Made by a program: the position numbers and the translations under genes
The notes under the pieces: model-generated
What the model was told of the DNA's origin: nothing
Databases searched by the model: none
Seen by the model: the letters and a program-made list of their open reading frames with translations, nothing else
From: Polaribacter sp.
GTDB taxonomy: Bacteria > Bacteroidota > Bacteroidia > Flavobacteriales > Flavobacteriaceae
Assembly: GCF_036480315.1 (NCBI RefSeq)
Contig: NZ_JAZGGG010000020.1
Location: 42,443 to 106,442 of the forward strand
Direction of reading: 5' to 3'
DNA: 64,000 bases
Part shown: positions 1-64,000 of the stretch, one piece after another
How positions within the stretch are numbered: the first letter of the stretch is position 1
Layout: every line of letters starts with the position of its first letter

Positions 1-194
1 CAATTAGTCATTATTGGATGTTAGTTTATGGCATAAAATCGAAAAACCGTAAAGAAATCATTGGTCAGATTGTTCGAATTATTGCCTCTCTCCTATTTAC
101 TTTACTTTGGGTTCCTAAAGGAAATACTGGTGGTTCAGATGTTTCATCCATAAAATTAATGCCAATTAGAAAAGAATTGCAAAAATATTTTTAA
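1..194 (+). CDS. DUF3703-like protein, 3' part (truncated by window edge)
   Basis: Manual translation from nt 3: ISHYWMLVYGIKSKNRKEIIGQIVRII...VPKGNTGGSDVSSIKLMPIRKELQKYF*; the HxxML / E-x-x-GQ / GNTGG pattern is recalled as DUF3703. Confidence 0.7.
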   Translation, partial: ISHYWMLVYGIKSKNRKEIIGQIVRIIASLLFTLLWVPKGNTGGSDVSSIKLMPIRKELQKYF

Positions 195-252
195 ATTAAT
201 GCATCTTTTTAAAAGATTCTCTGTCTATTAAGTGAACATTAAAACTAATATT

Positions 253-357
253 ATGAAATATAAAAATGAGTGTACTTGTAATTGTGAAGGTTGTAAAACT
301 GGAGAATGCAAAAACTGTACTTGCGAAAGCTGTACTTGCAATAACTGTAGTTGTTAA
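253..357 (+). CDS. Metallothionein-like Cys-rich peptide (34 aa, 11 Cys)
   Basis: Manual translation MKYKNECTCNCEGCKTGECKNCTCESCTCNNCSC*; ATG preceded by A-rich Bacteroidetes-type initiation region; CxC/CxxC spacing; absent from ORF track (too short). Confidence 0.8.
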   Translation: MKYKNECTCNCEGCKTGECKNCTCESCTCNNCSC

Positions 358-372
358 CTAACAATTTTCTAT

Positions 373-418
373 CTAAACTTGTACAGTTTCTTTTTATAAG
401 ATACTGATACAAGTTTAG
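373..418. promoter_or_regulatory. Inverted repeat between the Cys-rich peptide and the sigma factor gene
   Basis: ctaaacttgta (373-383) / tacaagtttag (408-418), with inner cagt/actg pairing. Confidence 0.5.
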
Positions 419-441
419 TATAATGTATTTTTACAAATATT

Positions 442-981
442 ATGACCACAAAACAAGTTTGGACTTCCTATTCTGAAGATTTAAAACGCTTTATCATCAG
501 CAAAGTAAAAGATATTACAAATGCAGATGATATTTTGCAGGATACTTTTATTAAAATCCACACAAAGCTACATACCCTAAAAGATATTACAAAATTAAAA
601 TCTTGGTGTTTTACAGTAGCAAGAAATTCTATTTTAGATTACTGGAAATCTACGAATCAAACTTTTAAAATTGCTGATTTTGAAGCAGAAACTACAACAA
701 TAGAAAACCAACATACTGAACAAGATTGCCTACGTGGAATTCTTAAAAACTTACCAAAAAAATATAGAGACCCATTATTTCTTGCTGACATAAAAGGATT
801 AAAACAACAAGAAGTTGCTACACAACTAAAGCAGACATTACCAACTACAAAATCTCAAATTCAACGTGCAAGAAAATTGATTGCACAAGGTTTTATGGAT
901 TGTTGTGGGTATGTTTTAAATGATGAAGGAAACTTGGTTGGTGAAATTCAAGAAAAAGACGATTGCAAAGTTTGTAATTAA
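442..981 (+). CDS. sigZ: ECF RNA polymerase sigma factor, SigZ type
   Basis: Region 2 (ADDILQDTFIKIH, WCFTVARN), region 4 (LPKKYR...KSQIQRAR), C-terminal FMDCCG...DCKVCN. Confidence 0.85.
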   Translation: MTTKQVWTSYSEDLKRFIISKVKDITNADDILQDTFIKIHTKLHTLKDITKLKSWCFTVARNSILDYWKSTNQTFKIADFEAETTTIENQHTEQDCLRGILKNLPKKYRDPLFLADIKGLKQQEVATQLKQTLPTTKSQIQRARKLIAQGFMDCCGYVLNDEGNLVGEIQEKDDCKVCN

Positions 982-989
982 AAACAAAA

Positions 990-1027
990 TTTGATCAACT
1001 TAGAGAAAATCATCCAAGTTGATCAAA
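990..1027. terminator. Bidirectional intrinsic terminator
   Basis: tttgatcaactt / aagttgatcaaa inverted repeat between convergent genes. Confidence 0.7.
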
Positions 1028-1032
1028 AAATA

Positions 1033-1722
1033 TTATTCTTTTGATTCAGGTAAATGAATACCTTTTTTTAATAAAGTAAATCCCATTGCAAGTAACCAAA
1101 CTACTTTTACGTGAAATATTGGTTTGTAGATTTCAAAATTATCTGGAATTACTAAAATAATACCCATTGCTATTAGACCAAAAGTTGCTGTAAACCAACC
1201 CAACCAAGTACTTACAATGTTCCATTTTATAAAAGCGTAACCAAGTAATACTAAACCAACACCAGAGAAAATACGTCCAAAACGCACAAAACAAGTTACA
1301 TATTGATTGGTAGATAAAATACTATCCATAAAAACGGCTACTTCTGTAGCAGACATTCCAGCTGTTTTACCAACTCCCCAAGCACCAAAATTATAAAAAA
1401 ACGCATTAGCAATAGCTAGAGTAAAAGTTCCTACTACAACCATTCCAATACCAGGATATATAACAACGTTATAAGGTGCTCCTGAAGTTAGAGGCAATAA
1501 AGCAAACATAGAGATACCCATCGTTACCCATCCAAAAATATGAATACGATACATCCAAATCCAATACCAAACGTTTTCACCAACTTTAGCAAAATCTTCG
1601 GCAACAATATATTCTCCTATATGATGAGATGATAATGCCCAACCAAACCATAGTAATATTGCTGCTAAAATAAACGCCCAACCAGTAAAACTAGTTTCGA
1701 AATTTTTTTTCATTATTCTCAT
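1033..1722 (-). CDS. Hypothetical multi-pass membrane protein
   Basis: 229 aa, about 6 hydrophobic segments; no family recognised with confidence. Confidence 0.75.
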   Translation of the reverse strand: MRIMKKNFETSFTGWAFILAAILLWFGWALSSHHIGEYIVAEDFAKVGENVWYWIWMYRIHIFGWVTMGISMFALLPLTSGAPYNVVIYPGIGMVVVGTFTLAIANAFFYNFGAWGVGKTAGMSATEVAVFMDSILSTNQYVTCFVRFGRIFSGVGLVLLGYAFIKWNIVSTWLGWFTATFGLIAMGIILVIPDNFEIYKPIFHVKVVWLLAMGFTLLKKGIHLPESKE

Positions 1723-1843
1723 AATTTTGTTTTTTTTTAATTATGCAATATAAAAGTGTTTTTATGTAACTTTTGTTACGCAAGAAGAAAATTAGTAGAT
1801 GTATATTGTGAAATTATTAATTTAACTAAAACAAACTACCAAC

Positions 1844-3064
1844 TTGGATAGAAGATCATTTATAAAAAAAACTGTACTAAGCTCGTTTACAGCTCTTATA
1901 GGAACTGAAATTATCTTTGGCTCAAAAATTATTAATGGCTATACTCCTTTAGCAATCCAAGATCCAAATCCTTTTAAAATGTTCAATAAGAACAAGGGTA
2001 TGGTTGTTTTAAATGACAAACCTTGGAACATTGAGGCACAAGCGCATTTATTAGATGATAAGATTACTCCGAATTCATCAATGTTTATTAGAAATAACGG
2101 TAGAACTCCAGAGGAAATCAATCCAAAAACATGGACACTTACTATTGATGGAGAATCTGCTAAAAACAAAAAAACATATTCTTTAGAAGATTTAAAATCT
2201 AAATTTGAGCATCATACTTATCAATTAACTTTAGAATGTGGTGGTAATGGACGAGGTGAATTTGACCCACCAGCAAAAGGAAATCAATGGACTATTGGCG
2301 CTGTTCATTGTGCTTCTTGGACTGGAGTTCGTTTACGCGACGTATTAGAAGATGCAGGTATTAAAAGTGATGCTGTATATATTGGATACCATGCTGCTGA
2401 TACACATTTAAGTGGAGACCCATCAAAAGAGCCAATATCTAGAGGTTGTCCGATGCCAAAAGCACAACAAGATGAAACTCTATTAGCTTTCGGGATGAAT
2501 GGTAAAGATATTCCTTTAATACATGGTTACCCTTTACGATTAGTTGCTGGTGGTTGGCCAGCATCTGTATCAGGTAAATGGGTAAATAGAATTAGTATTC
2601 GAGACAAAGTGCATGATGGAACAAAAATGACAGGGACAGCATATAGAGTTCCTTGTAATCCAGTTGCTCCAGGGGAAAAAATAAAAGATGAAGACATGTG
2701 CATTATTGAATCGATGCCTGTTAAGTCTTTAATTACTTATCCAAAAACGGGTGCAACTATAAAAGAAGGAAAAACTTTATATATTAGAGGGCATGCTTGG
2801 GCAGGGGAATTAGAAGTTTCAAAAATGGAGTATTCAATAGACTTTGGTTCTACATGGAGCAATTGTTCTGTAGAAAAACCATCAAATCGTCTTGCTTGGC
2901 AACATTTTTCAGCGTCTATAAATTTTCCAAAAAAAGGATATTACGAAGTTTGGGTAAGAGCAACTGATACAAATAGCGTTGCTCAACCAATGCTTCTACC
3001 TGGTTGGAATCCTAAAGGATATTTAAATAATGCCTGTCATAGAATAGCAATAAAAGTTATTTAA
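1844..3064 (+). CDS. Sulfite oxidase family molybdopterin oxidoreductase (SorA/SoxC-like)
   Basis: Tat-like MDRRSFIKK, Mo-ligand ECGGNGR, HGYPLRL and GKW motifs, C-terminal dimerisation domain; TTG start. Confidence 0.92.
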   Translation: MDRRSFIKKTVLSSFTALIGTEIIFGSKIINGYTPLAIQDPNPFKMFNKNKGMVVLNDKPWNIEAQAHLLDDKITPNSSMFIRNNGRTPEEINPKTWTLTIDGESAKNKKTYSLEDLKSKFEHHTYQLTLECGGNGRGEFDPPAKGNQWTIGAVHCASWTGVRLRDVLEDAGIKSDAVYIGYHAADTHLSGDPSKEPISRGCPMPKAQQDETLLAFGMNGKDIPLIHGYPLRLVAGGWPASVSGKWVNRISIRDKVHDGTKMTGTAYRVPCNPVAPGEKIKDEDMCIIESMPVKSLITYPKTGATIKEGKTLYIRGHAWAGELEVSKMEYSIDFGSTWSNCSVEKPSNRLAWQHFSASINFPKKGYYEVWVRATDTNSVAQPMLLPGWNPKGYLNNACHRIAIKVI

Positions 3065-3537
3065 TGAGTAATCAAAAAGAGTTTCAAAAAAAGGTTAAAA
3101 AGGCAGAAAAAACAGCTTATTTCGCAATGTTTTTCGCTCTTATAGCTTCAGTATTACTTCTTTTTGCTGTATACAATCCTACGTTTTCAATTTTTGGAAA
3201 TGACAATTCTAATGTTGTTTATAGTGAGATAATTGAAGATAAAGTTGAAAACGGAATTCACTTAAGAACAGGTTTAATTGACGCTGAAGGTTTAATGACT
3301 GTAGTTAATAATTGTACAAATTGTCATTCAGCAAAGTTGGTTACCCAAAACAGAATGAATAAAGAACGCTGGAATGCAACAATAAAATGGATGCAAAAAA
3401 CCCAAGGTTTGTGGAACTTAGGTGAAAACCAAGAAAAAATTGTAAACTATTTAGTTACAAATTATCCAACTATTGCAAAAGGTAGGCGTTTAAAACTTGA
3501 AAACATTAACTGGTATACATTAGAAAATAAGAAATAA
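3064..3537 (+). CDS. Membrane-anchored monoheme cytochrome c (SorB-like)
   Basis: CTNCH heme motif, N-terminal TM helix, start overlaps the stop of the sulfite oxidase gene. Confidence 0.85.
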   Translation: MSNQKEFQKKVKKAEKTAYFAMFFALIASVLLLFAVYNPTFSIFGNDNSNVVYSEIIEDKVENGIHLRTGLIDAEGLMTVVNNCTNCHSAKLVTQNRMNKERWNATIKWMQKTQGLWNLGENQEKIVNYLVTNYPTIAKGRRLKLENINWYTLENKK

Positions 3538-3549
3538 GAAATAAGAAAA

Positions 3550-4425
3550 ATGAATAATTATTTAGATGCATTTGTAAATGCTTTTACAGGAACAGTAGAT
3601 TGGACATGGAAATCTATAATTTTTGATGTGCCTTGGTACACCAACTATTTTTGGGGACTTATTACTATTTCTTTGATCGTTTGGGTTTTAGAAATTGCCT
3701 TTCCATGGAGAAAAAACCAATCAATAATTAGAAAAGATTTTTGGCTAGATGCATTTTACATGTTTTTTAATTTCTTTATTTTCTCCATTGTTATTAGTGG
3801 GGTTTATGAAATTTTAGGTTTGTTTTTTGGCGAATTTAATATTACAGCAAAAAGTTTAGCGCTCTTTGATATTTCAGAATGGGCTCCGTGGTTACAATTA
3901 TTGGTCTTCTTTATAATTCTTGATTTTGTACAATGGTTTACACACGTATTATTACATAAATATAGTTTTCTATGGAGATTCCACAAAGTACACCACAGTG
4001 TAAAAGAAATGGGCTTTGCGGCACATTTAAGATATCACTGGATGGAAAATATCTTTTACAAACCTCTAAAAACTTTTGCAGTAATGCTAATTGGTGGTTT
4101 TGAACCTGAGCAAGCGTACATTGTTCACTTTATAACTATTGCAATCGGTCATCTTAATCATGCAAATATTAAAATTACTTGGGGCGTATTTAAATACCTT
4201 TTTAATAATCCAGTAATGCATTTATATCATCATGCATATGTTGTTCCTGAAGGAAGAAATGGTATGAATTACGGAATTAGCTTAAGTCTTTGGGATTATA
4301 TATTTAAAACAAATTACATTCCTGAAGATAGTGGAACTGTAGAAATTGGTTTTAAAGGTGATGATAAATTCCCTCAAGGTTTTATAGATCAAAATCTTTA
4401 TGGATTTAAAAAAGGTCAGGAATAA
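3550..4425 (+). CDS. Sterol desaturase / fatty acid hydroxylase family protein
   Basis: His boxes HVLLH, HKVHH, HLNH, HLYHH; TM segments. Confidence 0.9.
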   Translation: MNNYLDAFVNAFTGTVDWTWKSIIFDVPWYTNYFWGLITISLIVWVLEIAFPWRKNQSIIRKDFWLDAFYMFFNFFIFSIVISGVYEILGLFFGEFNITAKSLALFDISEWAPWLQLLVFFIILDFVQWFTHVLLHKYSFLWRFHKVHHSVKEMGFAAHLRYHWMENIFYKPLKTFAVMLIGGFEPEQAYIVHFITIAIGHLNHANIKITWGVFKYLFNNPVMHLYHHAYVVPEGRNGMNYGISLSLWDYIFKTNYIPEDSGTVEIGFKGDDKFPQGFIDQNLYGFKKGQE

Positions 4426-4453
4426 GTACGAAATATATTTTTTGAATTGAACA

Positions 4454-4499
4454 AATAAACCGTTTAAAATATCCTTTTGGGTTTTCTAAACGGTTTATT
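4454..4499 (+). terminator. Probable terminator hairpin after the sulfite oxidase operon
   Basis: aataaaccgttta / taaacggtttatt. Confidence 0.6.
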
Positions 4500-4590
4500 C
4501 ATTTACACCTATTAATTCTCTTTTTTTGTCACTCCAATAAAGTTTATACTCAACCTGGTTTGGCTAACAAAAATCCATTTTCATTACAAA

Positions 4591-4672
4591 TGTCATTTCG
4601 ACAGAATGAAATATGAATGACGAGAAATCTAATTTCAAAAGAGATTCTTTATCATACTTCTTCAGAATGACA
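4591..4672. repeat. TGTCA-tagged REP doublet / MITE-like element
   Basis: Termini TGTCATT...AATGACA, internal gagaaatct/agattc pairing; similar to 24851-24937. Confidence 0.7.
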
Positions 4673-4727
4673 ATCTAAACCCTTTTTTCACTTTAATTTA
4701 ATTACTTTTATCTTTTAAATATTTAAG

Positions 4728-5549
4728 GTGAAAAAGAAAACTCTTATCAGTAAAGAATTAGACGATTTTTACAACAAAGCTTCAGAAGAAACCAGGCTAG
4801 AAAAAGGAATGGGTATTTTTGAATTTGAACGTATAAAAGAACTCATTCAACAGCATATATCAAAACCAAACAGTACCATTATTGATGTTGGTGGTGGAAC
4901 AGGAAAATATTCTGAATGGTTAGCAAAAAATAATCATACAGTTCATTTAGTAGAACCAGTTTTAAAGCATATAAAACTTGCTGAAAAAAGAGCAAAAAAA
5001 CTAAAGAAACCTTTTTCTGTTGCTATTGGTGAAGCAACAAAGTTACCTTTTAAAGAGAATTCTGCAGATTTAGTAATTCTACACGGTCCTTTATATCATT
5101 TACAAAAAAGAGAAGATAGAATTGCAGCGATTGTTGAAGCGAAAAGAGTATTAAAAAAAGGCGGAATTATTTTAGGTTTCGCAATTAACGCAACTGCTTC
5201 TACTGTTGTTGGTTTAATGAATGGAATGATTCATGCCAACTCCTTTTTTGATATGTGTAAAGAAGAATTAACTACAGGTATTCATGATGCTCCAAAAGAC
5301 TTTCCTTTTTTATTAGCAGATGCTTTTTATCACAAACCAGAAGGGTTAAAGTCTGAATTTCTAGAGCAAAACCTCAACTTTATAAACCTTTTTGCAGTTG
5401 AAGGAATGATTTGGTTAGACAATGAATATTTTGCAAACATGATTCATAAGAAAAAATCGAAAACTTTAAAAGCGTTACAAACTCTTACTCAAAACGATGA
5501 GTATTTATTACCTTTTAGCCCACATATGATGATTGCAGTTAAGAAATAG
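4728..5549 (+). CDS. Class I SAM-dependent methyltransferase
   Basis: IIDVGGGTGKY motif I, GPLYHL; GTG start. Confidence 0.88.
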   Translation: MKKKTLISKELDDFYNKASEETRLEKGMGIFEFERIKELIQQHISKPNSTIIDVGGGTGKYSEWLAKNNHTVHLVEPVLKHIKLAEKRAKKLKKPFSVAIGEATKLPFKENSADLVILHGPLYHLQKREDRIAAIVEAKRVLKKGGIILGFAINATASTVVGLMNGMIHANSFFDMCKEELTTGIHDAPKDFPFLLADAFYHKPEGLKSEFLEQNLNFINLFAVEGMIWLDNEYFANMIHKKKSKTLKALQTLTQNDEYLLPFSPHMMIAVKK

Positions 5550-6991
5550 TGAAAGAAGTTAAACACAAAAATAACTATTGGAATGCTTGTTCAGACTGTA
5601 AAGGTATTGGCAAAAAAAAGCAACGTCTTCGAAAAAATGTTCGTTTAGAGTACCAAAAAGCATTAGATCTTTTTGAAAAATCAAATAGAAAAGGAATTGT
5701 CCCAATTAAACCAATTGGTAATTTACAAACTTGTACTAATTGTAAAGGAACAGGATTAATATTATCTACTTCTAAACCCAAAGTAAACAAAGAAAAATAT
5801 CCACACGTTGCAATTATTGGTGGTGGAATTGGTGGTGTTGCACTTGCCGTTGCTTGTTTACATCGTGGAATTCCTTTTACCCTTTTTGAAAGAGATGATA
5901 GTTTCAATGAAAGATCCCAAGGTTACGGGCTTACTTTACAACAAGCAAGTAAAGCTATGGCAAGTTTGGGAATTTTGTCTTTAGATAAAGGTGTAACCTC
6001 AACCAGACATGTAGTTAATAATACCGAAGGAGAAATTATTGGTGAATGGGGAATTAGAAAATGGGGAAGATCAAAAACCAAAGCAACACCAAAACACACA
6101 AACATACATATTGCAAGACAATCTTTACGTTTAGCTTTACTAGAAGAATTAGGAGAAAATGATTCTATAAAATGGGGACATCAATTATTAAGTTTTGATG
6201 AATCTAATAACGAAAGTATAGAACTGAAATTTCAAGTAAATAACGAAATAAAAATTACAAAAGCAAATCTTGTAGTTGGCGCAGATGGAATTAGAAGTAC
6301 AGTAAGAAAACAACTCATTGGTGAACAAATTTCTCCATTACAATATTTAGGTTGCATTGTAATTCTTGGCATTTGTGCTTTAAAGAACCTAAAAAATATT
6401 GAAAGTACTTTATTAGATTCTGCAACCGTTTTTCAAACTGCAAATGGTAATGAAAGAATCTACATGATGCCTTATGATACAGAAACTATTATGTGGCAAT
6501 TGAGTTTTCCTATTCCAGAAAACGAAGCAAAAGAATTGAATATTAAAGGCGTAAAAGCACTTAAAGAAGAAGCTGTAAAAAGAACTCAATGGCACAGTCC
6601 TATTCCTCATATTGTAGCAGCTACAGATGAAAATCAAATTTCTGGTTATCCTGTTTATGATAGAGAATTACTAAAATTAGAGCAACTTCAAAAAGGAAAT
6701 AAAATAACATTAATTGGAGATGCAGCTCATCCTATGAGTCCGTTTAAAGGTCAAGGTGCAAATCAAGCTTTGTTAGACGCATTATCTTTAGCTCGTGAAA
6801 TTACTATAGATTCTAAATGGCAAGAAACTGGAATAAGAGAAAGTATCTTAAATACTTTTGAAACAGAAATGATAACACGCAGTACTTCTAAAGTAAAAAG
6901 TTCTGCTGAAGCTGCAAAATTGTTACATTCTGAAATTGTATTGAAAAAAGGTAATGGTCCTAGAGGGAAATATCGAGAAGAAAAAAAATAA
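5549..6991 (+). CDS. FAD-dependent monooxygenase with N-terminal CxxCxGxG zinc-finger pair
   Basis: GGGIGG, GADG and GDAAHPMSPFKGQGAN motifs; CSDCKGIG and CTNCKGTG upstream of the Rossmann fold. Confidence 0.88.
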   Translation: MKEVKHKNNYWNACSDCKGIGKKKQRLRKNVRLEYQKALDLFEKSNRKGIVPIKPIGNLQTCTNCKGTGLILSTSKPKVNKEKYPHVAIIGGGIGGVALAVACLHRGIPFTLFERDDSFNERSQGYGLTLQQASKAMASLGILSLDKGVTSTRHVVNNTEGEIIGEWGIRKWGRSKTKATPKHTNIHIARQSLRLALLEELGENDSIKWGHQLLSFDESNNESIELKFQVNNEIKITKANLVVGADGIRSTVRKQLIGEQISPLQYLGCIVILGICALKNLKNIESTLLDSATVFQTANGNERIYMMPYDTETIMWQLSFPIPENEAKELNIKGVKALKEEAVKRTQWHSPIPHIVAATDENQISGYPVYDRELLKLEQLQKGNKITLIGDAAHPMSPFKGQGANQALLDALSLAREITIDSKWQETGIRESILNTFETEMITRSTSKVKSSAEAAKLLHSEIVLKKGNGPRGKYREEKK

Positions 6992-7017
6992 ATTCCAAGT
7001 CTTTAGTTAAATTAAAC

Positions 7018-8997
7018 CTACCTTCTCCTCTTTTTGGAAGAACTTCTAGTCGCTTTTTTCTTTCGCTTATTAAAAGGAACAGGAACTGCATCATCAAAAG
7101 TATTCTTTACTTCTTTAGCATTTTTGTTCTTTTTCCAAGAATTAGAATCTGGCAATAAAACTTTTAATAAATCTTGTCTACCTACTTTGTTTAGTGTGTT
7201 TCTAATCCAATCTTTATTTTCTTTTTTATACCAAAAGAAAAATTTATGTTGGTCTTCTCTCTCCTTTTTAGTTTTCGGAGTTTTAGTAGGTTTTAACGTA
7301 TAAGGATGAAATCCTGAATAATAAATAACCGTTGCAACTGTCATTGGTGTTGGTGTAAAACCTTGCACTTGCTCTAACTGAAAGCCCATATCTTTGGTTT
7401 CTGCAGCTAGGTTTGCCATGTCCTCTACTTCACTTGCTGGGTGACTAGAAATAAAATACGGGATCAATTGAAGGTTCAATCTTTTCTTTACATTTATTCT
7501 ATCAAAACGCTCCTTAAACATATGAAAATATTTAAAAGACGGTTTACGCATCAATTTTAAAACAGGGTCAGAAGTATGTTCTGGTGCAACTTTTAATCGC
7601 CCAGAAACGTGTTTTGTCAATACTTCTTCTGTGTACGCATCTAATTCTTTAGGGTCTGCATTCTTATTGAATTCTGGCACCAACATATCATGTCTAATTC
7701 CACTTCCAATAAAAGATTTTTTAATCTTCGGATGTTTATCAACTGCTTGATATAATTCCGTTAAAGGTTTATGAGAAGTATCTAAATTAGAACAAATGAC
7801 GGGCGAAATACAACTTGGGGCAACACATTTATCGCAAATAGATTGTACTTTTCCTTTCATCTGATACATATTTGCAGAAGGTCCTCCAATATCAGATAAA
7901 TTGCCTTTAAAATCTGGCATATTTGCCACTTTATCTATTTCTTTTAAAACAGACTCTTGACTTCTACTCGCAATAAATTTCCCTTGATGTGCAGAAATAG
8001 TACAAAAACTACAACCACCAAAACATCCTCTGTGAATATTTATCGAGAATTTTATCATTTCAAACGCAGGTATTGGTCCACGTTTATCATATTTTGGATG
8101 CGGTAATCTCGTAAAAGGCAAATCGAAAGAACCATCAATTTCCTTTTCGGTCATTGTTGGATACGGCGGGTTTATCACCAACGTTTTTCCTTCTACATCT
8201 TGTAAAATTCTTCTTGCTTTTAATTTATTCGATTCTTGTTCAATTATTTTAAAGTTAGAAGCAAATGTTTTTTTATCATTTAAACAAGCAACATGAGAAT
8301 TTATAGTTACATCTTCCCAATCATTAATAATTGGTAATTTCTCTACCTTTTCATCAACAAAAATAGCCGTTTGTTTAATGTTTTTTAAACTAGAAAACGG
8401 AACCCCTTTTTGCATTAGTTCTACAATTTCACGCAAAGGTTGTTCTCCCATTCCATACACCAACATATCTGCTTTAGAAGTTTCTAAAATAGTTGGCAAC
8501 AACTTATCAGACCAATAATCATAATGTGTTACACGTCTTAAAGAAGCTTCAATACCACCAATTAAAACAGGAATATCCGGGAATTTATCTTTTAATATTT
8601 TCGAATACACAGAAGTTGCATAATCTGGTCTAAAACCTTTATCTCCATTTGGCGTATATGCATCTTTATCTCTACTTCGTTTACTTGCAGTGTAATTAGA
8701 AACCATCGGATCCATACAGCCACCAGTAACACCAAAAAATAAACGAGGTTTTCCTAATTTTTCAAAATCTTGTAAATTATCATTTACACTTGGTTGCGGC
8801 ACAATTGCAACACGCAAACCATAACTCTCTAAAATTCTACCAATTACTGCTGGTCCAAAAGACGGATGATCTACATACGCATCTCCACTAAATAAAATCA
8901 CATCTAATGCTGACCAACCACGAATCTTAACTTCCTTGTTTGTAGTTGGTAACCAATCTGTTAGTTGATGTCTTTTAGTTTCTTGCATAGTTTGCAA
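7018..8997 (-). CDS. ygiQ: YgiQ family radical SAM protein
   Basis: GDAYVDHPSFG N-terminus, CFGGCSFC radical SAM motif. Confidence 0.92.
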   Translation of the reverse strand: MQTMQETKRHQLTDWLPTTNKEVKIRGWSALDVILFSGDAYVDHPSFGPAVIGRILESYGLRVAIVPQPSVNDNLQDFEKLGKPRLFFGVTGGCMDPMVSNYTASKRSRDKDAYTPNGDKGFRPDYATSVYSKILKDKFPDIPVLIGGIEASLRRVTHYDYWSDKLLPTILETSKADMLVYGMGEQPLREIVELMQKGVPFSSLKNIKQTAIFVDEKVEKLPIINDWEDVTINSHVACLNDKKTFASNFKIIEQESNKLKARRILQDVEGKTLVINPPYPTMTEKEIDGSFDLPFTRLPHPKYDKRGPIPAFEMIKFSINIHRGCFGGCSFCTISAHQGKFIASRSQESVLKEIDKVANMPDFKGNLSDIGGPSANMYQMKGKVQSICDKCVAPSCISPVICSNLDTSHKPLTELYQAVDKHPKIKKSFIGSGIRHDMLVPEFNKNADPKELDAYTEEVLTKHVSGRLKVAPEHTSDPVLKLMRKPSFKYFHMFKERFDRINVKKRLNLQLIPYFISSHPASEVEDMANLAAETKDMGFQLEQVQGFTPTPMTVATVIYYSGFHPYTLKPTKTPKTKKEREDQHKFFFWYKKENKDWIRNTLNKVGRQDLLKVLLPDSNSWKKNKNAKEVKNTFDDAVPVPFNKRKKKATRSSSKKRRR

Positions 8998-9036
8998 AAA
9001 TACGAGAATTATAATGGATTAAAACACTTTTTTTAA

Positions 9037-9110
9037 GCAATTTCCTGCTTTCACTACTCGCTTTTTTTGTACCTCAAAAGAGCTCAAACAAACCGTTCAA
9101 TCAGGGCTAG
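9037..9110 (+). ncRNA. Flavo-1-like structured repeat, copy 1
   Basis: gcaatttcctgctttc...caatcagggcta, shared with 24676-24811 and 36316-36473; family name from recollection of the Flavo-1 motif, not searched. Confidence 0.55.
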
Positions 9111-9161
9111 ACTTGTTTGCTAACTTTTAACAAGACCAAAACTATTCTAATTCCTTAAACA

Positions 9162-9926
9162 TTATTTTACAATTAAATGCGGAACATCATCCACATTCCA
9201 ATCAATTACTAAACCACCAGCTAAAGATTTTGCAACTTCTTTGCCGTATAAAAATTCACATAAATACAACGCAGCTTCAAAAGATTTTGCACCTCCAGCA
9301 GATGTAATGTATTTTCCATCATGCACAAACAAAACCTCTTTTCTAATTTCTAATTCAGGGAACATTGTTCTCATTTTATCAATATCACTCGGAAAAGTAG
9401 TAGAAACTTTTCCATTTAACAATTCTGCTTTTGCTAATACAAATGCACCGTCGCAATGAGAAGTAACATAAGTAGCTTCCTTATCAACTCGTTTAACAAA
9501 TTCTATCATAGCAGTATCTTCCAAATCGGAATCTAAATGATGTTCTGCTGAAGGAACTACTAAAATATCAATTTTTGGTAACGAATCTTTTAAATAATTA
9601 AAATCTGGTAAAATTCTCATTCCTTCAAAAGTGACAATTGGTTTGTTTGTATTTGCAACTGTAAAAACATTCATTGCTTTAATATTTTCTCTAAAAATAG
9701 TATGTTGAAAAATATCAAAAGGAGCCGTTAATTCAGTATTAAAAGTTCCGTCCATAATTAAAAAAGCAACATTATATCTGCCTTTTTCTAATTTAGGAAA
9801 CACTTTACTTTGTTTCACTTCTTCTTGTAATTTGTTCTTATCCTCATCACTTTTGGTTTGACAACTAACAATTACAATTATTAATAAAGACAACAGAACT
9901 CTTTTCATATTATGTGTTTTAATCAA
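9162..9926 (-). CDS. DJ-1/PfpI family lipoprotein
   Basis: Lipobox IVSC, SHCDGAFVL nucleophile elbow, ITSAG. Confidence 0.85.
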   Translation of the reverse strand: MIKTHNMKRVLLSLLIIVIVSCQTKSDEDKNKLQEEVKQSKVFPKLEKGRYNVAFLIMDGTFNTELTAPFDIFQHTIFRENIKAMNVFTVANTNKPIVTFEGMRILPDFNYLKDSLPKIDILVVPSAEHHLDSDLEDTAMIEFVKRVDKEATYVTSHCDGAFVLAKAELLNGKVSTTFPSDIDKMRTMFPELEIRKEVLFVHDGKYITSAGGAKSFEAALYLCEFLYGKEVAKSLAGGLVIDWNVDDVPHLIVK

Positions 9927-10017
9927 ATATAAAAGTATTCAAAATCATTTTAACACTCAATTTTTTCATCAACTCTTTTTTGTTTCGTAGTTTTATCAAA
10001 AACTAATAAAACTCACC

Positions 10018-11949
10018 ATGAAAAAACTTATCCTATTCACAATTTTTAGTCTTTTCTTATTTTCTTCTTGCAACCCTAAAAAAGATAAAGAAGAAAAAAA
10101 AGATACTTATGTAGCTGATAATTACACAAAAAAAGAAATAGATATTGTAATGAGAGATGGTGTAAAATTACATACAACCGTTTATTATCCTAAAGATACT
10201 TCTAAAGAATATCCAATTTTAATGCAACGAACTCCTTATAGTTCTAGACCTTATGGAGAAGGAAAAATGAAAACCAAAATTGCACCTAATGCTCATTTAA
10301 TGAAAGACGGTTATATTGTTGTTTACCAAGATGTGCGTGGCCGTTGGATGAGTGAAGGTGTTTACGATAATATGCGTGCTTACATTCCTAATAAAACTGC
10401 AAAACAATCAGATGAAGTTTCAGATACTTACGACACAATAGATTGGTTGGTAAATAATTTGGAAAACAATAACGGAAATGTTGGTACTTGGGGAATTTCT
10501 TATCCTGGACATTATGCAACCATTTCTGCAATTGATGCACATCCAGCCTTAAAAGCAGCTTCTCCACAAGCGTGTATTGGCGATTTCTTCTTTGATGACT
10601 TTCATCATAATGGCGCTTTTTTATTGAGTTACTTTAGAGCAATTTCTTTATTCGGAACATACAAAGACACACCAACGGATTCTGCCTGGTATTCATTTCC
10701 GAAGATGAATTCTAAAGATCAATATCAATTTTTCTTGGATAAAGGTCCTTTAAAAAACTTGAACGAATATTTTCAATATGATAAATTAGATGTAAAAACT
10801 GCCGAAAATAAAGACAGAATCGATGATTTTTTCTGGAAAGAAATAGTTGATCATCCTAATTACGATTCGGTTTGGAAAAGCAAAGGAATTATTCAACATT
10901 TAAATAGAGTTCCTTCTAATGTAGCAACTATGATTGTGGCTGGAGAATTTGATGCAGAAGATTTATACGGGCCTTTAGAAACGTATAAAGCAATTGAAAA
11001 GCACGGAAAAGAAAATTACAATACATTGGTTTTTGGTCCTTGGGATCATGGGAAATGGTCTAGAACTGGAGTGAAAAATTATGTTGGTAATTATTATTTT
11101 GGAGATTCGATTTCTTTAAATTTTCAGAAAAATATTGAAACCAATTTCTTTCATCATTTCTTAAAAGGAAAAGGTGATAAAAATTCTGGTTTACCAGAAG
11201 CTTATGTTTTCGATTCTGGTAAAAAAGAATGGAAATCTTACGATACTTGGCCTCCTAAAAATGTTATGAAACAAGTAGGTTACTTCAGAAACGAACAAAA
11301 ACTACAAATTGTAAACAAAAATGTAGAATTTAAACATAAAATAGAATCAATCAAATTTATCAGTGATATCAAACGTCCTGTACCATATTCAGAAGATATT
11401 AAAACGGTTTTTACGCCAAGAAAATACATGACAGATGATCAACGTTTTGCGGCAAGAAGACCAGATGTTTTGGTTTTTGAAACAGAAGTTTTAACGGATG
11501 ACTTTACGTTAGTAGGAGACATTTTAGCAAAATTAAAAGTAGCAACTACAGGTACGGCAGCAGATTGGATTGTGAAAATTATTGATGTACACCCAGATAA
11601 TTTAAAAGAAAATAATGGTAAACTACAAGATCATTTAAAAATGAGTAACTATCATTTAATGGTTAGAAGTGAAGTTTTACGTGGGCGTTTCAGAAATAGT
11701 TTTGAAAATCCAGAGCCTTTTACACCAAACAAAAAAACGGATGTAAACATAAAATTACAAGATATTTTTCACACGTTTAAAAAAGGGCATAAATTGCAAA
11801 TTCAAGTGCAAAGTACTTGGTTTCCTTTAATTGATTTAAACCCGCAAACCTATGTAGATAATATTTTTAAAGCTAATAAAGAAGACTTTAAAACACAAAC
11901 ACATTCAGTTTTTACAGATTCATCAATCCAATTTTCAGTATTAAAATAA
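10018..11949 (+). CDS. CocE/NonD family hydrolase (lipoprotein)
   Basis: MRDGVKL, QDVRGR, GISYPG nucleophile, C-terminal PepX_C-like domain. Confidence 0.92.
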   Translation: MKKLILFTIFSLFLFSSCNPKKDKEEKKDTYVADNYTKKEIDIVMRDGVKLHTTVYYPKDTSKEYPILMQRTPYSSRPYGEGKMKTKIAPNAHLMKDGYIVVYQDVRGRWMSEGVYDNMRAYIPNKTAKQSDEVSDTYDTIDWLVNNLENNNGNVGTWGISYPGHYATISAIDAHPALKAASPQACIGDFFFDDFHHNGAFLLSYFRAISLFGTYKDTPTDSAWYSFPKMNSKDQYQFFLDKGPLKNLNEYFQYDKLDVKTAENKDRIDDFFWKEIVDHPNYDSVWKSKGIIQHLNRVPSNVATMIVAGEFDAEDLYGPLETYKAIEKHGKENYNTLVFGPWDHGKWSRTGVKNYVGNYYFGDSISLNFQKNIETNFFHHFLKGKGDKNSGLPEAYVFDSGKKEWKSYDTWPPKNVMKQVGYFRNEQKLQIVNKNVEFKHKIESIKFISDIKRPVPYSEDIKTVFTPRKYMTDDQRFAARRPDVLVFETEVLTDDFTLVGDILAKLKVATTGTAADWIVKIIDVHPDNLKENNGKLQDHLKMSNYHLMVRSEVLRGRFRNSFENPEPFTPNKKTDVNIKLQDIFHTFKKGHKLQIQVQSTWFPLIDLNPQTYVDNIFKANKEDFKTQTHSVFTDSSIQFSVLK

Positions 11950-11959
11950 ATTATTCAAC

Positions 11960-13780
11960 ATGAAAAATAAAATTCAATTTATCCTATTATTTCTTATAGT
12001 ATTTTCATTTCAAGCACAAGAAAAAGCTGTTCCCATTTTCAAAGATGGAGAAGCACAAATTGTAGAAGCTTTTAAGGATTCAGAAAAATGGATTCGCCAC
12101 GATTTATGGGTAGAAACTACTTTTGACACAGATGGCGATGGTAAATTAGACAGAATGCATGTAGATGTTACTAGACCTTTACAAACAAAAACAGAGGGTT
12201 TAAAATTACCTGTTGTTTATGAATCTAGCCCTTACTATTCTGGAGTTGCAAACGGAGGAAGAGAATTATTTTGGAATGTAAAACATGAACTAGGTAAAAA
12301 AGTACCAAACCCTTTTCATCCAGAAGTAAAAAGAAGAGGAAAACGCCCAATTATTTCGAATTCTCAAATTAAAACGTGGGTAGCTAGAGGTTATATTGTA
12401 GTTCATTCTTCTTCACCAGGAACCGGTTTATCAGATGGTGCGCCAACAGTTGGTGGTGATAATGAGTCTTTGGCTCCAAAAGCAGTTATAGATTGGCTGA
12501 ATGGACGTGCAAAAGGATTTATTTCTAGAGAAGGAAATGAAACAGTAACCGCTTTTTGGTCTACTGGAAAAGTAGGAATGACAGGAACTTCTTATAACGG
12601 AACGATTCCTTTAGCAGCTGCTACAACTGGAGTAGAAGGTTTAGAAGCAATTATTCCTATTGCACCAAACACATCTTATTATCATTACTATCGTTCTAAC
12701 GGGTTAGTGCGGTCTCCTGGAGGTTATTTAGGGGAAGATATAGATGTTTTATACGATTTTATTCATAGTGGGAAAGAAAAAAATAGAGCCAGAAATAACA
12801 AAGTTGTTAGAGATACTGAAATGGCAAATGGTATGGATAGAATCTCTGGAGATTACAACGATTTTTGGGCTGGAAGAGATTATATAAATGATATGAAACC
12901 AATGAAAGCTGCATTGTTAATGTCTCATGGTTTTAACGATTGGAATGTGATGCCAGAACATAGTTACAGAATTTATAAGAAAGCTTCAGAAATGGGCTTG
13001 TCAACTCAAATTTATTATCATCAAAATGGACATGGAGGTCCACCACCAATGAAAATGATGAATCGTTGGTTTACAAGATATTTACATGGGATTGAAAATG
13101 GTGTTGAAAACGACTCAAAAGCTTGGATTGTTAGAGAAAATGACAAAAGAACTGAACCAACAGCTTATAAAAATTATCCAAACCCCCAAGCTAAACCTGT
13201 TACTTTTTATTTAAATGGAGGGGCTCCTGGGGTTGGAAGTTTAACTACAAACAATTCAACATCAAAAGGAACAGAAACTTTAGTAGATAATTATTCTTTT
13301 TCTGGAGAAACTTTAGCGCAAGCTGATTATACAAACCATCGTTTATTATATGTTAGTCCAGCCTTAAAAGAAGATCTACATATTTCTGGTGTATCAACCA
13401 TAACAATAAAAGCAGCAAGTTCTAAATCTGCAATAAACCTATCTGTGTATTTGGTTTCTTTACCATGGAATAAAGGCCGTAGAACAAAAATAACTGATAA
13501 CATTATAACACGTGGTTGGGCAGATTTACAAAATCATAAATCTTTATCAAAAAGTGCTCCATTAAAACCTGGTGAATTTTACGAAATGACGTTTGATTTA
13601 CAACCAGATGATCAAATTATTAAAAAAGGCCAGCAAATTGGGTTGCTAATTTTTTCTAGTGATGCAAATTTCACCTTATTACCTAAACCAGGAACTGAAC
13701 TTACGCTTGATTTAAAAGGAACTAAAATTACAATTCCTATTGTTGGAGGAATGAATACTGTTGAAAAATCTTTGAAATAA
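11960..13780 (+). CDS. pepX: Xaa-Pro dipeptidyl-peptidase (S15)
   Basis: DTDGDGKLD, GTSYNG nucleophile, DWNV, HQNGH; signal peptide. Confidence 0.85.
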   Translation: MKNKIQFILLFLIVFSFQAQEKAVPIFKDGEAQIVEAFKDSEKWIRHDLWVETTFDTDGDGKLDRMHVDVTRPLQTKTEGLKLPVVYESSPYYSGVANGGRELFWNVKHELGKKVPNPFHPEVKRRGKRPIISNSQIKTWVARGYIVVHSSSPGTGLSDGAPTVGGDNESLAPKAVIDWLNGRAKGFISREGNETVTAFWSTGKVGMTGTSYNGTIPLAAATTGVEGLEAIIPIAPNTSYYHYYRSNGLVRSPGGYLGEDIDVLYDFIHSGKEKNRARNNKVVRDTEMANGMDRISGDYNDFWAGRDYINDMKPMKAALLMSHGFNDWNVMPEHSYRIYKKASEMGLSTQIYYHQNGHGGPPPMKMMNRWFTRYLHGIENGVENDSKAWIVRENDKRTEPTAYKNYPNPQAKPVTFYLNGGAPGVGSLTTNNSTSKGTETLVDNYSFSGETLAQADYTNHRLLYVSPALKEDLHISGVSTITIKAASSKSAINLSVYLVSLPWNKGRRTKITDNIITRGWADLQNHKSLSKSAPLKPGEFYEMTFDLQPDDQIIKKGQQIGLLIFSSDANFTLLPKPGTELTLDLKGTKITIPIVGGMNTVEKSLK

Positions 13781-13786
13781 TTTTGT

Positions 13787-14242
13787 ATGAAATTCATTTG
13801 TTCTGTAATTATAAATTCATCTAAAAACAATGTTGCAAAGTTATTTGGGAATCCTGATTTTTTAGGTGAATATCAAGATGGTTTTTTAAGAAAAAAACAT
13901 ATTTCTGGAGAAGCTGGCAAAGAAGGTTCTATTTCTAAAATGTATTATAAAATGGGAAAAGGTGAAATGGAATTGACAGAAACCATTTTAAAGAATGAAT
14001 TGCCTAATTCATTCTCTGCTTTTTATTTTCATAAACATACAGAAAATACCATGACATCAACATTTATTACATTAGATGAAAATATTACAGAATTAAGTGC
14101 AGAAATAGATTACACTGCTTTAAAAGGTTTTATGGTAAAAATAATTGCTTTTCTATTTCCTTCTTTTTTTAAAAAACAAGTTCAAAAATGGTTGAAAAAC
14201 TTTAAAGTATTTGTAGAAAAACAATCAAATACGGTTAATTAA
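13787..14242 (+). CDS. SRPBCC family protein
   Basis: 151 aa START-like pattern ending in an amphipathic helix (FKKQVQKWLKNFK). Confidence 0.75.
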   Translation: MKFICSVIINSSKNNVAKLFGNPDFLGEYQDGFLRKKHISGEAGKEGSISKMYYKMGKGEMELTETILKNELPNSFSAFYFHKHTENTMTSTFITLDENITELSAEIDYTALKGFMVKIIAFLFPSFFKKQVQKWLKNFKVFVEKQSNTVN

Positions 14243-14243
14243 T

Positions 14244-15556
14244 ATGGAAGATACTAAAGGAATTTTATCTAAAGAAAAAACAAACGATTGGCTACAAAGA
14301 TTAAAAAATGAAAGCTGGGAAGCTGAATTATTAGTTTCTGCAATTGCTATTTTTGGTACTTTTCAATTATTTAAAGTAATAAATTGGACCACAAATTGGT
14401 TTATAGACATCTTAACGCCTAACCAATATATTTATGCTTACTTTATAGTGTTTTTTGGCTTAATAGCCATAAGCACATTGGTTGCAATGTTTATAATACA
14501 CTTTTTTTTACGAGCCTATTGGATTGGTCTAGTAGGTTTAAATTCTGTTTTTTCTGATTATAGTATAGAAGACAGTGCATATTCAAAAATTTATACAGAA
14601 AAAATACTTTCAATCTTACCAAAACTAACAGATTCAATACAAAAAGTAGACAAACTATGTAGTGTTATTTTCTCTGTAGCTTTTACATTTTTACTAATGT
14701 TTGGCTACATAGCATTACTCGCAAGCATCTACTTATTACTGTTTAATTTATTATCTGACTATGTTTCAATATATATATATTATTAATTCCTGCTATAATA
14801 TTTTTGATTATTTACTTTTTACAGTTAATTATTTCTGTAATTGCTAACATAAAAAAATATAAAAATGATACCAAAATTCAGACTTGGTATTTTCAGCTTG
14901 TAAAAATTGGTTCTATTTTTATGTTAGGTCCTTTGTATAAAAATATTTTACAAATAACAATGATTTTTGGCTCTAACTTCAAGAAAAACAAATCGTTAGT
15001 AATGCTAATTATAGCTTTTTTATGTTCAGGAATGTTAGTTTCTTTTGTTAAAATTGATGATACTAATATCTTTTATTTAATTGATAAATCTTTCGATATA
15101 CCTACAGATAATTCTAAACCTTTTTCTAGTTATTATAAGTCTGAAGATAGTAGTGTAGATTTTTTATTAACACCACAATTAGAATCAGATGTTATTACCA
15201 CTAAACTCACAAAACTCTTTATTCCTATTTTTGAACACGAGCGAAAAAACTTTCAAAAGAACTGCCCCGAATTTAAAGATGATGATACCAAGAGTAGAAA
15301 TGAAAATAGAATAAAAGACAGGGAAAACAAATTAGATTGTTACCATAATTACAATCAAATATTAATAAATGATAAAATTATTGAAGTAAATTTCAATAAA
15401 TATCACCATCCAATAACAAAACAATTCGGAATTATTTGTTATTTAAAATCTAGCAATTTTATAGAAGGAAAGAATATTTTAATTGTCAACAAATTGAATG
15501 AAATAGGAAAAGACAAAACAAATTGGCTCATTCCTTTTCAATATTATAAAGACTAA
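14244..15556 (+). pseudogene. Membrane protein gene split by a frameshift at an (AT)6 tract
   Basis: ORFs 14244-14786 and 14804-15556; removing one AT from 14769-14780 gives a continuous 436-aa frame (...SIYILLIPAIIFLII...). Confidence 0.8.
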
Positions 15557-15562
15557 TTACTT

Positions 15563-15585
15563 AAATCCGCCAAGGCGGATTTTTT
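15563..15585 (+). terminator. Intrinsic terminator
   Basis: aaatccgcc-aa-ggcggattt followed by T tract, between convergent genes. Confidence 0.75.
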
Positions 15586-15633
15586 CTATTTTCACCAACT
15601 TTGTAAATTATTAATTGATTTAACTTCATATTT

Positions 15634-16845
15634 TTATTTTTTTATTACCTCCTTTTTTAAAACTTTCATTAAAAAAAGTAAGGTTAAAACTCCTACAAGT
15701 GCAAAAACGGTTATTACATTCCAAGTAAATTCGTAACCGAATTCAGCAATCATTTGCATACCAACATTATGGCTAAAAATATGGGCTAATGAAAATGAAA
15801 TACTATATAAGGCCATATATTCTCCTGGATTTCCTTTTTTTGACCTCTCTACTGCAAACGCGTTAGAAAACGGAAAAGCCATCATTTCTCCAATAGACAT
15901 CAACACCATTCCTATCCATAAAATTCCAACCCAAGAAGTTAAATTTAAAACGATATAACTCATGGCAACTAAAAATAGACCAATAGCAACTAATTTAATT
16001 TTCGAGGTTTTAGAATTTTGTAACCAATCTATTAATGGCATTTCAAATATAAAAATGAAAAGTCCGCTAAACCCCATTAATAAACCAATTTCTAATTCAT
16101 TTAACATTCTTATCTCTTTATAATACAAAGGAATTGTAGAGAAATACTGTAAGAAGACAAAGCCAAAAATAAACATAGCAACAAAAAACACCCAAAAAGC
16201 CTTGTCTTTATATGCAGAAATAGGGTTTTCTACCTTAATTTCTGCTTCAACTTTTGATTTCTTGGGATGTAAAACTTGTAACAATAAAAAAGCAGCTAGA
16301 ATACAAGTAACTCCATCAACCCAAAATAATCCTTGGTAACTAAAAAAAGTAATAATTAATCCACCAATTGCAGGTCCAGCAGAAAAACCTAAATTAATTG
16401 CCAATCGAATTAAAGTCACAGAACGGGTTCTGTTTTCTGGCTTGCTATACGCATTTAATGCAACAAACATTGCAGGTCTAAAAGAATCTGCTACTAACAT
16501 TACAAAGAAAATTCCTGCACAAAAAGTTTCAAAAGTATTAGCAAATTGCAACAACACAAAAAGAATTCCCGTACCAATTAAACTAAATAGCATCACCTTA
16601 TAATAACCAATTTTATCAGTTAATTTCCCTCCAAGCCAAGTACCAAAAACTGATCCTATACCAAAGAAAGACATGATCCAACCAACATCAGAAAGTGAAA
16701 AACTTAAACTGTCTGATAAATAAATTGACAGAAATGGTATAACCATAGTTCCTGCTCTATTTATAAGCGTAATTAATGACAACCACCAAACCTCTCTAGA
16801 GAGTCCGCTAAAAGATTTTATGTAATTATTATATAGTTTTTTCAT
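15634..16845 (-). CDS. MFS transporter (drug/metabolite exporter-like)
   Basis: GGKLTDKIGY motif A, about 12 TM segments. Confidence 0.92.
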   Translation of the reverse strand: MKKLYNNYIKSFSGLSREVWWLSLITLINRAGTMVIPFLSIYLSDSLSFSLSDVGWIMSFFGIGSVFGTWLGGKLTDKIGYYKVMLFSLIGTGILFVLLQFANTFETFCAGIFFVMLVADSFRPAMFVALNAYSKPENRTRSVTLIRLAINLGFSAGPAIGGLIITFFSYQGLFWVDGVTCILAAFLLLQVLHPKKSKVEAEIKVENPISAYKDKAFWVFFVAMFIFGFVFLQYFSTIPLYYKEIRMLNELEIGLLMGFSGLFIFIFEMPLIDWLQNSKTSKIKLVAIGLFLVAMSYIVLNLTSWVGILWIGMVLMSIGEMMAFPFSNAFAVERSKKGNPGEYMALYSISFSLAHIFSHNVGMQMIAEFGYEFTWNVITVFALVGVLTLLFLMKVLKKEVIKK

Positions 16846-16868
16846 GGTTTATTAATTGGTATAAAAGT

Positions 16869-16900
16869 AAAAAAGTCCGACTGTGAAGTCGGACTTTTTT
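16869..16900 (-). terminator. Attenuator terminator in the MFS 5' leader
   Basis: Perfect 14-bp stem aaaaaagtccgact / agtcggactttttt ending 24 nt before the MFS start codon. Confidence 0.8.
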
Positions 16901-16926
16901 AATTGTTTGATTTTATATTGATATTA

Positions 16927-17001
16927 TCAAAACATATAAACGTACCGACTTTTTCGTGAAATACACGATTGCTTGGTTAAATATGTAATGACGTTCCTCA
17001 T
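16927..17001 (-). CDS. Putative leader peptide (24 aa) of the MFS gene
   Basis: MRNVITYLTKQSCISRKSRYVYMF*; codons K-S-R contain aagtcgg, complementary to the 5' arm of the terminator. Confidence 0.65.
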   Translation of the reverse strand: MRNVITYLTKQSCISRKSRYVYMF

Positions 17002-17100
17002 CTTAAATTTCTAATTATGGTATAAAACTACATAAAATATCAATATAAAAACCAAAAATTATTTTCTTTCTTGTATTTTAGAGCAAAACTTAAAAAAAAC

Positions 17101-17481
17101 ATGAAAAAATTAAAAACCAGTCATATATTAATTACTGCATTTATAGTAATAGTAAGTCTTCTATTTATTTCTACTTATTTAAAAGACAATAATGTTTCTA
17201 ACTTAAAAGAAAACGGAATTGTAACGTTGGCAATCATCAGTAAAATAGATGCAAACAATTATAGAGCTAATGAAATGGATGGGTCTAAAATTGAAAACTA
17301 TATTTTTACCTTTAATTTTTCTGTAAACGAAGAAAAAATAAAAAGTATAAGAACTGTTGAAAAGAAAAATTTCTCTAAATTCTTTAGCAAAGAATTATTT
17401 GTAAATGATACTATCTCTATTTTATACGATCCATCAAATCCTAGAAATAATAAAATCAAAGAACTAACAACCGTAGAATAA
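17101..17481 (+). CDS. Hypothetical protein with N-terminal TM helix
   Basis: ATG at 17101 preferred to TTG at 17071; ends in ILYDPSNPRN as in DUF3592-like proteins. Confidence 0.7.
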   Translation: MKKLKTSHILITAFIVIVSLLFISTYLKDNNVSNLKENGIVTLAIISKIDANNYRANEMDGSKIENYIFTFNFSVNEEKIKSIRTVEKKNFSKFFSKELFVNDTISILYDPSNPRNNKIKELTTVE

Positions 17482-18530
17482 TGATATTTAAAAAGAGAAT
17501 TTTATACGCTGCAATCATTTTACTACTATTATATATTGCTAATATTTTTATTTCTACAGGATATTTTAGAACTATAGAAAATAAGTTTGAAGGAAAAATT
17601 CTAAAAGAAATTTCTCTTCCTGGAGCAGAAGATATTATTGTAAGTAAAATTGATAGTTTTGCTATTATTTCTTCAACAGCTAGAAACAAATTCCCAAATA
17701 TAGATCAAGAAATTGGTGGTTTGTATTTCATTGATTTAAAAAACACTACATACAAACCAATTCATTTAACAAAAAACTTTAAGAAGTCTTTTGCTCCTCA
17801 TGGAATTTCAATTTATAAGAAAGATGATGTATACACAATTGCCGCAATAAACCACACCAAAGAAGGGGAATTAATTGAATTTTTCGAATTGAAAGACCAA
17901 GAGTTAAATCATACTAAAACTTTAAAAGATGAATTGATTTTTAGTCCTAATGATATTGTTTTATTAGATGAAACTCGTTTTTATTTCACCAATGATCATA
18001 AATATCATAATGGATTACAACGATTAGCAGAAGACTATTTAGGTTTGGCTATTTCAAATGTTATTTATTTCAACGGACAAAACTATACACAAGCTGCAGA
18101 CGGAATTGCTTATGCAAACGGAATTAATTTTGACAAAAACAGAAACTTACTTTTTGTTGCATCACCAAGAGCATTTTTATTAAAAGTCTATCAAAAAAAT
18201 GAAGACAATTCTTTAACTTTTTTAGAAGACATCGATTGTAAAACTGGAGTTGATAATATAGAATTTGATGCTGAAGGAAATTTATGGATTGGTTCGCATC
18301 CAAACCTAATGCATTTTTCTTCTTATGCAAAAGGTGATGAAAAAATATCGCCATCAGAAATTATTAAAATTAATTACAGAAAAAAAGGAGATTATACTAT
18401 TGAACAAATCTATATGGAAGATGGTACAGAAATGTCTGCTTCTACGGTTGCTGCAACTTTTAATAATTTAATTTTAATGGGTAATGTTATGGATGATAAA
18501 TTTCTAATTCTAGAAAGAAATTCTAACTAA
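17481..18530 (+). CDS. Paraoxonase/arylesterase-like six-bladed beta-propeller (SMP-30/strictosidine synthase superfamily)
   Basis: GAEDI, PHGI, SPNDIV...FYFTNDH, ANGI, VDNI motifs; signal anchor. Confidence 0.85.
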   Translation: MIFKKRILYAAIILLLLYIANIFISTGYFRTIENKFEGKILKEISLPGAEDIIVSKIDSFAIISSTARNKFPNIDQEIGGLYFIDLKNTTYKPIHLTKNFKKSFAPHGISIYKKDDVYTIAAINHTKEGELIEFFELKDQELNHTKTLKDELIFSPNDIVLLDETRFYFTNDHKYHNGLQRLAEDYLGLAISNVIYFNGQNYTQAADGIAYANGINFDKNRNLLFVASPRAFLLKVYQKNEDNSLTFLEDIDCKTGVDNIEFDAEGNLWIGSHPNLMHFSSYAKGDEKISPSEIIKINYRKKGDYTIEQIYMEDGTEMSASTVAATFNNLILMGNVMDDKFLILERNSN

Positions 18531-18547
18531 ATTTATACATTCGCAAT

Positions 18548-19090
18548 ATGAAAAAATCAATTACAATCTTATTGCTACTTTTAATGACAATCTCTTGTGG
18601 AAGTGGTAAGTCTTTCCAAAGTTTTTTCAACGATCATAAGAGTGATATTGGTGTAACAGCATTTCAAGTTCCTAATTTTATGCGCGCTTTAATCAGTACT
18701 ATTTCACCAGAAGTTAATAATTTAATTGGTAATGTAAACGATTTAAAATTCATCACTTTTAACGATATTTCTAAAGAGAAACAAACACAATTAATTAATG
18801 AAATGAATTTAGTTACAAACGCTAATTTCACAGATATGTTACGAAGTAACCAACCTGAAAAAACAAAAATTATTTCTGTAAAAGAAGATGGAGATGTGGT
18901 AATACAAGCAATTATTTTTAATTCAACTTTAGCAAAAACCTCTGTTTTTTATTTAAAAGGTCGTTTCGATCCTAATAAAATAAAGCAACTTTCTGAAACA
19001 AATCAGTTCGAAGAATTATCTAGCAAGTTAATTCAGAATTACCAAGTTCATACAAAGCAACTAATTACACCAGGTTTTAATCCTAATTAA
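18548..19090 (+). CDS. DUF4252-like lipoprotein
   Basis: Lipobox TISC; size and sequence pattern. Confidence 0.7.
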   Translation: MKKSITILLLLLMTISCGSGKSFQSFFNDHKSDIGVTAFQVPNFMRALISTISPEVNNLIGNVNDLKFITFNDISKEKQTQLINEMNLVTNANFTDMLRSNQPEKTKIISVKEDGDVVIQAIIFNSTLAKTSVFYLKGRFDPNKIKQLSETNQFEELSSKLIQNYQVHTKQLITPGFNPN

Positions 19091-19092
19091 TT

Positions 19093-19707
19093 ATGAAAAA
19101 CATTCTTTTATTATTATCTATATTCTTAATAACATCTTGTAATTCACAAGATAAAAGAGCATTATTAGGCGAAACTGAATATCAGCAAAAATTAAACGCC
19201 AGTTATAAAGACGCATCAAAATCTCCTTTAAAAAAGAAAGATTTAAAAAAGTTTAAAGGACTAGATTTCTTTGCTGTAGATGCTACTTTTATAGTAACTG
19301 CAAAATTGGTTAAAACAGAGAATGCACCAACTTTTGAGATGGCAACTACCACAGATAGAAAACCATTGTACAAAGAATACGGCAAGTTAAATTTTACTTT
19401 ACAAGGAAAGAATTGCGTGCTTACCATTTATCAAAGTCAAGATGATTTACGAGATAAAAAGTACAAAGATTACTTGTTTTTACCATTTACAGATGATACT
19501 TCTGGTGAAGATTCTTATGGTGGTGGACGTTATATGGATGTTATGACCACAGATATTTCTGAAGAAAACACCATTATTTTAAACTTCAACAACACCTACA
19601 ATCCTTATTGTGCTTATAACTACAAATATTCTTGTCCGTTAACACCAAGAAAAAATCATTTAGATTTAGAAGTAAAAGCTGGAATTAAGGTTTTCAAGAA
19701 ACATTAA
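19093..19707 (+). CDS. DUF1684 domain lipoprotein
   Basis: FLPFTDDTSG..SYGGGRY, FNNTYNPYCAYN..YSCP. Confidence 0.9.
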   Translation: MKNILLLLSIFLITSCNSQDKRALLGETEYQQKLNASYKDASKSPLKKKDLKKFKGLDFFAVDATFIVTAKLVKTENAPTFEMATTTDRKPLYKEYGKLNFTLQGKNCVLTIYQSQDDLRDKKYKDYLFLPFTDDTSGEDSYGGGRYMDVMTTDISEENTIILNFNNTYNPYCAYNYKYSCPLTPRKNHLDLEVKAGIKVFKKH

Positions 19708-20405
19708 GAATCTATAGAAATATCGCTTTTTAAATCTAATTCAATTGCATTTTCTAAATCTAATAAATGCTGTTTTCTAACTTTTAATTTTGTTGCAGCA
19801 TGTGCTTTTTTATTCAATTTAGAAGACATTTCTGCAACCTTAATTGCAGTTGGCAATAAATGACTTTCAGGCACAATAATATCTAAAAAACCTGCAGCGA
19901 TTGCCTGTTTAGAGCTATAAATTTCAGCATTATTTACACTTCTATTTAAATATACTTCAGACAAACGTGCTTTTGCAATTGCAATTCCTGCATTGTGCAT
20001 TGTCATACCAATCATCACTTCATTTAAACCAATTTTAAAATCGCCTTCTACACCAATTCTATAGTCTGCAGAAAGTAATAAAAATGCACCTTTTGCAATG
20101 GCATGACCAGAACAAGCAACAATAATTGGTTGTGGAAAAGACAACATTCTTAACGATAATTTAGATCCTTTTGTCACTAATTCTTTTGCTGCTTCTGGTG
20201 ATTTGGTCATCACTTTTAAATCAAATCCTCCAGAAAAAATGCCAGATTTACCTGTTATAACAACTACTTTATTCTCTTGTTCCGCTTTGTCTAAACTTAA
20301 ATTTAAACCTTCAACAACTTCATGAGAAATAACATTTGCTTTTCCATTGTTAATAGTAATTATTGCGTAATTTTCTTCTGACTTGTAGCTTACAAATTCG
20401 TTCAT
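19704..20405 (-). CDS. Crotonase/enoyl-CoA hydratase family protein
   Basis: FSGGFDL, GHAIAKG, GLNEV motifs. Confidence 0.9.
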   Translation of the reverse strand: MNEFVSYKSEENYAIITINNGKANVISHEVVEGLNLSLDKAEQENKVVVITGKSGIFSGGFDLKVMTKSPEAAKELVTKGSKLSLRMLSFPQPIIVACSGHAIAKGAFLLLSADYRIGVEGDFKIGLNEVMIGMTMHNAGIAIAKARLSEVYLNRSVNNAEIYSSKQAIAAGFLDIIVPESHLLPTAIKVAEMSSKLNKKAHAATKLKVRKQHLLDLENAIELDLKSDISIDS

Positions 20406-20414
20406 TCTTTATTT

Positions 20415-20786
20415 TTATATAAATTTAACTAAATACATTCCTGCAAAAACAGCTAAAAAACCAATAACAAAACTGGCTATTGTGTAAAATGCAAAACTTG
20501 TAAAATCTCCTGATTTTAAAAACACATGGTTTTCATAGGCAAAAGTTGAAAAAGTTGTAAAACCACCACAAAAACCTGTTGCTAATAACAATGTACTATT
20601 CTGACTTAATGTTTCGTTTTTTGCTGCATAACCAAGAATAATTCCTATTAAAAGACTTCCTAATATGTTTGCAGCAAAAGTTCCGTAAGGAATTACGTTT
20701 TCAGAGTTATTTAACCATTTACCAATTAAAAAACGTAAAACACTTCCAAACCCTCCACCAATAAAAACGAATAGTAATTGTTTCAT
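20415..20786 (-). CDS. crcB: Fluoride efflux channel CrcB/FluC
   Basis: GGGFGSVLR, GTFAAN, GFCGGFTTFSTF. Confidence 0.95.
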   Translation of the reverse strand: MKQLLFVFIGGGFGSVLRFLIGKWLNNSENVIPYGTFAANILGSLLIGIILGYAAKNETLSQNSTLLLATGFCGGFTTFSTFAYENHVFLKSGDFTSFAFYTIASFVIGFLAVFAGMYLVKFI

Positions 20787-21748
20787 TACAGTTTTATTTC
20801 TTCAACGTCTATCCAATTTTTCTTTTGAACCACAGTTCCTTTATTTAAAATAATAACTCCAGGATTTGCTCTAATCATGGTTTTTAAAGTGGTTTCATCA
20901 CAGAATAAAAACTCGAAAGGCAGTTTGTGTTTCTCTTTAGCTAAAATTAAATCATCTGTAAATGAAGCTGAAACTCCATATACTGTATATCCTTTTTTAA
21001 TCGCTTTATTTGCTGCTGCTATAATTTTAGGAAACCCGGTTACATCAGATTTATCAAGATTATAAACAATAACCAACATCACTTTTTCTTTTGCTAATAA
21101 CTCCGGAGCTAAATCATTTTGAGAATCTTCCAACATAAAATCGTGTACTGGAGGAATTGAACCATCTTCTGGATATTCCATACCTGCTGATATATTCTTA
21201 CCAATTGCATATGCTCTAAAATCGATTATTGGTAAATGTGTTAGTACGTGTTGTACAATATATAAAAAGACTGCCAATGATAGAAAAGTAATTACTTTTG
21301 GAATTTTACCTTTAAAAATTGGTTTTATAAACTCAACTTTTATTAATAAAATAAAAATTAAAACAATTAAGATTATGTTTTTGTAAAAGGTTTCCCAAGG
21401 CGTTAATTTAATCGCATCACCAAAGCAACCACAATCTGTTACTTTGTTATAATATGCTGAATACCACGTTAAAAACAAGAAAATTAACGTTATAATTAAT
21501 AAACTCCAAACGGTAAATTTTGGTTTGTAGCCAATTAAAATCATAACTCCTAAAAGGATTTCTGCAATAATTAAGAAAATTGCAAACAGCAATGCATACG
21601 GAACTAAAAACTCCATATTTAAAACACCTTCAGAAAAGTATTCTTGAAACTTATATTGAGAACCAATTGGATCTACCAATTTTACAAAGCCTGAAAATAT
21701 GAATAAGGCTCCGACTAATATTCTTGAGATTTGGGTTAGTCTTTTCAT
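20786..21748 (-). CDS. BT_3928 family DoxX/MauE membrane redox protein
   Basis: SGFVKLVDP, DCGCFGDA, C-terminal thioredoxin-like part (RANPG). Confidence 0.85.
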   Translation of the reverse strand: MKRLTQISRILVGALFIFSGFVKLVDPIGSQYKFQEYFSEGVLNMEFLVPYALLFAIFLIIAEILLGVMILIGYKPKFTVWSLLIITLIFLFLTWYSAYYNKVTDCGCFGDAIKLTPWETFYKNIILIVLIFILLIKVEFIKPIFKGKIPKVITFLSLAVFLYIVQHVLTHLPIIDFRAYAIGKNISAGMEYPEDGSIPPVHDFMLEDSQNDLAPELLAKEKVMLVIVYNLDKSDVTGFPKIIAAANKAIKKGYTVYGVSASFTDDLILAKEKHKLPFEFLFCDETTLKTMIRANPGVIILNKGTVVQKKNWIDVEEIKL

Positions 21749-21752
21749 AAAC

Positions 21753-22437
21753 TTATTTAAAAAATTGTATTTTTTTAGAACTAGTATTTTTATTTATTAT
21801 TTTATAAGGATATATTAATGCTTCATTTAGGTTTAGAAAATGAATAGAATAGACAAGTCTCATTTTTATTTCATTTCTATTAATATTATAGTTCTTATGA
21901 ACTAAATGAATTACAGATACTGGATTCTCAAATTGATTACATACAGTTATAGGTTGAAAATATTCATAAATCACTTCGTTTTGTTTTGAAAATTCATTTA
22001 AGAAATTACTATAATTGCTGTATCCTTTTCCATTACGCACTTTTAATTCAAAATATTTTCTTTTAATCTTATTCTGTTTATTATCCAAAAAAGTTCCTTC
22101 ATTAACTCTCCAAAATTCATTAAAAAATTCCTCATCTAAATTCTTATATAGCTTTTTTTGATTTAGCGTAGTCTATAAAATATTGAGATTTCCCTTGAGA
22201 ATAAGCAATATCATTCTTCTTAACAAACTCATTATAACATTGTTCAATGTTATGTTTTTCTTCATCACAAATTTGTGCTTCAAAAAAGTCAACAATTTTA
22301 GCTAAATTCTCTAATTCATTATCTGTAAATGATTCTGATAATAGTTTATCAGATTTCATTTCTTTATAAGTAGATGATTCTTGTTTAGAACAACTACTAA
22401 AGATTAGAATAGAAATTAGGAAAATTAGTTTTTTCAT
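21753..22437 (-). pseudogene. Lipoprotein gene split by a frameshift at an A7 tract
   Basis: ORFs 22144-22437 (lipobox FSSC) and 21753-22088; the second frame is open back to the T7 tract at 22153-22159; A7 to A6 gives a continuous 227-aa ORF. Confidence 0.75.
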
Positions 22438-22453
22438 ATATTAAATTTAAAAA

Positions 22454-22502
22454 CTTCTCGATACAAATTTATTCATTCTTCATAAATTCACTCGAAGTGA
22501 CA
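22454..22502 (-). repeat. TGTCA-tagged REP-like hairpin
   Basis: 49 nt, 44/49 identical to 24711-24759. Confidence 0.8.
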
Positions 22503-22523
22503 GAATTTGCTTACTCTTTCCCC

Positions 22524-22579
22524 TTGTAACTATGTAACTCTGCACCTTTGAAACTTTGTTACTCTGCAACTTTACAACT
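22524..22579. repeat. Degenerate octamer tandem array (7 units)
   Basis: ttgtaact atgtaact ctgcacct ttgaaact ttgttact ctgcaact ttacaact. Confidence 0.8.
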
Positions 22580-22583
22580 CTTT

Positions 22584-23117
22584 TCACCCCAAATGAATCA
22601 TCGCAAAAACGGCATAATTAATCATGTCTTGGTAATTTGCATCAATACCTTCAGAAACTAAAGTTTTACCTTTATTATCTTCAATTTGTTTAACGCGTAA
22701 TAGTTTTTGAAGAATTAAATCTGTTAAACTAGAAACACGCATTTCTCGCCAAGCTTCACCATAATCATGATTTTTATTCATCATTAATTCTTTGGTAATT
22801 TTACTATGCTTGTCATACAAAACAGTTGCTTGTTCTGTGTTTAAATCAGGATTATCAACAACACCATTTTCTAACTGAATTAATGCCATTATAGAATAGT
22901 TAATGATGCCTATAAATTCAGGTTTTTCTCCTTCATCTACTTTTCTCACTTCATTTTCTTGCAATTGTCTAATTCTTTGCGCCTTAATAAAAATCTGATC
23001 TGTTAAAGACGGTAAACGTAAAATACGCCACGCAGAACCATAGTCAGACATTTTTTTTATAAATAAGCTTCGGCATTCTTCAATTACAGCATCGTATTGT
23101 TTCGAGGTATCTTGCAT
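22584..23117 (-). CDS. DUF1599 domain protein
   Basis: Two repeats of KxxDYGxAWR and DxxNY. Confidence 0.9.
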   Translation of the reverse strand: MQDTSKQYDAVIEECRSLFIKKMSDYGSAWRILRLPSLTDQIFIKAQRIRQLQENEVRKVDEGEKPEFIGIINYSIMALIQLENGVVDNPDLNTEQATVLYDKHSKITKELMMNKNHDYGEAWREMRVSSLTDLILQKLLRVKQIEDNKGKTLVSEGIDANYQDMINYAVFAMIHLG

Positions 23118-23205
23118 TTTCTTTTGTTAAAAAGTATTTGTTCAAAAATACTAAATCCTATATGCATTTCATTTATTTTTACAAAAGAATTTTAAAATCA
23201 TAAAA

Positions 23206-23787
23206 TTGAAAAGAATTGTTGTTTTTTGTGGAGCAAGTTTAGGCTTTAATCCTATTTATAAAGAAGCTGCTATAGCATTAGGAAATCATTTTGCCGAAAA
23301 CAAAATCGGTTTGGTTTACGGCGGAGGGAAAATAGGAATGATGGGCGCAATTGCAGATACAATTCTCGCTCATAATGGAGAAGTTATTGGTGTAATTCCA
23401 AAGTTATTAGAAAAAGAAGAAGTTGTACATGCTGGTGTAGAAGAAATGATTGTTTGTAAGAAAATGAGCGATCGAAAAGTAATTATGAGTAAATTAATTG
23501 ATGGTTATATTACGCTACCTGGTGGTTTTGGTACGTTAGACGAATTGTTTGAAGCGCTAACTTTAGGGCAACTTTATATTGAACAAAAACCAATAGGACT
23601 CTTAAATATAAATGGTTATTTTGATGCCATATTATTACAATTAGATAAAATGATTGAAGAAGGCTTTTTAAAGAAAAACAATAGAGATATGCTAATAATT
23701 GGGACTTCAGTAGAAGAATTAATGCAAAAAATGAACAATTACAAAGCACCAAAAATTAGCCACGTAATTAATAAAGTTGTAAGCTAA
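23206..23787 (+). CDS. LOG family nucleotide phosphoribohydrolase (TIGR00730)
   Basis: VYGGG..GMMG and PGGFGTLDE motifs. Confidence 0.92.
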   Translation: MKRIVVFCGASLGFNPIYKEAAIALGNHFAENKIGLVYGGGKIGMMGAIADTILAHNGEVIGVIPKLLEKEEVVHAGVEEMIVCKKMSDRKVIMSKLIDGYITLPGGFGTLDELFEALTLGQLYIEQKPIGLLNINGYFDAILLQLDKMIEEGFLKKNNRDMLIIGTSVEELMQKMNNYKAPKISHVINKVVS

Positions 23788-23788
23788 A

Positions 23789-24610
23789 ATGACAATAAAT
23801 TGCAAAGGTACTTTAGTAGATTTAGCATCCCCAAAAGTGATGGGGATTTTAAATATTACGCCAGATTCTTTTTTTGATGGTGGAAAATATAAAAACGAGT
23901 CAGACATTCTTTCTCAAGTAGAAAAAATGCTTTTAGATGGCGCAACTTTTATAGATGTTGGTGCATATTCTTCTAGACCTAGCGCAAAACATATTACCGA
24001 AGAAGAAGAATTGCAAAGAATTGTGCCTGTTATTAATTTATTAGTAGAGAATTTCCCAGAAATCATTATTTCTGTAGATACTTTTAGAAGTAAGATTGCA
24101 CAAGAAACTATAAATTCTGGTGCAGCAATTGTAAACGATATTTCTGGCGGAAAAATGGATGACAATATGTTTACAACTGTTGCCAATTTACAAGTTCCTT
24201 ATATTTTAATGCACATGTTAGGCACACCACAAAACATGCAGAAAAATCCAGTTTACAAAGATGTTACACAAGAAATTATTTCCTTTTTTGCTGAACAAAT
24301 TTACAAATTACATCAACTAAAACACAACGATATTATTATAGATGTTGGTTTCGGATTTGGAAAAACAAACACTCATAATTTTGAAATTCTAAAGAATTTA
24401 GATCTTTTTAAAAGTTTAGATGCTCCTATTTTAGCTGGAATTTCTCGCAAATCTATGTTGTATAAAACATTAGATATTTCTGCTCAAGAAGCTTTAAACG
24501 CAACCACTTCTGCAAATACGATTGCGCTTTTAAATGGTGCAAATATTTTACGCGTACACGATGTTAAAGAAGCAGTAGAAGCTGTAAAAATTGTGAATCA
24601 AATACTATAA
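23789..24610 (+). CDS. folP: Dihydropteroate synthase
   Basis: MGILNITPDSFFDGG, DVGFGFGK, SRKS, LRVHDV. Confidence 0.97.
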   Translation: MTINCKGTLVDLASPKVMGILNITPDSFFDGGKYKNESDILSQVEKMLLDGATFIDVGAYSSRPSAKHITEEEELQRIVPVINLLVENFPEIIISVDTFRSKIAQETINSGAAIVNDISGGKMDDNMFTTVANLQVPYILMHMLGTPQNMQKNPVYKDVTQEIISFFAEQIYKLHQLKHNDIIIDVGFGFGKTNTHNFEILKNLDLFKSLDAPILAGISRKSMLYKTLDISAQEALNATTSANTIALLNGANILRVHDVKEAVEAVKIVNQIL

Positions 24611-24624
24611 TTATTCACAAAGCT

Positions 24625-24650
24625 TGTCATTCCTGCGTAGGCAGGAATCC
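24625..24650 (+). repeat. dRS3/REP-like palindrome
   Basis: tgtcattcctgcgtaggcaggaatcc (ATTCCT-N8-AGGAAT). Confidence 0.75.
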
Positions 24651-24675
24651 ATAATAAGTTATTCTATTTTTAGAA

Positions 24676-24811
24676 GCTATTTCCAGCTTTCCACTATATC
24701 TTTTTATTTTGTTCTCGATACAAATTTGTTCATCCTTCACAAATTCACTCGAACTGACAATAAAAAGGTTAAAAATATCAACAGATATTTGAACGGTTTC
24801 AATCTGGGCTA
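24676..24811 (+). ncRNA. Flavo-1-like structured repeat, copy 2, with a REP inserted in its loop
   Basis: 5' gctatttccagctttcc...tcttttta and 3' aaaaagg...caatctgggcta blocks shared with 36316-36473. Confidence 0.55.
24711..24759 (-). repeat. TGTCA-tagged REP-like hairpin nested in the Flavo-1-like element
   Basis: Near-identical to 22454-22502. Confidence 0.8.
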
Positions 24812-24850
24812 AACTTGTTTACCAACTATCTGTCTAAATTAACAGCAACC

Positions 24851-24937
24851 TGTCATTTCGAAATGAGTGAAGAATGAACGATTGAGAAATCTCATAATTA
24901 TCTAAAACTATGAGATTTCTCATTCATCGGAATGACA
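24851..24937. repeat. TGTCA-tagged REP doublet / MITE-like element
   Basis: TGTCATT...AATGACA termini; internal 13-bp stem gagaaatctcata / tatgagatttctc. Confidence 0.75.
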
Positions 24938-24961
24938 CTCTGCTGAACCCTCTTAAACTTT

Positions 24962-24978
24962 CTGGCACTCTATTTGTT
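24962..24978 (+). promoter_or_regulatory. Possible sigma-54 (-24/-12) promoter of exbD
   Basis: CTGGCAC-N5-TTGTT (the -12 element is TTGT rather than TTGC). Confidence 0.4.
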
Positions 24979-25082
24979 AATATTATGTTAACGCCAAAAA
25001 TCTACCAAACTAAACTTTAATAAATCACTTCGAAATAATTCGGACTGAAAACCAATTTATTAACTTTTAAAAACTAGAAATT

Positions 25083-25682
25083 ATGAGTAGAAAAGAAACT
25101 CCAGAAATTAATGCTGGTTCAATGGCAGACATCGCATTTTTATTATTAATCTTCTTTTTGGTAACCACAACCATGAATATAGATGCAGGAATTTCAAGAA
25201 AAATTCCACAGAAACAAGAAACTCCAAAAATTGATGTTAATGAAAGAAACATTTTAGAAGTAAACATCAACAAAAACAATGATTTATTTGTAGACGGAAA
25301 AACAATTCAACAAAAAGAATTAAAACAACTTGCAATTGATTTTATAGATAACGGCGGCGGATTAGACATCAACAAATTAAATTGTGATTGGTGCCAAGGT
25401 TTAAAAATTTCAACGTCGTCCGATCATCCATCAAAAGCAATTATATTTATAACTACAGATCGTTTAACAAATTATGAAACCTATATCTCTACATTAGATA
25501 TCTTAAACTCTGCTTATACCCATTTAAGAAATAAACTTTCTGTTAAATTATACAATAGAAATTATGAAAGTTTGTTAGAAGATTATAAGAAAACGAATAA
25601 CAGCGATAAAAGTCTTCAAGAAAAAATAAAACTTATCAGAGATAAATATCCACTATTACTATCGGATGCAGAAAACATATAA
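25083..25682 (+). CDS. exbD: Biopolymer transport protein ExbD/TolR (Bacteroidetes long form)
   Basis: INAGSMADIAFLLLIFFLVTT signature. Confidence 0.92.
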   Translation: MSRKETPEINAGSMADIAFLLLIFFLVTTTMNIDAGISRKIPQKQETPKIDVNERNILEVNINKNNDLFVDGKTIQQKELKQLAIDFIDNGGGLDINKLNCDWCQGLKISTSSDHPSKAIIFITTDRLTNYETYISTLDILNSAYTHLRNKLSVKLYNRNYESLLEDYKKTNNSDKSLQEKIKLIRDKYPLLLSDAENI

Positions 25683-25707
25683 CTTTTTTATAAAAATTAT
25701 ATATTTT

Positions 25708-25733
25708 AGATTCCCGATTTCGCGAGAATGACA
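25708..25733 (-). repeat. dRS3/REP-like palindrome, inverted relative to 24625
   Basis: Reverse complement tgtcattctcgcgaaatcgggaatct. Confidence 0.7.
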
Positions 25734-25843
25734 ATTTTAAAGGAAACTTTGAGGCTAAACCTCAAAGCACGTTTTTTGAATAATAACTGATATTGTAATC
25801 AGCGAATTTATTAGTACTTTAGCCTAAAATCAGTCTCTTTTTT

Positions 25844-26623
25844 ATGTTCGATTTTATTGAATTTTCTTTATTAGATGTTTTAGATATTTTGTTGGTAGCA
25901 ACACTACTCTACTACATTTACAAACTTTTAAAAGGTACAGTTGCCATTAATATTGTTATTGGTATTGCGTTTATTTTTCTAATCTGGAAAATTACACAAG
26001 CCCTAAAGATGGAAATGTTAAGTGGTATTTTAGGTTATCTTTTATCTGGTGGAGTTATTGCACTAATTATTGTTTTTCAGCAAGAAATACGTAAGTTTTT
26101 ACTGATGATTGGTACTACTAATTTCACCAATAAACGTAATTTTTTAAAGCAGTTAAAGTTTTTGCAATCAGAAATTGGTTCAGAAATGGATACAGAAACA
26201 GTTTTAGAAGCATGTAAAAAAATGTCTAAAACTAAAACAGGTGCATTAATTGTTGTGGAAAGAACCAATAGTTTAGACTTTTTAATAAATACAGGCGATA
26301 AAATGAACGCTCAATTAAATGAAGCCATTTTACAAAGTGTTTTTTATAAAAACAGTCCGTTACACGATGGTGCTTTAATAATTAGAGACAATTTTATTGT
26401 TGCTACAAGAGTAGTTTTACCAATTTCAGACAGTACAAGAATTCCTGCAAGATTTGGTTTAAGACACAGGGCAGCAATTGGCATTTCAGAAAAAACAGAT
26501 GCCGTTTGTTTATTAGTTTCCGAAGAAACTGGTGAAATTTCTTATATAAAAGATGGTGGTTTTGTTCTTTATAAGGATTACATAGAACTCAACGAGAAAA
26601 TAAGAGCCGATTTAATACAATAA
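25844..26623 (+). CDS. dacA: Diadenylate cyclase CdaA/DacA
   Basis: 3 TM helices, FQQEIR, DGA and RHR motifs, VSEETG. Confidence 0.95.
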   Translation: MFDFIEFSLLDVLDILLVATLLYYIYKLLKGTVAINIVIGIAFIFLIWKITQALKMEMLSGILGYLLSGGVIALIIVFQQEIRKFLLMIGTTNFTNKRNFLKQLKFLQSEIGSEMDTETVLEACKKMSKTKTGALIVVERTNSLDFLINTGDKMNAQLNEAILQSVFYKNSPLHDGALIIRDNFIVATRVVLPISDSTRIPARFGLRHRAAIGISEKTDAVCLLVSEETGEISYIKDGGFVLYKDYIELNEKIRADLIQ

Positions 26624-26653
26624 AAAAGGTTCTCAAAATTGAGAACCTTTTTT
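26622..26653. terminator. Bidirectional intrinsic terminator
   Basis: aaaaaaggttctcaa / ttgagaacctttttt. Confidence 0.8.
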
Positions 26654-26673
26654 ATATTTAAAAAGTGACTTTA

Positions 26674-27138
26674 CTATTTAGATGGAGCCATTTTAGATTG
26701 AATTGCAGATAAAACACTTTTGTATTTTGCCAATTCTTTAACATCTAATTTAGATGCTAATTCTTTACCTTTAACTAATAAAGCAGCTCCTTTAGGTGCC
26801 AATGCAGAAATCTTACCTAAATTACCATTTGCAGCAATATAGTCTTTTGCATAAGCAGCATATTCAGTTAAATTTTTAGTAACAGCTTCATTTGCAAATT
26901 CAGGAATAGAAACACCTTCTAAAGCAGATTCTACCATACCTTGTGCTTTATCAACTACAGCATTTGCAGCATCTTTAGCACCATCAACAACAGTTGTTCC
27001 AGCATCTTTTGTTGCTTCTACAGCTTTACCTGTAGTTTCTACTGTTGCATCTTTTAAATCTGTTGCTCCTTTTTTTGCTTCTTTACAAGAAGTTGCTAAC
27101 AAAGCAACAACTGCCATTGATAATAATACTTTTTTCAT
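26674..27138 (-). CDS. Hypothetical Ala/Lys-rich lipoprotein
   Basis: Lipobox ATSC; 11-residue KDA repeats. Confidence 0.8.
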   Translation of the reverse strand: MKKVLLSMAVVALLATSCKEAKKGATDLKDATVETTGKAVEATKDAGTTVVDGAKDAANAVVDKAQGMVESALEGVSIPEFANEAVTKNLTEYAAYAKDYIAANGNLGKISALAPKGAALLVKGKELASKLDVKELAKYKSVLSAIQSKMAPSK

Positions 27139-27256
27139 TTTTGTTCTAGTTTTTTAAGATTGAATTGCAAATTTACTATAATTAATAGAAAAAACACCAC
27201 TAACATTAGACAAACTACCATAAGAAGTAGGTGAAGTGTTATAAATAATAGACCAA

Positions 27257-29023
27257 CTAAATTGCAATATCTAAACTAAACTGCTTATCATACAAGTTCT
27301 TATAATAACCTTCTTTTTTTTCTAATAATTCTTGATGCGTTCCTTCTTCAACAATTAAACCTTTATCCATTACAATAATTTTATCAGCTTTTTTAATCGT
27401 AGCCAATCTGTGTGCTATTACAATAGATGTTCTTCCTTTAGTAATAGTTTCTGTTGCAAATTGAATCATTTGTTCAGCATTTGCATCTACAGAAGAAGTT
27501 GCTTCATCTAAAATTAAAATACTTGGCGAACTTACATACGCTCTTAAAAAGGCTATTAATTGTCTTTGGCCAGAAGACAACATAGCTCCACGTTCTTTTA
27601 CATTGTATTGATAACCTCCAGGAAGTGTCATGATAAAATCATGAATTCCTATTTGTTTTGCAGCAGCTTCTACTTCTGTTAGCGAAATGCTTTCATCTTT
27701 TAAAGTAATATTATTAAAAATTGAATCTGAAAATAAAAACACATCTTGTAAAACAACGGCAACTTGAGTTCTTAAACTTTCTAAAGTATATTCATCTATA
27801 GAAATGTCATCAACACAAATAGTTCCACTATCAATTTCATAAAATCGATTAATTAAATTGATAATTGTAGATTTACCTGCACCAGTTGCACCAACAATTG
27901 CAATGGTTTGCCCACTTTTTACGTCTAAAGAAATTCCTTTTAAAACTTCCTCATCTTTTACATAACTAAATCTAACATCTTTAAAATTGATGTTTCCTTT
28001 TAAATTTTCTGCTTTAATTGTTCCACTTTTTGCGATAGAACTTTCTGTATCCATCACTTTAAAGACACGTTCTCCAGAAACAATTCCCATTTGAAGTTGA
28101 TTGAATTTATCTGCAATTTGACGTAAAGGTCTAAATAACATCTGTGCCATTTGAACAAATGCAATTACAGTTCCTGGACCAGCAACTTCACCAGAAACTA
28201 TTTGCTTACTCCCAAACCAAACAATTAGACCAATACCAACAGAAGATAAAATTTCTGCTATTGGAAAGAAAATAGAGAAATACCAAATGGTTTTTACATA
28301 CGCTTTTTTGTGCTTATTGTTTATTTCCATGAAGTTTTTGTATTCAATCTTTTCTCTATTAAAAAGTTGAACAATCTTCATACCAGTAACTCTTTCTTGT
28401 ACAAATCCGTTTAAATTAGCTACTTGATTTCTAACTTCTTGAAATGTAACTTTTATTGCTTTTTGAAATATTTTAGTTGCATAAATAAGAATTGGTAAAA
28501 CGGCTAAGGCTATTAAAGCTAACTTCCATTTAAAATAAAACATTAAAGCAGCAACAGCAAACATTTGTAAAATATCACTTACAATTGTAAAAACACCGCT
28601 GCTAAAAAAAGCTGCAATTGTTTCTATGTCAGATACAACTCTTGTTACTAATTTACCTACAGAATTTGTATCGAAGTAAGACATTTTAAACTGCAAAATA
28701 TGTCTAAATATTTTGGCTCTAATATCTCTAATAATATGTTGTCCAACCCAATTGGCGAAATAAATAAAAGTAAAACGTAAAAGTACTTCTAGAAGAATAA
28801 CACCAAACATTATTAGCACATTATGTATAAGCCCTTCAGTGTTTTTTTCTGTAATATATTTATCTATGGTTACTTTAATTAAATATGGGTTTATTAGAGA
28901 AACACCAGCCAATAAAATGGTAGAAGTAGCAGCAATAAAAAAGTTTAATCTATAGCGTTTTGCAAAACTCATAAGTCTTATAAAAATCTGTAAATCGAAA
29001 GCTTTTCCTGTTTTATCTGCCAA
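27257..29023 (-). CDS. ABC transporter permease/ATP-binding protein (MsbA/MdlB-like)
   Basis: 6 TM domain, Walker A GATGAGKS, LSSGQRQ signature, LILDEAT. Confidence 0.95.
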   Translation of the reverse strand: MADKTGKAFDLQIFIRLMSFAKRYRLNFFIAATSTILLAGVSLINPYLIKVTIDKYITEKNTEGLIHNVLIMFGVILLEVLLRFTFIYFANWVGQHIIRDIRAKIFRHILQFKMSYFDTNSVGKLVTRVVSDIETIAAFFSSGVFTIVSDILQMFAVAALMFYFKWKLALIALAVLPILIYATKIFQKAIKVTFQEVRNQVANLNGFVQERVTGMKIVQLFNREKIEYKNFMEINNKHKKAYVKTIWYFSIFFPIAEILSSVGIGLIVWFGSKQIVSGEVAGPGTVIAFVQMAQMLFRPLRQIADKFNQLQMGIVSGERVFKVMDTESSIAKSGTIKAENLKGNINFKDVRFSYVKDEEVLKGISLDVKSGQTIAIVGATGAGKSTIINLINRFYEIDSGTICVDDISIDEYTLESLRTQVAVVLQDVFLFSDSIFNNITLKDESISLTEVEAAAKQIGIHDFIMTLPGGYQYNVKERGAMLSSGQRQLIAFLRAYVSSPSILILDEATSSVDANAEQMIQFATETITKGRTSIVIAHRLATIKKADKIIVMDKGLIVEEGTHQELLEKKEGYYKNLYDKQFSLDIAI

Positions 29024-29026
29024 AAT

Positions 29027-29752
29027 TTAATATTTTATGTTTGTTAAAAATAATCCTTTTGCCGGAACCGACAATCCTGCATTACCTCTATTTTTACTTT
29101 CTATAATTACTCTAAACTCTTCTTTAGAAACTTTACCTAAACCTACATCTACTAATGTACCAACAATAGCTCTAACCATATTTCTTAAAAAACGATTTGC
29201 TGAAATATGAAAAATAATTTCATCTCCTTGTTGTTTCCAATAAGCTTCTGTAACATCGCAGTTAAAAGTGTAAACGTCTGTTTTTACTTTAGAGAATGTT
29301 TGAAAATCTTCATATTCTAAAAGTAATTTTGCCGCTTCATTCATCAAATTCACATCTGGTTTTTGTGAATGAATTTGCCAAGAAAAATCTAATAAAAACG
29401 GGTTTCTGCCTAACCAAATTCGATACTCATAACTTCTAGAAGTTGCATCGAATCTTACGTGCTTTTCATCATCAACTAAAAAAACTTTATAAACTGAAAT
29501 ATCGTTTGGTAAAATTGAATTCAATTTAAAAACAATATTATCTTTTAACTCCAAATCAATATCAAAATGTGCAAACATCTGTGATGCATGCACGCCAGTA
29601 TCTGTTCTTCCTGCACCAACAACTTCTGTTTTTTGTTGAAAAATAGTAGAAATAGCATGGTTTAATTTTTCTTGCACAGAAATAACATCTGGCTGAATTT
29701 GCCAGCCATGGTATTTTTTTCCGTTATAAGAAAGTTCTATAAAATATCTCAA
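29027..29752 (-). CDS. truA: tRNA pseudouridine(38-40) synthase
   Basis: HGWQIQP, GAGRTDTGVHA, FLRNMVR. Confidence 0.97.
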   Translation of the reverse strand: MRYFIELSYNGKKYHGWQIQPDVISVQEKLNHAISTIFQQKTEVVGAGRTDTGVHASQMFAHFDIDLELKDNIVFKLNSILPNDISVYKVFLVDDEKHVRFDATSRSYEYRIWLGRNPFLLDFSWQIHSQKPDVNLMNEAAKLLLEYEDFQTFSKVKTDVYTFNCDVTEAYWKQQGDEIIFHISANRFLRNMVRAIVGTLVDVGLGKVSKEEFRVIIESKNRGNAGLSVPAKGLFLTNIKY

Positions 29753-29815
29753 TAAAGTTTATTTTTGAAGACATCAAAATTACGTAATTTATTTTGTAAT
29801 TAGTACTTTTGAAAT

Positions 29816-30313
29816 GTGAAGAAAATCTTATTACTTTCAGATACTCATAGTTTTATTGATGATCAAATTTTAAAGTTTGTAAAACAAGCAGATGAAGTTT
29901 GGCATGCTGGCGATATTGGCAACTTAAATGTTACAGACACTATAAAAAAATTAAAACCTTTACGTTGTGTTTTTGGAAATATTGATGACAATGATGCGAG
30001 AGTCGAATTTCCTTTAGATGCTAAATTTGAAATAGAAAATGTTACAATTTGGATGACTCATATTGGTGGTTATCCTAATAATTATTATCGAAGAATTAGA
30101 GAGGAAATTAAAAATAATCCGCCAAAAATATTTATTTCTGGACATTCTCATATCTTAAAAGTACAATATGATAAAAAACTAAATTTATTACACCTTAATC
30201 CTGGTGCTGCAGGAAATCATGGTTTTCATAAAGTAAGAACGATGTTGCGTTTTTCTTTAGAAAACGGAGAAATAAAAGATATGGAAATAATTGAATTAGC
30301 TAAACGTGGTTAA
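29816..30313 (+). CDS. Metallophosphoesterase (YfcE-like)
   Basis: SDTH, HAGD, GNID, SGHSH, NPG; GTG start. Confidence 0.92.
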   Translation: MKKILLLSDTHSFIDDQILKFVKQADEVWHAGDIGNLNVTDTIKKLKPLRCVFGNIDDNDARVEFPLDAKFEIENVTIWMTHIGGYPNNYYRRIREEIKNNPPKIFISGHSHILKVQYDKKLNLLHLNPGAAGNHGFHKVRTMLRFSLENGEIKDMEIIELAKRG

Positions 30314-32102
30314 GATTCTCTTTCTCTAAAATAGGCAAATCTACTTCTATTGTTGTCCCTTTACTAGTAAAAGAATTTATATGAAATCTCCCTTTCATCA
30401 TTTGTATTCTCGCTTCAATTTGATTTAAACCGAGCCCGTCTTTAGAAGTTATATTGTGTTTATCAAAACCAATTCCGTCATCAGAAATTACAAAACATAA
30501 CTTACCATTTTCTTCTTTTAATTCAACTGTTGCGTTTTTTGCTTGACTGTGTTTTAAAACATTATTAACAAACTCTTGTATGATATTATATACTTTTATT
30601 TCAAAGCTTTGGTGATATCTTCTTACCATACCAACTTGAGTTTCTATCTTTATTTGAGAGTTTGAATACTTATCTGCCATATCTTTTATGGCATAATTTA
30701 GACCGAATTTTAATAAAACTGAAGATACAAGTGTATGCGATAAGTCTCTAATTTTTTGAGAAGCTTCAGTAATAATTTCTTGAGTTTTATCAATTTCTAT
30801 TGGATGATCACCTTTAAATTGACTTCTTGTTGCTTGTAAATGAAGATTTGCTGAAGACAATAATGCGCTAACACTATCGTGTAAAGTTTCTGCAATATCT
30901 TTTCTTTCAGATTCTTTACCATCTATAGTGGCATTTAAAATTCTTACTTGAGATTCTGATTTTAATTTTTCTATATTTTGATTCTGAATTAGTAGATTTT
31001 TCGAAAGCTGTAACCCTAAATTCTTTTGACGAAGTTTGTAAAAATTTAACCAAAATAATAACGAAATAATTATAATAAAACTACCAATTCCAAAAACCCA
31101 AAAAGTTCTTTGGGCTTTAAGTCGTTTGTTTTCTTCTTCCTTAAGAAGGATTGTCTTTTTTGCATCGAAATTATATTTTTCAGTAACTTCTGTTATCATG
31201 CCTCTAAATTCATGATCTCTTAGACTATCTTTTATATCATATGAAAGTTCTTGATAATCATAAGCTGTGTAATCTTTTAACTTGTATAAATTATAAGAAA
31301 GATTATAATATAACCCTTCTCTTACTTCTAAAGCTTTACTTGTTTTTACATTTCTAATTAAATCTATAGCTTTGAAATATGTTTTTTTTGCTTCATCGTA
31401 ATTATTTTCAGACAAATAAATACTAGATAAATTACCTAAAGCTCCAGCTTCATTTACTTTATTATTTAGTTTTTTATGAATATTAATCGATTTAAATGCA
31501 AACTCTTTAGCTTTATCATAAAGACTATCGTTCATATAAATAACCGATGAATTAGAATAAGCTCTTGATTTGACTTCTAGAATTTTGTCATCATCAATTC
31601 CCTTAATTGAAGAAACTTCATTATAGAAGTACAATGCACTATCCCTATACTTTTTAATACCTTTTTCTGAATTTAAGCGATAGTAAACATTACCGTAATT
31701 AAGGTAAATTTCTGCAAAAATAAACCTTTCATTAAAATTGTTTTTAATTGTATTTTCCTTTAAAATAGGATTATGAAGAATATTTAATGTTTTTTTATAA
31801 TATTTTATTGCATTTAAATTATTTCGAGTAGAATAATAAATATTTCCAATAAGGTGGTTAACAAGAGTTTTTTCCACATTACTTATAGAATTTTCATTTT
31901 TTAAAATATCTAATGCAGATTTTAATGAATTTCCATAATCTTGATTTTCATAAAGTTTTTTTGCATTAATATACCTTTCTGAAATAGAATCTTTTTGTAT
32001 AATAAAAGAAGAAGCTGTACTAAATACAGCTTCTTTACTTTTAGAATATAAAATGTTATTAGTTAAGAGAATTAACAGTATTAATAAAAATTTTCTTTTC
32101 AA
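30300..32102 (-). CDS. TPR-containing sensor histidine kinase (HisKA_3)
   Basis: Signal sequence, TPR helices, TM helix, ERKDIAETLHDSV, DDGIGF. Confidence 0.92.
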   Translation of the reverse strand: MKRKFLLILLILLTNNILYSKSKEAVFSTASSFIIQKDSISERYINAKKLYENQDYGNSLKSALDILKNENSISNVEKTLVNHLIGNIYYSTRNNLNAIKYYKKTLNILHNPILKENTIKNNFNERFIFAEIYLNYGNVYYRLNSEKGIKKYRDSALYFYNEVSSIKGIDDDKILEVKSRAYSNSSVIYMNDSLYDKAKEFAFKSINIHKKLNNKVNEAGALGNLSSIYLSENNYDEAKKTYFKAIDLIRNVKTSKALEVREGLYYNLSYNLYKLKDYTAYDYQELSYDIKDSLRDHEFRGMITEVTEKYNFDAKKTILLKEEENKRLKAQRTFWVFGIGSFIIIISLLFWLNFYKLRQKNLGLQLSKNLLIQNQNIEKLKSESQVRILNATIDGKESERKDIAETLHDSVSALLSSANLHLQATRSQFKGDHPIEIDKTQEIITEASQKIRDLSHTLVSSVLLKFGLNYAIKDMADKYSNSQIKIETQVGMVRRYHQSFEIKVYNIIQEFVNNVLKHSQAKNATVELKEENGKLCFVISDDGIGFDKHNITSKDGLGLNQIEARIQMMKGRFHINSFTSKGTTIEVDLPILEKENLNHV

Positions 32103-32110
32103 AATTAACT

Positions 32111-32779
32111 TTATAATATTATACCTCTTGGTTTTCTTCTTATTACTGACGCTACTTCTCCTCTAGCTTGAGTGTTTTCTAAATGATTTACAAAATCAAA
32201 CTTTAAAGGTTGCCCATCTGTTTTTTCTAAAACTCTAGAGAAATTTGTTTCACTAGACTTTCCTTCTTCTAAATGAATTTCATAAGTTTTTATATTTTCA
32301 TTATAAACAAAGTCTACTCTTACTTTATCATTAATAGAAAAATCTAAATTATAAGTTCCGTCTTGGTTACTAGTTATACTATAGTCTCTTAATTTTTTAT
32401 TAGAATTTCCTTTTAAAGAAAAATTATCATCTGTAATAGTTATTTGAGGTAACTTTTCTGAACTTGTGTCTACAAAACCTACTTTTAATTCTGTACCATC
32501 AATCACTAAATCTCGTGTAGCTCTTCTACTTGTTTGGCTATCTGACGAATATAAATAAAAATGATTCGTATTTGTGTTACTATCTACTACCGTTTCTGTA
32601 TTAGCATTTCCATTTAAATTGTATTCTATCGAGTAGGCTCCAGAAGCATCTCTCTCTATGGTATAAGATTTTAATAAATCTACAGCTTGTTCTTCTGGTA
32701 AAAGGTTTTCATTGGTTGAACATGAAGAGAATACTAATGTAATTGACGCCACTAATGCAAATAAGTTGATAGATTTCAT
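32111..32779 (-). CDS. Hypothetical lipoprotein with internal duplication
   Basis: Lipobox FSSC; LKSYTIERDASGAYSIEY resembles LRDYSITSNQDGTYNLDF. Confidence 0.8.
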   Translation of the reverse strand: MKSINLFALVASITLVFSSCSTNENLLPEEQAVDLLKSYTIERDASGAYSIEYNLNGNANTETVVDSNTNTNHFYLYSSDSQTSRRATRDLVIDGTELKVGFVDTSSEKLPQITITDDNFSLKGNSNKKLRDYSITSNQDGTYNLDFSINDKVRVDFVYNENIKTYEIHLEEGKSSETNFSRVLEKTDGQPLKFDFVNHLENTQARGEVASVIRRKPRGIIL

Positions 32780-32963
32780 AATTGAGAATTGTTTGATAAA
32801 GTTGGTTAAAGTTAATTAGGGGCGGGGCTATTAATATTTTTTTTGAAGTAAGGTTAAGAATGTATGCAACAATTGTATCTGTGGGGGTAAACTATAAAGC
32901 CTTTTAGGGGACGATTTTGAAAAAAAAATCAAAGCTTGTGAATAGTTATTTTGGGGATAGATA

Positions 32964-33629
32964 TTATACTATATTGTTTTTTACTGCATACATTGCTAAA
33001 CCTACTGCATTTTTTACATTTAATTTTCTTAATAAATTTTTTCTATATGTTTCTACTGTGTTTACACTTAAATTCAAAAAGTCTGCCATTTCACTTGTAC
33101 TATATTCTTTAGTAACTAGTTTTAATACATCTACTTCTCTTTCGGTTAGGCTATCAAACAAAAATTTATCTGGTAATTCTCCTTGCGAAACTATTTGACC
33201 TGATAAAGTCTGTAATAAGCTATTTTGGATATCATTACTAAAATATTGTTCTCCTCTTGCAACGGCTTTAATAGCGTTAACTATATGTTCTCCTGCGCTG
33301 TTTTTAGAAATATATCCTTTACAACCAAGGTTTAATACTTCTTGAACAATTTTAACATCATCATAACTAGACAAAACTATTACTTTTTGATTGATTCTTT
33401 TTTTCTTAAAATATTTTAAGACTTCAAAACCATCTAAAACTGGCATTGTAATATCTAAAATTAAAACATCTGCTGCATTTCCTTTAGTACTAAACCAATC
33501 TATTACTTCTTGTCCTGTTAGAGAATATCCTTTAATTTCAATCTCTTTGTCGGTATTTATTACAGCGATGATTCCTTCAATTAATATCTTATGATCATCT
33601 GCTACGTGAACGTATATCTTTTCTTTCAT
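32964..33629 (-). CDS. NarL/LuxR family response regulator
   Basis: REC domain (DDH, LDITMP) plus LTEREVDVL HTH. Confidence 0.95.
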   Translation of the reverse strand: MKEKIYVHVADDHKILIEGIIAVINTDKEIEIKGYSLTGQEVIDWFSTKGNAADVLILDITMPVLDGFEVLKYFKKKRINQKVIVLSSYDDVKIVQEVLNLGCKGYISKNSAGEHIVNAIKAVARGEQYFSNDIQNSLLQTLSGQIVSQGELPDKFLFDSLTEREVDVLKLVTKEYSTSEMADFLNLSVNTVETYRKNLLRKLNVKNAVGLAMYAVKNNIV

Positions 33630-33691
33630 TTTTACTTTACAAATTTAGTACACATATTAAGATTATACAACCCCATTTTCAGTGAAATTTT

Positions 33692-33737
33692 CTTCTCACG
33701 GAAAACCGTGAGTTCTCTCACGGTTTTCCGTGAGAAG
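33692..33737. promoter_or_regulatory. Perfect nested palindrome upstream of the response regulator
   Basis: cttctcacggaaaaccgtgag-ttct-ctcacggttttccgtgagaag; a TAAATTTG -7 element lies on the minus strand at 33640-33647. Confidence 0.6.
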
Positions 33738-33849
33738 GCTATTTTAATAAATTGATTATCAGCAACTTAACAAGTTCTAAAAATAAGATTATTTATCTTA
33801 AAAAAAGAGTTTGCTAAATTATTTTCTTATTACAAAGTCATTATAAAAT

Positions 33850-33882
33850 AAAAAACCGAGAAATAAATTCTCGGTTTTTTTT
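33850..33882 (-). terminator. Intrinsic terminator after DUF4293 gene
   Basis: aaaaaaccgagaa / ttctcggtttttt. Confidence 0.75.
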
Positions 33883-33909
33883 CGCACTAATATAACTAAG
33901 ATGTTAGTT

Positions 33910-34341
33910 TTATCGCAATCTATCTACAGATTTTACGAGATCTTCATCCTTTTTAATAGCTTTGTTTGCCAAAACAATAAGCAAAATAGCTAAAATTGGT
34001 AAGAACATCCCAATACCTTTCTCGGAAACGGTTGCTTCTCCAGGTATAGTTAGAGACAAATAAATCAATAAACCTAATAAAAAAAGGTTGATCAAAATAA
34101 TAATACGACCTACTACAAATTGCAACTTTCTATTACTGAATAGAAATACGGTTACAAAAGAAACAATAGCAGATAATAAGAATAATATAGGAATTAATTT
34201 TAAAAGGGTCGATTCTCTTGTAAATAATTCCAAAACATATACTTTTTCTTTTAGATTGTTCCAAAGATTAAAAACAAAAATCATGCCTCCAGAAACTACT
34301 GAAGCTAATAATAAATATATGGTTTGTATTCTTTGAATCAT
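33910..34341 (-). CDS. DUF4293 family membrane protein
   Basis: MIQRIQTIYL N-terminus, AIKKDEDLVKSVDRLR C-terminus. Confidence 0.92.
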   Translation of the reverse strand: MIQRIQTIYLLLASVVSGGMIFVFNLWNNLKEKVYVLELFTRESTLLKLIPILFLLSAIVSFVTVFLFSNRKLQFVVGRIIILINLFLLGLLIYLSLTIPGEATVSEKGIGMFLPILAILLIVLANKAIKKDEDLVKSVDRLR

Positions 34342-34540
34342 TGTATAAAAAATATGTTTACAAAAGTAAAACTTTCTTTTTTAAAAAGAAAACTTGATAC
34401 TTAAAAAAAAAGTATATATTTGTTACATAATTAACCGCACAAAACTTATTGTATAGTACTATATACAATTCTATCAAAATCAAACAAATTATAAAAATCT
34501 TATTATAATAAGATTTACATTTTAACTTAATATATAAAGA

Positions 34541-36256
34541 ATGTTCGAAATTTCTGAACTAAAAGCAAAGACTCTTGCTGACTTACAAGTAATTGCAAAA
34601 TCTATTGGTCTTACCAAAACAAGTCAACTTAAAAAATTAGATTTAGTATACCAAATATTAGATACACAAGCTGCTAACCCAAGTAAAGCTGCACCTAGTA
34701 GTACTTCTCCTTCTAACAAAGAAGAAAAACCAAAAACCGAAAGACCAAAAAGAAAACGTGTTTCTAAAATATCACCTGTTTTAACAGAAACAAAAGAAGT
34801 ACAAGAGGTTAAAGAAAATAAAGAAGTAGAAACGGCTGAAAGACCTGAAAAAGGAGAAGCAAATCAACCAAAACCTCGCCAACCAAAAGTTCCTCAACAC
34901 AAGCCTAACCCCAGAAAAGAGGTTAATAAAGAAAGTAAGGTTGTGGTGAAAAAAGAAGTTGTGGATTCTAAAAGTGAAGTAAAACAAGAACAAAAAACTG
35001 CGAATATTCCAAACAAACCACAGCATAAAAATCAACAACAAAATAATAAGAACAAAAACAGCAATCAAAATAGGGACAAAAAACCTCAAGTAAGTAGAGG
35101 TAATAAATCTAACAATAGATATAGAGACCCTGATTTTGAATTTGATGGAATTATTGAAAGTGAAGGTGTATTAGAAATGATGCCAGATGGTTATGGTTTC
35201 TTGCGCTCTTCTGATTATAATTACCTATCATCACCAGATGATATTTATGTTTCTCAATCTCAAATTAAATTATTTGGTTTAAAAACTGGTGATACAGTTA
35301 GAGGAAATGTTCGCCCGCCAAAAGAAGGTGAAAAGTATTTCCCATTAATTAGAGTATCAAAAATAAATGGACTAAACCCTAACTTGGTTAGAGATAGAGT
35401 TTCTTTTGAGCATTTAACACCGTTATTTCCTCAAGAAAAATTCAATTTAGCAGAAAAAGGTAGTTCTTTATCAACAAGAATTATCGATTTGTTTTCTCCT
35501 TTAGGAAAAGGGCAACGTGGTATGATTGTAGCGCAACCTAAAACAGGTAAAACAATGCTTTTAAAGGATGTTGCCAATGCAATTGCAGCAAATCATCCAG
35601 AAGTATATCAAATTGTATTATTGATTGATGAGCGTCCTGAAGAGGTTACAGACATGAAGCGTAATGTTCGTGGAGAAGTAGTAGCTTCTACTTTTGATGA
35701 ACCAGCAGATAAACACGTAAAAGTTGCGAATATCGTTTTAGAAAAAGCAAAAAGATTAGTAGAATGTGGTCATGATGTTGTTATTCTTTTAGATTCAATT
35801 ACACGTTTGGCAAGAGCATACAATACAGTTGCACCAGCGTCAGGAAAAATACTTTCTGGTGGTATAGATGCAAATGCATTACACAAACCAAAACGTTTCT
35901 TTGGTGCTGCTAGAAATATAGAAAACGGTGGTTCTTTAACCATTATTGCAACTGCACTTACAGAAACTGGTTCTAAAATGGACGAAGTAATCTTCGAAGA
36001 ATTTAAAGGAACAGGTAATATGGAACTTCAATTAGATAGAAATATTTCTAACAGAAGAATTTATCCTGCTATTGATTTAATTAAATCTTCTACAAGAAGA
36101 GATGATCTATTATTAGATACAAAAACTGTACAAAGAATGTGGGTTTTACGTAAATATCTTGCAGATATGAACCCTATTGAAGCAATGGAATTTATCAACG
36201 ATAGAATTAAGTTCTCTAAAAATAATGAAGAGTTTTTAATATCTATGAAAGGATAA
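34541..36256 (+). CDS. rho: Transcription termination factor Rho with long N-terminal insertion
   Basis: [11 protein letters not shown]-binding motif, [27 protein letters not shown]. Confidence 0.98.
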
Positions 36257-36276
36257 ATCAACATTTATAAATTCAC

Positions 36277-36309
36277 AAAACCTTCTTGATTGCTCAAGAA
36301 GGTTTTTTT
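36277..36309 (+). terminator. Intrinsic terminator after rho
   Basis: aaaaccttcttga / tcaagaaggtttt plus T tract. Confidence 0.85.
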
Positions 36310-36315
36310 ATGAAA

Positions 36316-36473
36316 GCAATTTCCTGCTTTCCGTTATATCTTTTTATATTAGATTCAGTTAAACATCTGTAAATACTAATAAGTAATTTCATTATTTGTA
36401 GCCTTTGAAGCTAATTAAGTATAAAAAAGGTTAAGAATATCAACAGTTATTCGAACGACCTCAATCTGGGCTA
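36316..36473 (+). ncRNA. Flavo-1-like structured repeat, copy 3
   Basis: Same 5' and 3' blocks as 24676-24811 with an unrelated insert of about 70 nt. Confidence 0.55.
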
Positions 36474-36555
36474 GAATTATTAATCAATTTAATTATTTTC
36501 TATAACCGATTTTCTTATTTGAAATTTTAAACTCAGATTTAAATTTATAACAAAA

Positions 36556-36585
36556 AAAACCGTTCAAAATTAATTGAACGGTTTT
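36556..36585 (-). terminator. Intrinsic terminator after the peptidylprolyl isomerase gene
   Basis: aaaaccgttcaa / ttgaacggtttt with T tract on the minus strand. Confidence 0.75.
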
Positions 36586-36608
36586 ATATCTGTTTATGTA
36601 AATAACAA

Positions 36609-38699
36609 CTAGTTAGTTACGTACATATTAGCTCTGTTATCTTCTATGTTAGAAGCTTTTTTAATTGCTTCATACATTTTAAAAGTCAATCTTTTTCTAC
36701 CTTCAGAAATCGTCTTTCTTTTAGTTTCATAATTTGGTAAAGCAGTTGGCAATTCTTTATTTGTTAAAGAAAAAGCATATACTCCTCTACTACCTACTAC
36801 ATTTGTATAAACTTTGTTTAATTCTGCATTAAACATTGCTCCAACAACTTTAGGTTCTGAACCAGCACCTGCTAAAGTAGGGCTTTGTAAAGTAATTCCA
36901 TTTGCATTTCTAACTGTTGTATTGTTAGCTTTTGCAATATCTTCTAAAGAGCTTCCTTTTAATTTTTCTGCTAATAATTTTGCTTTCTTTTCATTTAATA
37001 AAATTGGCCTAACTCTATTTGTAGCTTTAGCTGCAGACATTAACCCTTTTTCTGTATTACCAGTTAGAAAAGCAACTACATGGTTACCTTCTAAATCGAA
37101 ACGTTTAAAACTTCCTCTTTCTGTATCATTATTAAAAGCCCAAGTTATAATTTGTCTTTGATTTCCTAAACCAGGAACACTTTCATCTAATACTTTTAAA
37201 CCTACAACAGGTTTAGCTGTATAATTATTCTCTTTTGCAACATCAAAAAACTTTTGATGTTTAGAAACTTCTAAAGCAAATTGCTCTGCCTTTTGAAAAA
37301 CTGCATTTTCTGTAGCTTCAGATGGTACAATTTGTTTACCATAAGTTGCTAATTTTAATACTGTTTGATTGTTTTTTTGATCATCAATTTTAACAACATG
37401 AAAACCGAAAGGTGTTTTTACAACATCTATGGCTCCTTTATTTGAAGTAAAAGAGAAATCTCTAAAAGCTGGTGTCATTCTATTGTAGTTAAACCAATCT
37501 AACTCACCACCTTTTGAAGCATTTGAATTATCCGAAGAAAAATCTTTTGCTAAATCTGCAAATTTTCTTTTATTTCTTTTTACAACAGTTAAAATACTAT
37601 CTGCTAAATTTTTTGCTTCTTCTTCTGTTCTAGTAATATCTGGAGTTGCTCTTTGTGCACCAACAAAAGGAATTAAAATATGACTTGCTTTTACAGAATC
37701 TGGCATTTTAATAACCTCAACAATTTTAGATACTTTAAAATATCCTTTGTCTTTGTATGGTCCAAAAACATCTCCTTTAGATCCTTCAAAAATATTTGAG
37801 GCTACAGTTTGATTTACTAAATTTTTATATTTAAAACCTAAATCTAATTTTATATCGGAATCATTTTCACTTAAAAATTCAGTATCATTTGTTGAAGTTT
37901 TAAAATCTTCAATTAATGTAGCAACATTGTTTTTAATTGCAGTTTCATCTTCTGGTGTTGCAACAATATCGAATTTTACATAAGAAATATCTCTTGATGC
38001 ATCTACCTTAAAAGTAGAAGGATTTGCTTTTACATATGCTTCAACTTCAGATTTAGAAATTGTAACTAAACTGTCTTTAATAGTAGTATAAGGTACAAAT
38101 ACAAATTGAGAATTTAACTTTGTATTCTCTATAAAGTATTCTGCTTCGCCTTCTTTTAAAGAAGCTCCTAAACCTGCAGTCACTAAATTGTTATATGTAT
38201 TTCTTTCTGCGTTGTCTCTAATTTGATTCATGTAATTAGACCAAGCAGACCACTTTTCTGTATTATTTTCTTTAGTATCTGCTAAAAATTGTTTGAATTT
38301 TGTTTCATCAAACAAACCCGCTTCATTTAAAAACTGTGGATTACTTTTTACAGAAGGAGCGTTTAAAACTTCGTTCCAAACATCTGCTTCACCAACAGTA
38401 ATTCCTGCTTCAGATAACTGATTTTGGTAGATTTTTTTTCTTACAATGTTATCCCAAACAGTTTTAGTTGCTTGCATATCAGAAACTCTACTACCAGCTT
38501 GTTGCTTATAGGCGTCTACCGCTGTTGCAAATTCTTGTCTAGAAACTGTTTCGCCATTGATTTCTCCTATTTCGTTTACTTTATTAGAACTAAAAAAGTC
38601 ACCTAAAGTAGAAGGGTCTAATACAAAAGCAAAAAGTGCTAAACCAATTATGATGATTAAGAACATTGAACGTTCTCTAATTTTCGATAAAATTGCCAT
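36609..38699 (-). CDS. SurA/PpiD-type peptidylprolyl isomerase
   Basis: MAILSKIRER TM anchor, parvulin domain (ASHILI, GGELDWF, PFGFHVV). Confidence 0.92.
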   Translation of the reverse strand: MAILSKIRERSMFLIIIIGLALFAFVLDPSTLGDFFSSNKVNEIGEINGETVSRQEFATAVDAYKQQAGSRVSDMQATKTVWDNIVRKKIYQNQLSEAGITVGEADVWNEVLNAPSVKSNPQFLNEAGLFDETKFKQFLADTKENNTEKWSAWSNYMNQIRDNAERNTYNNLVTAGLGASLKEGEAEYFIENTKLNSQFVFVPYTTIKDSLVTISKSEVEAYVKANPSTFKVDASRDISYVKFDIVATPEDETAIKNNVATLIEDFKTSTNDTEFLSENDSDIKLDLGFKYKNLVNQTVASNIFEGSKGDVFGPYKDKGYFKVSKIVEVIKMPDSVKASHILIPFVGAQRATPDITRTEEEAKNLADSILTVVKRNKRKFADLAKDFSSDNSNASKGGELDWFNYNRMTPAFRDFSFTSNKGAIDVVKTPFGFHVVKIDDQKNNQTVLKLATYGKQIVPSEATENAVFQKAEQFALEVSKHQKFFDVAKENNYTAKPVVGLKVLDESVPGLGNQRQIITWAFNNDTERGSFKRFDLEGNHVVAFLTGNTEKGLMSAAKATNRVRPILLNEKKAKLLAEKLKGSSLEDIAKANNTTVRNANGITLQSPTLAGAGSEPKVVGAMFNAELNKVYTNVVGSRGVYAFSLTNKELPTALPNYETKRKTISEGRKRLTFKMYEAIKKASNIEDNRANMYVTN

Positions 38700-38820
38700 A
38701 CGTTTTTATTTAATTTCAGTTGGCGAATATACGATTTGGGTTTTAATATTGCAACCCATTTTTTACTTATTAGCAGTAAGTTTTTTGGTATTTTAAAGGA
38801 AGTAAAATAATAGTTTGTTT

Positions 38821-40086
38821 TTAATCTTCTTTATCGGTAATTTTAAAAGAAACTTCGTCAATTTTGGCACTACTCATTTTTAAAATTTTAATTTCAAAAT
38901 CTTCAATATAAACCACCTCTTCTTGTGCTGGTATATTTTCTGTATAATCAATAATAAAACCACCTAAAGTTTCATAAGCTTCAGACTTTGGTATATTTAA
39001 ATCATACTCTTCATTTAGATGATCGACCTCTAATCTTGCTGAAAATTTGTATTCAGTTTCACTTATTTTCTCTTCTAAAAAATCTTGAACATCATGTTCA
39101 TCTTCGATTTCACCAAATAATTCTTCAACAATATCTTCAACTGTAATCATTCCTGAAGTTCCTCCATATTCATCAACTACAACAGCTACACTTTTCCTTT
39201 TCTTCATTAAGCCGTTTAAAACATCATTAATCATCATAGATTCTGGCACAATCTCTACAGGTAATAGAATCGATTTTATTGTTTTGGGTTTTTTAAATAA
39301 CTCAAAAGCATTTACATAACCAATAACATCGTCTAGAGAGGTTTTATAAACCAAGACTTTAGATAAACCCGTTTCTATAAATATATTCCTTAAGTTTACA
39401 ACATTCTCATGAATTTCTACAGCAACAATTTCTGTTCTTGGCACCATTACTTCTCTTGCCTTTACATTATGAAACTCTAATGCATTTTGAAAAATCTGAA
39501 TTTCAGAATCCATTTCATCATCATCACTTCCTGTTTCTAACTGCTCTGTTATATAATTACCTAATTCTTCTTTACTAAATTCAGTTTGTTGCTCGTCTGC
39601 ATTTGTTTTGAAAAAAATACGGAGAAAAAAATCTGAAATCAGAGTTATAAACTCTGAAACAAAATGAAATAGAATGTAAAAGAAGTACGCTGGTAAAGCA
39701 AATATTTTTAGTACTTCATTAGCATAAATTCTAAAAATTGCTTTTGGTAAAAACTCGGCAGTCACCAGAATAACAATTGTAGAAATTATAGTTTGAATTA
39801 ATAAAATAGAAAAATCGTTAAAACTATCTAAAGGAAGAGTTCTAGTAAGAAACCCGCCCATGTAATAACTATAAATTACCAAAGAAATATTATTACCCAC
39901 TAACATTGTGGTAATAAATTTAGAGGATTTTTGAGTAATTTTATTTAAGATTTGAGGAATAAAACCTTCACGTTTTTTCTCTAACTCAATATGGAGTTTG
40001 TTGGCAGATACAAAAGCAATTTCCATTCCCGAAAAAAATGCGGAAAGTAGAATGGATATAATTATTATAATAAGTTCAATTTCCAT
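38821..40086 (-). CDS. Hemolysin family CNNM/CBS/CorC protein
   Basis: AFFSGMEIAF, AEFLPK, MVPRTEI, VDEYGGTSG, ETLGGF. Confidence 0.92.
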   Translation of the reverse strand: MEIELIIIIISILLSAFFSGMEIAFVSANKLHIELEKKREGFIPQILNKITQKSSKFITTMLVGNNISLVIYSYYMGGFLTRTLPLDSFNDFSILLIQTIISTIVILVTAEFLPKAIFRIYANEVLKIFALPAYFFYILFHFVSEFITLISDFFLRIFFKTNADEQQTEFSKEELGNYITEQLETGSDDDEMDSEIQIFQNALEFHNVKAREVMVPRTEIVAVEIHENVVNLRNIFIETGLSKVLVYKTSLDDVIGYVNAFELFKKPKTIKSILLPVEIVPESMMINDVLNGLMKKRKSVAVVVDEYGGTSGMITVEDIVEELFGEIEDEHDVQDFLEEKISETEYKFSARLEVDHLNEEYDLNIPKSEAYETLGGFIIDYTENIPAQEEVVYIEDFEIKILKMSSAKIDEVSFKITDKED

Positions 40087-40100
40087 TAAGAAATCTATTG

Positions 40101-40301
40101 CTATTTATTTTGATTGTTTCTTTGCTCAACTTTTTTTCTAAAATGTCTTTTAAAGAAAAATACTAAAGTAATAAAAAAAGCAAAACCAAGAAATAAATAA
40201 GCTTTTGACCTATCGTCGTTCCAACGAATTACGCCCTCAATTAAACATATTATTGCTACCATTAAGTATCCGTACTGAAAAAATTTCCAAATTTTATTCA
40301 T
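40101..40301 (-). CDS. Small hypothetical membrane protein
   Basis: 66 aa, 2 TM helices, sits in the operon. Confidence 0.7.
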   Translation of the reverse strand: MNKIWKFFQYGYLMVAIICLIEGVIRWNDDRSKAYLFLGFAFFITLVFFFKRHFRKKVEQRNNQNK

Positions 40302-40308
40302 AATAATA

Positions 40309-40872
40309 TTATTCTGTTGTTTCTAATTTCCCTGTTGTTTTTCTTGCCAAATGTTTACTCAAGTCTTCTTTACTTTCAAAACCGATTCCATAAATAGTAT
40401 CTTTTTGAGTTGTTAAAGTAAATGCTTTTTCAGAAAAAAAATATTTTGTATTTTGATCCCAAAATAATTGTTCTGTTACTAATTTAGACTGCTCTGTATG
40501 ATTTAAAACCACAACATTACCTCTTATTTCTGCTACTTTTGTTTTATCATAAGAAAGCGAGTAATCACCAGAAATAGTTACAGAATCTAATCCGTTTTTG
40601 TCAAAATTCACAATCTTAATTCCTTTTGGAAACTCACTATAAGGGTGTTTTTTTCTATTACTAAAATCTAATCTTAAAGGAGTAATCAACTTAGAAGTTA
40701 TTCTACCAGAATCCTTGTAAACATGATGAGCATTTTTAGCCGTACCAATTGGTAAATTCTTGGAAGCTAGAAAATCTCTAACTTGTTGTGTATTGTTCGA
40801 GCAAGAAAAAAGCATTACCGTTACCAAAGTAACAGTAATGCTTTTTAAAAATATTTGTATCTTGTTTTTCAC
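40309..40872 (-). CDS. lptC: LPS export ABC transporter periplasmic protein LptC
   Basis: Lipobox, FPKGI, LVTEQLFWDQ, YGIGFES. Confidence 0.85.
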   Translation of the reverse strand: MKNKIQIFLKSITVTLVTVMLFSCSNNTQQVRDFLASKNLPIGTAKNAHHVYKDSGRITSKLITPLRLDFSNRKKHPYSEFPKGIKIVNFDKNGLDSVTISGDYSLSYDKTKVAEIRGNVVVLNHTEQSKLVTEQLFWDQNTKYFFSEKAFTLTTQKDTIYGIGFESKEDLSKHLARKTTGKLETTE

Positions 40873-40876
40873 TAAA

Positions 40877-42196
40877 TTATTTAGATGGTACTCTTACAGT
40901 TTCTCCAATCCAACATTTAATTGTGTATTTACTTCCTGGGTTTACACCAGCAGTAAAAATTACTTTTTGACTTGGTACATTTCCTCTATAACTTCTAATA
41001 TATTTTCTCGCTGTTGCAGAAATACTTGGATCTACAGATGCTGCTCTTTGTGCTTTATTTAAAGCTGCAACATATACCATTCTTTTTTCAAATTCACTTT
41101 TACCACAATTATTTACACTTCCTTGGTATAATCTAGCAATAAATAAATATGCTTTACCATAATTAGGATTATAACCTATTGCTTCTCTAGCAATACTTCT
41201 AGCTCTAGATAACTGACCTCTATCTTTAGCAGCTTGAGCGAATTTCATTTTTATCTTTGCTTTCTTTAATGGATCAGTTTCTAAATTGAATGACTTTTCT
41301 CTCATTGCTGTAGCACCTGCTGCATCATTATTGTCTTCTAAAACATTTGCTAAAAATGCGTATGCTTCCGGTGATGGAGAAGCTTCTGCGTAAGCTTTAA
41401 CTAACACTGCATAAAAAGGGTCTGCTTGGCATCCTTTGTTAAACATTCTAGAAACCGCTCTCTTTAACCAAACTGCATTTGTTTTATTTGCTTCAATATC
41501 TCTTTTATATAATGGCACTAACCTTTCACAAGTTGCAATACTAGATATAATAGCATCTAAACCTCCTTCTACAGCACCTGATGCTCTTGAATTTGTAGAA
41601 TACAAATGTATTTTTTTCTTATTAGCTATAGTATCTTTTCTTAACTCTTTTAATTTAGCAGCATAACCATCTAATTTTTTACCAATAGACTCAAGAACAT
41701 CATCATAAGTATCAAAAACTTTTTGTGGGTTTGCATCTTTATTTCTATCTGTTACTCCTTGAAAATATAAAAATAGGTTTTTAACTCCCATTTTTGTTGG
41801 GTCTATTGAATATCCTTTTTCTAAAATCGCAAAAACTTCATCATCAGATGCTAATTTGTTTTTTGACAAATAAGTAGCATAATCACTATGTACTTTTGCT
41901 GGATTTTTTTTAGGAAAATATTGCAATCTTTGTTCATAAACTCTTTTTGCTAAAGCTGGTTCTTTTCTAACTTTTTCCGCAAGTTTTGATCCAAATTTGT
42001 AAATATTTACAGATAAATCTTTACAATTATCCATTAAATAAATCCAATTTGTATAAGCATCTTCATACTTTTTAGATTGAAAGTCTCCTTTAAAAAGGTT
42101 ATACTTAATTGTACAGTCTCTCTTTGCGTCCTGAGCATTTGTTTTTGCTGATGCTAATAATAACACTGCAGCTAGTAAAAACGTAATTTTCTTCAT
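40877..42196 (-). CDS. Tetratricopeptide repeat protein (exported)
   Basis: Signal peptide, helical repeats, C-terminal CWIGETVRVP. Confidence 0.8.
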   Translation of the reverse strand: MKKITFLLAAVLLLASAKTNAQDAKRDCTIKYNLFKGDFQSKKYEDAYTNWIYLMDNCKDLSVNIYKFGSKLAEKVRKEPALAKRVYEQRLQYFPKKNPAKVHSDYATYLSKNKLASDDEVFAILEKGYSIDPTKMGVKNLFLYFQGVTDRNKDANPQKVFDTYDDVLESIGKKLDGYAAKLKELRKDTIANKKKIHLYSTNSRASGAVEGGLDAIISSIATCERLVPLYKRDIEANKTNAVWLKRAVSRMFNKGCQADPFYAVLVKAYAEASPSPEAYAFLANVLEDNNDAAGATAMREKSFNLETDPLKKAKIKMKFAQAAKDRGQLSRARSIAREAIGYNPNYGKAYLFIARLYQGSVNNCGKSEFEKRMVYVAALNKAQRAASVDPSISATARKYIRSYRGNVPSQKVIFTAGVNPGSKYTIKCWIGETVRVPSK

Positions 42197-42212
42197 TTTG
42201 TTAGTTTTTTAA

Positions 42213-43502
42213 TTAATCAATTTTTCTTTTTTTGAACCAATTGACATCTGTCAAAGATAAACTTAATCTAAAGTTAAAATAATTTTCTTGAATTAAATTA
42301 TTATTAGTGGTTCCTCTTTTACCAAATTCGAACCCCATATTTACATTTGACAATTGTTTCAATGGTAAACCTAAACCAAAAGATATGCCAAAGTCATCAA
42401 TTGGAGTAAAATTTGTACCAACTCCTGTACCGTTAATTAACAAACCTGTCTTTTTAAAGCGCAATCCAGCTCTATAAGTAACTCTTTGCCAGTAACTTGA
42501 AATAGAATTTATTTTAGGAAGATAAAAACCACCTAAAGAAACTCTATTTGACTTTCCATATGAGTATACAGAACTTGTTGCATTTAAAAGACCAGATGTT
42601 TCTATTGCATCTTGATTTTCATACTCTAAACCAACATACCATTTATCTAACTCACCCAAACCTGCTCCAATTGTAGTTTTCAATGGAAGTTTATAATTTC
42701 CGTCAATAGTTTTGTTTGCTCTATAATCTCTAGGAATTTCACTTCCATTATTTGAAAAAGACAATGTATATTCTGATTCTGTACCAGTTACATTTAAATC
42801 ATTTCCAAATTTTAAAGTTGCACCAGCATTTAAAATAAGTTTATTTTTAAGCTCTTTCTGATATTGAGCACCAAAAGTAACAGAACCACCTCTTATATTA
42901 GTTGCTTCAGTATTTTTGGTTGCTAAAGTTGCACTTATTACTTGTTCTGTAACACTATTATCTATATTTCCAAACTTATAATCAGCTTCTAAACCTATAG
43001 ATAATTCTTTATTCAATTTAATACCAAAACTACCATAAATTCTATTTATACCACCGTCTCCCGAAAAAAGCGAAACTTTTGTAGTAGTACCAAATGCGTC
43101 TAAAGAAGAATTAGATAAAGAATAACCAACAGATGAAACTGGTTGTAAACCAACAGAAAAACCTGCTTTAGTTCCAATAGGGAAAGCAACCGCGACATAA
43201 CTTAAACTAGTTGTATTGGCATTTTCTTTTTTATTTCCATTATTTATAGTTAAGTTATTATTTAAAACCCCAAATGCGTATGTTGTGTATCTTAAGTTTG
43301 CATAAGCAGCAGGATTAGTGAAATTTAAATATTTGTAATGGTTAAAAGCAACTCCAATACCTCCCATACTACTTTGCTCTACTGTTTTTGAGCTAAATTC
43401 GTCTCCAAAACCAAAAAAAGAATATGGTGATGAATTTGTTCTCTGTGCCATTACAGTTACAGAAGTTATCAGCAAAAAAGCTACTAAAATCTTTCTAATC
43501 AT
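42213..43502 (-). CDS. Outer membrane beta-barrel protein (FadL/OMPP1-like)
   Basis: SSPYSFFGFG...SMGG, NPAAYA, amphipathic beta strands. Confidence 0.75.
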   Translation of the reverse strand: MIRKILVAFLLITSVTVMAQRTNSSPYSFFGFGDEFSSKTVEQSSMGGIGVAFNHYKYLNFTNPAAYANLRYTTYAFGVLNNNLTINNGNKKENANTTSLSYVAVAFPIGTKAGFSVGLQPVSSVGYSLSNSSLDAFGTTTKVSLFSGDGGINRIYGSFGIKLNKELSIGLEADYKFGNIDNSVTEQVISATLATKNTEATNIRGGSVTFGAQYQKELKNKLILNAGATLKFGNDLNVTGTESEYTLSFSNNGSEIPRDYRANKTIDGNYKLPLKTTIGAGLGELDKWYVGLEYENQDAIETSGLLNATSSVYSYGKSNRVSLGGFYLPKINSISSYWQRVTYRAGLRFKKTGLLINGTGVGTNFTPIDDFGISFGLGLPLKQLSNVNMGFEFGKRGTTNNNLIQENYFNFRLSLSLTDVNWFKKRKID

Positions 43503-44227
43503 TTGTTTTCGTTAAATATCAATAATTGATTTAATCCTTGAAGGAGAAAATTTTGATTGGCAAATATGCTACTTTTTAATTGTTTTGACAAGAAATTTGT
43601 ATCTCCTCCTGTTAAAACAACTGTTAAATCGCCATATTTCTCTTTGTAATCTAAAATTACACCGTCTAACTCCTTTGTAACTCCATTTATAACACCAGAA
43701 TGCATGCTTTCTTCCGTAGACTTTCCTACAAAATAATTAATCTCTTTTTTATCTAATAACGGTAATTTAGCTGTAAATTTATTTAGAGCTTTATATCTCA
43801 AATTTATTCCTGGTGAAATTGCTCCTCCAAGATATTCTTTTTTACTATTGACAAAATCAAAAGTTATACAAGTACCAGCATCTATAACTAATACATTTTT
43901 GTTAGAATATATTTTTACAGCACCAGAAACCAAAGCAATTCTATCTACACCTAAAGTAGTTGGAGTTTTATATAAATTGACAAAAGGGACTTTTGTGGTT
44001 GATGAAACTCGCGTTAATTTGATTAAATTCTGAAGCTTTTGTACCTTTTTTTCTGAAATAGAAGCAACACTAGACAAGATTCCTTTAGAAATTTTATATT
44101 TTTTGATTATTTTCTTTAATTCTGATAAAATTATTCTCTTATTAAAAACAACAGAAAAAACAATCCTATCAAGCTCAAAAACAGCAACCTTAACACTCGT
44201 ATTACCAACGTCTACAATTAGATTCAT
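43499..44227 (-). CDS. coaX: Type III pantothenate kinase
   Basis: VDVGNT, GVDR, IDAGT, GGAISPG, LTGGD. Confidence 0.96.
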   Translation of the reverse strand: MNLIVDVGNTSVKVAVFELDRIVFSVVFNKRIILSELKKIIKKYKISKGILSSVASISEKKVQKLQNLIKLTRVSSTTKVPFVNLYKTPTTLGVDRIALVSGAVKIYSNKNVLVIDAGTCITFDFVNSKKEYLGGAISPGINLRYKALNKFTAKLPLLDKKEINYFVGKSTEESMHSGVINGVTKELDGVILDYKEKYGDLTVVLTGGDTNFLSKQLKSSIFANQNFLLQGLNQLLIFNENK

Positions 44228-44302
44228 AAGTCTAAATTAAAAAAAAGTTAAAAATAAAATGTAATTTTTTTAAAAATGTTTAGCAAATATGAAAAAACAT
44301 TT

Positions 44303-44310
44303 TATATTTG
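44303..44310 (+). promoter_or_regulatory. Bacteroidetes -7 promoter element (TAnnTTTG) for the tRNA
   Basis: tatatttg 16 nt upstream of the tRNA. Confidence 0.7.
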
Positions 44311-44326
44311 CATCCGCTAACGCGAT

Positions 44327-44399
44327 GGTACCTTAGCTCAGTTGGTAGAGCAAAGGACTGAAAATCCTTGTGTCCCTGGTTCGATTCCTGGAGGTACCA
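44327..44399 (+). tRNA. tRNA-Phe(GAA)
   Basis: GGTACCTTAGCTCAGTTGGTAGAGC...anticodon stem aagga/tcctt, loop CTGAAAA...GGTTCGATTCC...GGTACCA; 73 nt, CCA not encoded. Confidence 0.98.
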
Positions 44400-44400
44400 C

Positions 44401-44431
44401 AAAAAAATCCGAACATTTGTTCGGATTTTTT
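44401..44431. terminator. Bidirectional terminator after tRNA-Phe and rluB
   Basis: aaaaaatccgaaca / tgttcggatttttt. Confidence 0.85.
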
Positions 44432-44446
44432 GTTTTATATAACTTC

Positions 44447-45283
44447 TTACTTCATCATTAATAAGTTGTTCAACTCCAAGCTTGTAAGCTCCCTCCACCT
44501 TCCTCTTGGCAAATTTTTCTTTGTTAATTCAGCAAAGATTACTCTATCTAATTTACTTACTTTATATCCTAAATGTTCGAATATTTTACGAACAATCCTA
44601 TTTCTACCAGAATGAATCTCTATTCCTACCTCTGATTTTGGTTGTCCATCTACATAAGAAATTGCATCAATAAATACTTTTCTACCTTCAATAATTACAT
44701 CTCCACGTAATTTTTCTAAATCTTTTAAATCTAGTTTTCTATCTAAAGAAGCGTGGTATAATTTGCGTACGTTGTGTTTTGGGTGCGTTAATTTCTTTGC
44801 TAAATCTCCATCATTAGTAAACAACAATAAACCTGTTGTATTTCTATCTAAACGCCCTACCGGATAAATACGTTCTTTAGATGCGTTAGAAACTAGGTCC
44901 ATAACTGTTTTCCTACCACGTTCATCGTCCATTGTAGTAATATAGTTTTTTGGCTTATTTAAAAGAATATATCTTTTTTGTTCTGGAGTAATTGATGTTC
45001 CATCAAACTTTACAATATCATCTGGTTGCACTTTGTACCCCATTTCTGTTACCAACTTTCCGTTTACCTCTACACTACCATGTTCAATATAAGTGTCTGC
45101 TTCTCTACGAGAACAAACACCAGAATTGGCAATATATTTATTTAAACGAACTCCAGCAGATTCATCAGATTTTGGAGTTGGCATTGGTTTTTTAAAGTCT
45201 TTTTTCAGACTTTTTCTACTTAATGGTGTACTACTTTTTTTACCTTCTTGTCGTCCTCTCGACGAGTTTCTATTTGAATTCAT
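44447..45283 (-). CDS. rluB: 23S rRNA pseudouridine synthase, RluB/RsuA family
   Basis: S4 domain (RLNKYIANSGVCSRREAD), VGRLDRNTTGLL, GRNRIVR. Confidence 0.9.
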   Translation of the reverse strand: MNSNRNSSRGRQEGKKSSTPLSRKSLKKDFKKPMPTPKSDESAGVRLNKYIANSGVCSRREADTYIEHGSVEVNGKLVTEMGYKVQPDDIVKFDGTSITPEQKRYILLNKPKNYITTMDDERGRKTVMDLVSNASKERIYPVGRLDRNTTGLLLFTNDGDLAKKLTHPKHNVRKLYHASLDRKLDLKDLEKLRGDVIIEGRKVFIDAISYVDGQPKSEVGIEIHSGRNRIVRKIFEHLGYKVSKLDRVIFAELTKKNLPRGRWRELTSLELNNLLMMK

Positions 45284-45322
45284 TTAAAAAAATTTTATGC
45301 AAAGGTACTCAAATAGAAGATT

Positions 45323-46240
45323 TTAATTCAATCTATCTATTACTTTTTCAACAATTAGAGAAGTATCAATAAAAACTAAACAGAACACACCAATTAAAAG
45401 TAGTAATTTTAAAATATTATGTAATATTCTATATTGATTTCTTGTTTTTGATTTCCACAGATAGAAGCCAATAAAAATTAATATAATCATGGCAAAATAG
45501 AAGTAATAACGCATATAACTTAATGCAGGGTAACTAAACAAGACTGCAACAGGAAAAAGCGTTAAAATCAATAGTAGAATTGATAGTTTTTTAGTCATTA
45601 ACTCTCCATACGCAACAGAAAAAGTAATATAATTATTTGCTATTGCTCCTTTTATATTTTCTAACTCTTTAATTAATTCCCTTACCATGATTACTAAAAT
45701 AAGAAAAACAGCGTGCACAAAAATTATTTTAGAAAAATTTCCGTAATAAACAAAAACAGCAAAAAAAGGAGAAACGGTTAATATTGTTGCAGATATTAAA
45801 CCGGTAAATGGGTGCTTTTTTAGTTTATGAGAGTAAAACCAGATAGCAAAAATATAAAGTGCAAAAAACAAGGCTGCTCTCCAAGAAATTAAAATACCAA
45901 ATATGAAGCCTAAAAAATTTAAGAAAAAATAAAGAGATAATTTTGTTTCTTGTTTCACTAAATTATCTAAACCTGTTTTCACGGGTCTATTAATTCGATC
46001 TACTTTAGCATCATAAAAATTGTTAACTATATAACCTGCTGCAACTACACAAATTGAAGCTACAACTATGTACAACAAATGCAAATCAAAAATAACTTCT
46101 CTAATAGATTTTCCTTTTGAAAAGATGAAGATAGAAGCTAAATATTGCGCTGCTACTAATACAAGAATATTATACCCTCTAATAACTGATAATAGGCTTA
46201 ATATTTTATAAATTATTCTTTTTACTCTAAAGGAAGTCAT
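45323..46240 (-). CDS. UbiA family prenyltransferase (DGGGP synthase-like)
   Basis: NNFYDAKVDRINRP first Asp-rich motif; multiple TM helices. Confidence 0.9.
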   Translation of the reverse strand: MTSFRVKRIIYKILSLLSVIRGYNILVLVAAQYLASIFIFSKGKSIREVIFDLHLLYIVVASICVVAAGYIVNNFYDAKVDRINRPVKTGLDNLVKQETKLSLYFFLNFLGFIFGILISWRAALFFALYIFAIWFYSHKLKKHPFTGLISATILTVSPFFAVFVYYGNFSKIIFVHAVFLILVIMVRELIKELENIKGAIANNYITFSVAYGELMTKKLSILLLILTLFPVAVLFSYPALSYMRYYFYFAMIILIFIGFYLWKSKTRNQYRILHNILKLLLLIGVFCLVFIDTSLIVEKVIDRLN

Positions 46241-46249
46241 AAAGATTTT

Positions 46250-47176
46250 TTAGAACCTGTAAACCAATTCTAACTTATAATCCTTTAAACTTTGTTGTGC
46301 TTTTTGATAATCTTCTGTAAAGCCTAAAATATAGCCTCCACCACCAGAACCACAAAGTTTTAAATAATAATCATTGGTTTTAATTCCTTTTTCCCAAACT
46401 TTATGAAAAGCAGGAGGAATCATTGGTTTAAAGTTTTTTAGTACAATTTTAGACAAACTTTTTACGTTGCCAAAAAGAGAAGTTACATTTCCTTGTAAAA
46501 AATCTTCAATACAAGCGTCTGTATATGTTGCAAATTCTTCACTAATCATTTTTCTGAAACCTTCGTTTTTCATCTTATTCATAAAGATGTTAACCATAGG
46601 TTCAGTTTCACCAACTTGTTCAGAGTCTAATAGAAAAACTGCACCTTTTCCTTCTTTTTGAGATGGAATACCAGCAGGCTCTATATTTGTTTTCGAATTG
46701 ATTAAAATCGGTAAACTTAAATAACTATTTAAAGGATCTAAACCAGAACTTTTTCCATGGAAAAAAGATTCCATTATTGAAAAAATTTCTTTTAATTTTA
46801 GTAATTTCTCTCTTGTTAAATTTTCTAAAACAGTAATTTTATCAGCAGCATATTTATCATAAATAGAAGCTACTAAAGCACCAGAACTACCAACTCCATA
46901 ACCTTGAGGTATAGAGGAATCAAAATACATTCCGTTATCTACATCTTTTTTAAATTCCATTAAATTAAAAGAAACTAAATCAGTTTCTAAATTAGTTAAA
47001 TGATGGTAAAAACGTAATAAATTTTCGTTAGATTTTTTTGATGAATCTAATAAATTAGAAGATGTTTTTAATGCACCTCTGTAAGCGTTAAACGGAATCG
47101 CTAAACCTTTAGAATCTTTTATAATTCCGTACTCTCCAAAGAGAAGGATTTTAGCATAAAATAATGGTCCTTTCAT
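46250..47176 (-). CDS. mvk: Mevalonate kinase (GHMP)
   Basis: KILLFGEY, PQGYGVGSSGA, SSGLDP, KLCGSGGGG. Confidence 0.9.
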   Translation of the reverse strand: MKGPLFYAKILLFGEYGIIKDSKGLAIPFNAYRGALKTSSNLLDSSKKSNENLLRFYHHLTNLETDLVSFNLMEFKKDVDNGMYFDSSIPQGYGVGSSGALVASIYDKYAADKITVLENLTREKLLKLKEIFSIMESFFHGKSSGLDPLNSYLSLPILINSKTNIEPAGIPSQKEGKGAVFLLDSEQVGETEPMVNIFMNKMKNEGFRKMISEEFATYTDACIEDFLQGNVTSLFGNVKSLSKIVLKNFKPMIPPAFHKVWEKGIKTNDYYLKLCGSGGGGYILGFTEDYQKAQQSLKDYKLELVYRF

Positions 47177-47229
47177 TTTTCTTTTTATAGTACTGCAAAA
47201 ATACGATTTTTTATATTAAGAAGATGTTA

Positions 47230-47721
47230 TCAAATATTTTTATAAAACGTCTTCCAAACCCCTGCCTTTTCACCTTTTTTATATTTTCCTTTTTCTTGAA
47301 TTTTTCCATTTTTATAATATACTTTCCAGTTCCCTTCTCTTAATCCAGTATCATATTTACCAGTCCTTTGCATTTCTCCTGTATCATAATATTCGTAAAA
47401 TTTACCATCTGGTTTTCCATTTACATAGTTTACTTTTTGAAATTTTGCACCATTTTCATGATAATAATTTACAGCACCAACATACATTTCCTTATTAGGC
47501 TGATTTGTTTTACTCAAACCTTCCATTTGCTTTTTCCCAGAAATATAATAATCTATAATCCAATAACCTTTGTCCACTTTCTTTGGAACAGGTCTATAAT
47601 AAGCAGCTTTATCCTTAACAGATAAACTCCAGTTAGAATCGAAATAAATAGTTTCTTGGGCAGATAATGATTGTACTAAAAACCCAACAACAAGTACAAT
47701 AAGTAGGGTTGTAGTTTTCAT
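47230..47721 (-). CDS. MORN-variant repeat protein (YwqK-like), exported
   Basis: Repeated YYxNG..xxxG.Y motifs; signal peptide. Confidence 0.85.
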   Translation of the reverse strand: MKTTTLLIVLVVGFLVQSLSAQETIYFDSNWSLSVKDKAAYYRPVPKKVDKGYWIIDYYISGKKQMEGLSKTNQPNKEMYVGAVNYYHENGAKFQKVNYVNGKPDGKFYEYYDTGEMQRTGKYDTGLREGNWKVYYKNGKIQEKGKYKKGEKAGVWKTFYKNI

Positions 47722-47748
47722 AATATGTGTTTTTAATCGCTGAAGATA

Positions 47749-48828
47749 TTAAAGCTTTTTTGCTCCAAAACCGACAGTATCACAAATATACTGATTTTTT
47801 TGACAGTATTTAGACAATTGATTACCAATAAATTGACTTACCTTTTCTTTTTCATTTTCTGGAAACAATACATGTACGTTTGCGCCTGCATCTAACGTAA
47901 AACAGATGTTACTTTTGTTTTCTTGACGATATTCCCATATTTTATTGATAATTTCTAACGTATTAGGTTTCATTAAAATAAAATACGGATTACTCATTAA
48001 CATCATTGCATGCAATGTTAAGGCTTCACTTTCAACCAAACTTATAAAAGATTCTACATCTCCGTTTTGAAGAATTTCTGATATTTTAGATAAATTATCA
48101 TTCGCTTGTTTAAAACGATTTTCTGCATATGGATGATTGTGCATTAAGTTATGACCAACTGTACTAGAAACTTGCTTTTCTCCTTTATCAACCAATAAAA
48201 TTGTGTCTTGATAGTTCTCAAAAACTGAATGTACATTATAAGGAAATTGTACTCCAAATAAATCTGAACTACCTTCAATTTTTGGGTGACTTCCCCAAAC
48301 GACCATTGGTCCTTCTATACTTCTACTTGCGCTTCCAGAACCTAATCTTGCTAAAAAAGAAGCTTTTTTGTTGATAAACTCAACTGATAATTCTGATGAC
48401 AATTCGTTTTCTAAACTCATTAAACACATTGCAATTGCACTTAAACCACTTGCAGAAGAAGCTATTCCGCTAGAATGTGGAAAAGAATTTTCTGAATTGA
48501 TTATCATCTTATATTCAAAAATATAAGGACAATACTCTTGCACTCTTTTAAAGAATTCTGCAATCTTTGGCTTGAAGGCATCTTTTTGTTTTCCTTCAAA
48601 AAACAAATCGAAATCTACTTCATTTGATTTTTCCTTCTTCTCAAAATCGATGGTTGTAATTGTATGACAATTGTTTAACGTAAAACTAATAGAAGCGTTT
48701 TTAGGAATTTGAGGACTGCTCTTTCCCCAATACTTTACCAACGCAATATTACTTGGAGTTTGCCATGTAAAACTTGCTTTTTCTATTGAGTTATTTATTA
48801 ATTTCGGAATAAATTGTGCTATATTCAA
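47749..48828 (-). CDS. mvaD: Diphosphomevalonate decarboxylase
   Basis: PSNIALVKYWGK, GIASSASG, GSGSASRS, TLDAGANVH. Confidence 0.95.
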   Translation of the reverse strand: MNIAQFIPKLINNSIEKASFTWQTPSNIALVKYWGKSSPQIPKNASISFTLNNCHTITTIDFEKKEKSNEVDFDLFFEGKQKDAFKPKIAEFFKRVQEYCPYIFEYKMIINSENSFPHSSGIASSASGLSAIAMCLMSLENELSSELSVEFINKKASFLARLGSGSASRSIEGPMVVWGSHPKIEGSSDLFGVQFPYNVHSVFENYQDTILLVDKGEKQVSSTVGHNLMHNHPYAENRFKQANDNLSKISEILQNGDVESFISLVESEALTLHAMMLMSNPYFILMKPNTLEIINKIWEYRQENKSNICFTLDAGANVHVLFPENEKEKVSQFIGNQLSKYCQKNQYICDTVGFGAKKL

Positions 48829-48855
48829 TGTCTAGAATTTGCCTCAAAGATAAAA

Positions 48856-49587
48856 CTATTTCAATGAATTCTCGTTTAACTTTTTAAGTACATTTTCTTT
48901 ATAAGTTCTACTTATCGGAATTGCATTTTTATTAATTTCAATAAATTCGTTTGTATAAGAATCTGTTTTGTTTAAATTCACAATATATGATCTATGAATT
49001 CTTAAAAATTGTTGAGATGGCAATTTCATTTCCAAGTTACTAATCGTTTCTCTGGTTACCAAAATCTTGTCTTTTGTATGAATTTTTATATAATCAGATA
49101 AACTTTCAACATATAGAATTTCATCAAAAATAATCTTTACCATTTTACGCTCTGAACGCACAAAAATATAATCGTCTTTAACTTTCTCAACCTCAATGCT
49201 TGTATTTTTTACAATAATTTTGGTTTCAAAATACTTATTAACAGCTTGTAAAAAACGATCAAAACCAATTGGTTTCAATAAATAATCTACTGCTTGTAAA
49301 TCGAACCCATCTAAAGCATATTCTCTGTAAGCAGTTGTGAAAATTATTTTTGATTTCTTGTTTAATGTTTTTGCTAAAGACAAACCTGAAACATCTGGCA
49401 TATTAATATCTAAAAAGAATAAATCAATATTTTGAGAATTTGAAATTTCAAAAGCTTCCATTGCGTTTTTACAACTTTTAACCAAATACAAATTCGGAAT
49501 TTTAGTTACAAAAGATTCTAAAATCTTTCTAGCAACTGGTTCGTCATCAACAATAATACAATTAATAATATTCATTTTAGTTTTCAA
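48856..49587 (-). CDS. LytTR family response regulator
   Basis: REC (VDDE, LDINMP) plus LytTR (FLRIHRSYIVN). Confidence 0.95.
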   Translation of the reverse strand: MKTKMNIINCIIVDDEPVARKILESFVTKIPNLYLVKSCKNAMEAFEISNSQNIDLFFLDINMPDVSGLSLAKTLNKKSKIIFTTAYREYALDGFDLQAVDYLLKPIGFDRFLQAVNKYFETKIIVKNTSIEVEKVKDDYIFVRSERKMVKIIFDEILYVESLSDYIKIHTKDKILVTRETISNLEMKLPSQQFLRIHRSYIVNLNKTDSYTNEFIEINKNAIPISRTYKENVLKKLNENSLK

Positions 49588-49593
49588 TAAGAT

Positions 49594-50640
49594 TTAAAAC
49601 TCAATTTTTAAATGTACTTTAAAAGTATCATTTTTTTCAATTATTTCTAGTTGATGCTTTTTGGAATATAACATTTCTAAACGCTTTTTAATATTCTGCA
49701 GCCCGATGCCTACATTCTTTTTTTCTTTTTTGGTTGCTGTATTTTCAACCTCAAAAAACAAGCAATTATTTTCAGTTTTCAATCGAATATTAACATTTAA
49801 AACACCATCTTTTATTTCTCCATGTTTAAAACTATTTTCAACAAATGGTATTAATAACATTGGTGGAATTTGAAGAGAATCATTCAACCTCTCTTTACTA
49901 AAATCAACTTTTAAAGTATCATGAAAACGCATTCTCTCTAATGAAATATAATCTTCTAAATGATTTATTTCTTCAATTAAAAGTACTTTTGGTTTTTCTA
50001 CTTGATATAAAATATAATCTAACAAATTAGATAATTTTAAAATCATTTCTGGCGCTTCATCTGCTTTCGCAATTGCAAATCCATAAATAGTATTTAAAGA
50101 ATTAAACAAGAAGTGTGGATGAATTTGCATCTTTAAAAACTTTAATTCTTGCTCTTTTAATTCCAGCTGGGTTTGTAAAAATTTATTTTTTAAATCTTCA
50201 TTATTTACAATATTTTTATAACTGTGTATTACCAAACCAATGGTAATCACAACCAGAACAACTATATAAATACCTAAAGCAATAAAGAAAATTGTTTTGG
50301 TTAAAGGCCTAGAGTTTTCAATTGTTAATTCTGTAGAAAAAACCAAGCCATAAAAAATAGAAATCATTATAAAACAAAAAGAAATAATGAACGTATAAAT
50401 TGTATACAAAACAAAAAGGCCATGCTTTTTTGCAATTAAATATTTAGGTATTAATTGATACAAAAAAAAGTAACTCATAATAATAGTTACAGGCATTAAG
50501 AAAGCCGAAAACTTATTTACATAGGCAATATTATCACTTCCATAGCCTAAAAAATAGGTGTAAAAAAAGTAAACTCCAATCCAAAAAAAGGAATGTAAAA
50601 TTAATTTAATTAAGGTTGTTATTATAACTTTAGTTTTCAT
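49594..50640 (-). CDS. LytS-type sensor histidine kinase
   Basis: 4 TM helices, QIHPHFLFNSLN, PFVENSFKHG, GIGLQN. Confidence 0.95.
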   Translation of the reverse strand: MKTKVIITTLIKLILHSFFWIGVYFFYTYFLGYGSDNIAYVNKFSAFLMPVTIIMSYFFLYQLIPKYLIAKKHGLFVLYTIYTFIISFCFIMISIFYGLVFSTELTIENSRPLTKTIFFIALGIYIVVLVVITIGLVIHSYKNIVNNEDLKNKFLQTQLELKEQELKFLKMQIHPHFLFNSLNTIYGFAIAKADEAPEMILKLSNLLDYILYQVEKPKVLLIEEINHLEDYISLERMRFHDTLKVDFSKERLNDSLQIPPMLLIPFVENSFKHGEIKDGVLNVNIRLKTENNCLFFEVENTATKKEKKNVGIGLQNIKKRLEMLYSKKHQLEIIEKNDTFKVHLKIEF

Positions 50641-50854
50641 AAGAAGTATGCAATATCTTATATTTTATGAGAAATTCATTTTTTTTTGAGATGAAATTCT
50701 ATTTTTACAAGACAATTAACCATTTTAACACTTTTTGTAGAAAAGCTTTTTAAATTGGTTAGTTTTAGAAGAAATGTATGCATTCATCGAAATTAAATAG
50801 TAACAGCTATTTTCTAATTTATTTTTGATAAAAATAATTTTAAAAACTCAAATT

Positions 50855-51205
50855 ATGATTTTAGACAGATTAAACGAAGGTGGTCCTTTATTTATGTACA
50901 CAATTTTACTGGTATTTATTATTTCTATTGTACTAATTATAAAAGAACTTCTAAAACCAGACCAAAAAGGTAAAACATTAGAACTTATAAAATCTTTAAG
51001 TTTATTTGCTTTAGTTACTGGGTTTTTAGGTTTAATGATTGGATTAATTACTGCTTTTGATTCTATAACTTTAGAAGGAAACATAAGTCCTGATATTTTT
51101 GCTAGCGGATTAAAAATTGGTTTATTATCGCCAACTTTTGGGTCTTTTGTATTTTTAATAGTTAGATTAAGTATTATTGGTTTAATTCTAAAGAAAAAAG
51201 AATAA
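50855..51205 (+). CDS. Short MotA/TolQ/ExbB-like membrane protein
   Basis: EGGP.FM, GLMIGLITAFDSI..G.ISP..ASGLK; ATG at 50855 preferred to 50825. Confidence 0.75.
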   Translation: MILDRLNEGGPLFMYTILLVFIISIVLIIKELLKPDQKGKTLELIKSLSLFALVTGFLGLMIGLITAFDSITLEGNISPDIFASGLKIGLLSPTFGSFVFLIVRLSIIGLILKKKE

Positions 51206-51208
51206 CAA

Positions 51209-52651
51209 ATGAGAATATTTGAAATATTACTATTAATAATTTCTTTCTCTTCTTTCTTTTATATCTCTTTAGTAAAAGGTAGAATTCATAAGAAAATAGA
51301 ATTAGCAATCGTTTTAGGTTTACTTATAATTCATTTTATTTTTGAAGGATATCGTTGGCAAATGATTCCTATTTATATTTTATTATTCATAATTGGATTT
51401 TGCATATATAAAGAATACTCAATTTTTAAAGGAGGTTGGCTTAAAAAAAGTTTCACAACACTTGGTTTAAGTATCTTATTAATTATTGGTTATACACTGC
51501 CAACTGTCTTACCAATTTTTGAATTACCAAAACCTACTGGAAAATATAAAATTGGTTCTCAATACATTCATTTAAAAACAGACAGAGAAGAAACTATAAC
51601 TTCAAATCCTAATGATAAAAGAGAATTAATGATAAAGGTTTGGTACCCTGCTAATATCAAAAATGAAAGCAAAGAACCTTATTTAAATAATGGTGATAGA
51701 ATTAGTTTTGCTGCAAAATATGGGTTACCAAAATCTACTTTTAATTATTTAGACCATGTAAAAACAAACACGTATTTAGAACCAAAAGTTATTGACGAAA
51801 AATTTCCTGTACTTATTTTTTCTCATGGATCTTACTCTAAAGCTTCTGGTTATTATGCAATTATAGAAGAAATTGTAAGTAATGGTTATATTGTTTTAAA
51901 CATTAATCATACCTACGAAAGTACTGGAACGTTATTTCCAGATGGTAGCATGAAACTCTACAGTCAAGAGTATAGTGAAAAACATATAACCACACAGAAA
52001 ATGGCTGAATTAGCATGGGAAATACAGCAAGATTATATAAATGCAAAAAACGAAAAAGAGCGATTTTCAGCTTCAGATTTTGCTTTAAAAAACTATATAG
52101 CTGCAGATATTTCAAAAAGATGGTCTAAAGATATTACTTCAGTTATTGATGAATTTGAAAATTGGAATGAAAACTCTTTTTTAGCCAATCATTTAGACAT
52201 TAGTAGAATTGGCGTTTTTGGTCATTCTCAAGGAGGAACTTCAGTTGGACAATCAATTTTAGATGATCAAAGAGTTTCTGCTGGGGCAAATCTTGATGGT
52301 ATTCAATGGGGAAACATGATTGATACTTTAGTAACTAAACCTTTTCTTTTGATGTCTTCAGATTGGAAATTTCCACACCCAAATTACAACAAATACGCAT
52401 ACAGAAATGGAGGTTCTTCTGTTTTTTATGATGCAAAAGTTAAAAATTCTGGGCATGCTAGCTTTATGGATATACCGCTGATGATTAATATTCCACAACT
52501 CAATGAGTCAGGAACTATAAACCCAAAGGAAGCTTATAAAATCATCAACCAAAGTGTGGTTTCTTTTTTTGATAATCATTTAAAAAACAAAGAAAACAAC
52601 TTATTAAAACTCCCTAGCAAACACGAATCACTAGAAATTATTAAAAAATAA
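51209..52651 (+). CDS. Membrane-anchored alpha/beta hydrolase (PAF-acetylhydrolase-like)
   Basis: PTGKYKIG, WYPA, FSHG, GHSQGG, NLDG. Confidence 0.88.
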   Translation: MRIFEILLLIISFSSFFYISLVKGRIHKKIELAIVLGLLIIHFIFEGYRWQMIPIYILLFIIGFCIYKEYSIFKGGWLKKSFTTLGLSILLIIGYTLPTVLPIFELPKPTGKYKIGSQYIHLKTDREETITSNPNDKRELMIKVWYPANIKNESKEPYLNNGDRISFAAKYGLPKSTFNYLDHVKTNTYLEPKVIDEKFPVLIFSHGSYSKASGYYAIIEEIVSNGYIVLNINHTYESTGTLFPDGSMKLYSQEYSEKHITTQKMAELAWEIQQDYINAKNEKERFSASDFALKNYIAADISKRWSKDITSVIDEFENWNENSFLANHLDISRIGVFGHSQGGTSVGQSILDDQRVSAGANLDGIQWGNMIDTLVTKPFLLMSSDWKFPHPNYNKYAYRNGGSSVFYDAKVKNSGHASFMDIPLMINIPQLNESGTINPKEAYKIINQSVVSFFDNHLKNKENNLLKLPSKHESLEIIKK

Positions 52652-52654
52652 ATT

Positions 52655-53980
52655 ATGATAAAAAATATACTTTGTATTACACTCTTGGTGTGCTCTATTT
52701 TTACTAAAGCACAAACAAGTACTATAAAAAATCTCGACAACTTATTTGGCAAACTTGAATTAAAAAATAAAGCAATGGGATCAATTTCTATCTTTAAAGA
52801 TGGGACTGAGTTCTATAAAAAAAACATTGGCTTTTCTAACCTTAAAAACAAAACAAAAGGAGATAAATTTACCAAACACAGAATTGGTTCTATTACCAAA
52901 ATTTTTACAACAACAATTATCCTACAGCAAATTGATGAAGGAAAGTTAACCTTAAATTCATTACTTAATGAGTTTTTTCCTGCAATACAAAATTCAGACA
53001 ATATTACTATTGAAGATTTATTAAGGCATCAAAGTGGATTAGCAAATATTACTGAAGATAAAGAAATTAGAAGTTGGATTACAAAACCACAATCTCGCGA
53101 AAAAATGATTGCTCGTTTTGTTAAAAACGGAATTCAATTTGAGCCGAAAGAAAAATCAAAATACTCAAATACAAACTTTATCATTCTTTCTTATATCTCT
53201 GAAATATTAGATGAAAAACCATTTTCAGAAATTTTAAACTCTAGAATAATTAAACCTCTAAATTTAAAAAGAACAGAATTCGGAAAACCAATTGCACCAA
53301 ACAACAATGAAGCTTTTGCATATTATTTTGAAAATAATAAATGGAATTTAATTGACATGCTAACACATATGTCTGCACCAATGGGAGCTGGTGCAATTGT
53401 TTCAACTTCTTCTGAATTGAATGTTTTTTTCACCAATCTATTTACTCAAAAACTAACTTCTGCAGAATCTTTAAAAAAATTCATGAATATCAAAAAAGGG
53501 CAAGGATTAGGTATTATGCAATTTGAATTTAAAGGTTTAAAGATTTATGGACATGATGGAGGAATTGATGGTTTTCAATCTTATGCCTTATACATTCCAG
53601 AGAAAAAAACTTCAATAGCTTTTACCTTTAATGGTTTTAGTGGTATGATAATGCCAACTGTGATATCTATTTTAGATACTTATTTTGAAAACGACACCTA
53701 TTTAAAAAAGAAAATCGCTATTAATTTAACCTCGGCTGAATTAGATACTTATTTAGGAATTTATAGTGGTAAAACTTTTCCAGCAAAAGTAACTTTCTCA
53801 AAAAAAGGAAACACCCTTTTCGCACAAGCAACAGGGCAACCAACTTTTAAATTAATTGCCGTTAAAAAAGATAGTTTTATTTATGACGCAATGGGGATTC
53901 GTTTTGATTTTAACTTGAAAACAAAAACAATGGAACTTACTTCTAGGGGCAATAAACACTTGCTTAACAAAGAAGAATAA
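52655..53980 (+). CDS. Serine hydrolase (beta-lactamase class C / D-peptidase family)
   Basis: SITK (SxxK), YSN, HDG motifs; signal peptide. Confidence 0.92.
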   Translation: MIKNILCITLLVCSIFTKAQTSTIKNLDNLFGKLELKNKAMGSISIFKDGTEFYKKNIGFSNLKNKTKGDKFTKHRIGSITKIFTTTIILQQIDEGKLTLNSLLNEFFPAIQNSDNITIEDLLRHQSGLANITEDKEIRSWITKPQSREKMIARFVKNGIQFEPKEKSKYSNTNFIILSYISEILDEKPFSEILNSRIIKPLNLKRTEFGKPIAPNNNEAFAYYFENNKWNLIDMLTHMSAPMGAGAIVSTSSELNVFFTNLFTQKLTSAESLKKFMNIKKGQGLGIMQFEFKGLKIYGHDGGIDGFQSYALYIPEKKTSIAFTFNGFSGMIMPTVISILDTYFENDTYLKKKIAINLTSAELDTYLGIYSGKTFPAKVTFSKKGNTLFAQATGQPTFKLIAVKKDSFIYDAMGIRFDFNLKTKTMELTSRGNKHLLNKEE

Positions 53981-54044
53981 TTAAAAAATTACTCGGTTTT
54001 TAAAATACCTATTTCATTCATTTGAAATAGGTATTTTTGCATTT

Positions 54045-54650
54045 ATGAAAACTAAAAAAGTTTTTTTATTATTGAATGGTGAAGTACCAAATAAACTTCC
54101 AAGTCTTTCTGACTATGAAGTTATTTGCGCAACAGATGGTGCGTACCATTTTTTAGAAAAAAATAACATTATTCCCAATTTCATTAGTGGCGATTTTGAC
54201 TCTTTAGAAAACCTTCCAACAAATACTGAAGTGATTCATACACCAAATCAAGACTTTACAGATTTTGATAAAATATTACAAATCTTGTATGATAAAGGTT
54301 TTGAAAATATTGACATTTTTGGAGCAAGTGGTAAAGAACAAGATCACTTTTTAGGGAATTTACACACAGCAATTCAATGGAAAAGCAAGTTGAAACTTAC
54401 TTTTGTTGATAATTATTGTCGTTATTTTTTAGCTGATAAAAGCACAACAATTTCTGATTGTAAAAACAAAACTGTTTCCTTAATTCCTTTTCCAAAAGCT
54501 ACAGATATCACCACAACAGGATTACAATATTCATTAAATAATGAAGATTTATCTTTTGGAAAAAGAATAGGAACAAGAAATAAAGCGATTAAAAATAAAA
54601 TAGACATCAGTTATAAAACTGGAGAACTCTTTATTTTTGTCAATCATTAA
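54045..54650 (+). CDS. thiN: Thiamine diphosphokinase
   Basis: TDGAY, GDFDS, QDFTDFDK, GLQYSL. Confidence 0.93.
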   Translation: MKTKKVFLLLNGEVPNKLPSLSDYEVICATDGAYHFLEKNNIIPNFISGDFDSLENLPTNTEVIHTPNQDFTDFDKILQILYDKGFENIDIFGASGKEQDHFLGNLHTAIQWKSKLKLTFVDNYCRYFLADKSTTISDCKNKTVSLIPFPKATDITTTGLQYSLNNEDLSFGKRIGTRNKAIKNKIDISYKTGELFIFVNH

Positions 54651-54654
54651 AAAA

Positions 54655-54888
54655 ATGCCTAGAAAAATAAAATTATTGTGGGATTTTAGAGGTCCTGATG
54701 CAAAAGAAACAGCAAAACATCATACCATTCATTTAAAAGAATTTGCAGCTATTGAAAAGTTAACTTTTCATGAAATAGATATTCAAGAAAAAAATGAAAT
54801 GTTGTTTTCTGCTTTTATAACTGTTGATGAAAAGGACATGAAAATTTATAGAGATGCTTTAAAACCGCATCGCGGTGAAGTTGGTTAA
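54655..54888 (+). CDS. Conserved small hypothetical protein
   Basis: MPRKIKLLWDFRGP...LKPHRG; ATG at 54655 preferred. Confidence 0.75.
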   Translation: MPRKIKLLWDFRGPDAKETAKHHTIHLKEFAAIEKLTFHEIDIQEKNEMLFSAFITVDEKDMKIYRDALKPHRGEVG

Positions 54889-54931
54889 CCTTTAAAAATA
54901 ATTTACTTAACTTTAAACTTTAAGTATTTTT

Positions 54932-55500
54932 ATGGAAGCTCAACAATCAATTATTTCAGAAATTTATAAAGACATTTCTTTTACTCCAGAAGAAATAGCA
55001 CTTATACACCCTATACTTAAAAAAAGAACTTTAAAAAAAGGTGATATTCTGATAAAACTGTATTTCATAAATATTATGTTTTTAGTGGCTGCTTAAGATC
55101 ATACCATATAGACAAAAACCTAAAAGAACATACGATTCAATTTGCTATAAAAGACTGGTGGATAACAGATTTAAATGCATATTTTAACAATTATAAATCT
55201 AACTTAATAGTTGAAGTTATTCAAGATGCAATAGTATACGAAATTGCTAAAAAGGATATAGAAATTCTGTATTCTAAAATACATAAATTAGAAACTTTCT
55301 ATAGAAAAAAAATCGAAAAAGCATTTGCAAGTTATCAAAATAGAATCCTAGAAAACTCCGTAAAATCGGCAGAAGAAAAATATATTTCTTTTATAAAAAG
55401 TTACCCAAAAATTGAAAAAAAAGTAAAAAACTACCATATCGCTTCTTATTTAGGTATTACAAGTGAGAGTTTAAGTAGAATAAGGAAAAAATTAAAGTAA
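54932..55500 (+). pseudogene. Crp/Fnr family transcriptional regulator, frameshifted
   Basis: Manual translation: MEAQQ...LKKGDILIK, then a shift near 55052-55060 into TVFHKYYVFSGCLRSY...IASYLGITSESLSRIRKKLK*; missing from the ORF track. Confidence 0.85.
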
Positions 55501-55598
55501 TTTCTTATCATACATCAATTTTTTAAAAAAATATTCTTTTTATATTTACATATAGTAGGTTTAAATATATCCCCCAATTCATATTTATTCAATTATTT

Positions 55599-55632
55599 AA
55601 AAGCCATTTAGATTAAAATATAAATGGCTTTT
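55599..55632. terminator. Terminator hairpin between convergent genes
   Basis: aaaagccattta / taaatggctttt. Confidence 0.7.
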
Positions 55633-55649
55633 ATCTTTTTATAAAAAAT

Positions 55650-56207
55650 CTATTTTTTCCATTTTATTCCACAACCCATACTAGGCTTTTGATTTTCTAA
55701 AGCAGATTTATTTTCTAATAAATTATCAAGAGCATTTCTTAAATCAATTCCTGTAACTGGTTTTCCATTTCCAGGTCTTGAATCATCTAATTGCCCATGA
55801 TAAACTGATTTTAAATCTGTGTCAAAAGCATAAAAATCTGGAGTACAAGCAGCATCGTATTTTTTTGCTATTTCTTGAGTTTCATCATATAAATAAGGAA
55901 AAGGATAGCTTTCATCTATTGCTAATTGCAGCATTAATTTTGGCGAATCTTGTGGGTAATTCTCAACATCATTAGAACTTATCGCAATAAAATTGATTCC
56001 TTTTTGTTGATATTCATTCGCCATTTTAACTAACTCATCATTTACATGAATTACAAACGGACAATGATTACATATAAACATAATTACTGTTCCTTCTTCT
56101 CCTTTTACTTTAGAAAGGGATAGAAAATTACCATCTATTGTATTGAGTAAATTAAAACTAGGAGCTGATGTTCCGTTTTTAAATTCGTTTGATTCTGTTC
56201 TTGCCAT
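55650..56207 (-). CDS. Thioredoxin family / AhpC-TSA redoxin
   Basis: FICNHCPFV, AACTPDF, PSMGCGIKW. Confidence 0.93.
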   Translation of the reverse strand: MARTESNEFKNGTSAPSFNLLNTIDGNFLSLSKVKGEEGTVIMFICNHCPFVIHVNDELVKMANEYQQKGINFIAISSNDVENYPQDSPKLMLQLAIDESYPFPYLYDETQEIAKKYDAACTPDFYAFDTDLKSVYHGQLDDSRPGNGKPVTGIDLRNALDNLLENKSALENQKPSMGCGIKWKK

Positions 56208-56211
56208 TAGA

Positions 56212-57429
56212 CTAGGAATTAGTTTCTGCTAAAGCTGTAGCGCAAATAAAACCACCAGTCCAAGCATTCTGAAAATTAAATCCACCAGTTACTGCATCAA
56301 TATTTAAAACTTCACCTACAAAGAATAAGTTGTTGTGTTTTTTACTTTCAAAACGTTTAAAGTTAATTTCTTTTAAATCTATTCCACCAGCTGTTACAAA
56401 TTCATCCTTAAATGTAGTTCTTCCATTTGCGTTATAAATTCCTTTTGTAAGTTGATTTGCCAAATTTTCTAACTGAATATTATTCAAATCCGCCCAATTT
56501 TGAGTTTTAGAAATACCCGAAAATAACACAAAACGTTCCCATAATCTTTTAGAAATCTCTGTAAAAGGTGATTTTAAAATGGCCGTTTTACGTGGCTCTT
56601 TCTTTTTTAAATTCAATAAAACATTCAAAACTTTATCCGTTGGCCTAGATAACCAATTTACTTCCACATTGTATTGATATTTTTTATCAGCCAAAATTCT
56701 TGCTCCAAAAGCAGACAGTTTTAAAATTGCTGGCCCACTCATTCCCCAATGCGTAATTAATAAAGGTCCTGAAGCTTCTAATTTTGTGCCAGAAATATTT
56801 ACAGTAGCATTCGGTACAGAAGTCCCCAGTAAATCCACCAATCTCTTATCATTAATATTAAAGGTAAATAAAGACGGAACAGGCTCTATAATAGAATGAT
56901 CTAAAGTTTCACATAATTCCCAAACCTTTTTAGAACTTCCCGCAGCAATAACTAACTTATCCGCTTTAAAAGTTTGTTCTTTAGTGTTGATAACCCATTT
57001 GTTTTCTTGTTGAAAAACAGAATTTACACCACAGTTTGTTAACACTTTAATCCCTAACTTATCAACAGATTTCTGAAAACAATCTATAATTACCTGACTT
57101 GTATTAGCTTCTGGAAATACTCTATTATCTTCTTCAATTTTTAAAGGAACTTCCCTCTCATTAAACCATTCAAAAGTATCTCCTGTCATAAATTTATGGA
57201 AAGGCCCTAACAATTCTTTTTCTCCTCTTGGATAGAACTTTACCAATTCTTTTGGCTCAAAACACGCATGCGTTACATTACATCTTCCGCCACCAGAAAT
57301 TTTTACTTTCTGTAAGACATCTTTTCCTTTTTCTAGAATAGTAATATCTAAATCCGGATTGTTTTCTTTCGCATTTATTGCTGTAAAATATCCTGCAGCT
57401 CCACCACCAATAATTATTACTTTACTCAT
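56212..57429 (-). CDS. HI0933/YhiN family flavoprotein
   Basis: GGGAAG, KVKISGGGRCNVT, VTAGG, GGFNFQNAW. Confidence 0.93.
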   Translation of the reverse strand: MSKVIIIGGGAAGYFTAINAKENNPDLDITILEKGKDVLQKVKISGGGRCNVTHACFEPKELVKFYPRGEKELLGPFHKFMTGDTFEWFNEREVPLKIEEDNRVFPEANTSQVIIDCFQKSVDKLGIKVLTNCGVNSVFQQENKWVINTKEQTFKADKLVIAAGSSKKVWELCETLDHSIIEPVPSLFTFNINDKRLVDLLGTSVPNATVNISGTKLEASGPLLITHWGMSGPAILKLSAFGARILADKKYQYNVEVNWLSRPTDKVLNVLLNLKKKEPRKTAILKSPFTEISKRLWERFVLFSGISKTQNWADLNNIQLENLANQLTKGIYNANGRTTFKDEFVTAGGIDLKEINFKRFESKKHNNLFFVGEVLNIDAVTGGFNFQNAWTGGFICATALAETNS

Positions 57430-58352
57430 AAAACCATTTCTTGATATGTAAGAATTGTTTCAAATCCTTTATTTTTAAAATATGCTGGTGTTTTAGAATT
57501 TCCTGTTACTAAAACAAAATCTCCTCCCCAAGCTCCTAAACTTTTAATTGCACCAAAATAATCTGGAAACAACTTTTCTTTTACTGTTTTTAATTTGATA
57601 ATTGAACTTATAATTTGTTCGTGTTCAATTATTAAATTTTCAAATTTTTCTAAAGAATTTATTTTTAAAAATTCATTAGAAATTTCTGAAATTCGTTCAA
57701 TTTCTTTACTAAAATTACTTCCACTTTCTCTAAACTTTGCAATGCCCTCTTTAGAATCTTGCTTCTGGTTTAAATGAACAAAAAACAAGTTTTCTTTAAA
57801 AGCCGGATTGAACTCAACTTGCTCAACTGTAGGTTTTTCATTTTCTATTTGATAAAAAATTGATGTATTGTTTTGTGCACAAGCAATATCATAACCACTC
57901 CCTTTAAAAGAATTCCACAATAATTTAAAAGCATCTACATTTGCCCAATTTGCAATTGAATTTATTAAGGTTGATGAAGTACCTAAACCCCAATTTCTTG
58001 GAAAATTCAGGTTTGTTTTTATCAAAAATCCATTTTCTGATTCTAAAAAACTAGGATTTAAGTTTTTAGCTTCTTTTAAAATCTCTAACAAAGTTTCCGC
58101 TATAATCTCTCCACTTCCTTCTTTAACTGAATTATAGTTACAACTAATCAAACGAAGTTTTGGCAAGTCAAAAATAGCTTCAAACCAACATTCTCCAGTA
58201 TGCGTAAAACTCTCCCAAATAATCTCTGGTTCTTTTATTTTTTCAACAATTAAGTCTTGCCCGAATTTAGTAGGTACAGCCAATGATTTAGTACCATCTA
58301 AAACAAGGTATTCACCTGTTAATAATAATTTTCCGTTTGAGTAAAAGTTCAT
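57426..58352 (-). CDS. GYDIA-type GHMP kinase, probable phosphomevalonate kinase
   Basis: KLLLTGEY, WGLGTSS, GSGYDIACA, KSLGAWGGDF; start overlaps the HMG-CoA reductase stop. Confidence 0.88.
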   Translation of the reverse strand: MNFYSNGKLLLTGEYLVLDGTKSLAVPTKFGQDLIVEKIKEPEIIWESFTHTGECWFEAIFDLPKLRLISCNYNSVKEGSGEIIAETLLEILKEAKNLNPSFLESENGFLIKTNLNFPRNWGLGTSSTLINSIANWANVDAFKLLWNSFKGSGYDIACAQNNTSIFYQIENEKPTVEQVEFNPAFKENLFFVHLNQKQDSKEGIAKFRESGSNFSKEIERISEISNEFLKINSLEKFENLIIEHEQIISSIIKLKTVKEKLFPDYFGAIKSLGAWGGDFVLVTGNSKTPAYFKNKGFETILTYQEMVL

Positions 58353-60085
58353 TAGATTAAATCAAATTGTTTAAAATGATGTGTAAAATGTTTCACTTGA
58401 AATTTTTTCCAATACTCAAAATCTAATTCCCCAAAAAATGGGTGAACGACTACTCTACTTTTATCTTCCTTAAAAATTTTCACAAAAATGACTACTTCCT
58501 TAATTAAATCTTCAATTGCATCTTCTATCGAATTAAATTTCAATTTTACTGGTTCTTCTGCTAAAAAAGAAGCTTTAAAACCTATTTGTAATTCATTTTT
58601 TGTATTTAAAAAAGGTTTTCTACGAGCGGTTTTATCATCAGAAACAAATACATTTATTTTCAAATTCCCGTTTGCAATTTGTGTAACTGTGCATAAATGT
58701 TCAATCATTTTCTGACTGTTCATTTTTCCAAAAACTGGTTTATCATCTACCTTTAAGGTTGATAGTTTAGTGCGAACTTCATCAAAATCTAAAAAGTCTA
58801 CCCAATTTATTGTTGGCTTTCTTAATTGATTAAATTTAGTAACAACTGCAGAATGAGAAACTGTTCTTTTATCAAAATAAGAAGTAAGTTCTGCTTTTTC
58901 TGATTCTGTTGCTCCTAATTGATTTAAAATATTCTGTAGGTGCATTTTCATATGTCCATGCTGAATTCCTTTAGTGGTAAGTGCTCTTAAAGCTGCAAAA
59001 TTCTGTGCTAAACCAGCTGCTGCTATAATTTGCATTAATGTTCTTGCAGAAGGTTTTTGTAACATTTCTAAAGAAATTTTTGCCATTGGATGCAACGCAG
59101 TTAAGCCGCCAACAGTTCCTAAAGCCAAAGGAAGTTCTATCCAAAATTTAAAAATTCCGTTTTTAATTTCACAATGCGATAAACTCGAATATTGCCCAGA
59201 ACGCGCCGCATAAGCATGAACGCCAGCTTCAACCGCTCTAAAATCGTTTCCTGTTGCTACAACTACAGCATCAATTCCGTTCATAATTCCTTTATTATGA
59301 GTTACTGCTCTATAAGGTTCTATTTCTGCAATTTTTACTGCTTGGTAAAATTTCTCTGCAAATTTTTGTGGGTTTTCGCCACCCAATTCTTCAATTTTAC
59401 AGCTCACTTCTGCCCTAACTAAACATTCTGGAACGTAGTTAGATAAAATACTCATTACAATCTCTATGTCATCATTTCTAAATTCATTTGCAATTGCTTC
59501 TAAACAAGAGTTTATAAAGTTTGCTCCCATTGAATCTTTCGTTTCAAAGGTTGCTAGTAATTGATAATAGTTTTCTAATTGATCTGTTTTATCTACTAAT
59601 TTTATGTCTAAAATTCCACCACCACGCTTTTCCATATTTTTAGTTATGGAAGCTGTAGCAGCAAATAATTCAGTTTTATTTGTGTTAAAATAATCTTCTA
59701 ATTCCTTCTTATTACCAGCAAACATAAAATGTACTTGCCCGATTTTAGTAGTACCAATTACTTTGGTTTTAAAACCACCGCGTGTACTCCAAAACTTTGC
59801 TACTAAAGATGCGGCTGCAACAACAGAGCTTTCTTCAACAACCATAGGAACAACATACGTTCTATCATTTATTATAAAATTTGGCGCAATACCAAACGGC
59901 ATATAAAAATTAGAGATGGTATTCTCTATAAAATCATCATGAAGTTGTTGTAAATCAGTATCAACATTCCAATATTGTTTTATAGTATTAACGGTTTCAG
60001 ATTTATTATTAAAGTAATTCTCTGTTAGCCACTGTATTTTTTCCTCTTTGCTAAACTTTGAAAATCCTGATATTATTTTGCTCAT
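58352..60085 (-). CDS. mvaA: Class II HMG-CoA reductase fused to a C-terminal DinB/DUF1569-like domain
   Basis: ENTIS, VEESSVVAA, DSMGAN, THNKGIMNG, GIQHGHMKMH; about 155-aa extension with KMNSQKMIEHL and HPFFG...KHFTHHFKQF. Confidence 0.92.
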   Translation of the reverse strand: MSKIISGFSKFSKEEKIQWLTENYFNNKSETVNTIKQYWNVDTDLQQLHDDFIENTISNFYMPFGIAPNFIINDRTYVVPMVVEESSVVAAASLVAKFWSTRGGFKTKVIGTTKIGQVHFMFAGNKKELEDYFNTNKTELFAATASITKNMEKRGGGILDIKLVDKTDQLENYYQLLATFETKDSMGANFINSCLEAIANEFRNDDIEIVMSILSNYVPECLVRAEVSCKIEELGGENPQKFAEKFYQAVKIAEIEPYRAVTHNKGIMNGIDAVVVATGNDFRAVEAGVHAYAARSGQYSSLSHCEIKNGIFKFWIELPLALGTVGGLTALHPMAKISLEMLQKPSARTLMQIIAAAGLAQNFAALRALTTKGIQHGHMKMHLQNILNQLGATESEKAELTSYFDKRTVSHSAVVTKFNQLRKPTINWVDFLDFDEVRTKLSTLKVDDKPVFGKMNSQKMIEHLCTVTQIANGNLKINVFVSDDKTARRKPFLNTKNELQIGFKASFLAEEPVKLKFNSIEDAIEDLIKEVVIFVKIFKEDKSRVVVHPFFGELDFEYWKKFQVKHFTHHFKQFDLI

Positions 60086-60228
60086 GTATTGTTCTGTAAA
60101 CTATAGACAACAAATATAATTTAAACCTTTTTAAAAGTATTAAATAATCAAGATTTCTCTTTTTTTAAGATATTTTTTGCGAATTTTTACGTAAACTTGG
60201 CAAACTTTTATTAATTACAAAATCAAGA

Positions 60229-62460
60229 ATGAAAAAAGGGATCATTTTAGCAACTACCTTATTATTGATGATAAGTTGCCAAGAAAAGACAAAAACAGAA
60301 ACATCTTCAAACTTTACTACAGGAACCAAAGAAATTACTTTAGAAGAAATTTGGGATGGAACTTTTTCTCCAGAAAGAATGAATTCTTTAAATTCTATGG
60401 ATGGTAATTTTTACACTCTTTTGAATTATGATAAAGAAACCAAAGCAACCACTGTAGACAAATACAGATACCAAACGTTAGAAAAGGTAGAAACAATTGT
60501 AAATAGTAATGATTTAAAAGATTTAGATGGTTTTTCTTCTTACAGTTTTAATGCGGAAGAATCTTCTATAATTTTAGGAACAGATTTTAAAAAGATATAC
60601 AGACGTTCTTATACAGGTACTTTTTACCATTATAATATTGGTTCTAAAAAAATGACTTTAATTGGTAAAGGTATTCAAGAACCAACTTTTTCACCAGACA
60701 GTAAAAAAATTGCCTACGTAAAAAAGAATAACATTTATATTTTAAGCTTAACGAACGGAAATAAATTAACTCAAGTTACTAAAGACGGTAAATTTAATTC
60801 AATAATTAACGGAATTACAGATTGGGTTTATGAAGAAGAATTTGCTTTTGTAAGAGCTTTTCAATGGAATAAATTTAGTACACATTTGGCTTTTTTACGT
60901 TTTGATGAAAGTAATGTTCCTACTTTTTCTATGGACATGGTTGGTAAAGGAAACTACCCAGACCAACAAGTTTTTAAATACCCAAAAGCTGGTGAAAAAA
61001 ATGCCAATGTAACTTTACATATGTATTCTGTTTCATCAAAAAACAGTAAAAAAATAGCTTTAGGAGATTATGAATACATTCCTAGAATTAAATGGTCTAA
61101 TGATGATGATATTCTAGTGGCAACCACTTTAAACCGTCATCAAAATAATTTAAAATTACACAAAGTAAATGCTTTAAGAAGTAGCTCAACATTACTTTTA
61201 GAAGAAACGGATAAAGCCTATATAGATATTACAGACAATCTTACTTTCTTAAAAGATGATAGCTTTATTTGGACTAGTGAAAAAGATGGCTACAACCATA
61301 TTTATCATTATGATTTCAACGGAAAACTTATAAACCAAATAACAAAAGGAGATTGGGAAGTAACTAATTATTATGGTTATAACAAAAACAAAAAAACTGT
61401 TTATTATCAATCTGTAGAAAACGGATCTACAAACAGAGGTGTTTACTCGATTGGTTTAGATGGTAAAAACAAAAAATTATTAACCAATGAAGAAGGACAA
61501 AGTAACGCTGCTTTTAGCAAAAACCTAAACTTCTTTATTAATACACATTCTACTGCAGAAATTCCACCAATTTATTCTTTATATTCTGGTGAAGGAAAAA
61601 TGTTAAAAGTGATAAAAGACAATGTTGCTTTAAAAGAAAAATTGTCTGAATATAAAATGAGTCCGAAAGAGTATTCGACTATTAACATAAATGGAAATGA
61701 TTTGAATATGTGGATGGTAAAACCTGCAGATTTTGATGCCAATAAAAAATACCCAATGTTAATGTTTCAATATTCTGGACCAGGTTCTCAACAAGTTGGA
61801 AATAAATGGAATGCGAGTAATGATTATTGGCATAATATGTTAGCACAACAAGGAATGGTTGTTGTTTGTGTTGATGGGCGTGGAACAGGTTTTAAAGGAA
61901 GTGATTTTAAAAAATCCACTTATTTAAACTTGGTGAAATATGAAACTGAAGACCAAATTGCATCTGCAAAAAAATTAGCAGAACGTCCTTATATTGATGA
62001 AAATAACATTGGTATTTGGGGTTGGTCTTTTGGAGGACACATGAGTACAAATTCTTTATTAAAAGGAAGTGATATCTTTACAACTGCAATTGCCGTTGCA
62101 CCTGTTACTTCTTGGCGTTTTTACGATACTGTTTATACAGAACGTTTTTTAAGAACTCCACAAGAAAACCCTGGTGGTTATGATGATAATTCTCCTGTGG
62201 AATATGCAGATAAATTAAAAGGAAATTATTTATTAGTTCACGGAACTGGAGATGATAATGTACATGTGCAAAACTCTTATAGAATGATAAATTCTTTAAT
62301 TGAAGCTAATAAACAATTTGATATGTTTATTGTTCCAGACAGAACACATGGAATTTATAAAGGAAAAAATACACGCTTGAATTTGTACACTAAAATGACA
62401 AAATTTGTAGAAGAGCACTTAATTAATAAATCAAATACATCAACTAAAATAAAAGGATAA
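60229..62460 (+). CDS. Dipeptidyl peptidase IV (S9B), lipoprotein
   Basis: DWVYEEE, YPKAG, GWSFGG, HGTGDDNV, DRTHG. Confidence 0.95.
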   Translation: MKKGIILATTLLLMISCQEKTKTETSSNFTTGTKEITLEEIWDGTFSPERMNSLNSMDGNFYTLLNYDKETKATTVDKYRYQTLEKVETIVNSNDLKDLDGFSSYSFNAEESSIILGTDFKKIYRRSYTGTFYHYNIGSKKMTLIGKGIQEPTFSPDSKKIAYVKKNNIYILSLTNGNKLTQVTKDGKFNSIINGITDWVYEEEFAFVRAFQWNKFSTHLAFLRFDESNVPTFSMDMVGKGNYPDQQVFKYPKAGEKNANVTLHMYSVSSKNSKKIALGDYEYIPRIKWSNDDDILVATTLNRHQNNLKLHKVNALRSSSTLLLEETDKAYIDITDNLTFLKDDSFIWTSEKDGYNHIYHYDFNGKLINQITKGDWEVTNYYGYNKNKKTVYYQSVENGSTNRGVYSIGLDGKNKKLLTNEEGQSNAAFSKNLNFFINTHSTAEIPPIYSLYSGEGKMLKVIKDNVALKEKLSEYKMSPKEYSTININGNDLNMWMVKPADFDANKKYPMLMFQYSGPGSQQVGNKWNASNDYWHNMLAQQGMVVVCVDGRGTGFKGSDFKKSTYLNLVKYETEDQIASAKKLAERPYIDENNIGIWGWSFGGHMSTNSLLKGSDIFTTAIAVAPVTSWRFYDTVYTERFLRTPQENPGGYDDNSPVEYADKLKGNYLLVHGTGDDNVHVQNSYRMINSLIEANKQFDMFIVPDRTHGIYKGKNTRLNLYTKMTKFVEEHLINKSNTSTKIKG

Positions 62461-62463
62461 ACT

Positions 62464-63975
62464 ATGTCAGATACTGCTATTACAAATTCAGAAGCCCCAC
62501 AAATGTTCGGTCATCCAAAAGGGTTATTTTATTTATTCTTTGCTGAACTTTGGGAACGATTTAGTTTCTATGGAATGAGGGCGTTATTAACGCTTTACAT
62601 GGTTGAGAAGATTTTTGTTGCTATTACTGAACGAGACTCGGCAACAGCTGTTGTATACGCTTCATATGGCTCACTGGTTTATGCCTCTACTGTAATTGGC
62701 GGGCAAATTTCTGATAAAATTTTAGGAATGCGTGCCTCAATTTTTTTAGGTGGAATTTTAATGGCGTTAGGCCATTTTGTTTTAGCTATAGAAAACGATA
62801 TCGCTTTCTTTTTGGCTTTGGCTTTAATAGTTGTTGGAAATGGTTTCTTCAAACCTAATATTTCAACTTTTGTGGGTGCTTTATACAAAGATGGTGACGT
62901 AAGAAAAGATTCTGGTTTTACTATTTTCTATATGGGGATTAACATTGGCGGAATGGTTGCTCCTTTTTTATGTGCATGGTTAGCTGTTGAATATGGTTAT
63001 CACTATGGATTTGGTTTAGCGGGAATTGGAATGTTAGCAGGTTTAATTTTCTTTTGGAGTGGAATTAAAAAGAATGTTTTTGGAGATAAAGGAATGCCAC
63101 CAAGCAAAGAGATTTATGAAAAGAAAGTTTTAGGTATACCACAAAAGACACTTATTCCAATTATTGCATTTTTATCAGCACCAGGAATAGCATGGTTATT
63201 AGCATCATGGCAAGCAAACTATGTTACTGGAATTTTTAAATTTATTGGTTTTGCTGTATTAGTATATCTTGGATATATCATTTATAATTTAAAAACTAAT
63301 GAAGCTCGAAAAAAATTAGTTATGGCGGTATTAATTACCTTTTTCATGACTTTATTCTGGGGGTTTCATGAATTATCAGGAAGTGTAATTACTTTATTTG
63401 CATCAAGAAATGTTGATTTAGAAGGCATAATGAGTGCTGGACAAACAAATGGACTAAACTCAATGTTTATTATCATTTTAGCAATTCCTATTTCATTATT
63501 ATGGGGTTATTTATCAAAAAGAAAATTGAATCCAAGAACTCCCTATAAATTCGGTTTAGGATTATTATTAGCAGGTTTAAGTTTTTATATTCTGTCTATT
63601 AGTGGAGGAAGTGCAAATGAAAACGGAATGGTCCCATTCTATTATTTATTCGCTATGTATTTTATCATTTCTGTTGGAGAATTATTTATGTCTCCAGTTG
63701 GGTTATCTAAAATCACAGATTTATCACCAAAAAACATAGTATCATTTATGATGGGAGTTTGGTTCTTATCATCAGCATTTGCTTTTCAAATTGTTGGTTT
63801 TATCTCTGAAGAGCTAGCTATAGAAAATGTACCTGGTCAAGTTATTAATCCTCTAGAAACTTTAAGCGTTTATACAGATGGATTTCACCTAATTGCATTA
63901 TATGCATTAGGAGCAGGTGCAATTGTATTATTGTTCTCCCCATTGATGAAGAAATTATTAGGTAATGTTCATTAA
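62464..63975 (+). CDS. POT/PTR family proton-dependent oligopeptide transporter
   Basis: ELWERFSFYGMRALL, FFKPNIS, GELFMSP. Confidence 0.95.
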   Translation: MSDTAITNSEAPQMFGHPKGLFYLFFAELWERFSFYGMRALLTLYMVEKIFVAITERDSATAVVYASYGSLVYASTVIGGQISDKILGMRASIFLGGILMALGHFVLAIENDIAFFLALALIVVGNGFFKPNISTFVGALYKDGDVRKDSGFTIFYMGINIGGMVAPFLCAWLAVEYGYHYGFGLAGIGMLAGLIFFWSGIKKNVFGDKGMPPSKEIYEKKVLGIPQKTLIPIIAFLSAPGIAWLLASWQANYVTGIFKFIGFAVLVYLGYIIYNLKTNEARKKLVMAVLITFFMTLFWGFHELSGSVITLFASRNVDLEGIMSAGQTNGLNSMFIIILAIPISLLWGYLSKRKLNPRTPYKFGLGLLLAGLSFYILSISGGSANENGMVPFYYLFAMYFIISVGELFMSPVGLSKITDLSPKNIVSFMMGVWFLSSAFAFQIVGFISEELAIENVPGQVINPLETLSVYTDGFHLIALYALGAGAIVLLFSPLMKKLLGNVH

Positions 63976-64000
63976 AAATTAACACACATTAATTAAAACC

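Follow-up and report, generated by a model that had tools for sequence, protein, structure and literature searches.

The SigZ-like ECF sigma factor gene of this Polaribacter sp. genome is preceded by an unannotated gene for a thionein-like micro-protein, and the pairing of such peptides with SigZ-like sigma factors is conserved across Bacteroidota. We read the two genes as a self-regulated stress operon for a thiol-loving metal, in which the Cys tail of the sigma factor would sense the metal and the peptide would sequester it, and assign to this reading a probability of roughly one half. Since several relatives carry the promoter of the operon in front of a gene for a metal-efflux pump as well, the two genes probably form a self-contained sense-and-sequester circuit for metals of this kind. 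It has been proposed before that ECF238 sigma factors, SigZ included, are activated by metals via their Cys tail (PMC7826278). As such sensing without an anti-sigma factor is already published for this group, it is not new here; what is new is the family of hidden peptides and the way it is wired. The features are collected in Table 1, in which positions refer to the window, i.e. the whole stretch of 64,000 nt that was analysed.

Table 1. Features of the peptide-sigZ locus and its surroundings.
Feature	Position	Strand	Details
DUF3703 gene, 3' part (C-terminal 63 of 108 aa)	3..194	+	PF12487, E 2.9e-21; start lies upstream of the window
Predicted SigZ-dependent ECF-type promoter	200..228	+	-35 TGCATC (200-205), T-tract (206-210), 12-nt spacer, -10 GTCTAT (223-228)
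Conserved (A/G)TGAAC box at the predicted transcription start/leader 5' end	232..237	+	Column block 3' of the -10 in the 18-locus alignment
Unannotated thionein-like micro-protein gene	253..357	+	ATG253-TAA357, 34 codons/aa, 11 Cys
Stem-loop between peptide gene and sigZ	373..418	+	11-bp perfect stem, 373-383 / 408-418
SigZ-like ECF sigma factor gene, 179 aa	442..981	+	Pfam Sigma70_r2 and r4_2; C96, C154, C155, C175, C178
Stem-loop separating sigZ from the convergent membrane-protein gene	990..1027		15-bp stem, 990-1004 / 1013-1027
Convergent multi-pass membrane protein gene, 229 aa	1033..1722	-	Weak DUF4386 similarity (PF14329, E 0.021, under cut-off)

A hidden thionein-like gene

The small open reading frame upstream of sigZ is a real gene. 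In a comparison of 22 genera, all 11 Cys of the peptide, which are spaced as CxCxCx2Cx4Cx2CxCx2CxCx2CxC, are invariant and TGT and TGC alternate in every Cys column; differences per site amount to 0.51 at codon position 3 and to 0.21 and 0.26 at positions 1 and 2, and the two other sense frames are closed in 22/22 genera. Besides the exact Cys spacing, the length, one Gly and the C-terminal end are kept over these genera.

With its size, a share of about 30% Cys in CxC/CxxC arrangements and few or no aromatic or His residues, the peptide has the properties by which metallothioneins are operationally recognised (11/34 residues are Cys, i.e. 32%, there is no His, and the single Tyr lies within the non-conserved N-terminus). 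Searches against Pfam and NCBIfam returned no family at E <= 0.1, the SmtA-type PF02069 included, and no metallothionein profile match, and on exact look-up none of ten such peptides was present in a collection of 15 billion proteins. In a language-model atlas, the named clusters nearest to the peptide are eukaryotic metallothioneins, with scores of 0.58-0.77 that lie below the reliable range. Judged by its sequence, the thionein-like peptide may bind metal.

We know of no metallothionein described for Bacteroidota, including the abundant marine, bloom-associated Polaribacter and Tenacibaculum, and a hidden conserved family would, if our reading is true, fill this gap. It would further show what neighbourhood surveys overlook when open reading frames below about 40 codons go uncalled.

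Pairing of peptide and sigma factor across Bacteroidota

Had peptide gene and sigZ failed to co-occur in other genomes, the proposal of the first-pass annotation would have been refuted by its own criterion; their co-occurrence greatly exceeds chance and was recovered from both sides in the neighbourhood survey. Among the other Flavobacteriaceae genera with a SigZ-like gene, 22/24 carry a Cys-rich open reading frame of 33-42 aa directly upstream on the same strand, and in a phylum-wide sample such a frame lies up- or downstream of the SigZ-like gene in 24/49 loci. For the reverse test, 185,579 species genomes were scanned at the DNA level with a pattern for the variant-A peptide. Among the matches listed, at least 49 are real variant-A peptide genes, all of them from Bacteroidota, and sigZ follows directly downstream in 38 of the 46 that could be assessed. 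Strains of Polaribacter, Tenacibaculum, Winogradskyella, Olleya and Kordia are among the carriers. Thirty-one of the 80 loci listed by the scan were (TGY)n trinucleotide repeats in many phyla and were set aside as poly-Cys artefacts.

At least eight peptide genes among the matches listed are orphans that have neither sigZ nor the promoter described below, and the peptide should therefore be able to work under other control. The sigma gene comes first, with the peptide gene behind it, in variants C and D, and in some variant-B loci the stop and start codons overlap and there is no hairpin. Across variants A, B, C and D, the peptide and the C-terminal tail of the sigma factor shift in type in step with each other, which is weak evidence since related loci share clade labels.

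A predicted dedicated promoter

Upstream of the peptide gene lies an ECF-type promoter, TGCATCTTTTT-N12-GTCTA (equivalent to TGCATC-N17-GTCTA), which is shared by the related loci and unique in this genome. The core TGCATCTTTTT-N12-GTCT is invariant in 18/18 variant-A loci, where it is positioned 51-56 nt 5' of the ATG. The 3.06-Mb genome holds one strong site only (32.8 bits; second best 19.9), and the promoter of the peptide gene is likewise the sole exact match in each of five other genomes. Variants B and C carry clade-specific versions, and with the reversed gene order of variant C each of five genomes (5/5) holds exactly two copies of the promoter, one upstream of the sigma gene and one upstream of the peptide gene.

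From the ECF-like architecture, the position and the co-variation with the sigma clade we infer that the sigma factor reads this predicted promoter. Since the promoter is conserved, tracks the sigma clade and is doubled when the order is reversed, the earlier proposals that the thionein gene is a SigZ target and that both genes form a compact feedback loop appear well founded, as far as sequence can tell. Public RNA data yielded a single run with matching DNA, which consisted of short contigs of related strains and contained no transcript ends.

The sigma factor and its Cys tail

The sigma factor is a member of the ECF (group 4) sigma-70 proteins, with matches to PF04542 (residues 8-71) and PF08281 (residues 95-146) and a TIGR02937 score of 70.8 bits (cut-off 42.9). 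In NCBIfam, it is matched best by the two SigZ models, each under its cut-off (NF007215, 163.9 vs 212 bits; TIGR02959, 154.2 vs 168.65 bits), and since these models score highest but stay below the equivalog thresholds we refer to the protein as SigZ-like.

As already noted in the first-pass annotation, the protein ends in a CC pair and a CxxC motif (...FMDCCGY...DDCKVCN), so that four Cys fall into a tail of about 25 aa. Together with C96, the tail residues C154, C155, C175 and C178 are invariant or at least 90% conserved among 42 diverse homologues. An AF2 model (mean pLDDT 91.8, with a confident tail) predicts that the last helix ends with the CC pair, which is followed by a beta-hairpin and the CxxC turn; none of the solved structures covers the Cys tail. 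Cysteine sets of this type are also able to sense oxidants.

Domain searches with Pfam and NCBIfam recovered no recognisable anti-sigma gene among the neighbours of sigZ, which agrees with the initial description of the locus. ECF238 sigma factors are characterised by a short (~20 aa) Cys-rich C-terminal extension and by the lack of an anti-sigma gene nearby (PMC7826278). Judged by these described traits and not by the group HMM, the sigma factor fits ECF238, as it has the conserved CC154/155 and C175xxC178 tail and no anti-sigma neighbour. Its Cys tail may sense metal directly.

Link to metals and the proposed circuit

In a scan of 21 other variant-A genomes, the sole further promoter copies that are intergenic and correctly placed precede genes for His-rich CDF exporters (PF01545). 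Such copies were found in four genera, i.e. in 4/21 genomes (exact in G103 and G109, with one mismatch in G140 and G205), and about 0.002 sites of >=20 bits would be expected by chance in those CDF upstream windows. These copies upstream of CDF exporter genes in four genera lend indirect support to a link with metals. No CDF gene was found in the present genome, and the peptide would therefore be its only predicted output. Seven SigZ-like loci that have no peptide gene adjoin ArsI/CadI heavy-metal resistance enzymes. A methyltransferase encoded beside five SigZ-like loci is not recognisable as ArsM, as it gave generic class-I scores only, far under the cut-offs.

In the circuit that we propose, a sigma factor of the ECF238 kind without an anti-sigma partner would recognise the dedicated promoter TGCATC-N17-GTCTA and transcribe from it the gene of the 34-residue, 11-Cys peptide, and the sigma gene itself would presumably be reached by read-through of the conserved hairpin. 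Metal would be the signal. As the sensor of a thiol-loving metal or metalloid, most likely of the Zn/Cd type, we propose the five conserved Cys of the sigma factor: C96 where sigma-4 starts, the CC pair that closes the last helix, and the terminal CxxC. Activation would result in much peptide and slightly more sigma factor; the peptide would then bind the metal, the free metal would drop and the sigma factor would be switched off, a negative feedback atop positive autoregulation. A CDF efflux pump would be a further target of this sigma factor in some relatives.

If this is true, a sigma factor whose sole output is a ligand sponge and itself represents a minimal sense-and-sequester loop, which would be of value as a model and could serve as a compact metal-responsive switch. 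SigZ-type (ECF238) sigma factors are a large group for which, to our knowledge, almost no targets are known. With a concrete promoter and one to three genes in the regulon, the published hypothesis that the Cys tail senses metal could be tested directly in cultured strains. One could further speculate, tentatively and with considerable doubt, that Bacteroidota possess a whole thionein family (26-44 aa, 9-14 Cys, at least four spacing variants) missed by gene callers, of which each member is the dedicated and often sole output of a one-component Cys-sensor ECF sigma factor and not only sequesters metal but also acts as a functional anti-sigma factor through metal competition or exchange with the Cys tail. 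Controlling a sigma factor by sequestering its ligand would then be a new design.

Alternative explanations

With the same wiring, the signal could also be thiol or redox stress (disulfide, hypochlorite or electrophiles), in which case the sigma Cys, perhaps with a structural zinc, would be oxidised and the peptide would be sacrificed as a thiol buffer or redox sink. ECF systems can use conserved Cys sets as redox sensors, with disulfide sensing by SigK being cited in PMC7826278, a superoxide-dismutase-like gene lies directly downstream of one orphan peptide gene (L154), and the sequence gives nothing that separates metal from oxidant sensing. However, the sole extra promoter copies precede metal exporter genes, in the 22 variant-A genomes that were checked the motif stands at no gene for a thioredoxin, peroxiredoxin or methionine-sulfoxide reductase, and related sigma factors adjoin ArsI/CadI enzymes, so that we regard an oxidant signal as unlikely. 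It is similarly improbable that the peptide acts chiefly as a regulator of the sigma factor, be it as a miniature anti-sigma factor or as a metal-transfer partner that touches the Cys tail via a shared metal or disulfide, and not as a bulk metal sponge. Such a role would fit the tight linkage in both gene orders across the phylum, as seen with sigma/anti-sigma pairs, the shift of peptide type with tail type and a predicted regulon of two genes only in most genomes. Yet the co-variation suffers from the clade labels common to related loci, a regulon of a sigma factor and its inhibitor alone would have no output, and orphan peptide genes lack a nearby SigZ-like gene, with one orphan-bearing genome (G551) having none above generic ECF scores. 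Moreover, the peptide (34 aa, no His, no domain match) is much shorter than any known anti-sigma domain and resembles neither the helical ASD of about 90 aa nor the ZAS motif HxxxCxxC.

The dense Cys codons and the conserved hairpin that follows directly 5' of sigZ also recall a leader peptide at which ribosome stalling would control the hairpin, so that sigZ would report the supply of cysteine or Cys-tRNA; a 9-nt segment within the open reading frame (312-320) is indeed able to pair with the 5' arm region of the hairpin. An attenuator leader peptide would, however, always lie upstream, involve a choice between terminator and antiterminator, and conserve its regulatory codons only. Here, the peptide gene instead follows the sigma gene in variants C and D, in C under a promoter copy of its own, and spacing, length, Gly and C-terminal end are all kept over 22 genera. 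As the hairpin is missing and stop and start codons overlap in some variant-B loci, and as orphan peptide genes occur, this explanation is very hard to sustain. The alternation of Cys with Thr, Ser and Asn is reminiscent of some RiPP core peptides and would agree with a precursor of a post-translationally modified natural product, such as a thioether or thiazole peptide. We rejected this as highly implausible, since the neighbours of sigZ are lineage-specific and include no conserved maturation enzyme, transporter or protease gene, and merely 4-6 residues stand ahead of the first Cys in place of a leader region.

Comparison with known systems

The closest precedents for the proposed metal-responsive operon are CorE and CorE2 of Myxococcus xanthus (former ECF44, now within ECF238), which are metal-activated ECF sigma factors without an anti-sigma factor (PMC4937300; PMC8999054). 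A CDF pump is under the control of CorE2, which depends on a Cys-rich tail (PMC4937300), and the promoter identified here likewise stands upstream of CDF genes in four genera. Common to these proteins and the present sigma factor are also the Cys-rich C-terminal tail, a Cys at the sigma-2/sigma-4 junction and the absence of an anti-sigma gene. The CxC linker motif that defines CorE-like sigma factors, and that is essential in both CorE and CorE2 (PMC4937300; PMC8999054), is however missing, and one conserved Cys stands in its place (C96, '..DCL..'); with four Cys (CC ... CxxC) in about 25 aa, the tail also differs from the CRD of 28-38 aa with six Cys. Furthermore, the main predicted target here is a thionein-like micro-protein, and unlike corE2, which is not metal-induced itself, the sigma gene lies within the operon of its predicted own promoter.

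Among named families, SigZ of Bacillus subtilis (NF007215 / TIGR02959; ECF238 subgroup 9, PMC7826278) matches best and over the full length, and both proteins have a CC pair at the end of sigma-4 and no anti-sigma factor, although the present protein stays under both equivalog cut-offs. In true Bacillaceae SigZ (nine loci over the cut-off), the terminal CxxC is missing in 7/9, and no Cys-rich small open reading frame is found nearby.

SmtA/BmtA metallothioneins of cyanobacteria and Pseudomonas have about 56 aa with His ligands, and an ArsR/SmtB-type repressor is encoded alongside. The SmtA/SmtB pair offers a similar arrangement, with the gene of a small Cys-rich protein beside a dedicated sensor gene in a sense-and-sequester loop, the metal roles being predicted ones in our case. 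In contrast to SmtA, the peptide has no PF02069 match, no His ligands and only 34 aa, and control is predicted to proceed by activation through a sigma factor instead of by a repressor such as SmtB. The peptide further resembles eukaryotic metallothioneins (the vertebrate MT beta-domain and fungal copper thioneins) in size, in its ~30% Cys in CxC/CxxC and in the lack of a hydrophobic core, a likeness that is compositional only and lies under the reliable range.

Hairpins and flanking genes

The regions between peptide gene and sigZ fold with z < -2 in 49/52 cases (median z -5.35), and it is the structure and not the sequence that is conserved; at most loci, 10-25 nt separate the hairpin from the ATG of sigZ. 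The hairpin is probably a leaky terminator, or an attenuating or stabilising element, that sets the ratio of peptide to sigma transcript. The stem-loop downstream of sigZ had been taken for a bidirectional terminator. Hairpin and convergent gene are indeed present, but a proper T-run follows on the minus strand only, and the plus strand continues A-rich after the stem without a U-tract for sigZ, for which reason the terminator scan assigns the structure to the convergent gene alone.

A three-gene module of DUF3703, thionein and SigZ, as initially suggested, did not hold up: DUF3703 is absent beside sigZ in the 24 other genera of the family and present in only five close Polaribacter/Tenacibaculum-type loci. 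The gene (full open reading frame L009:11868-12194, 108 aa), of which a literature search found no mention, hence is a case of local synteny, and the conserved unit consists of peptide and sigma factor. The convergent membrane-protein gene, which is not conserved beside sigZ elsewhere, and a divergent MarR/GbsR-like gene were rejected as module parts in the same comparison of sigZ neighbourhoods. Other neighbours of SigZ-like loci are specific to their lineages and comprise Lrp/AsnC, DUF2807, DUF1801, TfoX and RNA methyltransferase genes.

An overlooked small gene upstream of sigZ

Re-reading of positions 1-1800 confirmed the sequence features that the first-pass annotation had reported at 1-981. 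The terminator it described as bidirectional after sigZ is present as a hairpin on the plus strand, whereas only the minus strand carries a T-run. The host is a 3.06-Mb Flavobacteriaceae genome that is 99.98% complete, Polaribacter is the named source of the closest homologues of the sigma factor, and the best family matches of the latter are two SigZ models, both with scores below cut-off.

Features at the sigZ locus (window positions unless a fetched locus, L009, is named)
Feature	Position	Strand	Basis or remark
DUF3703 gene, last 63 codons	3-194	+	PF12487
Full DUF3703 gene, 108 aa	L009:11868-12194		ORF reading
MarR/GbsR-like gene, divergent	upstream of DUF3703		
Predicted promoter	200-228	+	motif; conserved box 232-237
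Small ORF (ATG253-TAA357), 34-aa peptide, 11 Cys	253-357	+	ORF reading
Stem-loop, perfect 11-bp stem	373-383 / 408-418		between peptide stop codon and sigZ start codon
ECF sigma gene, 179 aa	442-981	+	ORF reading, family models
Stem-loop, 15-bp	990-1027		T-run on minus strand only
Membrane-protein gene, 229 aa, convergent	1033-1722	-	ORF reading

From its pattern of conservation, we conclude that the small ORF represents a genuine gene overlooked by annotation. Across 22 genera none of the 11 Cys residues varies, yet every Cys column contains both TGT and TGC, the mean pairwise differences per site amount to 0.21, 0.26 and 0.51 at codon positions 1, 2 and 3, and the two other sense frames are closed at 22/22 loci. 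Within the ORF, a related strain from a public run shows four differences, three of them synonymous by our own codon reading. No Pfam or NCBIfam model matches the peptide, and ten peptides from different loci, including this one, are absent from a collection of 15 billion proteins. In a language-model atlas its nearest neighbours are unnamed clusters, followed by eukaryotic metallothionein families, with scores (0.58-0.82) that provide a lead only.

Pairing of peptide and sigma factor

A SigZ-like gene (E <= 1e-30) was found in 24 of 150 other genera of the Flavobacteriaceae, each represented by one genome, and in 22 of these 24 a Cys-rich ORF of 33-42 aa lies directly upstream on the same strand. 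In a phylum-wide sample, 48 of 400 genomes carry a SigZ-like gene; outside the window these give 49 loci, 24 of which have a Cys-rich ORF alongside. For the reverse test, chosen so that the group would not be defined by the sigma factor, the Cys-codon pattern of the peptide was scanned in one genome per species (185,579 species). This yielded at least 80 loci; among those listed, 31 are (TGY)n repeats and 49 are real peptides, all from Bacteroidota (mostly Flavobacteriaceae, some Saprospiraceae and Cytophagales). Three of the listed peptide genes lie at a locus edge with the promoter present, and sigZ follows directly downstream in 38 of the remaining 46. As far as tested, the association is a feature of the Bacteroidota.

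DUF3703, which the first-pass annotation had counted as a module member, does not share this behaviour. Neither it nor the MarR-like gene nor the membrane protein adjoins sigZ in any of the 24 other genera, and DUF3703 recurs next to it in only four further loci of close relatives (sigma factors 73-78% identical). No other conserved gene was seen across the surveyed sigZ loci; recurrent neighbours (Lrp/AsnC, DUF2807, DUF1801, TfoX, an RsmE-type methyltransferase) are lineage-specific. The conserved unit, as judged from gene neighbourhoods, is peptide plus sigma factor.

Eight orphans among the matches listed have neither a sigma gene within 2.5 kb nor the promoter motif, and one of their genomes lacks any SigZ-like gene that scores better than generic ECF factors. 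Strong as it is, the pairing is therefore not obligatory, and the peptide can work independently of the sigma factor. One orphan, in a Cytophagales MAG (L154:430-516, minus strand), is directly followed by a gene whose start reads like an Fe/Mn superoxide dismutase.

By Cys spacing, four variants were distinguished. Variant A, that of the window, follows CxCxCx2Cx4Cx2CxCx2CxCx2CxC and is paired with sigma factors at least 42% identical to the window's; variant B has 14 Cys with CC at the end (sigma factors 31-41% identical). In variant C (family f31) the two genes stand in the opposite order, a peptide of 26-27 aa being encoded ~85 nt past the sigma gene, and in variant D (family f34; loci L045 and L053) 41-43 aa, largely CNC/CQC repeats, are encoded ~70 nt downstream.

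A dedicated promoter and a putative feedback loop

All 18 variant-A loci first examined carry, 51-56 nt ahead of the peptide start codon, TGCATCTTTTT-N12-GTCT(A/T) with a conserved (A/G)TGAAC box behind it. We take this layout (TGCATC, 16-17 nt, CGTCTA) to be of the ECF and not of the Bacteroidota housekeeping type. A weight matrix run over the whole window genome returned one site of 32.8 bits, the runner-up scoring 19.9. In five other genomes the exact pattern occurs once each, always at the operon, and one-mismatch matches are as frequent as with a reversed-pattern control. The motif changes with the sigma clade: variant B combines TGTATC or TGAATC with GTCT or ATCTAC. It is doubled in variant C, where five genomes (3.2-3.9 Mb) contain, with one mismatch allowed, exactly two sites each, one before the sigma gene and one before the peptide gene. 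From this uniqueness, clade specificity and doubling, which provide the strongest evidence on the point, we infer autoregulation of the sigma factor and its direct control of the peptide gene. The earlier proposal of the thionein as SigZ target within a feedback loop thereby gains strong comparative evidence.

The hairpin between the two genes leaves too little sequence 3' of its stem for a promoter, and sigZ is therefore most simply transcribed by read-through, which would make the peptide message abundant and the sigma message scarce. Of the variant-A intergenic regions that can be folded (52), 49 reach z < -2 (median -5.35) although their sequences differ, and a T-run follows many of these stems. 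Some variant-B loci have no such hairpin; there the stop codon overlaps the start codon instead.

Metal as the probable stimulus and alternative readings

Some one-mismatch promoter matches precede the genes of His-rich CDF exporters (PF01545) at a distance of ~45-50 nt. Among 29 CDF upstream regions from 21 variant-A genomes, sites of 20.7-26.4 bits were found in three genomes (G103, G140, G205), while G372 shows a weak one; by chance, ~0.002 sites scoring 20 bits or more would be expected in these regions. In a pattern search of 16 further genomes, the CDF gene of G109 proved to be preceded by an exact site, all other one-mismatch sites in those genomes falling inside coding frames. The predicted regulon would hence comprise peptide, sigma factor and, in 4/21 other genomes, a Zn/Cd/Co-type efflux pump. 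PF01545 is present in 19/21 related genomes and was recovered in 14/14 control genomes; the window genome has no such gene, so that the peptide would be the only output in it. Another genome of that genus (G340) lacks the family as well. At seven peptide-less SigZ-like loci (L050, L055, L069, L075-L078) the neighbour is a heavy-metal resistance enzyme of the ArsI/CadI family (NF041414, 145 bits vs a cut-off of 116); in L077 the sigma start codon comes right after the Cys-rich C-terminus of this enzyme. In 42 diverse sigma homologues C155 never varies, and the other four cysteines (C96, C154, C175, C178) show at least 90% conservation. An AF2 model (mean pLDDT 91.8) confidently places the CC pair at the end of the last helix, followed by a beta-hairpin and the CxxC turn; no solved structure covers this tail. 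Together, the CDF promoters, the CDF-less window genome, the ArsI/CadI neighbours and the sigma cysteines indirectly support metal as the stimulus; the Cys tail is its putative direct sensor. A redox or thiol signal in place of metal, with which the sequence would be compatible, is less likely given the CDF and ArsI/CadI links.

As to the peptide, it could be imagined as a regulatory partner of the sigma factor, a mini anti-sigma, which would be compatible with a sponge role and agrees with the close linkage and with a regulon of two genes. We nevertheless consider this less likely, as such a circuit would have no output and orphan peptide genes exist. These orphans contradict a Cys-sensing leader peptide, as do the conservation that extends over the entire peptide, the location of its gene behind the sigma gene in variants C and D and the separate promoter copy of the variant-C peptide gene. 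A RiPP precursor is unlikely, since no maturation genes lie nearby and the recurrent neighbours are unrelated to such a function.

Comparison with known systems

SigZ-type (ECF24) and CorE-type (ECF44) sigma factors have been merged into ECF238, which has a Cys-rich tail of ~20 aa and no anti-sigma factors, and for which metal activation was proposed by analogy with CorE2 (Casas-Pastor et al., PMC7826278). The sensor half of the first-pass idea is therefore already published. [quoted passage not shown] With four Cys in the tail and one in the linker, the present sigma factor is thus not CorE-like in the strict sense. The predicted CDF targets resemble the control of a CDF pump by CorE2 (PMC4937300). 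In nine loci of true Bacillaceae SigZ above cut-off, the CC pair is present, the CxxC is mostly missing and no Cys-rich ORF is nearby. We found no description of a Bacteroidota metallothionein, or of a thionein under ECF control, in the open-access literature; what appears to be new is an unannotated, phylum-wide family of thionein-like micro-proteins with a dedicated SigZ-type promoter, a minimal regulon and a putative CDF connection.

Observations around the locus

Positions 1844-3537 encode a sulfite-oxidase-type molybdopterin oxidoreductase (PF00174 and PF03404) and a small protein that is membrane-anchored and shows a faint match of the haem-binding (cytochrome c-like) type; the two probably form a SorAB-like pair. 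They are followed at 3550-4425 by a membrane protein of the fatty-acid-hydroxylase family. About 3.5 kb upstream of the window (L009:4978-8409) lies a 1143-aa fusion of a MeaB-like GTPase and a B12-dependent mutase, IcmF-type by architecture alone; in several other genera its stop codon immediately precedes the peptide promoter, which represents shared synteny only. Elsewhere in the window genome (contig C9, position 2075, plus strand), a different ECF-like motif (CGCAAC ... GCATCT) precedes a small ORF, and another sigma gene of the ECF type begins ~1.6 kb further on (C9:3670-4110); the motif may be the promoter of that sigma gene.

Follow-up and report, generated by a model that had tools for sequence, protein, structure and literature searches.

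We identified a short gene of Flavobacteriaceae whose 34-residue product carries 11 Cys residues and which lies directly upstream of a gene for a SigZ-type ECF sigma factor. The metallothionein-like peptide and the sigma factor together probably constitute a sense-and-sequester circuit, in which the peptide would most likely act as a small scavenger of thiol-seeking metals or metalloids. The peptide gene occupies positions 253–357, stop codon included, on the forward strand of the window, that is, of the complete 64,000-nt stretch of Polaribacter DNA that was analyzed and to which all positions given here refer. Its product, MKYKNECTCNCEGCKTGECKNCTCESCTCNNCSC, is translated from ATG253 to the TAA stop codon at 355–357; it consists of 32% Cys, contains no His, and has a single aromatic residue, Tyr3, located outside the Cys array. 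A 41-residue, GTG-extended form of the ORF also exists at this locus. Re-reading and translation confirmed the description in an earlier note on this DNA, namely, a 34-residue, 11-Cys, His-free ORF with an A-rich stretch before the ATG, flanked on the same strand by a DUF3703 gene and a gene for a sigma factor with a Cys-bearing tail.

In the host genome (3.06 Mb, 29% G + C), where the window occupies positions 42443–106442 of contig C20, we inspected all 10,688 six-frame ATG-to-stop ORFs of at least 25 codons, and the peptide ORF was the only one with 11 Cys residues in any 34-residue window; the runner-up, with 9 Cys residues per 34, looks like a junk frame. Under a binomial model, 2e-5 ORFs with 11 Cys residues are expected per genome, and a chance ORF was rejected on this ground. 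A six-frame search of a sample of 400 Flavobacteriaceae genomes returned peptide matches with E < 0.01 in 60 genomes, the genome of the window being counted among these, and one further, weaker match adjoins sigZ. The matches are short open frames, with the sole exception of a frame interrupted by one TAG codon (genome G354).

The alignment and codon statistics were obtained from 30 loci fetched from Flavobacteriaceae. The Cys spacing, CxCxCx2Cx4Cx2CxCx2CxCx2CxC, is invariant across the family, with Cys present in 329 of the 330 cells of the 11 Cys columns, and both TGT and TGC are used at each of these columns. The family pattern reads M-(K-N-x)-E-C-T-C-N-C-x-x-C-x-x-G-x-C-x-N-C-T-C-E-x-C-T-C-x-x-C-N-C-stop, with only three to six residues ahead of the first Cys. 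Gly17 is invariant and is encoded by all four Gly codons, Thr23 is at least 90% conserved, and Asn and Glu prevail at the other non-Cys positions. In the peptide frame, the mean pairwise pS is 0.78 compared with a pN of 0.23, the median dN/dS for the 133 unsaturated pairs is 0.21, and the entropy at the third codon position is 1.21 bits, compared with 0.54 and 0.63 bits at the first and second. At the same locus, the +1 frame has the reverse pattern (pS 0.23, below a pN of 0.37), and stop codons interrupt the +2 frame. The ORF at 253–357 is a real protein-coding gene under purifying selection and, given the codon statistics and the opposite pattern in the +1 frame, this selection acts on the peptide rather than on the DNA or RNA. 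The check that the earlier note had proposed, Cys conservation together with synonymous-biased substitution in Flavobacteriaceae, was thus passed.

The peptide family has been found so far only in Flavobacteriaceae, most of them marine. The named carriers are Polaribacter (the closest, with a sigma factor 84% identical to that of the window), Tenacibaculum, Winogradskyella, Jejuia, Oceanihabitans, and Gelidibacter; in one large genus of the family, the peptide was found in none of 36 genomes. A profile built from 30 peptide sequences had no matches in 338 genomes from 17 other families of the order, nor in 373 genomes from other families of the phylum, all of these genomes being samples, so that a peptide not found is not thereby absent. 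The proposal of a “Bacteroidetes metallothionein” accordingly holds with respect to a real, conserved gene with metallothionein-like composition but has to be narrowed to Flavobacteriaceae, given the zero count in the 711 genomes of other Bacteroidota families.

The expectation that gene callers miss this gene was borne out. The exact sequence of the peptide is absent from about 15 billion predicted proteins, none of the ten family members looked up there in the same way was present, and only 7 true family members were recovered when 1.84 billion representative proteins were searched with an HMM. A word-indexed protein search with the 41-residue form returned nothing, and a search seeded with a family member that had been called as a gene (P0004) returned only P0004 itself. 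No Pfam or NCBIfam model matches the peptide at E ≤ 1, and there is no sequence match in the PDB at E < 1. AlphaFold predicts mostly coil for the peptide (pLDDT 70.5); the model carries no metal-site information and had no match in the PDB when searched with Foldseek, an outcome that agrees with a metal-dependent fold without being proof of one. Neither a metallothionein from Flavobacteriaceae nor a Cys-rich protein partnering SigZ was found to be described in the literature that we searched.

By its size, Cys content, and composition, the predicted peptide fits the operational definition of a metallothionein. Across the family, the composition is 33% C, 17% N, 11% T, 8% K, 8% S, 7% E, and 6% G, with His accounting for 0.4% of the residues, Tyr and Phe together for 0.3%, and Ile, Val, and Leu together for 1.5%, in agreement with the earlier remark that the peptide has no hydrophobic core. 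Judged by sequence comparison, it falls outside every described metallothionein family to which we compared it. It resembles the eukaryotic all-Cys metallothioneins, which are likewise small, combine CxC and CxxC spacings with Asn, Ser, Thr, Gly, and Lys as filler, and lack His and aromatic residues; the alpha-domain of vertebrate MT-1/2 has 11 Cys among 31 residues, and the Neurospora Cu-metallothionein consists of 25 residues. However, no homology between these proteins and the peptide was detectable with Pfam, PDB sequences, or fold comparison.

Among bacterial systems, SmtA/BmtA with SmtB of cyanobacteria and Pseudomonas (PF02069) likewise place a small Cys-rich metal buffer next to a dedicated inducing sensor, metal binding by the Flavobacteriaceae peptide being putative. 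Yet SmtA/BmtA share no sequence similarity with the peptide (PF02069 does not match at E ≤ 1), and SmtA, at about 55 residues, combines His with Cys in a zinc-finger-like fold, whereas the peptide has 34 residues and no His; the SmtA sensor is a divergently encoded repressor of the ArsR/SmtB family, whereas that of the peptide would be an ECF sigma factor co-transcribed downstream. MymT of Mycobacterium tuberculosis, a Cu(I)-binding protein of 53 residues, is similarly tiny, was similarly overlooked by annotation, and is induced by a metal-responsive regulator of its own, but it is unrelated in sequence, its regulator is repressor-based, and it belongs to a different phylum. Phytochelatins, poly-Cys chelators of Cd and As, would be functional analogs if the putative chelation by the peptide holds, but they are made enzymatically from glutathione, whereas the peptide is ribosomal. 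An ECF sigma factor co-transcribed with a single metallothionein-like target, as predicted here, thus differs from the regulation of both SmtA by SmtB and MymT.

The sigma factor is encoded at 442–981 on the forward strand. This 179-residue protein of the SigZ type (ECF238) contains Sigma70_r2 and Sigma70_r4_2 domains and ends in ...DCCGY...DDCKVCN. Its best NCBIfam match is NF007215, with 163.9 bits (cut-off 212), followed by TIGR02959, with 154.2 bits (cut-off 168.65); by these scores, below both cut-offs, the protein is to be regarded as SigZ-like rather than as a SigZ equivalog. Features of ECF238 are nevertheless apparent: the ECF core is followed by a short C-terminal extension that bears Cys residues, and no anti-sigma-like ORF lies next to the gene. 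In an alignment of 19 sequences, H91, C96, C154, C155, C175, and C178 are invariant, so that the linker contains an invariant H91-x4-C96 motif (EHTExDCL) and no CxC. The tail is modeled with low confidence by AlphaFold (pLDDT 56–72).

The founding member of this group, SigZ of Bacillus subtilis, has to our knowledge no known role. [quoted passage not shown] CorE and CorE2, which respond to Cu and to Cd/Zn, respectively, are switched via C-terminal Cys residues (PMC4937300, PMC7826278). In both, a linker motif, CxC, is essential; this motif is the defining feature of CorE-like sigma factors (PMC4937300, PMC8999054), is restricted to what was formerly ECF44 (PMC8999054), and is missing from the sigma factor of the window, which instead has the invariant H-x4-C motif and a CC...CxxC tail. 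Furthermore, the targets of CorE and CorE2 are efflux pumps and oxidases, whereas the target predicted here is a metallothionein-like gene. Because the CxC linker is missing and the scores are below the SigZ cut-offs, the transfer of metal sensing from CorE to this sigma factor is an analogy only.

The two genes are tightly coupled. Of the 30 loci, 26 have a SigZ-type gene, 45–85% identical to that of the window, that begins 3–115 nt after the stop codon of the peptide gene on the same strand. When the searches for the peptide and for orthologous sigZ (at least 190 bits) in the same 400-genome sample were crossed, the peptide ORF was found directly upstream of sigZ in all 44 genomes with the ortholog, and it is likewise directly upstream and on the same strand in 10 of 10 named sigZ loci from the six genera listed above. 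The arrangement is best explained by a two-gene operon, with the peptide gene as the predicted first cistron.

This operon is preceded by a conserved bipartite ECF-type motif on the forward strand. In the window, it comprises a −35-like element, TGCATC, at 200–205, followed by TTTTT, and a −10-like element, TGTCTA (family consensus CGTCTA), at 222–227, 25 nt before the ATG, the 16-nt spacing between the two elements being invariant. The motif TGC(A/G)TC, exactly 16 nt, and xGTCT(A/T) was present in each of the 26 loci with a linked sigZ that were examined first and in all 14 distinct loci among the further linked ones (locus L035, which repeats L024, was not counted), that is, in 40 of 40 distinct loci; in 24 of the first 26, the −10 element and the ATG are 25–28 nt apart. 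This layout is that of a classical ECF promoter with a CGTC-type −10 element, and transcription is predicted to start near 233–236. In a scan of the whole genome with a position weight matrix derived from 24 other genomes, the site in the window scored 40.1 bits and the next best site only 19.5 bits, and the regulon therefore apparently consists of the peptide–sigma operon alone. Co-occurrence suggests that the promoter at 200–227 is recognized by the neighboring SigZ-type sigma factor; the motif is absent from those peptide loci without the sigma gene that we examined. Moreover, a search of 1.5 Mb of strand for TGCATC-N15/16-CGTCT gave only 8 matches, 4 of which directly follow distant SigZ-like genes, namely, those of Balneola, Heliomicrobium, and two Betaproteobacteria; the Balneola copy precedes another Cys-rich ORF. 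The presence of the motif beside such distant genes is good evidence that it is a promoter of the SigZ sigma family.

The 84-nt spacer between the peptide stop codon and the sigZ start codon contains a stem-loop at about 370–422 on the forward strand (spacer MFE −22.9 kcal/mol, z −6.6). A similar hairpin is present in the spacer of 24 of the 26 linked loci, with −12 to −39 kcal/mol and z from −3.4 to −7; its sequence varies between genera, and in a 10-genus subset, compensatory double changes were observed at 12 of 19 pairs. The spacer hairpin is conserved as a structure. It might be a partial terminator or a 3′-end stabilizer. A T-run follows the hairpin in about half of the loci; in the window, none directly follows the stem, so that attenuation at this site is uncertain. 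Directly after the sigZ stop codon, a terminator-like hairpin at 990–1027, called on the reverse strand and shared with the convergent gene, closes the operon with a 15-pair stem and a T-run.

In the 400-genome sample, the association is asymmetric, the orthologous sigma gene never occurring without the peptide gene, and the peptide gene sometimes occurring without the sigma gene. The latter is the case in 17 genomes, several of which are incomplete MAGs; four of the 17 were searched explicitly for sigZ at 1e-20 without a match, and two of these four are at least 94% complete. Among 15 sigma-less loci that were refetched, the full Cys pattern is intact in 14 and sigZ is found in none, and most sigma-less peptide loci have terminator-like hairpins of their own. 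In two of them (L126 and L133), the peptide gene is still located directly after icmF, its usual position, so that these loci have evidently lost the sigma gene but retained the peptide, as judged from gene order. This asymmetry suggests that the peptide is the effector and the sigma factor its dedicated regulator, and the 17 sigma-less genomes argue that the peptide is not merely a leader peptide or an accessory of the sigma factor. The neighbors of the sigma-less copies are mixed, including two metallo-beta-lactamase-fold genes, one gene for a TehB-like methyltransferase, and one for an NlpE-domain protein, and offer hints at most.

The conserved neighbors of the module in Flavobacteriaceae are genes for IcmF, an Lrp-type regulator, an MFS transporter, and a DUF1684 protein, none of them metal-related; the conservation of icmF and the other neighbors reflects shared gene order only, and no metal-transport or arsenic gene is conserved near the module in the Flavobacteriaceae loci. 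We further compared 13 distant loci with SigZ-like sigma factors that are 30–40% identical. ArsP_1 permease genes follow the sigma gene in 4 of these 13 loci, two of them behind the shared promoter motif, and Methyltransf_31 proteins are encoded in 6 of 13, the best match, with 7e-45, being as expected for ArsM. SBF/ACR3 proteins and LMWPc proteins (ArsC-type phosphatases) are also found beside distant SigZ-like sigma factors, and in one Lentisphaerae locus (L050), a phytochelatin synthase gene (E 6e-39) directly follows the SigZ-like gene. In 8 of the 13 loci, Cys-rich mini-ORFs that are not homologous to the peptide are directly adjacent, and these predicted mini-proteins fill the same slot as phytochelatin synthase. 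For these distant loci only, the gene content partly confirms a common theme, which appears to be the detoxification of thiol-seeking metals and metalloids.

The proposed circuit would operate as follows. The inducer, an ion of a thiol-seeking metal or metalloid or perhaps a thiol oxidant, would bind to the Cys/His site of the sigma factor and activate it, as in CorE and CorE2, and the activated sigma factor would transcribe its own operon from the promoter at 200–227. The hairpin at 370–422 would end most transcripts after the peptide gene, yielding much peptide and little sigma factor; the 11 Cys residues of the peptide would bind the ion in thiolate clusters, and the removal of the inducer would close a negative feedback loop. 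Of these steps, we infer the recognition of the promoter by this sigma factor, the attenuation by the hairpin, and the metal binding by the peptide, together with the kind of metal. On a broader scale, SigZ-type sigma factors, that is, most of ECF238 including B. subtilis SigZ, might be one-component sensors of thiophilic metals and metalloids across phyla, with small, interchangeable thiol-based regulons consisting of Cys-rich mini-proteins, phytochelatin synthase, ArsP, and ArsM, the Flavobacteriaceae module being the minimal form, with a sigma factor plus a metallothionein under a single promoter and negative feedback. We regard this generalization as tentative, its chances being somewhat below even.

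Two alternatives retain the peptide as a functional protein that acts differently. It could be a regulatory partner of the sigma factor, such as a miniature anti-sigma factor or a co-sensor, operating through a shared metal ion or disulfide exchange rather than as a bulk buffer; such a role would account for the perfect co-occurrence from the side of the sigma factor (44 of 44 genomes), for a regulon that apparently comprises only the peptide and the sigma factor, as is typical of pairs of a sigma factor and its regulator, and for the combination of invariant Cys sets in both proteins with the absence of an adjacent anti-sigma gene. We nonetheless consider this role unlikely, given that 17 genomes keep the peptide, with its full Cys set, without a sigZ ortholog, that the anti-sigma domains known so far are helical folds of larger size, in contrast to the peptide with its lack of hydrophobic interface residues, and that the hairpin suggests an excess of peptide over sigma factor, as would be expected of an effector more readily than of a partner in fixed stoichiometry. 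The peptide could also be a thiol buffer against HOCl, H2O2, quinones, or reactive sulfur, or a store of Cys or sulfur, with the sigma factor sensing thiol oxidation. A sensor and an effector that both rely on Cys could equally well answer to oxidation, the zinc-containing anti-sigma factor RsrA, which acts with SigR, responds to oxidation, and some modules have redox genes nearby, namely, those for a DsbA-like protein (L069), a pyridine-nucleotide disulfide oxidoreductase (L074), and a rhodanese (L057). However, the neighbors of the distant SigZ-like genes, encoding ArsP, ArsM-like methyltransferases, ACR3, ArsC-type phosphatases, and phytochelatin synthase, are specific to metals and metalloids, and the strict CxC/CxxC spacing with the invariant Gly suggests a defined cluster geometry, so that buffering of this kind appears quite improbable.

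In two other scenarios, both of which we rejected, the peptide would have no function of its own or would be the precursor of another product. The layout of the locus, with a short ORF rich in one residue, a hairpin 5–25 nt past its stop codon, a T-run after the hairpin in about half of the loci, and then the regulated gene, resembles that of an attenuator, in which scarcity of Cys-tRNA would slow translation of a Cys-rich leader peptide and thereby affect attenuation at the hairpin ahead of sigZ. Such a role is very unlikely: the non-Cys residues Gly17 and Thr23 are constrained, the dN/dS of 0.21 and the invariant Cys spacing speak for a functional product, the peptide gene is retained on its own in the 17 genomes without sigZ, mostly with a terminator-like hairpin after it, and a non-exhaustive search revealed no conserved antiterminator pairing. 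Small Cys-rich peptides are, in addition, common RiPP precursors, and a radical-SAM/HemN-like gene lies downstream of the peptide gene in one sigma-less locus (L134), which could point to a secreted disulfide-rich or modified product, such as a bacteriocin. This HemN-like gene is confined to L134, however, and neither a conserved modification enzyme, protease, or exporter nearby nor a leader or signal sequence was found, the few residues before the first Cys leaving little room for one; we therefore give the precursor scenario hardly any credence.

If the sense-and-sequester circuit is confirmed, the peptide would represent a fourth sequence-unrelated family of bacterial metallothioneins and the first in Bacteroidota, as well as another conserved gene of about 100 nt that is systematically missed by annotation. 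Its carriers, such as Polaribacter, Tenacibaculum, and Winogradskyella, are abundant marine heterotrophs, and the circuit would then be relevant to the cycling of trace metals and arsenic in the sea. It would also provide the SigZ/ECF238 branch with a testable function and a defined promoter, and the module, which combines sensor and sequestration under one promoter in about 800 bp, could possibly be used as a part for biosensors or bioremediation.

Other elements around the operon were considered and set aside. The 3′ part of the DUF3703 gene lies at 3–194 on the forward strand (PF12487, E 2.9e-21); the earlier note had named this neighbor as context, but it proved uninformative and was rejected as a part of the module, as it is located upstream of the peptide gene only in the window and in two near relatives. 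A GbsR-like regulator, present only in the window and a few near relatives, was likewise rejected. A search of positions 1–1100 against Rfam yielded only chance miRNA-like matches on hairpins, with scores far below the gathering thresholds, and a known riboswitch or small RNA in this region was rejected on that basis. A scan for sigma-70-type promoters found fewer sites than in shuffled sequence and is uninformative for Bacteroidota. In addition to the orthologous sigma factors, Flavobacteriaceae contain a second clade of SigZ-like paralogs, which score 125–163 bits and are present in about 49 of the 400 genomes.

Eight distant SigZ-like sigma factor genes (30-40% identical) are directly adjoined by further Cys-rich mini-ORFs that are not homologous to the peptide encoded in the window. 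These mini-ORFs, of both CC and CxC types and with 7-11 Cys, were found at loci from Balneola/Balneolaceae, Vicingaceae, Cyclobacteriaceae, Bermanella and Bacteroidota MAGs: on the plus strand at L054:6585-6707, where the ORF lies behind a TGCATC-N15-CGTCT promoter, L059:2970-3095, L061:5828-5944, L064:5663-5911 and L069:6605-6775, and on the minus strand at L057:5822-5929, L062:4831-4935 and L074:6559-6645. In L057, from a Bacteroidetes MAG, the region at 7351-9407 (plus strand), which comes after the SigZ-like gene and a trio of small Cys-rich ORFs, encodes a protein with a rhodanese domain and a second one that is AIR-synthase-related (selenophosphate-synthetase-like); these neighbors may indicate a link to selenium or sulfur.

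Genes of the detoxification type also follow SigZ-like genes. A phytochelatin synthase gene (PF05023, E 6e-39; L050:6961-7689, plus strand), the product of which is the enzymatic counterpart of metallothionein, is located directly 3' of the sigma factor gene in a Lentisphaerae MAG, and ArsP_1-family permease genes, all on the plus strand, come after SigZ-like genes in two betaproteobacterial loci (L091:6575-7550 and L092:6514-7482) as well as at L052:6680-7762 and L058:6608-7201. Both betaproteobacterial permease genes lie behind TGCATC-N16-CGTCT, the same motif that is present upstream of the peptide gene in the window.

Within Flavobacteriaceae, about 49 of the 400 sampled genomes carry SigZ-like sigma factors of a second clade that is clearly distinct from the first (125-163 bits; for example, G204:C1:447593-448114 and G268:C3:344088-344603), none of which is encoded next to a peptide of the window type. 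In two genomes (L126:1111-1212 and L133:4042-4143, both minus strand), the peptide gene occupies its usual position directly after icmF, and both sigZ and the ECF promoter are gone, as if the regulator was lost independently and the effector retained.

Across ten genera, the hairpin in the peptide-sigZ spacer has an inner stem and loop of almost constant sequence, TTTAGTAAATTTATACTAA (columns 24-45 of the alignment of L007, L010, L011, L016, L017, L025, L026, L027, L028 and L031), and an outer stem that co-varies. The constant element might serve as a recognition site for a protein or an RNase; it is absent from the spacer hairpin in the window.

At 1844-3537 (plus strand), the window further encodes a sulfite-oxidase-type molybdopterin oxidoreductase (Oxidored_molyb and Mo-co_dimer domains) and, from a gene that comes next with an overlap of 1 nt, a small protein for which a weak haem-binding match was obtained. 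This arrangement resembles a SorAB-like sulfite dehydrogenase pair. The neighborhood of the gene pair with the peptide-sigZ module is not conserved.

Follow-up and report, generated by a model that had tools for sequence, protein, structure and literature searches.

Attenuators that sense the ribosome and induce resistance genes have been studied in depth in Firmicutes and in some Proteobacteria and Actinobacteria. In the Firmicutes systems of the bmrB-bmrCD, vmlR and lmo0919 type, stalling of the ribosome on an upstream open reading frame (uORF) induces the downstream gene, and some of these systems answer several translation inhibitors and not a single pairing of peptide and drug. The attenuator of lmo0919 in Listeria reportedly came to light in Term-seq work. 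Here, we describe a leader on the minus strand of a Polaribacter sp. genome, located in the window (the whole stretch of 64,000 nucleotides that was analysed) directly 5' of a gene for a transporter of the major facilitator superfamily (MFS). Comparative sequence evidence makes it quite probable that this element is a ribosome-dependent, trp-type four-segment transcription attenuator controlling the DHA1-like MFS gene.

The closest described systems fall into three kinds. The classical attenuators, namely the trpL, hisL and thrL leaders of E. coli and the ilvE and hisG leaders of F. psychrophilum as presented in PMC9723704, share with the leader examined here the logic of the alternative pairings 1:2, 2:3 and 3:4. 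They likewise have segment 1 in a short translated ORF, an intrinsic terminator immediately 5' of the gene and no need for a protein factor. Unlike them, the present leader has no run of regulatory codons, no conservation at the amino-acid level and no sequence kinship with them, it would regulate a transporter, and all of segment 2 together with the stop codon lies inside the pairing. The bmrB-bmrCD and vmlR systems of B. subtilis (vmlR as outlined in PMC9226507) and lmo0919 of Listeria are alike in placing a uORF and a terminator/antiterminator before an efflux or protection gene. They belong to another phylum, however, and their sequences are unrelated; initiation is not led by Shine-Dalgarno pairing in the present case, for which induction by antibiotics is a prediction. 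The streptococcal mef(E)/mel system, in the account given in PMC4335068, also uses leader-peptide transcription attenuation before an MFS efflux gene, but the mef leader needs a macrolide-specific stall, whereas the present leader carries no conserved arrest motif and its MFS protein is not a Mef ortholog (PF05977 match of 23.5 bits, below the cut-off of 27).

No Rfam 15 family was matched at its gathering threshold; the best scores, MicC with 35 bits (threshold 90) and Thr_leader with 30 bits (threshold 55), covered the hairpin only. In the literature searched, leader-peptide attenuators of drug-response genes were described only in other phyla, and those of flavobacteria were leaders of amino-acid operons only; transcriptome papers on the genera that carry the switch did not appear among the results. 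The mechanism is of a known kind, and the switch family, absent from Rfam and from the literature searched, is uncatalogued.

The features of the locus are the following.
17023..17030, minus strand: putative promoter, a Bacteroidota-type -7 box TAGTTTTA (consensus TAnnTTTG), 21 nt 5' of the uORF ATG
16927..17001, minus strand: leader ORF (uORF) of 24 codons plus TGA, with an A-rich start context and A at -3
16975..16992, minus strand: segment 1, the 5' strand of the anti-antiterminator (GTCA..ACATAT..ACC, codons 4-9), paired to segment 2 in both the MFE and the centroid fold
16954..16968, minus strand: small apical hairpin P1 (TCGTG-loop-CACGA, codons 12-16), present in both folds of the leader, with and without the terminator 3' arm
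16926..16951, minus strand: segment 2, the 5' part of which, AAGTCGG(T)AC (16951-16942), is the antiterminator strand
within 16926..16951, minus strand: 3' part of segment 2 (GGT, ATATGT and TGAT, including the stop codon), pairing with segment 1
16902..16925, minus strand: A/T-rich spacer from the stop codon to the terminator
16868..16901, minus strand: intrinsic terminator (segments 3 and 4), a 15-bp stem with core GTCCGACT/AGTCGGAC, loop TCAC and a T-tract
15634..16845, minus strand: the gene predicted to be regulated, encoding a 403-aa, 12-TM, DHA1-like MFS transporter (PF07690, E 4e-55)

Read along the minus strand, the uORF of 24 codons is followed by a 25-nt A/T-rich spacer, the 15-bp hairpin with its T-tract and the MFS start at 16845, and the switch region as a whole occupies about 180 bases directly 5' of the MFS gene. 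The 24-aa peptide is exactly the one given in the preliminary description, and the gaps of 26 and 24 nt reported there fit a 14-bp stem to within one base. The stem, measured at 15 bp with 15/15 perfect pairs, begins 25 nt after the stop codon and ends 22 nt before the MFS ATG. It is flanked by an A-tract and a T-tract, and the intergenic region contains no terminator-like site besides this hairpin (16901..16868). Since that region (16846-17100) is divergent, the upstream neighbour starting with the ATG at 17101 on the plus strand, no gene ends at the hairpin. A REP-like repeat identity of the hairpin was rejected, as it occurs only once in the 3.06-Mb genome.

The divergent neighbours (17101-19090, plus strand) encode a 126-aa protein that has a hydrophobic segment at its N terminus and matches no family, an arylesterase/SGL-like protein whose ATG (17481) overlaps the preceding stop by one base, and a DUF4252 protein. 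Within the 1.5 kb 5' of the leader in relatives, an arylesterase-like gene was found at 5/28 loci and the 126-aa protein at 2/28. With no conserved neighbour on the upstream side, the leader is to be assigned to the MFS gene, with which it travels. No regulator gene linked to the leader was found among the upstream neighbours compared in relatives.

At the other end of the MFS gene, between its stop (15634) and a convergent 250-aa ORF (14804-15556), a GC-rich hairpin AAATCCGCC-AAGG-GGCGGATTT lies at 15563-15582 with A- and T-run flanks. It is probably a bidirectional terminator, which would make the MFS gene monocistronic in this window. On the leader side, the segment after the T-tract (16846-16867) contains a conserved TAYTTTTA (TACTTTTA here), which looks like a Bacteroidota -7 box lacking a TTG at -33 and may either prolong the U-tract or act as a weak secondary promoter.

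The MFS protein itself was assigned to MFS_1 in general only, by its PF07690 match. Against the NCBIfam drug-efflux models it scored only below threshold (for example, tet_MFS 45.9 against a cut-off of 475 and cmx_cmrA 38 against 400), and it did not reach the cut-off of any specific resistance model of the Tet, Cml/Cmx, Mef, QepA or NorA class. The nearest solved structure by sequence was NorA, with an E value of 3e-11 over the N-terminal half. The database name was 'MDR family MFS transporter', and neither the family models, the PDB sequence matches nor the database names gave anything narrower. The protein may be an exporter of translation-targeting drugs.

Folding of the full leader gave -35.3 kcal/mol (z = -4.4), a stability reached by 0/200 shuffles. 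In this fold, a long irregular stem spans the uORF, with P1 at its tip and the terminator following. In the segment 1:2 stem, GUCA, ACAUAU and ACC of codons 4-9 pair with GGU, AUAUGU and UGAU of codon 19 to the stop. When the 3' arm of the terminator is omitted, P1 stays and AAGUCGG(U)AC of codons 17-20 pairs with the terminator 5' arm, the complementarity (16951-16942) that had been proposed as an antiterminator. The leader has the four segments of a trp-type attenuator with the pairings 1:2, 2:3 and 3:4. The preliminary description had recognised 2:3 and 3:4, and the TCGTG/CACGA hairpin that it had placed just upstream forms in both folds; it had missed the anti-antiterminator 1:2 (codons 4-9 with codon 19 to the stop), the pairing that makes the switch depend on the position of the ribosome.

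The three pairings were assessed for covariation among relatives. RNAalifold on a MAFFT alignment recovered the terminator only, because the uORF part was misaligned between clades, and explicit structures were therefore tested on an alignment made with a covariance model (CM), which had been built from 16 leaders. The terminator pairing was kept in 97.7% of cells across 90 leaders, with compensatory changes in 8/12 pairs. The antiterminator pairs (A4 columns 90-98 with 154-162), which were outside the model used to build the alignment, were paired in 79.5% of cells, as compared with 14-49% when slid by 1-3 columns, and their 10 double-change cells were reached in 0/500 shuffles. The segment 1:2 helices (A4 columns 18-20/111-113 and 26-31/103-108) were 86% and 84% paired, and 7/9 pairs had double changes, these counts being biased toward the CM to which the alignment was fitted. 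Covariation also links a segment-1 base of codon 4-5 to the second base of the stop codon, UGA or UAA (CG 39, UA 19, UG 14). Compensatory changes were therefore present in the terminator, the antiterminator and the anti-antiterminator alike.

Individual lineages illustrate the same pattern. Where the terminator stem is altered, segment 2 carries the matching change, as in GTCCGGCT/AGCCGGAC, GCCCGACT/AGTCGGGC, GTCCAAC/GTTGGAC and GTCTGGCT/AGTCAGAC, and an altered stem CCAGTTG in another family is matched by CAACTGG in segment 2. P1 also has compensatory variants in orthologs (tcgta/tacga, gtgg/ccac, ggtag/ctacc and ccgt/acgg). By sequence, a terminator lies between the uORF and the gene, an antiterminator excludes the terminator, and an anti-antiterminator overlaps the uORF. 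Among the orthologs, both the uORF frame and the antiterminator covariation are kept, and the proposal of a leader-peptide attenuator with its antiterminator in the 3' part of the uORF, controlling the MFS gene, has gained strong comparative support.

An A-rich start context with A at -3 is a described pattern of translation initiation in Bacteroidota. The uORF ATG is invariant across the leaders and lies in an A-rich context, with A at -3 in 85% of 108 unique leaders. A TAnnTTT(G/A) box is found in 107/108 unique leaders, with its end 17-25 nt (mostly 19-21) 5' of this ATG, and the TTT of the -7 box is invariant in alignment A1; we take TAnnTTTG to be the Bacteroidota promoter consensus. The same TAnnTTTG-type box is seen at F. 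psychrophilum SigA promoters in PMC9723704. The uORF is accordingly a short ORF in a translatable context downstream of a promoter.

The reading frame has been maintained. Across the 90 unique leaders it is open over 21 codons in 88, whereas the two remaining frames are open in 1 and 18, and in 84/84 leaders it is open over 24 codons, when composition-matched shuffles gave a mean of 10.8 and a maximum of 20. Its length in the 90 unique leaders is 23-28 codons (24 in 51 of them), length changes are always in frame, and in 71/90 the stem core lies 29-32 nt beyond the stop codon. The encoded peptide presents a different picture. Variability does not differ with codon position (mean entropy of 1.16, 1.22 and 1.23 bits for positions 1 to 3), so that there is no codon periodicity. 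The codon of Thr6 is ACA in 73/90 leaders and the synonymous ACT in only 2; that of Tyr7 is TAT in 70/90 and TAC in only 1; Arg19 is encoded by CGG in 58/90, the position otherwise being TGG, CGT or AGG. These conserved codons, ACA, TAT and CGG, are all paired within helices and are fixed as nucleotides. The Arg codons AGG, CGA and CGG, singled out in the preliminary description as a sign of structural constraint, are indeed the ones used here, and a place in the structure was found for CGA, in P1, and for CGG, in the antiterminator. Given a maintained frame, no codon periodicity and codons fixed as nucleotides, the sequences indicate that the open, translated uORF frame is under selection and the peptide is not.

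The effect of ribosome position was examined by folding 88 leaders with ribosome footprints masked. The terminator forms in 87/88 full-length leaders. With the ribosome masked at codon 7, the antiterminator forms in 84/88, and with the ribosome masked at the start codon in 83/88. With no ribosome and the leader cut before the 3' arm, the antiterminator is the MFE structure in 58/88 (as equilibrium folds) and the 1:2 pairing is present in 35/88; when the stop codon is the masked position, 41/88 leaders still have a formally free AAGUCGG core. Since the antiterminator is free in many of these equilibrium folds, the OFF states rest on an order and timing of folding borrowed from trp, and we infer that they would depend on folding kinetics.

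Considering the pairings and the masked folds together, we propose the following course of events. Transcription would start about 12-14 nt before the uORF, at the Bacteroidota -7 box. In the OFF state, segment 1 (codons 4-9) would hold segment 2 (codon 19 to the stop), the GTCCGACT/AGTCGGAC hairpin and its U-tract would form, and the transcript would end 22 nt before the MFS start codon. In the ON state, AAGUCGG of segment 2 would pair with the terminator 5' arm, and RNA polymerase would read into the gene. A ribosome that reaches the stop codon would cover segment 2 and so lead to termination, and with no ribosome on the leader the pairing of segment 1 with segment 2 would have the same outcome. 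A ribosome stalled or slowed within approximately codons 2-13 would cover segment 1 and free segment 2, so that the antiterminator could form. The most likely signal would be a general slowing of early elongation, such as that caused by ribosome-targeting antibiotics, by which the pump would be induced. Antibiotic induction is a candidate because the predicted pump is DHA1-like, has NorA as its nearest solved relative and bears the name 'MDR family MFS transporter'; we place induction by ribosome-targeting antibiotics or translation stress just short of probable.

The distribution of the leader was assessed with the CM and with the hairpin core. One strong CM match per genome was found in approximately 92/151 genomes of the same genus group, and matches were found in 48/150 other genera of the family; outside the family, they were found only in 2/17 families of the order. 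All the strong matches checked, 111 in number (92/92 and 19/19), lie directly 5' of the MFS ortholog on the same strand, and the MFS orthologs in the related genomes examined all have the same upstream arrangement. The exact hairpin core is present in at least 120 species genomes (one genome per species) from at least 16 named genera. The 80 core matches listed are all from marine Flavobacteriaceae, among them Tenacibaculum, Polaribacter, Algibacter, Flavivirga, Wocania, Tamlana, Lacinutrix, Kordia, Seonamhaeicola, Mariniflexile and others. Among loci picked by the hairpin alone, a uORF of 24-28 codons stood at the same distance in 69/70 that had enough flank.

One large genus group within the family, apparently Flavobacterium, gave 0/9 CM matches. 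For this reason, and because its promoter sequence is unlike the leader, the MFS permease THC0290_0574 of F. psychrophilum was dropped as a lead; according to PMC9723704, it has a mapped SigA start 138 nt upstream (a 138-nt 5' UTR) and its own 5' transcribed segment by an IS3 element. Six weak CM matches (L105-L110, 45-55 bits), which could have been taken for a switch before other genes, were rejected as false positives: each is the 3' end of a conserved gene (...IGVPVVLGKNGIE..IVE.NL) followed by a AAAAATCCAGCT hairpin terminator. They are relevant to the score threshold for the switch family.

Degenerate versions of the leader occur naturally. At one locus (L103, G144), the MFS gene is broken and the terminator has decayed; in another (L104, G125), the uORF ATG has become ATT, the terminator is mismatched and the T-tract is weakened. 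A TAG is present at uORF codon 10 in a third (L048, G024), and in Polaribacter sp. IC066 (L157) the uORF has 17 codons and the antiterminator strand (segment 2) is absent. The decay of leader and gene together was counted in favour of an attenuator.

Two alternatives assign the sensing to what the uORF encodes. In an amino-acid-sensing attenuator, the hungry codons would be Thr6-Tyr7, Cys/Trp13 or Arg19, and the MFS protein would move a related metabolite. It is in keeping with this that most leaders encode Thr6, Tyr7 and, six codons ahead of the stop, an Arg, that Cys and Trp are unusually frequent, and that leader-peptide attenuators of amino-acid operons exist in flavobacteria, as described in PMC9723704. 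However, the uORF contains no runs of any codon and no run or enrichment conserved as amino acids; its conservation is at the nucleotide level in bases that are paired, codon periodicity is lacking, and the gene downstream is not biosynthetic. We regard amino-acid sensing as improbable. The other alternative, a drug-specific arrest leader of the Erm/Msr/Cml type, had been suggested by the K/R-x-K/R macrolide motif, at which a ribosome with bound antibiotic would stall. K17-S18-R19 is present in the window, and arrest leaders control efflux or protection genes elsewhere, as reported for mef(E)/mel (PMC4335068) and msrD (PMC10314930). The motif is not conserved, though: the residue two before Arg is K, S, Q, E, T, L or M, and only CGG is kept, as nucleotides. 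Moreover, its position is within segment 2, so that a ribosome arrested at the motif would occlude the antiterminator strand, the opposite of what is needed. A conserved motif freeing an activating structure, as in ErmBL, ErmCL, ErmDL, MsrDL and CmlAL, was not found in these leaders; with no codon periodicity and no amino-acid-level constraint on the peptide, an arrest leader is very improbable.

Two further alternatives separate the hairpin from a ribosome-driven switch. The uORF and hairpin might be an independent small gene or small RNA, with the MFS promoter downstream of or overlapping the T-tract. The conserved TAYTTTTA would suit such a promoter in its resemblance to a -7 box, as would the 90-125 nt between hairpin and MFS ATG in some genomes. 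Against this, the distance from stem to ATG is only 22 nt here and the family median for hairpin to ATG is about 32 nt, no TTG stands at the -33 distance, and the peptide lacks protein-level conservation. In addition, the mimicry of the terminator 3' arm by the ORF, with its covariation, would have no role in an independent small gene, and the leader and the MFS gene decay together. This explanation seems highly improbable to us. The leader might instead be a ligand- or protein-binding RNA, riboswitch-like or subject to factor-dependent antitermination, with a frame that is incidental or secondary. The hairpin core and the unpaired motifs AAGCAAT and TCG are conserved far beyond the needs of pairing, which recalls the conserved T-box sequence in tRNA-sensing leaders. 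An incidental frame is hard to reconcile with one that is open in 84/84 leaders when about 11 are expected, with conserved positions of ATG and stop and with in-frame indels; nor was there an Rfam family match or a linked regulator gene. We consider a ligand- or protein-binding leader very improbable.

The ribosome-dependent attenuator accounts for the frame and the three pairings, and the conservation of the hairpin goes further. In about 190 related loci, the hairpin core is near-invariant, often with the loop TCAC, even though the MFS proteins are only 45-70% identical. This exceeds what three-way pairing obviously demands, and a sequence-specific partner is possible. The broader reading, in which this would be the first antibiotic- or translation-stress-responsive family of ribosome-sensing attenuators in Bacteroidota and the hairpin would also supply a second input through a trans-acting partner that reads it, be it a protein or the released leader in the role of a small RNA, we consider unlikely.

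As a system for testing, the leader is well delimited, highly conserved and simple to mutate, and it belongs to a phylum in which translation initiates without Shine-Dalgarno pairing. Its carriers are abundant marine genera, including Polaribacter, Tenacibaculum and Algibacter, and some are fish pathogens treated with ribosome-targeting drugs. If confirmed, the switch would form a new family for RNA catalogues, and the leader and its mini-gene would be annotated. It would also point to a function for an uncharacterised core MFS transporter, and it would serve as a natural reporter of translation stress in marine Flavobacteriaceae.

Follow-up and report, generated by a model that had tools for sequence, protein, structure and literature searches.

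HMG-CoA reductase (HMGR) sets the rate of the mevalonate pathway, and its C-terminal flap (as defined in PMC10070635) moves to complete the active site, closing it and delivering the catalytic His. Solved class II HMGRs, including 7n7s and the Pseudomonas mevalonii enzyme (1qax), are 423-458 aa long and stop once the flap is complete. Enterococcus faecalis provides a natural case in which a class II HMGR is joined to a CoA-chemistry domain: its MvaE (acetoacetyl-CoA thiolase-HMGR) carries the preceding pathway enzyme as N-terminal partner (PMC10070635). Solved members of the DinB/YfiT superfamily (Pfam clan CL0310), including YfiT from B. subtilis (1rxq), TTHA0303/TT2238 (2yqy), DR0053 (6iz2), 8f5v and 2nsf, have a four-helix bundle with an early His residue and a HxxxH motif in the last helix. 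DUF1569 falls in the DinB clan (PMC4520260), and searches of the literature and the PDB revealed neither a solved structure nor a known activity for any member of this family.

The analysed window, a 64,000-nt stretch of a Polaribacter contig, contains a gene that joins these two families in one polypeptide. The initial annotation had proposed a DinB/DUF1569-like His-triad domain behind a class II HMGR in a coupled operon, and this assignment is supported by Pfam, AlphaFold, Foldseek and the invariant triad; the identity of the two parts is almost certain. It also knew of no description of this architecture. Our literature searches for HMGR with DinB/DUF1569, or PaaZ with DinB, likewise found no published account, though both domains are already recorded for these proteins in the precomputed Pfam annotation. 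The features of the locus are as follows.

58352..60085, (-) strand: fused HMGR-DUF1569 gene, a single ORF of 577 codons plus a TAA stop
58817..60085, (-) strand: class II HMG-CoA reductase part, residues 1-423 (Pfam, NCBIfam, 7n7s alignment)
58817..58972, (-) strand: HMGR flap (lid) subdomain, approximately residues 372-423, ending directly at the junction (helices in the full-length model)
58355..58816, (-) strand: C-terminal DUF1569/DinB-fold domain, residues 424-577 (Pfam, AlphaFold, Foldseek, dN/dS)
57426..58352, (-) strand: GYDIA-family GHMP kinase gene (NCBIfam, 443 bits), whose ATG overlaps the HMGR stop
56212..57429, (-) strand: HI0933-like flavoprotein gene (Pfam), overlapping the kinase stop in the same operon
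55650..56207, (-) strand: AhpC/TSA-Redoxin family thiol protein, the last gene in the co-directional run

Residues 1-423 of the 577-aa product constitute a complete class II HMGR, and residues 424-577 the DUF1569 domain. The junction was placed here because both the alignment with 7n7s and the HMGRs of unfused relatives, which terminate in ELRK, end at residue 423. The extension of about 155 aa described in the initial annotation was thus recovered essentially as proposed, the motifs quoted for it are present in the ORF, and the overlap with the GHMP kinase proved to be a TAATG sequence, in which the last A of the TAA stop is the first base of the kinase ATG. At approximately 29% G+C, a simple arithmetic estimate suggests that 154 codons would remain open by chance about twice in a million. 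The order of the HI0933-like gene is also kept in an unfused relative (G179).

The reductase part is a full-length class II enzyme with a three-helix flap at its end. It matches the Pfam family HMG-CoA_red (PF00368) over residues 14-382 (E 1.6e-95, 320.7 bits, cut-off 27) and the NCBIfam model TIGR00532 with 298 bits against a cut-off of 259.95. The closest solved structure, the unfused 450-aa protein 7n7s, aligns to residues 5-423 with an E-value of 2e-166. The protein contains the motifs EESSVVAA (E84/E85), THNKGIMNG (K265), GNDFRA (D281) and GIQHGHM (H378), whose indicated residues are conserved fully or to at least 90% across 85 fused proteins; we take them to be the catalytic residues equivalent to E83/K267/D283/H381 of the P. 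mevalonii HMGR. The flap is predicted to comprise helices 377-389, 394-404 and 411-421. In contrast to the solved class II HMGRs, the fused protein has another 154 residues, which form a second folded domain. In contrast to MvaE, this partner is C-terminal, is attached to the mobile flap and comes from DUF1569. The full-length AlphaFold monomer is poor (pLDDT 70, pTM 0.47), and the docking of the two domains cannot be read from this model.

Although NCBI names this HMGR "degradative", the name is only the label of the matching model. DXP reductoisomerase (DXR) was not found in the genome (99.98% completeness), so HMGR would serve the sole isoprenoid route found there. Together with the mevalonate-pathway kinase and a decarboxylase-like gene nearby, this suggests that the role of the reductase is biosynthetic.

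The tail alone scores 30.7 bits against DUF1569 (PF07606) and 24.8 bits within the full protein (cut-off 21), whereas its match to DinB_2 is weak (18.3 bits, under the cut-off of 24.8). Its AlphaFold model is of high confidence (pLDDT 91.8, pTM 0.88) and shows four long helices. DinB/YfiT proteins are the only meaningful Foldseek and HMMER matches in the PDB: the top 14 Foldseek hits are all of this type (probability up to 1.0, E-values of at least 0.011, TM approximately 0.45-0.59), and the PDB sequence search with the tail returned only a weak match to TTHA0303. The tail shares with the solved members the four-helix bundle, the early His and the HxxxH motif of the last helix, but is only 10-17% identical to them (TM ~0.5), and DUF1569 has a signature of its own, unlike that of other DinB/YfiT proteins (FG-M--Q-M-EH ... 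HPFFG-L---W---KHFTHHFKQF). The weak Foldseek E-values indicate a remote branch of the DinB superfamily, to which thiol-binding residues cannot be mapped. The following sites were recognised in the tail.

58697..58702, (-) strand: E462-H463, the first triad His and its invariant Glu neighbour (alignments)
58616..58633, (-) strand: basic patch K485-x-x-R488-R489-K490, specific to HMGR tails and the sister standalone protein P0126
58430..58444, (-) strand: HPFFG motif, residues 548-552, in a beta-hairpin ahead of the last helix (alignments, AlphaFold)
58376..58393, (-) strand: K565-H566-F-T-H569-H570, last-helix half of the triad (HxxxH), invariant and aligning with H..HH of TTHA0303 (2yqy)

E462 and the His triad (H463, H566, H570) are invariant in alignments of 21 fused and of 31 and 78 mixed sequences and in the tails of PaaZ-like proteins, and likewise in standalone relatives at 30-44% identity. 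The possibility raised at the outset that the His residues might not be conserved is therefore discounted. By analogy with solved DinB-family proteins, the triad probably binds a divalent metal. HPFFG is invariant among HMGR tails, and PaaZ tails, like some standalone proteins, have another residue in place of H548. It may be speculated that the basic patch binds phosphates. The dN/dS ratio is approximately 0.12-0.3 for the tail versus 0.05-0.12 for the enzyme core.

The fused architecture was seen in hundreds of proteins. In a genus sample of 151 species (records titled Polaribacter and Tenacibaculum), 90 genomes, including complete chromosomes, have an uninterrupted frame of 575-600 aa, which stays open down to 52% identity and contains no stop in any of the 90. 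Split HMGR and DUF1569 genes were also considered for the relatives, since NCBI lists 150-164-aa "DUF1569" entries from Polaribacter and Tenacibaculum; all three entries tested are exact tails of intact 574-577-aa ORFs. The scenario of separate genes in relatives and a stop codon lost only here, which the initial annotation had named as decisive against the fusion, thus does not hold. The fusion is genuine, translated and vertically inherited.

The fusion is confined to Polaribacter/Tenacibaculum: a search of 199 further genera of the family and 17 further families of the order did not recover it. The HMGR tree, with one gain and at least three clean, nested losses, indicates that it arose once, in an ancestor within Polaribacter/Tenacibaculum, and was later cleanly lost several times. 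Since HMGR was retained on each occasion, the tail is dispensable. No remnants of it were detected by tblastn in unfused species. A possible precursor arrangement, with HMGR, a separate DUF1569 gene and the kinase in this order, was looked for in 200 genera of the family and in 401 genomes of the order, but no instance was found. In some unfused species, a spacer of 250-410 nt with no detectable similarity precedes the kinase gene.

The DUF1569 family set comprised 614 representatives. The HMGR tails form a single clade and derive from small standalone DUF1569 proteins, their sister being one of these (P0126). In approximately 70 of 200 flavobacterial genera, a separate DUF1569 clade is found at the C-terminal end of Aldedh+MaoC (PaaZ-like) proteins, whose genes adjoin thiolase and enoyl-CoA hydratase genes. 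As in the HMGR fusion, the domain is C-terminal, the invariant site is identical, and the host enzyme acts on a CoA thioester by way of an aldehyde intermediate and with NAD(P); in contrast, the two tails are only 24-34% identical and the PaaZ-like host is catabolic (phenylacetyl-CoA route). An origin of the HMGR tail from a PaaZ tail was considered and rejected, because the two belong to different clades and the HMGR tails have a standalone protein as their sister. The PaaZ tail represents a second, independent fusion to an enzyme of CoA-thioester/aldehyde/NAD(P) chemistry. In a single genome, a standalone DUF1569 gene is found 128 nt upstream of a PaaZ gene of the ordinary kind (681 aa); this adjacency is missing for a 61%-identical relative. 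Some standalone relatives adjoin a thioredoxin or disulphide reductase gene, and the neighbourhoods are mixed, with roughly half of them uninformative. Together, the two independent fusions and the one gene-neighbour case provide a first functional handle on DUF1569, tying the family to enzymes of CoA-thioester/aldehyde/NAD(P) chemistry.

Our best explanation of this fusion, gained once, is an accessory tail that carries a metal site and has a role in thiol/CoA chemistry or in lid function; we assign slightly less than an even chance to it. With somewhat less confidence still, the tail may be viewed as an accessory, non-essential, metal-dependent module that acts in cis to handle thiols or CoA. 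Such a module might bind a thiol or activate it, be it released CoA-SH or the bacillithiol-type thiol of the cell (Polaribacter MED152 contains N-methyl-bacillithiol, PMC6282198), might deal with thioester/aldehyde intermediates, or might couple lid movement, and hence isoprenoid flux, to thiol/redox or metal state. Since the tail begins a few residues past the last flap helix, it must travel with the lid or restrain it. A conserved, folded and probably metal-binding domain tethered to the flap would represent a natural experiment in lid control, and the abundant marine bacteria concerned are apparently devoid of an alternative isoprenoid route.

The functional reading (thiol/CoA handling, or metal/redox sensing) gains indirect support from the presence of this domain family, by an independent fusion, on PaaZ-like CoA-thioester enzymes, and is tempered by the fact that the genus has lost the tail cleanly more than once. 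PaaZ releases no CoA, so the handling of free CoA-SH cannot be the theme common to both fusions. The characterised Foldseek neighbours include a mycothiol S-transferase (8f5v) and a mycothiol-dependent isomerase (2nsf), both with E-values of approximately 0.5-1; this connection is circumstantial, and the tail is not filed as a member of the DinB-type thiol S-transferases (bacillithiol BstA/YfiT, mycothiol MST). BshC is present in this genome and in all 106 high-quality genomes of the genus, fused and unfused alike; because it is universal, co-variation of the tail with bacillithiol synthesis is uninformative. The suggestion that the tail acts as an isoprenoid sensor found no support. A more far-reaching proposal, tentative and on balance unlikely, is that DUF1569 depends on a metal, uses a thiol and has as its native partners enzymes that convert CoA thioesters via bound aldehyde intermediates. 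Recruited twice independently, by HMGR and by PaaZ, it would serve in cis, either as a guard against the escape of aldehyde/thioester intermediates, which it would capture or correct, or as a thiol/redox switch of the catalytic lid. If true, either function would add a previously unrecognised layer of control to the committed isoprenoid step in marine flavobacteria.

A structural or assembly role also appears fairly unlikely. In this view the tail, which might contain a structural metal, would dimerise and would stabilise the flap or a higher HMGR oligomer, with no ligand chemistry of its own. DinB-family proteins are typically dimeric four-helix bundles, and the fold seen in the tail, its attachment to the mobile flap and its dispensability in several lineages fit a modulatory scaffold. 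However, the most conserved tail positions are classic metal-site residues and their shell, and their invariance across the standalone, PaaZ and HMGR contexts suggests a ligand or metal function common to all of them and not a partner-specific interface.

Still less probable is a largely neutral passenger, that is, a small gene between HMGR and the kinase captured through loss of the HMGR stop, which has an unrelated function or none and persists mainly by linkage. Such an origin agrees with the repeated loss of the tail, the narrow range of the fusion and the free-standing nature of its closest relatives, but not with a frame kept open in 90 species at the divergence and dN/dS values given above, and the second independent fusion to a CoA-thioester enzyme makes a chance partner less likely. 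Moreover, neither a second DUF1569 copy nor a PaaZ-like protein with a DUF1569 tail was found in this genome, so that the job of the domain, whatever it may be, would be done from the fused polypeptide.

It is comparably improbable that the ORF gives rise to two products, with some or most of the tail produced on its own, as a protein of approximately 17 kDa, from an internal start near residues 414-424 and acting in trans like its standalone relatives. The short NCBI entries do begin at an internal GTG or ATG, but they reflect the choice of a gene caller and not an experiment, the two parts are not separated by a stop in any tailed genome, and the junction is fixed where unfused HMGRs end. 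An artefact, with a stop codon lost or a frameshift in this assembly alone, is practically ruled out by the hundreds of fused proteins and the 90 species genomes, complete chromosomes among them, and no point in its favour was found.

The fusion already gives rise to two kinds of error in sequence databases: "HMG-CoA reductase" or "oxepin-CoA hydrolase" appears as the name of standalone DUF1569 proteins, and the tails of some intact fused ORFs have been entered as separate proteins.

The HMG-CoA reductase (HMGR) gene of the window is a single open reading frame encoding a class II HMGR with an in-frame C-terminal extension, as the initial annotation had reported, and the observations made there were correct in every particular. 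The gene, its extension and the rest of its operon are arranged as follows.

58352-60085, minus strand: fused HMGR-DUF1569 open reading frame, a single frame of 577 codons
58355-58816, minus strand: extension (tail), residues 424-577
55650-58352, minus strand: operon continuation with a GYDIA-family GHMP kinase, an HI0933-like flavoprotein and an AhpC/TSA redoxin

The Pfam HMG-CoA_red domain matches residues 14-382 (E 1.6e-95), and the protein passes the NCBIfam class II HMGR model TIGR00532 (298 bits against a cut-off of 260). Its closest solved structure is 7n7s, an unfused HMGR of 450 aa, whose alignment covers residues 5-423 (E 2e-166) and stops there. Since the C-terminal end of unfused relatives (...ELRK) also corresponds to residue 423, the extension was assigned to residues 424-577. 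Scanned alone, it matches DUF1569 (PF07606) with 30.7 bits (Pfam threshold 21), and DinB_2 below threshold. The TAA stop overlaps the ATG of the kinase gene (TAATG), the coupling noted initially, and the operon genes after HMGR have overlapping or near-abutting ends. The unfused relative G179 (locus L004) has the same gene order of HMGR, kinase and flavoprotein. Both domains are already known and are listed together on these proteins in the precomputed Pfam annotation, and no description of the HMGR-DUF1569 architecture, or of the PaaZ parallel presented below, was found in the literature searched. MvaE, the only well-known HMGR fusion, is of a different kind and has an N-terminal partner.

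With residues 400-577 as query, a word-index protein search retrieved 318 sequences; the listed matches were nearly all 577 aa long with 65-81% tail identity, and the named ones came from Polaribacter and Tenacibaculum. Both names occur in the genus of the window, according to titled records matched by coordinates. The tail is present in 90 of the 151 species genomes sampled from this genus (52-100% identity), in frames of 554-628 aa free of internal stops and uninterrupted except for two cut by contig ends, which excludes an assembly or sequencing artefact as the source of the fusion. Twenty of the most divergent fused genes were fetched, and all were intact (574-577 aa). NCBI also holds entries of 150-164 aa from Polaribacter and Tenacibaculum named "DUF1569 domain-containing protein". 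The three tested (P0282, P0288 and P0311, 154-164 aa) are the exact tails of intact 574-577-aa frames (P0014, P0003/L025 and L013) and begin at internal GTG or ATG codons of these long HMGR frames; split genes were rejected in favour of alternative gene calls on the same DNA. Thus, neither the lost stop codon nor the two separate genes considered in the initial annotation were found. A 577-aa fused HMGR on the contig CAXMOR010000015.1 (L028), labelled "uncultured Acidimicrobiia bacterium", is nested among Polaribacter sequences and probably derives from a mis-binned flavobacterial contig.

The invariant positions in 21 fused sequences include E462, H463, H548-P-F-F-G, W559, K565, H566, H570, Q573 and F574. 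In two alignments with standalone relatives (30-44% identity; 31 and 78 sequences), G453, E462, H463, W559, H566, H570, Q573 and F574 are invariant in both, whereas K565 and H569 are so only in the larger, with conservation of at least 90% in the smaller; H548 varies once standalone relatives are included. The His residues on which the initial assignment depended (H463, H566 and H570) are therefore conserved with and without fusion, and the pattern is of the DinB type, with a single His on an early helix and HxxxH on the last one. An AlphaFold model of the tail built from the 78-sequence alignment has four long helices (pLDDT 91.8, pTM 0.88). Its only meaningful Foldseek matches in the PDB were DinB/YfiT family proteins (2rd9, 2yqy, 2p1a, 1rxq, 6iz2, 2nsf, 3cex, 3dka, 8f5v and 3gor), with probabilities up to 1.0, modest E-values (at least 0.011) and TM scores of 0.45-0.59. 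The only HMMER match among PDB entries was TTHA0303 (2yqy), aligned exactly over HPFFGEL...H..HH, and DUF1569 is assigned to the DinB clan by Pfam (PMC4520260). Together, these results make the DinB-type fold and site of the tail well supported, and we infer that the His site binds metal. No solved structure or known activity was found for any DUF1569 member in the sources searched. A basic patch (K485, R488, R489 and K490) sets the HMGR tails and the standalone protein P0126 apart and might, speculatively, contact the phosphates of CoA or NADP(H).

The full protein was compared with 199 other genera of the family, each represented by a single genome. Every HMGR match ended near residue 422-431; the frames were about 425-530 aa long apart from three of 736-762 aa, and there was no match in one incomplete genome. 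Among 401 genomes sampled from 18 families of the order, the fused form occurred only in the genus of the window. When 1.84 billion representatives were searched exhaustively with HMMER, the tail had 614 relatives; among the best 150 of these, P0124 (575 aa) was the sole full-length fused protein. Outside the fused clade, the relatives closest to the tail (35-44% identity) stand alone and are about 150 aa long. All HMGR tails group in a single clade of the domain tree (support 90/79, recovered in 92% of bootstrap trees), with P0126 as sister (support 100/99). In a catalytic-domain tree of 83 HMGR sequences, outgroup genera and early-branching members of the genus are unfused, and most members of a large supported clade are fused, with well-supported unfused subclades nested within it, so that at least four changes of state are forced by well-supported branches. 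At unfused loci HMGR usually abuts the kinase gene, and tblastn detected no tail remnants. The simplest history is that a small DUF1569 gene was captured once, between HMGR and kinase, and the tail was later deleted cleanly several times; the tail is thus useful enough for long retention, yet dispensable. Most HMGR-kinase junctions overlap or are a few bases apart; spacers of 250-410 nt in unfused L054, L065, L068, L078 and L079 have no similarity to the tail. Other DUF1569 architectures include two domains in tandem (P0130, P0153 and P0175, about 310 aa), P0196 (322 aa, domain C-terminal) and P0216 (404 aa, domain N-terminal).

In about 70 of 200 genera of the family, the tail matched best, at 24-34% identity, the C-terminal ~145 residues of a protein of 830-865 aa; the following is an example.

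L002:1463-3961 (genome G108): Aldedh and MaoC dehydratase domains with a C-terminal DUF1569 tail

Its domains and its flanking thiolase and enoyl-CoA hydratase genes identify this protein as PaaZ-like (phenylacetyl-CoA catabolism) with an extra tail. The PaaZ-like tails retain E-H and K-H-x-x-H-H and form their own clade (support 100/100) apart from the HMGR tails; thus, the DUF1569 family has been fused independently to two different enzymes, which both use CoA-thioester substrates, an aldehyde intermediate and NAD(P). The PaaZ-like form also occurs within the genus of the window (G238, G285, G245 and G220), where seven of eight genomes carrying it are without the HMGR fusion, and the four placed on the HMGR tree are early-branching. 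The PaaZ fusion has a counterpart in neighbouring genes, seen in a single case (L125:3001-5641): the gene for an ordinary 681-aa PaaZ, with an enoyl-CoA hydratase gene after it, is preceded at a distance of 128 nt by a co-directional standalone DUF1569 gene. No such neighbour accompanies a 61%-identical relative. Neither PaaZ nor a second DUF1569 copy was found in the genome of the window. Three standalone 150-aa DUF1569 proteins (P0333, P0369 and P0371) carry the JGI names "hydroxymethylglutaryl-CoA reductase" or "oxepin-CoA hydrolase/...dehydrogenase", apparently carried over from the annotation of the two fusion proteins.

Class II HMGRs end in a mobile three-helix flap of ~53 residues; the flap shuts over the substrates, brings the catalytic His into place and opens again so that the cofactor can be exchanged (PMC10070635). 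Because the tail begins a few residues past the last flap helix, it would have to move with this lid or restrain it. The full-length monomer model is poor and gives no domain-docking geometry. As with every functional statement on the tail, we infer its mechanism class, and the best, tentative reading is an accessory metal-dependent module that would bind or activate a thiol or CoA species or, alternatively, act as a gate on the lid that responds to the thiol/redox or metal state. This reading draws on the invariant metal-type site, the thiol-dependent chemistry of characterised DinB-fold enzymes, the two independent fusions to CoA-thioester/aldehyde enzymes, the dispensability of the tail and the bacillithiol-type thiols of these bacteria. 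N-methyl-bacillithiol has been shown in Polaribacter MED152 (PMC6282198), and the genome of the window encodes BshC (bacillithiol synthesis). Since every one of the 106 high-quality genomes of the genus encodes BshC, whether its HMGR is fused or not, BshC does not co-vary with the tail. The neighbourhoods of standalone DUF1569 genes are mixed and about half are uninformative; some contain thioredoxin, a class I disulphide reductase, MsrB or another DinB protein.

A mainly structural or assembly role is unlikely. That the tail is a near-neutral passenger appears quite improbable: the closest pairs give it a Nei-Gojobori dN/dS of 0.12-0.22, with a median of 0.26 across 174 pairs, against 0.05-0.12 for the catalytic part, indicating a translated, constrained domain under weaker constraint than the enzyme core. 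Separate expression from an internal start is similarly doubtful.

DXP reductoisomerase (DXR) was not found in the genome of the window (99.98% complete), nor was a canonical HMG-CoA synthase by PF01154, PF08540 or TIGR01835 (best 29.9 bits, cut-off 360); HMG-CoA for the mevalonate pathway, the sole isoprenoid route found, could be supplied by a divergent synthase or leucine catabolism. A further candidate mevalonate-pathway gene is located in the window some 10 kb away from the HMGR operon.

47821-48762, minus strand: diphosphomevalonate-decarboxylase-like gene (TIGR01240 161.7 bits, just under the cut-off of 171.35)
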